A stretch of 13,680 bases of DNA from Candidatus Thorarchaeota archaeon (GTDB lineage Archaea; Asgardarchaeota; Thorarchaeia; Thorarchaeales; Thorarchaeaceae), in the NCBI GenBank assembly GCA_003345595.1, contig PRDI01000095.1, positions 1 to 13,680 on the forward strand. Reading direction: 5' to 3'. The stretch's first letter is position 1. Every line of letters begins with the position of its first letter. The translations under genes were made by a program, and so were the position numbers. This document shows positions 1 through 13,680 of the stretch, piece after piece. The notes under the pieces were generated by a model. That model was not told the DNA's origin, made no database searches, and saw only the letters and a list, made by a program, of their open reading frames with translations.

Positions 1-1404
1 GTGCTCAATGTCATGCACAAGACCGAAGAGGAGGTCGCTGAGGAGATTATGGCAAGTCCTCATACCCAACACTTGACTTTCAAGACCGGGCTGCCAGATC
101 ATCTATCTGTACTCTTCGGATTGAGGGTTTGCAGGAATCTCAGACACCTCACCATAGAAGATGATAAGCGCGATGAAATGGATTTGGCTTTTCTTGAACA
201 TTGCCCCAAACTAGAACGTCTTGAAATACACAAGTTCGACGGCAAGAAGATCGACCTCACACCTGTTGGAGAGTTCCAGAGTGGCATCAGGGTGATTGAC
301 ATCTACTACTGCAAGAACGTAGGAACAATAGACTTGTCGCCGCTGCGCAAGACACGCGACCTTGAGTCACTGCATGTCACCCTTACGAAACTCTCGAGCC
401 TAGACCTCTCTCCCTTGACCGGGCTAAGGAAACTAAGAGAACTGAATGTGCATACTGACCACCTGTCGAGCATAGACCTCTCGCCCGTGGCTGAGTCTGC
501 GCTGACAAAGCTGAAACTAGCCCAGAACAACCTGAGAGATGTGGATCTGTCTCCGCTAGCCGGCCTGAAGGAACTGTGTGAGCTTGGGCTAGGCAACAAT
601 GAACTGCAAAGAATAGATCTCACTCCCCTGACAGGATCTGCCCTGGCAATCCTGCACCTGTTCGGCAATAAGCTGACAGGGGTAGACCTGTCGCCCATCG
701 GCGAGTGTCCCCTTGAGGAGGTTCTGTTGAATACCAACAGAATCGTCCACATAGACCTAGGACCATTGTCAGGATGCACAACCCTCAGGAGGCTGGAACT
801 TGCGGGGAATCAGCTGACCGATGTGGACTTGGCGCCCTTGGGGTCCTGCTCTGCGCTTTCGGAACTCAGCCTATCGTACTCCTCACCATCAACATCATTA
901 CGCAGCACCCTCGAAAACATAGACCTAGGTCCCCTTAGGTCCTGCAGAGAACTCAAGGTGCTTAAAGTATCAGGTCACGCTATCAAGACCGTGGATCTTT
1001 CTCCGCTCGCGGCATGCGCCAGTTTGGAAACGCTCAAGCTCGACTGCAACCGACTGTGCTCAGTGAATCTCTTTCCGCTGTCCGCTTGTAGGAAGTTGAA
1101 TACGCACTGTCTATCCGGGAATAGAATCAGGACAATAAACCTTGAGCCGCTCAAAGACCATCCCGAGATTCAGGACATAGAGTTACAGGTCAACAAGCTC
1201 AGATTCTTGGACCTTACACCACTCGCCAACTGCGCCTGCCTAAAGAAGGTCGATATGTGGGACAACCCTATTGCCGACTTGGTCGTCCCTGATTTCTCTC
1301 ATCGTGCGAAACCCGTGTTGCTTGCGCTGCCAGCTGAGCTGCTCGAATCTGACAAGGCGTGTCTGGGGGCGAACTCAGAGGCGGTATATGGTTCTCACCT
1401 TTAG
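1..1404 (+). CDS. Leucine-rich repeat protein (about 15 repeats, mostly 23-24 aa)
   Basis: Recurring LxxLxLxxNxLxx(I/V)DLxPL units, e.g. LTKLKLAQNNLRDVDLSPLAGLKE and LRRLELAGNQLTDVDLAPLGSCSA. Ends with an LRR-cap-like DMWDNPI. No signal peptide visible. The GTG is at base 1, so the true start may lie upstream. Confidence 0.93.
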   Translation: MLNVMHKTEEEVAEEIMASPHTQHLTFKTGLPDHLSVLFGLRVCRNLRHLTIEDDKRDEMDLAFLEHCPKLERLEIHKFDGKKIDLTPVGEFQSGIRVIDIYYCKNVGTIDLSPLRKTRDLESLHVTLTKLSSLDLSPLTGLRKLRELNVHTDHLSSIDLSPVAESALTKLKLAQNNLRDVDLSPLAGLKELCELGLGNNELQRIDLTPLTGSALAILHLFGNKLTGVDLSPIGECPLEEVLLNTNRIVHIDLGPLSGCTTLRRLELAGNQLTDVDLAPLGSCSALSELSLSYSSPSTSLRSTLENIDLGPLRSCRELKVLKVSGHAIKTVDLSPLAACASLETLKLDCNRLCSVNLFPLSACRKLNTHCLSGNRIRTINLEPLKDHPEIQDIELQVNKLRFLDLTPLANCACLKKVDMWDNPIADLVVPDFSHRAKPVLLALPAELLESDKACLGANSEAVYGSHL

Positions 1405-1697
1405 AAGCATGACACTGCTTGGCATGACGTTATAGGTTGGCATCAAGACGCAGGTCTATGCAGGCAGCCAGCCTAGCTGAGTGGGGGTGCGTCCAGCACG
1501 AGAAGTGCTCGCCTGAGGTTTCAGTCACTCCCGGCCAGACCAGACCGTGGCTACTGTTCACAGTTCATAACATCCGACTCTTCGGCAACAACAAACTGAA
1601 CGCCGGCCCAGTAGGAAAGGAGTACGGGCGACGAAACACCACTAAGCTGGGAATCAACCTATGCCGAACCTCGAAGGGGCAGCGCGTGTTGTGCGTT

Positions 1698-1728
1698 CGA
1701 GAAACAAGGTCGTTTTCCCGAGAAACAA
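1698..1728. repeat. 10-bp direct repeat CGAGAAACAA x2 (21-bp period) just downstream of the tRNA 3' end
   Basis: Copies at 1698-1707 and 1719-1728. On the tRNA strand they read TTGTTTCTCG (U-rich, terminator-like). Confidence 0.5.
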
Positions 1729-1735
1729 ATGAGAA

Positions 1736-1811
1736 TGGAGCCGGCTAGGGGAATTGCACCCCTGTGGAAAGGATCTGCAGTCCTTCGCGTAAGCTACTCC
1801 GCCAAACCGGC
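1736..1811 (-). tRNA. tRNA-Cys (GCA), intron-less, CCA encoded
   Basis: Minus strand: GCCGGTT TG GCG GAGTAGCTTA CGC G AAGGA CTGCAGA TCCTT TCCAC AGGGG TGCAATT CCCCT AGCCGGC T CCA. Complete 76-nt cloverleaf with anticodon GCA, G37 and the U73 discriminator typical of tRNA-Cys. Confidence 0.96.
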
Positions 1812-1837
1812 TTCGAGAGTAGCCTCACAGTTTCATG

Positions 1838-1845
1838 ATATTAAG
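1838..1845 (-). promoter_or_regulatory. Candidate TATA box for tRNA-Cys
   Basis: CTTAATAT on the minus strand about 27 nt upstream of the tRNA 5' end, in an AT-rich patch. Confidence 0.5.
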
Positions 1846-1961
1846 CATTATGGCAAGTATTGCTCACAACAGAACCTCACCGTGAGCAAACTCCTTCCAG
1901 AAAACATTGGAAGCAGTCAGACTTATCTGATTACAGCCAACGGGAAATCGTGGGACTACAC

Positions 1962-2249
1962 ATGAGAATCAAGGCCGTGCTTCGGGACGACAAGATACTT
2001 CACATGCCTCCTGGCTCCGCGGAGAGAATCCGAGCAACTGCAGAGAAGAACTATGATCGACTTGTGAATCTAGGTAGTCTGCTCAAGGTAATGGGTCTCG
2101 GTGACGAAGACAGGATCAAGATGCTGCAGTCCTTCTCAGGTGAAAGAATTCATATCTGGTTGGCCAAGGAGTCAGATCAGCATCTGGTGTGCTTCAGCAA
2201 GAACGTAACGCTGCAAGAAGAGGACTTCGTGGGTTATCAGTGGCAGTAG
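1962..2249 (+). CDS. Hypothetical protein (95 aa)
   Basis: From ATG 1962 (MRIKAVLRDDKIL...VGYQWQ) the composition looks like a normal globular alpha/beta protein. The TTG-1860 extension in the ORF track is probably not translated. No family recognised. Confidence 0.75.
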   Translation: MRIKAVLRDDKILHMPPGSAERIRATAEKNYDRLVNLGSLLKVMGLGDEDRIKMLQSFSGERIHIWLAKESDQHLVCFSKNVTLQEEDFVGYQWQ

Positions 2250-2275
2250 GCAATCCCAGGCCTGCCAATGGAAGC

Positions 2276-3040
2276 CTACTTGCTCTTGGCCCGAGTGTTG
2301 CGTTCTGCATAGACCAACCTTGTTGCGGCCTGGAGATTCGCAGGTAACGCTGTCCGATGTTTCTTGAATTCGCCTTCGACATACTCCAGCTCGCCGGCAA
2401 TTCTCATCACCTCTTCGTCGAGCTCCCAGATGTGATCCCCAGCCCTAAGCGAATCTTTCCCGACATGCATCTCCATCCTCCGGATCACTTCGAACTGCTC
2501 GATGAGGTTCGAGGCGAGCCTCGCCAGATTCCTGCGGTCGAAATCAGTCTCCTCGGTCATTTCCCTTATGATGTCCTCGATGCTCTCGAGGACATGCTGA
2601 ATAGCACTGTATGCCTCATACTCGTTTGGGTATCTGTCTGCATGGGTCTTGGCAATCCTATACGCTTCATCCGGCCGGTCTTCTTCCACAAGCATTCTGC
2701 AAAGGTCATCGGCGATCGAATGACTCGCTGGCCTCCTCTCGAGGAGCCCTCTGTACAGTGATTCTGCCTCCTCTGTGCGCAGGGAATTGTCAAGAAGACG
2801 GCCGAGCGTTGAGGTTGCCTGTTCGTGGTCAGGGTCCCTCTTCAGAACGGATCTGAGTACCGACTCGGCCTCTCGGTCCCGTTCTGTTCTTGAGAGGATG
2901 ATGCCTAGCATTGCCTTCAAATCGAGATCTCCCGGATAGTGCTCCAAAGCATCCCGAATCAGCTTTTCTGCCTCTTCGTGATCCTCGCGGCTGCAAAGAC
3001 CAGAAGCCATCGCAAGGACTCTTCGTATCTCTTCGCTCAT
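2276..3040 (-). CDS. Tetratricopeptide repeat protein
   Basis: TPR units EEAEKLIRDALEHYP...LKAMLGIIL, REAESVLRSVLKRDP...ATSTLGRLL and EEAESLYRGLLERRP, followed by a helical C-terminal half. Start is ATG 3040 or GTG 3055. Confidence 0.88.
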   Translation of the reverse strand: MSEEIRRVLAMASGLCSREDHEEAEKLIRDALEHYPGDLDLKAMLGIILSRTERDREAESVLRSVLKRDPDHEQATSTLGRLLDNSLRTEEAESLYRGLLERRPASHSIADDLCRMLVEEDRPDEAYRIAKTHADRYPNEYEAYSAIQHVLESIEDIIREMTEETDFDRRNLARLASNLIEQFEVIRRMEMHVGKDSLRAGDHIWELDEEVMRIAGELEYVEGEFKKHRTALPANLQAATRLVYAERNTRAKSK

Positions 3041-3082
3041 CGCTCTCAACGCCACCTTTGGGCCAAGTTCGGGTCAAAACAC

Positions 3083-3122
3083 GTCTTAAGACAAGGGCAA
3101 TCTTTGCAGACGCGTTTTTATG
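3083..3122. promoter_or_regulatory. Divergent promoter region for the TPR gene and cysS
   Basis: Palindrome GTCTTAAGAC (3083-3092) has a TATA-like core placed for the TPR gene. TTTTTATG (3115-3122) is placed for a cysS transcript starting near 3145. Confidence 0.4.
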
Positions 3123-3155
3123 TACTCTTTGGAAGACACACATCGGGTTCCTGAC

Positions 3156-4589
3156 TTGATACATGTGTTCAACACGCTTTCCCGGTCAAAGGAAGAGTTC
3201 ATGCCGCTTGACGGAAAGAACGTCCGCGTATATGTATGCGGGCCCACTGTATATGACTATCCACACATAGGCAATGCTAGGTCGTTCGTCGTGTTTGATA
3301 CGATAAGGCGCTACCTAGAGTACAGCGGATATAGGGTTCATTTCATCACTAACTTCACAGACGTGGACGACAAGATGATTGCCCGAGCCCACGACGAAGG
3401 CATTGCGGTCGCAGAACTTGCCGCGAAATTCATCGCAGAATATCAGCGAATTGCTAAGGAACTGAACCTGAAACCGGCGAATGCCAACCCAAGAGCCACA
3501 GAACATATCGATGACATGGTTGACATGATCAAACGAATCGTGGACAACGGTACGGGTTATGTTGTCGATGGGAATGTCTACTTCGACGTGAGCGCGTTCG
3601 CGGCCTATGGCAGCCTGTCCAAGATGCCGGTTGATCAAATGACCGCAGAGGCCAGAATAGAACCCGATGAGAACAAGCAAGACCCACGAGACTTCGCCCT
3701 CTGGAAGGCCGAGAAACCGGGTGAACCATCTTGGGACAGCCCTTGGGGCAAGGGAAGACCGGGATGGCATGCAGAGTGCTCAGCGATGAGCCGACACTAT
3801 CTTGGAGTTCCATTCGACATACATGGTGGAGGACAGGATTTGATATTCCCTCATCATGAAAACGAGATCGCACAGACTGCTTCAGCCTACTCGATAAAGA
3901 CTCCGGTCAAATACTGGCTTCACAACGGCTTCCTAACCATCAACAAGGAGAAGATGTCGAAATCCCTAGGCAACTTCTTCACTGCCCGCGAAGTCCTCGA
4001 TCATTACAATCACCAGGCAGTCCGCCTGTTCTTGATATCAGCTCAATATCGGCAACCGCTCGACTACAGCCCTGAAGTACTCAACCAAGCAACTCAGTCC
4101 TTGGAAAGACTTCGAAACGCACTTGACGTACTGGAAGGCAGACTGTCGTTAATAGAGAAAGGCGGCACTAAGCCAGCCCAAGCAGACTCGAAGCTTGCCG
4201 AGGCAGTCAAGAAGATCAGAGATGGATTTGAGAGGGAGATGAATGATGACTTCAATACGCCCGGGGCACTGGCAGAAGTGTTTGCACTTGTTAAGTCGGT
4301 AAATACATACGCCAGCAAAGTTGGGAAAGCCTCGGCCATAAGAGAAGCACGTTCAGCGCTGCTCGAGTTGATGAGTGTGCTCGGAATCGATCTCGAGACG
4401 AAGACGACACGAGAAGCTTCGGCGAGCGATGAGTTGTTGGGGCAGGTGGTCGATCTGCTCCTCCAAATCAGGGAAGAAGCGAGGAAGAGTAAGAACTACG
4501 CTCTCTCTGATAGGATAAGGAACGGACTCGCTGAGGTCGGCATAACAGTTTCAGACACGAAAGACGGCCCGACTTGGAAAGCAGAGTAG
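3156..4589 (+). CDS. cysS: Cysteine--tRNA ligase (class I CysRS)
   Basis: Motifs [67 protein letters not shown] and a C-terminal SDRIR...D...G..W anticodon-binding domain. TTG 3156 gives the usual (M)IHVFNTL N-terminus; ATG 3120 overlaps the TATA candidate. Confidence 0.98.
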
Positions 4590-4625
4590 GCGGTTTCTCC
4601 TGCAGCTAACTTAAGCCCCGTTCAT

Positions 4626-4937
4626 CTAGCGTTGGTCCAATTCCTAAGCTCTACGATATGCCTTCAGAGCTTCTTCCCTCTTCTGCTCATGCAGCACCGT
4701 TCCAAGGTTGTGCCATGGACTTGCATACTGTGGGCTGAATTCCGGAGCCCCGGGAAGTGCCCTCTCAGCCTCGTCGTGTTTCTGCAACAGAGTCAACTGG
4801 CTGACAAGGTTGCTTCATGTACTTGCTTTCTCTGGGTAAAGCCGCGTAAGTTGGTGAGAAACATCCTCTGCGTCGAAAAGATTTCCTTTGTTGTACAGCT
4901 AGAACGCGGTAGAGTTCAGCTCTTCTAACTTGCCCAT
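4626..4937 (-). pseudogene. TPR-protein pseudogene with three in-frame stops
   Basis: One frame from ATG 4937 (SD AAGGAGGA at 4943-4950) reads MGKLEELNSTAF*LYNKGNLFDAEDVSHQLTRLYPEKAST*SNLVSQLTLLQKHDEAERALPGAPEFSPQYASPWHNLGTVLHEQKREEALKAYRRA*ELDQR*. TPR consensus is clear. Internal stops: TAG 4899-4901, TGA 4815-4817, TAG 4644-4646. Confidence 0.82.
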
Positions 4938-5228
4938 ACGGATCCTCCTTCACTTGCCACTACAGGATTGGCACCATTGCTAGCGAAAATCATCCCGCAA
5001 ATAGCTTTATGGCCGCATAGGAAACGATGCGATAGTGAGCGACTCAGTTGGCGTGGCCAACTCTCTCATTCCTCACGTGCCTAATGAAAGACCCAAACGC
5101 AGTGCCTCGTGAACAATCATTCAATACTCCGAAGTCACCGCCAAGGTCTTCAAGCACAAGCAGATGAAACTCGAAATTCCATCCTTAGGCCGGCCGATGG
5201 TAGTCGGCCTTGAAGTCGGTCTGGCCCT

Positions 5229-6617
5229 TCACTTCTTCATAATCTGGTGCTTGACGCTTATGTACAGCCCGGCGTCTTCCAAGATAAAGACTCGCGGATC
5301 GGGATTCTCCTTCAGGAACCTCTGCATTAGCTCACGCAGAACTCGCTGCGCATCCGCCGGATTGCGAGGGTTTATGCCTTCCATCCTGTAGATGTCACTC
5401 AGCATCTTAGGATCGAGTTGGGTGACGACCTTGATGTTTCGCTCTGCGACGTCTAGCAGAATCCTGTACAGATCGGGCACTTTCTGATTCCCAATCCTGA
5501 ACGTCTTCTCAGAGCAGTAGTTCTCGATGGAGAATCTCAGCGCGTCCTTGACCTTCATATCCAAGGTAGCTTTCATGGCCTCCTCAAACGGCAAAGCACC
5601 AATACCTTCCTGACACGGGGCTAAGAGCACTATCCACCCGCAGAGGTCGTGCTTCACGGCGTTCCACGCAGCGTGGATACCCTTGCCAGCCTGATACAAA
5701 TTGATTCCCAAATCGCCGACGGACACGAACACTATGTCGGCAGGTGTATCCACATCTACGACTCTCATCTTCTTGAGGGGTGCCGAGGCCGCCTTGTGAC
5801 ACTCAATGATATCGCCGGCCTGAACGTAGACAATCTGGCCGCTGTTGATGATGGTATCAATACAGAAGATTGTCAGATGCTTCTTCATGCTCTCTGTGAT
5901 GTCAATCATGTCCTCAATCACAGGGTTGCCTTTCGTGTTGCCGAGTCTGCACTCGGGCTTGAATCCCTTCTCAAGGTCGAACATCCTTGGGTGGTTCACG
6001 CGAATTGTTTCTCTGCCAGCAACGCCTGGACAAAACAGCTTGACAGTCCCAGCCTGGCCGGCAAAATAGTGATACTCCGAGTCACTCAGAACTATCACCA
6101 GACAAGAATCCAAGACCTTTTCGTCAATCAGTATGGGCGTCCCCATTTTAGTGCGGCCCATCTCGCGATTCCCGGAGTCGGAGTCGTGTGTGATGACATT
6201 CGCCTTCCACTCCTTGTAGAGGGCCGGACCTAGCACCTTGTTCTCTACTGCCTCTGGTTTGACTGGCCCATGTGAACCACTGGCCACCATGATTCGTATG
6301 TCGTCCTTTTGCACACCTAGGGTGGTCAAGCGTGCTGCGACAAGCGGGAACAGAGCACGGGTGTGTATGTTGGGCCTAGTATTGTCATCGACGAGGACGA
6401 CGATCTTCTTCCCTTTCGAGTAGGCCTTCTTGACAACTTCGTCAAAGGGTTTCGACCCTGCAGGCCTTGCCAGGACCTGTTCCAGTTTCGTCTTCAGATC
6501 TTTGAAATCAGCCTTGTACTCTGCGACACGCAGTATCGTGAGCTTCTTTACGCTTGATGGAATGAACTCGTCAACGACCGTGGTTCCGTACTTCAGAGGA
6601 GTCTTGTGATAGGACAT
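5229..6617 (-). CDS. larA: Nickel-pincer-dependent lactate racemase family (LarA-like) racemase/epimerase
   Basis: Motifs LKYG, VDDNTRP, ASGSH, HD, HYFAGQAGTVKLFCPG, NH and NLYQAGKG match the LarA catalytic and cofactor-binding positions. Likely start ATG 6617 (MSYHKTPLKYG). Substrate cannot be determined. Confidence 0.9.
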   Translation of the reverse strand: MSYHKTPLKYGTTVVDEFIPSSVKKLTILRVAEYKADFKDLKTKLEQVLARPAGSKPFDEVVKKAYSKGKKIVVLVDDNTRPNIHTRALFPLVAARLTTLGVQKDDIRIMVASGSHGPVKPEAVENKVLGPALYKEWKANVITHDSDSGNREMGRTKMGTPILIDEKVLDSCLVIVLSDSEYHYFAGQAGTVKLFCPGVAGRETIRVNHPRMFDLEKGFKPECRLGNTKGNPVIEDMIDITESMKKHLTIFCIDTIINSGQIVYVQAGDIIECHKAASAPLKKMRVVDVDTPADIVFVSVGDLGINLYQAGKGIHAAWNAVKHDLCGWIVLLAPCQEGIGALPFEEAMKATLDMKVKDALRFSIENYCSEKTFRIGNQKVPDLYRILLDVAERNIKVVTQLDPKMLSDIYRMEGINPRNPADAQRVLRELMQRFLKENPDPRVFILEDAGLYISVKHQIMKK

Positions 6618-6871
6618 GCTGTTCCCCGCTACGGACTTGTAGGCCACGATATGTAACAGTTGTGGTCCCAACGAACGCTGGAAATCCGATCCGACAACAT
6701 GTCAGTCCGAGGGGCACTGAGAAAAAGAGGGATCAAGTTACCATGCAGGCTATCTAGGGTCGTACCAGTCGGCTATCAAGCCTGGTGTCCTTGAAGGAAT
6801 CTAGATGTCGTACTGATATGCCACGTAGCCTTCGCCAAGGTACGATCAGTACCTCAGACTGCCGCTTACCT

Positions 6872-6886
6872 CCAAAACCTTAAATC
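6872..6886 (+). promoter_or_regulatory. Candidate distal BRE/TATA promoter (P1) upstream of tfb
   Basis: CCAAAAC-CTTAAATC, with a predicted start near 6908-6909. Confidence 0.45.
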
Positions 6887-6953
6887 CAAAGTTGCCCAAT
6901 GAGCTGTAGGGGAGAGCAAGCGAAGTTACTCGGCCGATAGTGAACCATCTTTT

Positions 6954-6968
6954 CGCAAACTTTATAAG
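6954..6968 (+). promoter_or_regulatory. BRE/TATA promoter (P2) upstream of tfb
   Basis: CGCAAAC-TTTATAAG is a near-consensus archaeal BRE plus TATA box. Predicted start is near 6991-6993, about 140 nt before the tfb ATG. Confidence 0.65.
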
Positions 6969-7000
6969 CGCGAATGCGCATCTTCCCTCCTAATAAGCCT

Positions 7001-7130
7001 ATGGGAGCTAATGACGGGGCCCGTGCCCCACCTCCATGGGGGCGCCGCCATGCCAGCCGTGTTTTGGTGTATGTATGAGGATACACGAGACACTGTATTG
7101 TTCCCATCCGCAACGCCGAGGTGAATACAC
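7001..7130 (+). ncRNA. Putative structured cis-regulatory 5' leader of tfb
   Basis: Four nested stems found by eye. S1: 7001-7013/7096-7107. S2: GGGGC/GCCCC. S3: CATGG/CCATG. S4: 7059-7072/7081-7093. SD GAGGTGA at 7118-7124 and anti-SD CACCTC at 7029-7034. Confidence 0.45.
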
Positions 7131-8096
7131 ATGGCCTCAACATCTAATCGCCCCAAGAAACCAGCTGACCGAGCTCACAGCGGTTCAGGTTTCACGTGTC
7201 CGGAGTGTGGCGGACACGAAGTTGTCCAAGACCTTGAGAAAGGAGAGAGGATCTGCGCGAACTGTGGACTTGTCGTCAGTGACCACCGCATAGACACAGG
7301 CCCAGAATGGAGGGCCTTCACATCGGAGGAGAAAGACTCCCGTTCACGGGCTGGAGCACCGACCAACTACTCCATTCATGACAAGGGTCTCTCAACAATG
7401 ATTGACTGGAGAGACCACGACTCCCAGGGTAAACGATTCTCCGCCAAGAAACGTTCTGAGATCTACAGACTGCGAAAGTGGCAGATAAGGACTAGAGTAC
7501 ATAGCTCGGTCGACAGGAATCTCGCCCAAGCAATGTCGGAGCTGGATAGGCTCTCGTCACAGCTCGGGCTGACGAAAAGCATCAAAGAACTCGCGGCCCT
7601 GCTGTACAGGAAGCTCATCGTGAAGAGGCTTGCGCGCAGTCGCTCCATCGATGCAATGGTCGGAGCGGCAATCTACGCAGCGTGCCGACTCAGGATGGCT
7701 CCTCGTTCGCTTGAAGAGATATCTAGGCATTCTCGGGTCAGCAAGAAGAAGATTGGACAGCACTATAGGCTCCTAGTCGAGAAGCTCAAGCTCAGGATGC
7801 CGATATCGGACCCAGCAAACTATGTACCCAGATTCATCACAGAACTGAGTTTACCTGGTCAAGTCCAGCAAAAGGTACTCGAAATCCTTGAACAGGCAAA
7901 GAACAACAAAAGCCTCGTGACTGGGCGTGACCCCAGGGGTCTTGCAGCCGCAGCGATATATATCGCCTCTATCCTCATGGATCATCGAGTGACACAGAGG
8001 GATATCGCCGTCGCAGCAGGAGTGACCGAGGTCACAGTCAGGAATAGATACAAAGAACTGGTTCAAAAGCTTAACATCACGATGGCTGTTGAGTAG
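7131..8096 (+). CDS. tfb: Transcription initiation factor IIB (TFB)
   Basis: Zn ribbon CPEC...CANCG, B-reader IDTGPEWRAF, RAGAP...HDKGLST, two cyclin folds and the C-terminal HTH TQRDIAVAAGVTEVTVRNRYKEL. SD GAGGTGA lies 6 nt before the ATG. Confidence 0.98.
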   Translation: MASTSNRPKKPADRAHSGSGFTCPECGGHEVVQDLEKGERICANCGLVVSDHRIDTGPEWRAFTSEEKDSRSRAGAPTNYSIHDKGLSTMIDWRDHDSQGKRFSAKKRSEIYRLRKWQIRTRVHSSVDRNLAQAMSELDRLSSQLGLTKSIKELAALLYRKLIVKRLARSRSIDAMVGAAIYAACRLRMAPRSLEEISRHSRVSKKKIGQHYRLLVEKLKLRMPISDPANYVPRFITELSLPGQVQQKVLEILEQAKNNKSLVTGRDPRGLAAAAIYIASILMDHRVTQRDIAVAAGVTEVTVRNRYKELVQKLNITMAVE

Positions 8097-8136
8097 ACGA
8101 AGGTCCATGTGGCCTGCTGGGAGTTTGCAGCCGCAA

Positions 8137-8168
8137 TCCTTCTTTTGTCAGTGCCCTAGGTTTAGGGC
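8137..8168. terminator. Possible terminator region between convergent tfb and Nudix genes
   Basis: Pyrimidine tract TCCTTCTTTT (8137-8146) after tfb, plus hairpin GCCCTA-GGTT-TAGGGC (8153-8168) over the Nudix stop codon. Confidence 0.3.
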
Positions 8169-8698
8169 TTAGCAAGCTCTTCGAAGAACGACCGAGTCAG
8201 GAATGCCCGGTATCTAAACCCGCCCCAACCCGAGCCTATCATGAGCTGTTCATCTGGGCCAAGCAGCTCTTCTCGCGTCATCACTTTAGCATCAAAGATC
8301 TCGTGTTTGTCAATCGGCACTATCTCGCCACTCGTTGACTCAGCAAGGAACACTAGAGACCTCCACGGAATGACGCTATCAGAGCAATGTATCTTCAGGC
8401 GGACATCAAGCACAAAGCGCACAAGCTTTGTTTCAAGTCCCGTTTCTTCGAGCATCTCTCGGTGTGCTGCAGCCTCAAGTGATTCACCTGTTTCTGCGCC
8501 TCCGGATGGAGCTCTGAATATACCAGTACCTGCATAGGCAGGCTTCTGAATCACGACGTACCCGTTATCATGAGGAATGAAGCAAGTGATGTCATGATGG
8601 CGTCCCTTCGCAGCGCTTCTCTTGACAAGGCCACACTCGAAGTCGTAAAAATCAGTTTCGAAATGCAGGAGCTTCGGTCGCCCATACTTGCTCTCCAT
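8162..8698 (-). CDS. Nudix hydrolase
   Basis: Intact Nudix box GGAETGESLEAAAHREMLEETGL (GX5EX7REUXEEXGU). The frame stays open upstream to a possible CTG start at 8731. Confidence 0.93.
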   Translation of the reverse strand: MESKYGRPKLLHFETDFYDFECGLVKRSAAKGRHHDITCFIPHDNGYVVIQKPAYAGTGIFRAPSGGAETGESLEAAAHREMLEETGLETKLVRFVLDVRLKIHCSDSVIPWRSLVFLAESTSGEIVPIDKHEIFDAKVMTREELLGPDEQLMIGSGWGGFRYRAFLTRSFFEELAKP

Positions 8699-8767
8699 CG
8701 CTTTTATCTCGTCGTCTTTGAGGTCTGTCAGGATGGCTCGCCATCCCCAGCCAAGACTTCAAGACTA

Positions 8768-8816
8768 CAAAGAGTTGTCGGAGAATGGAGATTAAGGACG
8801 TCACGACAACCTTTTG
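8768..8816. promoter_or_regulatory. Inverted repeat flanking a TATA-like core in the divergent Nudix/macrodomain intergenic region
   Basis: CAAAGAGTTGTCG (8768-8780) and CGACAACCTTTTG (8804-8816) match at 11/13 positions. The 23-nt spacer contains ATTAAG. Confidence 0.35.
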
Positions 8817-8879
8817 AGATGCCGCTACGATGATTCTCTGTTGTGGAGCTGTGAGACTCCGCGCTGAGAGGAAGTTGCC

Positions 8880-9362
8880 GTGAATGAATGGCCAATCGAA
8901 AGCATTGTCGTGAAGCTTCAGGTTGGCCCCATCGACGACGCTACGATAGACTTGGTCGTGACGAGCAGGAAGCTAGCTCCTGGTCTGCCACAGTCGTCAA
9001 CTAAAGTAGTCGGATCTGTATTGCCGACAGTCGGCGTGCAGGAGCGCACCACTGCAAAGAGTGTTGTGTACTGGCCCGAGATAACCATGATGACCCCAAA
9101 CAGAAGACCTCTCATATATACTGCCACGAAAAAGGCTCTTGCTACTGCTGAAGAGAAGGGAGCACGTGAGGTCGCCATCTACACGGTGGGGCTCGAGGTG
9201 ACCGGAGTACCTTCCTGGGAGATAGCGGAGGAGATCGTAAGAGCTGTTGGGCATCACTCCAAAGAGAAGCGAACCGTTGACAGGGTAGCATTGGTTGTCG
9301 GCTCCCCCATCCAGGTCAGCTCATTCCAGTACGCTCTCAACAATCACACTCTGTTCACATAA
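8880..9362 (+). CDS. Degenerate macrodomain-like protein
   Basis: Macro-fold pattern: VKLQVGPIDDATIDLVV (cf. GDIT..DAIVN), IYTATKKALATAEEKGAREVAIYTVGLEVTGVP..EIAEEIV (cf. LA...g.SIAFPaisTG.yG.P) and VDRVALVV. Lacks the NAAN and GGG motifs. Confidence 0.75.
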   Translation: MNEWPIESIVVKLQVGPIDDATIDLVVTSRKLAPGLPQSSTKVVGSVLPTVGVQERTTAKSVVYWPEITMMTPNRRPLIYTATKKALATAEEKGAREVAIYTVGLEVTGVPSWEIAEEIVRAVGHHSKEKRTVDRVALVVGSPIQVSSFQYALNNHTLFT

Positions 9363-9381
9363 TTGCCGTGTTCGTCATGAT

Positions 9382-10743
9382 CTAAGGTTTCAGCCTTTTC
9401 TTGGCAGCATCTGCAGCCGTCACCAAAGGATCCCAAGTGTCGCAAATCGCAGGAGCGTAACAGTTCTCAAATTGAAAGAACCCTGCGGCATCGACACCAC
9501 TTTGAATGCCCATGGTTATGACGTTGAGCCTCATGGCCGCATCTTCGGTCCCCACGAGTTGGCCTCCGACAAGCTTCCTTGTTTGTTTGTCGAAGAACAA
9601 CTTGACCTTCAAATCCTTGCCGCCCACGTAGTAGGGGGGCTTCGTAATCCCTTTCACCGAACCCTTCACTACCTCAACTTCGAATCTCTTGGCCAGGTCT
9701 TCTGAGAGGCCTGTGCTGGCAATTTCGAGACCGAAGAGCTTCGTCACTTTGGCGCCCACAATCCCCGGGAACCTCTCGTCGCCTCCTGCAGCATTGATGC
9801 CTGCGACACGTGCCTGCCGGACCGCGATTGTTCCGAGGCCCATCGTCATTGGTTCGTGTGTTACGAAGTCAAAGTTCTCCGCACAATCGCCACAGGCGTA
9901 GACATCGTTCAAGTTCGTCATCATGTGGTCATTCGTCTTGATCCCCCGTGTGACGCCGATTTCCACCCCAATCTTCTGGGCGAGTTCGGTAACAGGTCTA
10001 ACGCCCGTTGCGACAATCACAGCATCCGCTGCGATGTCCCTCGATTCCCGTGAAGAGCGGTCGGCCACTCGGACACCCCTGGGCGAACTCTCACCAAGGA
10101 TTTCCTGGGCTGCCGTGTTCGTGAGTATCTCGAGACCGTGTTCTCTGCAATGTGTTTCTACAATCTCGGCCATGTCCGGATCAACCATCGCCAAAAGCAC
10201 GTTGGGTAGAAACTCCACAACGGTCACGTGGACGCCTCTCTCACAGAATGCTTCAGCTGCTTCCATCCCAACAAGGCCACCCCCTATGATGACGAGATTC
10301 TTCGACTTGGTGACCTCATCGGCCAATGCTCTTGCATCTTCGAGAGTTCGAAGACCATAGACTCGCCTCTTGTTGAGTCCCCTCATCGGCGGGTCAGAAT
10401 TCTTGGCGCCAGTCGCGAAAATCAAAGAGTCGTAGGGAGTAGCACCTGAGTCTGACTTCCCGCGATACTTGACAGTTCGGGAGCTGTGGTCTATATCGGT
10501 CACAGTCGTGCCCAACCGGGCATCGATAGACATGCCAGACCAGCTCTCAGGCGGCGTCAGGACAAGGTCCTCCAATGCACGGACCTTTCCTGAGATTGTG
10601 TAGGGAAGACCGCATCGAGAATATTGGGAGTAGGGTTCCTCATTGAATATCGTGATGCCTACCTTTCTACTGAACTTCCGTGCCTGCATGGCAGCTGTCG
10701 CGCCGGCCGCATTGCAGCCCACTACAACGATATGGTCGACCAC
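9382..10743 (-). CDS. FAD-dependent pyridine nucleotide-disulfide oxidoreductase (CoA-disulfide reductase/NADH oxidase family)
   Basis: FAD-binding IVVVGCNAAG, redox cysteine motif YSRCGLPY, ATG, NAD-binding IIGGGLVGME, YACGDCA and a C-terminal YAP dimerisation motif. GTG 10743 fits the SD-like GGTGGGTG better than GTG 10755. Confidence 0.94.
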   Translation of the reverse strand: MVDHIVVVGCNAAGATAAMQARKFSRKVGITIFNEEPYSQYSRCGLPYTISGKVRALEDLVLTPPESWSGMSIDARLGTTVTDIDHSSRTVKYRGKSDSGATPYDSLIFATGAKNSDPPMRGLNKRRVYGLRTLEDARALADEVTKSKNLVIIGGGLVGMEAAEAFCERGVHVTVVEFLPNVLLAMVDPDMAEIVETHCREHGLEILTNTAAQEILGESSPRGVRVADRSSRESRDIAADAVIVATGVRPVTELAQKIGVEIGVTRGIKTNDHMMTNLNDVYACGDCAENFDFVTHEPMTMGLGTIAVRQARVAGINAAGGDERFPGIVGAKVTKLFGLEIASTGLSEDLAKRFEVEVVKGSVKGITKPPYYVGGKDLKVKLFFDKQTRKLVGGQLVGTEDAAMRLNVITMGIQSGVDAAGFFQFENCYAPAICDTWDPLVTAADAAKKRLKP

Positions 10744-10875
10744 TATGACAAACACCCACCTTTGTTCTGCTTAGAGAATGCTCAGTCTTGGGCAGAAGAA
10801 TCCTATTCTTCAATGTTTAGATAGATGGGCCGCAGGGACCAGACCTCTTCCCCTCAAGTCCTAATAGGACACAAT

Positions 10876-12333
10876 TCATGCTTCGGTCTCGTCTGTCCCA
10901 TCCTGTGGTTCGTTGGGCAAGCCTTCGCCGTTTTCCTCGCTCTTCTGCTCCGGCGGCCGGCCTGCCTCCTTAGTTCGTTCCGTTTCAGTGGGCATTACAG
11001 GCTTGCCAGCTTCAATAGCGGTGCGCAGCTTCTGAATCTGATTCTTGCGAGCGAAATAGAGCGCGACTATCACGCCAAGCGACAGGCCAGCCGATACTAT
11101 TGTCAGAGTCGTCTGCCACTGGCTCGCGGCGCCGCCCAACAGCTGCTGCCAAGTCACTATCAGAAAGCAGAGACCGGCGATGTTCATGGCCAATGAGCGT
11201 ATCGGAGTCTCGATCTTGGTTATTTCACTCACGTTAGTGTCCACCATCGCCGCGCCGATTACTCCGGCATTGTAGTTGTTGGACTTCGTTTTCTTTGCTA
11301 TGCGACGGATGGAGAGATTCTTCTTCTTTCCTAGGACCTTCAAGGCAGGTGTGACTCTGTCAACGAGAAGCTCCACGTATCGCCTCTTGGCCTCCTCGGT
11401 GTCGATACCACACTTCTTGCAGCGGCCGAGGCTTTTGTCCCATTTCCTCCTGCATGTGGGACACACGTCCTGCCGCCAAGCATCCGGGGCCACTTCTCGA
11501 ATCCTCTGGCGCACTATGTACTCACTTACTCCCTCTGGAGACTCAGCCTCCTCGGAATCCTTCTTCCGCTTCTTCTTGCTCAGATTCATCGTATCGATAA
11601 TTGAGAACAGCAGTGGAAGTGCTCCCAAGACTGTCAAGTTTGGCAATGAACGAATTTCTGAAGCCTTCTTCTGAATGCTTCTTACCTTGTGGGCAGTCTG
11701 GATTCCGTCGCGCAATACATTGAATCCACTCCCGAGTCCATAGACAGCTGCCGCGGTGGCAACTGTTGTGGCGATACCTGCAACAGATGTTATCACAGCT
11801 AGCGGGTCAGTTGGCACTATCAGGTAGAAGATAGCCCCGAGGTAATAGTATGGAGTCTGCCCATACTCGCGGTAGGTGAAGTTCAGAGACGCCTCGAAAA
11901 TGCCGGTGGCAAGAGAGATGTCCTCGAAACTCAGATAGTCTCCCAAGGGAATTGGTGCCTCCACCTGTGTTTCATAGTCACGAGGGAGGGTTACCCACGA
12001 GCTGTTACTTCCTGGAGCCCGCACTTCTATTGGGAAGATGGCAATCCCCTGATAGTAGAACCATATCCTGCCACTTGCGTTGAGGTCTCTGCTTCCGGTG
12101 ACGTTCAGCTTCAGTACGAGTGACATGTTCGCATGCAGATTGATCTGAATCGGATTGTAAGCAGTGGCATCAGTTATAGGAATGCCATCAAACTCGAGGT
12201 AGATCCAAAGCCGGTCATCGTGTATCCATTGCTCAGCTGGTTGAGCCCGAGTGGAAAGCGGGCTAGTCGCTAGTACCGCTGCTAGTAGAAGAACAAGTCC
12301 AAAGAGAAGAACCCTCGAATTCGGGCGTGCCAT
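10876..12333 (-). CDS. Membrane protein: signal peptide, ectodomain, hydrophobic segments, C4 Zn ribbon, HTH-like segment and C-terminal TM pair
   Basis: N-terminal hydrophobic signal ending TRA|QP. Beta-rich segment with five N-X-S/T sequons. Hydrophobic segments at about aa 177-204 and 233-246. CPTC-x10-CKKC motif, LSIRRIAKKTK, two C-terminal TM helices and an acidic tail. No family recognised. Confidence 0.85.
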   Translation of the reverse strand: MARPNSRVLLFGLVLLLAAVLATSPLSTRAQPAEQWIHDDRLWIYLEFDGIPITDATAYNPIQINLHANMSLVLKLNVTGSRDLNASGRIWFYYQGIAIFPIEVRAPGSNSSWVTLPRDYETQVEAPIPLGDYLSFEDISLATGIFEASLNFTYREYGQTPYYYLGAIFYLIVPTDPLAVITSVAGIATTVATAAAVYGLGSGFNVLRDGIQTAHKVRSIQKKASEIRSLPNLTVLGALPLLFSIIDTMNLSKKKRKKDSEEAESPEGVSEYIVRQRIREVAPDAWRQDVCPTCRRKWDKSLGRCKKCGIDTEEAKRRYVELLVDRVTPALKVLGKKKNLSIRRIAKKTKSNNYNAGVIGAAMVDTNVSEITKIETPIRSLAMNIAGLCFLIVTWQQLLGGAASQWQTTLTIVSAGLSLGVIVALYFARKNQIQKLRTAIEAGKPVMPTETERTKEAGRPPEQKSEENGEGLPNEPQDGTDETEA

Positions 12334-12432
12334 CAGCTATCATCTCATGACCACAACAATGGTTCGCACGACTGTCCTCTGGCGAGGGACAGAAAAGCAT
12401 TGTGCTGGTGTGGTCTACTCAGACTCAGCTTT

Positions 12433-12825
12433 TTATGAATGATGCAGGTTTCGTGCCATGTCCGCGACTTTCTGGGCTACTGTCTTGTAGCCTTCGCTCT
12501 TCTTTATGATGCTGGTGACCCCGGCAGCTACGGCCCTGGCAATCATTGCTTGGTCCACATAGGCAGAGAGAATGTGGATGTTCTTCACTCCCTTCATGGC
12601 AAGTATCTTCGTACATTCGATGCCATCCATGGTTGCTAGTCTGACGTCCATTAGTGTGATGTCAGGCAGCTTGCGCTTTGCCGCCATCTGTTCTACCTTC
12701 TTCACGGCCTCTTCTCCATTCGACGCAGACACGACTTCGAAATCGTCAATCAGTCTGTGCAAGAATGTTTCCAGCACCGTCGAAACCGAAGGCTCGTCAT
12801 CCACCACCAAGATCCTTGTCGTCAT
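12433..12825 (-). CDS. Single-domain response regulator (CheY-like receiver)
   Basis: RILVVDDE, ASNGEEA, PDITLMDVRL..MDG (phosphoacceptor Asp), ILSA and IIKK. No output domain. Start ATG 12825. Confidence 0.94.
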   Translation of the reverse strand: MTTRILVVDDEPSVSTVLETFLHRLIDDFEVVSASNGEEAVKKVEQMAAKRKLPDITLMDVRLATMDGIECTKILAMKGVKNIHILSAYVDQAMIARAVAAGVTSIIKKSEGYKTVAQKVADMARNLHHS

Positions 12826-12968
12826 TGGAACCACTACTAATCCGCCTGCGCACAGATGGCATAACATTGTTCGTTCCGCCTTATCAATAGCTTCCCGAAT
12901 GTGTGGCGTTCTTTAGAGGTAACAGGGAACCCATGGGTGCCATTGTTCTGCTGGGAGAAACGTACGAA

Positions 12969-13442
12969 TTGTCGATTCTAGAGCAAGCAACAAGAATCCC
13001 AATAGCGCACCTTAGGCCCCATTCAGGGTCATTGTCCGTCATGTTCAAGGTCCTTGACGTGAAGGAGCCAAGGCAAGTCCTTGTGAAAAGAACTGGCCTT
13101 CTGCATCTGGTAGCAGAGGCCACGGTAGCAGACTCCACAGCCAAGATAACGCTCACTCTGTGGGACTCAGATATCGACGAAGTCACAAAGGGACGGACTT
13201 ACATTCTCCACAATGGAAGAGTCAGTTTCTACGATGAATCTATGACACTGACCCGTGGTTTCTCGGGCGAATTCATTCTCTCGCCTGAGCATCTGATGGA
13301 GGTATGCGATTGCATCGACATGAGTCGGCCGTTTGCTGCGAAACCGACGAGCCGGACTCGACAGAGATCGGAGAGGGGGCGGAACTTCGATGGAGTGGCG
13401 GGGAGAGAAGCAAGAGGATTCTGTTCGAAGAAGTCATTCTGA
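12969..13442 (+). CDS. ssb: Single-stranded DNA-binding protein, single OB fold (crenarchaeal SSB/RPA-like)
   Basis: KVLDVKEPRQV...VAEATVADSTAKITLTLWD...G..Y.LHNGRVSFY...LTRG..G, followed by an Arg/Gly-rich tail. Start uncertain: TTG 12969 (after GGGAGA), ATG 12933 or GTG 12903. Confidence 0.85.
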   Translation: MSILEQATRIPIAHLRPHSGSLSVMFKVLDVKEPRQVLVKRTGLLHLVAEATVADSTAKITLTLWDSDIDEVTKGRTYILHNGRVSFYDESMTLTRGFSGEFILSPEHLMEVCDCIDMSRPFAAKPTSRTRQRSERGRNFDGVAGREARGFCSKKSF

Positions 13443-13560
13443 AGGTCCGAATTGGCGAGAGCCCATCAAGGATATGACCAAGCAGGCCAGACTGTGGCGC
13501 ATGAAGCGCTAAGAAGCCCTTTTGAGTGGACATTCCACCGTGGTTAGACCGTGGCTGGCA

Positions 13561-13680
13561 ATGAAGCTGCAGATTGAAGGTCAATCAATACCGTACCCGA
13601 TGCTGGTGCTCAGAGGAAGACTTAGGTTGTGCGGTCTCTCTCAGACAGACGCAGAGAAGATCATTGAACGGACCGTCAGC
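13561..13680 (+). CDS. 5' fragment of a CDS running off the window; ATP-cone-like N-terminus (2-phosphoglycerate kinase-like?)
   Basis: 40 open codons, MKLQIEGQSIPYPMLVLRGRLRLCGLSQTDAEKIIERTVS, resembling the PF...L...L...G.....A..I pattern of archaeal ATP-cone domains. Not in the ORF track. Confidence 0.6.
   Translation, partial: MKLQIEGQSIPYPMLVLRGRLRLCGLSQTDAEKIIERTVS

Follow-up and report, generated by a model that had tools for sequence, protein, structure and literature searches.

The window (the whole stretch of DNA that was analyzed, 13,680 nucleotides) derives from a wetland MAG of Candidatus Thorarchaeota (Asgard) and carries a gene for transcription factor B (TFB), the archaeal counterpart of eukaryotic TFIIB. 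The predicted product presents Pfam matches to the TFIIB repeat (6e-38) and the Zn ribbon (3e-17). The genome encodes four TFB genes, of which this tfb is the most conserved, with orthologues retaining 83-92% amino-acid identity across 16 genera. Its upstream neighbor is a divergent gene for a LarA-like protein that ends at 6671, and the 460 nt between the two genes hold no credible open reading frame (ORF). No publication on a tfb leader or on transcription start sites in Asgard archaea emerged from literature searches. The features of this region are the following:

6874-6896, plus strand: candidate distal promoter AAAACC-TTAAAT-CCAAAGTTGCC, a block conserved in the genus only (L001-L003 alignment)
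6953-6968, plus strand: proximal BRE/TATA box, with TTTATAAG at 6961-6968 and ccGAAAgaTTTATAAg as the family-wide form
6991-6997, plus strand: TAATAAG, a degenerate copy of the family-wide TATATAAA box
6997-7026, plus strand: 5' box, predicted 5' arm of a closing helix (S1), with core pairs at 6997-6998, 7001-7008 and 7010-7013
7001-7078, plus strand: 25-codon upstream ORF, not conserved, the genus mates having no ATG at the aligned place
7016-7029, plus strand: S2 hairpin GGGGC-CCGU-GCCCC, pair probability 0.20-0.27, lineage-specific (deleted or absent in L002 and L003)
7029-7035, plus strand: CACCUCC, an exact copy of the 16S anti-Shine-Dalgarno sequence, lineage-specific
7035-7052, plus strand: S3 hairpin, CAUGG (7035-7039) with CCAUG (7048-7052), pair probability 0.12, unsupported
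7043-7050, plus strand: GCGCCGCC, local form of the family motif GCGCCAC
7059-7093, plus strand: S4 hairpin, GTGTTTT (7059-7065) and GTGTAT (7067-7072) with ATACAC (7081-7086) and GAGACAC (7087-7093), pair probability 0.85-0.92
7096-7111, plus strand: predicted 3' arm of S1 (UAUU, GUUCCCAU, ..GC), separated by 6 nt from the Shine-Dalgarno sequence
7118-7124, plus strand: Shine-Dalgarno sequence (SD) GAGGUGA, outside the closing helix
7131-8096, plus strand: tfb, 321 aa

In archaeal promoters, a purine-rich BRE precedes a TTTAWA-type box, and transcripts start some 25-30 nt after that box. The proximal BRE/TATA box is conserved in two alignments, of 22 and of 42 upstream regions of orthologues, and by the usual archaeal spacing a transcript of the window would start from it near 6988-6993. 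The TATATAAA box that follows the TATA may be either an AT-rich melting region or a second TATA, and the genus-restricted block at 6874-6896 may itself be a promoter. Strict TATA-like 8-mers precede other genes of the genome in 15 of 744 cases, too rarely for TATA-to-ATG distances to place the length of this leader in context.

Evidence that the leader is transcribed came from a wetland metatranscriptome contig of 867 nt that covers 6925-7770 with 4 differences from the window, its strand and true ends not being readable. The leader thus occurs in RNA, and tfb is not transcribed as a leaderless mRNA; either a leaderless mRNA or a late start site would, according to the first-pass annotation, have spoken against a leader element, and the contig argues against both. 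Since the contig begins 5' of the proximal BRE/TATA box, it fits the distal promoter candidate. On our preferred explanation, the leader is about 140 nt long if transcribed from the proximal box, and at least 206 nt in the RNA actually seen. The contig stops at 6925 beside adapter sequence, and the same metatranscriptome run contains nothing over 6572-6924, with a DNA run continuous across 6461-7405; the uncovered stretches and the contig end are weak hints on the transcript 5' end.

To define the conserved parts of the leader we used a comparative set of 42 non-identical orthologous tfb leaders. Across the family, the BRE/TATA box is followed 18-25 nt on by TATATAAA, and then by a 5' box of the form GUAGCGGAA-n-CUGA-n-GGGG lying immediately 3' of it, a pyrimidine block UUCU, the motif GCGCCAC (51-56 nt from the start of TATATAAA in most orthologues) and, after about 70-90 variable nt, an SD with the family form GAGAGGU. 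The copy in the window has diverged, with TAATAAG for TATATAAA, AUGGGAGC for AGCGGAAU and GCGCCGCC for GCGCCAC; the 5' box has the sequence GCCUAUGGGAGCUAAUGACGGGG in the window, against GUAGCGGAAnCUGAnCGGGG in most genera. Several of these blocks are conserved in at least 17 genera. In four lineages an insertion of about 20 nt separates TATATAAA from the 5' box, which stays with the downstream motifs, arguing against a purely promoter-geometric role. One clade also presents a conserved palindrome just upstream of the BRE.

The element is linked to a single gene. The pattern combining the AT-rich box and the 5' box had one match per genome in five of five genomes, and a sequence-only model had exactly one match in 41 of 87 genomes and never two, with every match that could be checked sitting just upstream of tfb. 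A regulon was accordingly rejected, an additional and looser box-to-GCGCCA match falling inside a coding ORF, and a search pattern based on TTCTNGCGCCAC was set aside as mis-specified after giving chance-level counts. Spacing differences between orthologues that are not multiples of three likewise dispose of a small ORF across the module on either strand. The sister family, other phyla and the tandem tfb paralogues lack the element; in genus g2 it is present and the leader is longer.

We then asked which of the predicted stems have support. In the first-pass annotation, nearly all of 7001-7107 was said to fold into a multi-branch structure comprising stems S1 to S4, leaving the SD free, with a mutually exclusive fold covering it. 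Every motif listed there is in place, including ATGGGGGC at 7036-7043, CACCTC at 7029-7034, GAGGTGA at 7118-7124 and ATACAC at 7125-7130. The fold as a whole is at chance level: RNAfold on 6992-7140 yielded a minimum free energy (MFE) of -53.4 kcal/mol, compared to -48.4 +/- 3.9 kcal/mol for 200 dinucleotide shuffles (z -1.30, 25 of 200 as good), and the folding energies of the 42 orthologous leaders gave a mean z of +0.09, with none below -2. The first-pass annotation had named energies no better than shuffled controls, or unconserved stems and anti-SD, as counting against its model; the first applies to this leader, and the second applies to the anti-SD but not to S1. RNAalifold returned 0 consensus pairs for the conserved 5' module of 30 leaders; for the clade that aligns best, its preferred structure is an invariant local helix, GCGGAA/UUCUGC, with no pair changed on both sides. 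The view that the leader belongs to no known RNA family agrees with Rfam 15, which at the gathering threshold gave no match for the window or for any of 13 orthologous loci, and at E<=10 nothing beyond chance-level matches.

The individual stems fared differently. S1 and S4 are both in the MFE structure and are likely in the ensemble, S1 with base-pair probabilities of 0.69-0.96, whereas S2 and S3 are weak (0.12-0.27) and have no counterpart in two genus mates. The 5' half of S4 (GUGUUUU, GUAUGUAUGrGGA) is conserved in the genus only, where its pairs are kept and none is changed on both sides. Compensatory change supports the conservation of S1. In the window this stem combines ATGGGAGC (7001-7008) with GTTCCCAT (7100-7107) and AATG (7010-7013) with TATT (7096-7099), and it extends to about 6997-7013/7096-7111.

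These folding energies, together with the empty RNAalifold consensus, are what would be expected if the locus held no RNA element at all, but an ordinary long spacer with chance stems in GC-rich sequence. We consider this distinctly unlikely, given that several blocks are conserved across many genera, that the module is single-copy and tied to tfb, that the leader is covered by RNA and that its complementarity is specific in both position and partner, as follows.

Across the family, the 5' box has its partner mostly between -39 and -19 relative to the ATG, and the helix usually ends 3-6 nt short of the SD. Complementarity between the 5' box and the pre-SD segment exceeded that of shuffled 3' segments (mean z -1.56; p<0.05 in 40% of leaders), and did so for 18 genus-level representatives (mean z -1.76; t-test p 3e-5), these p-values being optimistic for leaders related by descent. 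The mean duplex energy reached -16.0 kcal/mol only when the segment compared covered -48 to -14, compared to about -10 elsewhere in the leader or coding sequence (CDS). Furthermore, when partners were permuted among 24 representatives, own partners gave -17.76 kcal/mol versus -13.06 +/- 0.69 kcal/mol for permuted ones, a lead of 4.7 kcal/mol with none of 20,000 permutations as good and diagonal residuals negative in 23 of 24, all in RNAduplex energies, which are blind to competing structure. The same permutation with mid-leader and CDS segments gave p 0.58 and 0.92, respectively.

Full-length partition-function folds also point to this helix, with 8.5 expected long-range pairs versus 3.9 when the 3' segment is shuffled (Wilcoxon p 8e-5) and, in the window, 12.1 versus 3.5; about one leader in three, however, is folded at full length without it. 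Within the genus, RNAalifold on three members places a long-range helix at the S1 columns, although the arms differ wholly in sequence, being AUGGGAGC..AAUG/UAUU..GUUCCCAU in the window and GAAUU..GCGGUA/UGCCGC..AAUUC in a genus mate. In that alignment 90.9% of S1 cells are paired, compared to 30-48% with partners slid, and both sides have changed in 5 of 11 S1 pairs, a count made on the same three sequences from which the structure was derived. The complementarity to the 3' arm begins right after the TATATAAA box, which is where, by archaeal spacing, a transcript from the conserved TATA should start. Taken together, these comparisons indicate that S1 is the local form of a real, family-wide long-range helix joining the 5' box to the roughly 30 nt before the SD. 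Compensatory pairing in orthologues was found for this closing helix only, in a leader that lies between the BRE/TATA box and the start codon and is present in RNA of unread strand and start.

Inside the closed region, we found no demonstrable pairing partner for GCGCCAC among the enclosing stem, the SD, the Zn-ribbon codons and the 5' box. A hairpin with GCGCCAC in its loop was rejected, since over 34 leaders the best enclosing stem did not surpass those formed with shuffled flanks (median p 0.62, Fisher p 0.95), as was a helix between the 5' box and an internal UUCUGCGCCAC (own -10.0 versus permuted -10.8, p 0.96; mean z +0.49), which corresponds to the invariant RNAalifold helix of one clade only. 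Pairing of GCGCCAC with Zn-ribbon codons (GUGGCG, +62 to +77) coincides with a dip in the energy profile, but covariation was lacking (p 0.66), as was synonymous-site constraint. Neither GCGCCAC nor UUCU has specific SD complementarity beyond composition, which removes both as anti-SD candidates.

The strict sequence conservation of the 5' box goes beyond what a helix alone explains, and it could reflect a promoter constraint at the DNA level. In such an account, tandem TATA boxes and an operator or initially transcribed sequence would be bound by a regulator, possibly TFB/TBP, and the pre-SD complementarity would be incidental. It is primary sequence that is conserved in TATATAAA, GTAGCGGAA and GCGCCAC, at a nearly fixed spacing of 51-56 bp, and the rarity of strict TATA-like 8-mers before other genes and the palindrome upstream of the BRE in one clade also fit a site read by a protein. 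Covariation of segments about 100 bp apart, on the other hand, is unexpected for protein-binding sites, and the insertion of about 20 bp in four lineages breaks a fixed promoter geometry. The strand comparison cuts both ways: the sense strand is ahead of the antisense strand (z -1.47 versus -1.12, paired p 0.02), yet the preference is weak and the minus-strand duplex signal just moderately weaker. We regard the DNA-level account as unlikely while granting it some weight; it is compatible with an RNA helix, and both can hold. The idea that GTAGCGG is the BRE of a minus-strand TTTATATA promoter was discarded on the basis of the insertion variants.

The first-pass annotation had instead proposed a translational ON/OFF switch responding to a ligand or to temperature, in which ATGGGGGC (7036-7043) competes with ATGGGAGC for GTTCCCAT and thereby brings CACCTC over the SD. 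All of its elements are present in the window, the forced alternative fold lies only 1.3 kcal/mol above the MFE, the segment 7029-7054 pairs better with the SD than shuffled versions of it do (z -1.82), and predicted helix occupancy is bimodal across orthologues. In spite of this, the alternative pairing has a probability of 0.003-0.03 and the anti-SD pairing one of 0.01-0.15, S2, the 8-mer copy and CACCTC are missing from the genus mates, and the 3' arm has one conserved partner only, with no second competing copy. Over the family, the complementarity of the motif region to its own SD does not exceed that to the SDs of other genomes or that of shuffles (own -8.69, cross -8.84; mean z 0.01), leaving no specific anti-SD. 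The further pairings that had been put forward, ATACAC with GTGTAT and GCCATG with CATGGC, have probabilities of at most 0.04 and are not conserved.

Sequestration or release of the SD fails at the level of accessibility as well. The probability of the SD being unpaired is 0.42 versus a null of 0.36 over the 42 leaders (mean z +0.22, hence not below shuffles), and 0.22 versus 0.22 in the window, and the predicted SD partners vary from genome to genome. No SD or start codon held in a weak hairpin, as in an RNA thermometer, was seen over the 42 leaders. Likewise, beyond the negative Rfam search, no conserved aptamer-like core with covarying internal helices, consensus structure or SD-occluding exclusive pairing was detected. 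A T-run attenuator was also dismissed, runs of T4 or longer occurring in 43% of leaders, near the shuffled level. We thus see no indication of a ligand, temperature or anti-SD switch, and give a switch very little credence; the switch, the anti-SD and the competing 8-mer appear to be features of the window sequence alone, and an attractive riboswitch reading of the tfb leader is removed as unsupported.

A covarying helix of specific position, tied in single copy to tfb and contained in a leader that is found in RNA, points instead to a cis-acting leader element. Our preferred reading, to which we assign a probability of roughly 55%, is that the tfb leader is an undescribed cis-acting element, closed by a helix next to the ribosome-binding site, and that it would tune the amount of TFB through factor feedback. 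The first ~30 nt after the AT-rich box would pair with a segment of ~30 nt whose 3' end is a few bases short of the SD. The variable part in between would thereby be enclosed as a single domain, with the SD and start codon just outside and with the conserved UUCU.. GCGCCAC, which has no demonstrable partner, inside. Such a helix may shield the 5' part of the mRNA and fix the geometry of the ribosome-binding site, thereby setting the TFB level, and the 5' box and GCGCCAC may serve as recognition sites for a trans-acting factor, either protein or small RNA, that provides feedback. The output of the leader might be mRNA stability, translation or factor binding. Being placed on the most conserved of the four TFB genes, this leader would act atop the transcription hierarchy, and the reading offers a concrete element to test, made up of the 5' box, the helix next to the ribosome-binding site and the unpaired GCGCCAC.

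By comparison with known systems, the tfb leader is, as far as sequence can tell, an undescribed example of a structured cis-acting mRNA leader. The E. coli rpoS leader is alike in being a long 5' leader on a gene for a promoter-recognition factor, with long-range pairing beside the ribosome-binding site. The rpoS stem, however, occludes the ribosome-binding site until Hfq-dependent small RNAs open it, whereas the tfb helix usually ends 3-6 nt short of the SD; the two leaders share no sequence relationship, and the tfb SD has ordinary accessibility and no known partner RNA. SD-sequestering riboswitches and thermometers (preQ1-II, SAM-II, ROSE, fourU) resemble it in that a closing helix abuts the expression platform, but the tfb leader, unlike these, presents no Rfam match, aptamer core, conserved SD pairing or alternative partner. 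Substrate-mimic operators, such as those of E. coli thrS and ribosomal-protein leaders, are similarly single-copy, gene-specific leader motifs near the ribosome-binding site. To our knowledge, TFB does not bind RNA.

As in substrate-mimic operators, the tfb box resembles another RNA, rRNA helix 45 (h45), through a mimicry that is not significant at genome scale. The 5' box might thus mimic h45 and be recognized by an h45 binder, such as a KsgA/Dim1-type dimethylase or a late small-subunit assembly factor, coupling TFB to ribosome production, an idea that we rate as a long shot. A genome search with the profile of the module does not recover the 16S end, for several leaders other parts of the same contig align equally well, and we estimate a probability of roughly 0.1 that the conserved module would share a 9-mer with 1.5 kb of 16S by chance. 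Moreover, a local h45-like hairpin is not kept across genera, as judged by eye, and the window's own box lacks the match. If it were true, with a factor that assembles or modifies h45 competing with the closing helix for the h45-copy box, a slim prospect, the output of a general transcription factor would be coupled to ribosome biogenesis in an Asgard archaeon. The resemblance itself consists of three observations: of 16 genomes of the family with a recovered 16S 3' end, 15 have the rRNA terminus ...CCGUAGCGGAAGCUGCGGAUGGAUCACCUCC; GUAGCGGAA(N)CUG matches the family-specific h45 exactly over its 5' strand and GGAA loop; and local alignment of leader 5' ends with the 16S 3' end gives a mean z of 2.4 relative to shuffles.

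In most genera, the tfb leader carries a box, GUAGCGGAA(N)CUG, that is identical to the 5' strand and loop of the family's 16S helix 45. Helix 45 itself reads CCGUAGCGGAAGCUGCGG in 15 of the 16 family genomes that yielded a 16S 3' end, and its loop is closed by a C-G pair, in contrast with the G-C pair of the usual GUAGGGGAACCUGC. In the genome to which the window belongs (G000), the segments concerned are the following:

Contig C62, 13346-13391: 16S rRNA 3' end
Window 6997-7013: tfb leader, within the 5' box

Among the orthologous leaders, four lineages (L005, L040, L043 and L053) carry an insertion of about 20 nt between TATATAA and AGCGGAA, which resembles a degenerate second 5' box in tandem and within which a small hairpin is possible (e.g. 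GTGATGtgattCATCAC). Furthermore, about half of the orthologues present NTG-TAG or NTG-TAA (ATG TAG, GTG TAG, GTG TAA) directly after TATATAA, where the transcript is predicted to begin; this would make a minimal start-stop. Conservation does not extend to the NTG, so these triplets probably arise as a by-product of the GUAGCGG box. Conservation is likewise lacking for the 25-codon uORF of the window (7001-7078).

In many genera, a tfb paralogue with 70-78% identity lies directly 3' of the orthologue, and the leader module is absent from the region upstream of this second gene:

L004, 2604-3503: downstream second tfb (also at L006, L013, L015, L017, L019 and other loci)

Across the whole G000 genome, 744 long ORFs have an SD-like start, and just 15 of them carry a strict TATA-like 8-mer (TTTATAWR and similar) within 300 nt upstream; the tfb promoter is thus unusually near the archaeal consensus for this genome. 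A genus-conserved block further upstream looks like a second, distal promoter:

Window 6874-6896: candidate distal promoter, AAAACCTTAAATCCAAAGTTGCC

The sole RNA contig seen starts at 6925, downstream of this block and upstream of the TATA box that the family conserves. Directly 5' of the tfb BRE, one clade conserves C(C)TTAG-N6-7-(C)TAGG, an inverted repeat that may serve a transcription regulator as its operator:

L004, L034, L038, L039, L041, L042: inverted repeat just upstream of the BRE

Elsewhere in the window, a 485-aa ORF (10876-12333, minus strand) matched zero Pfam families at E<=0.001, and about 1.3 kb separates two cysteine-related genes:

Window 1736-1811, minus strand: tRNA-Cys gene
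Window 3120-4589, plus strand: cysteinyl-tRNA synthetase gene
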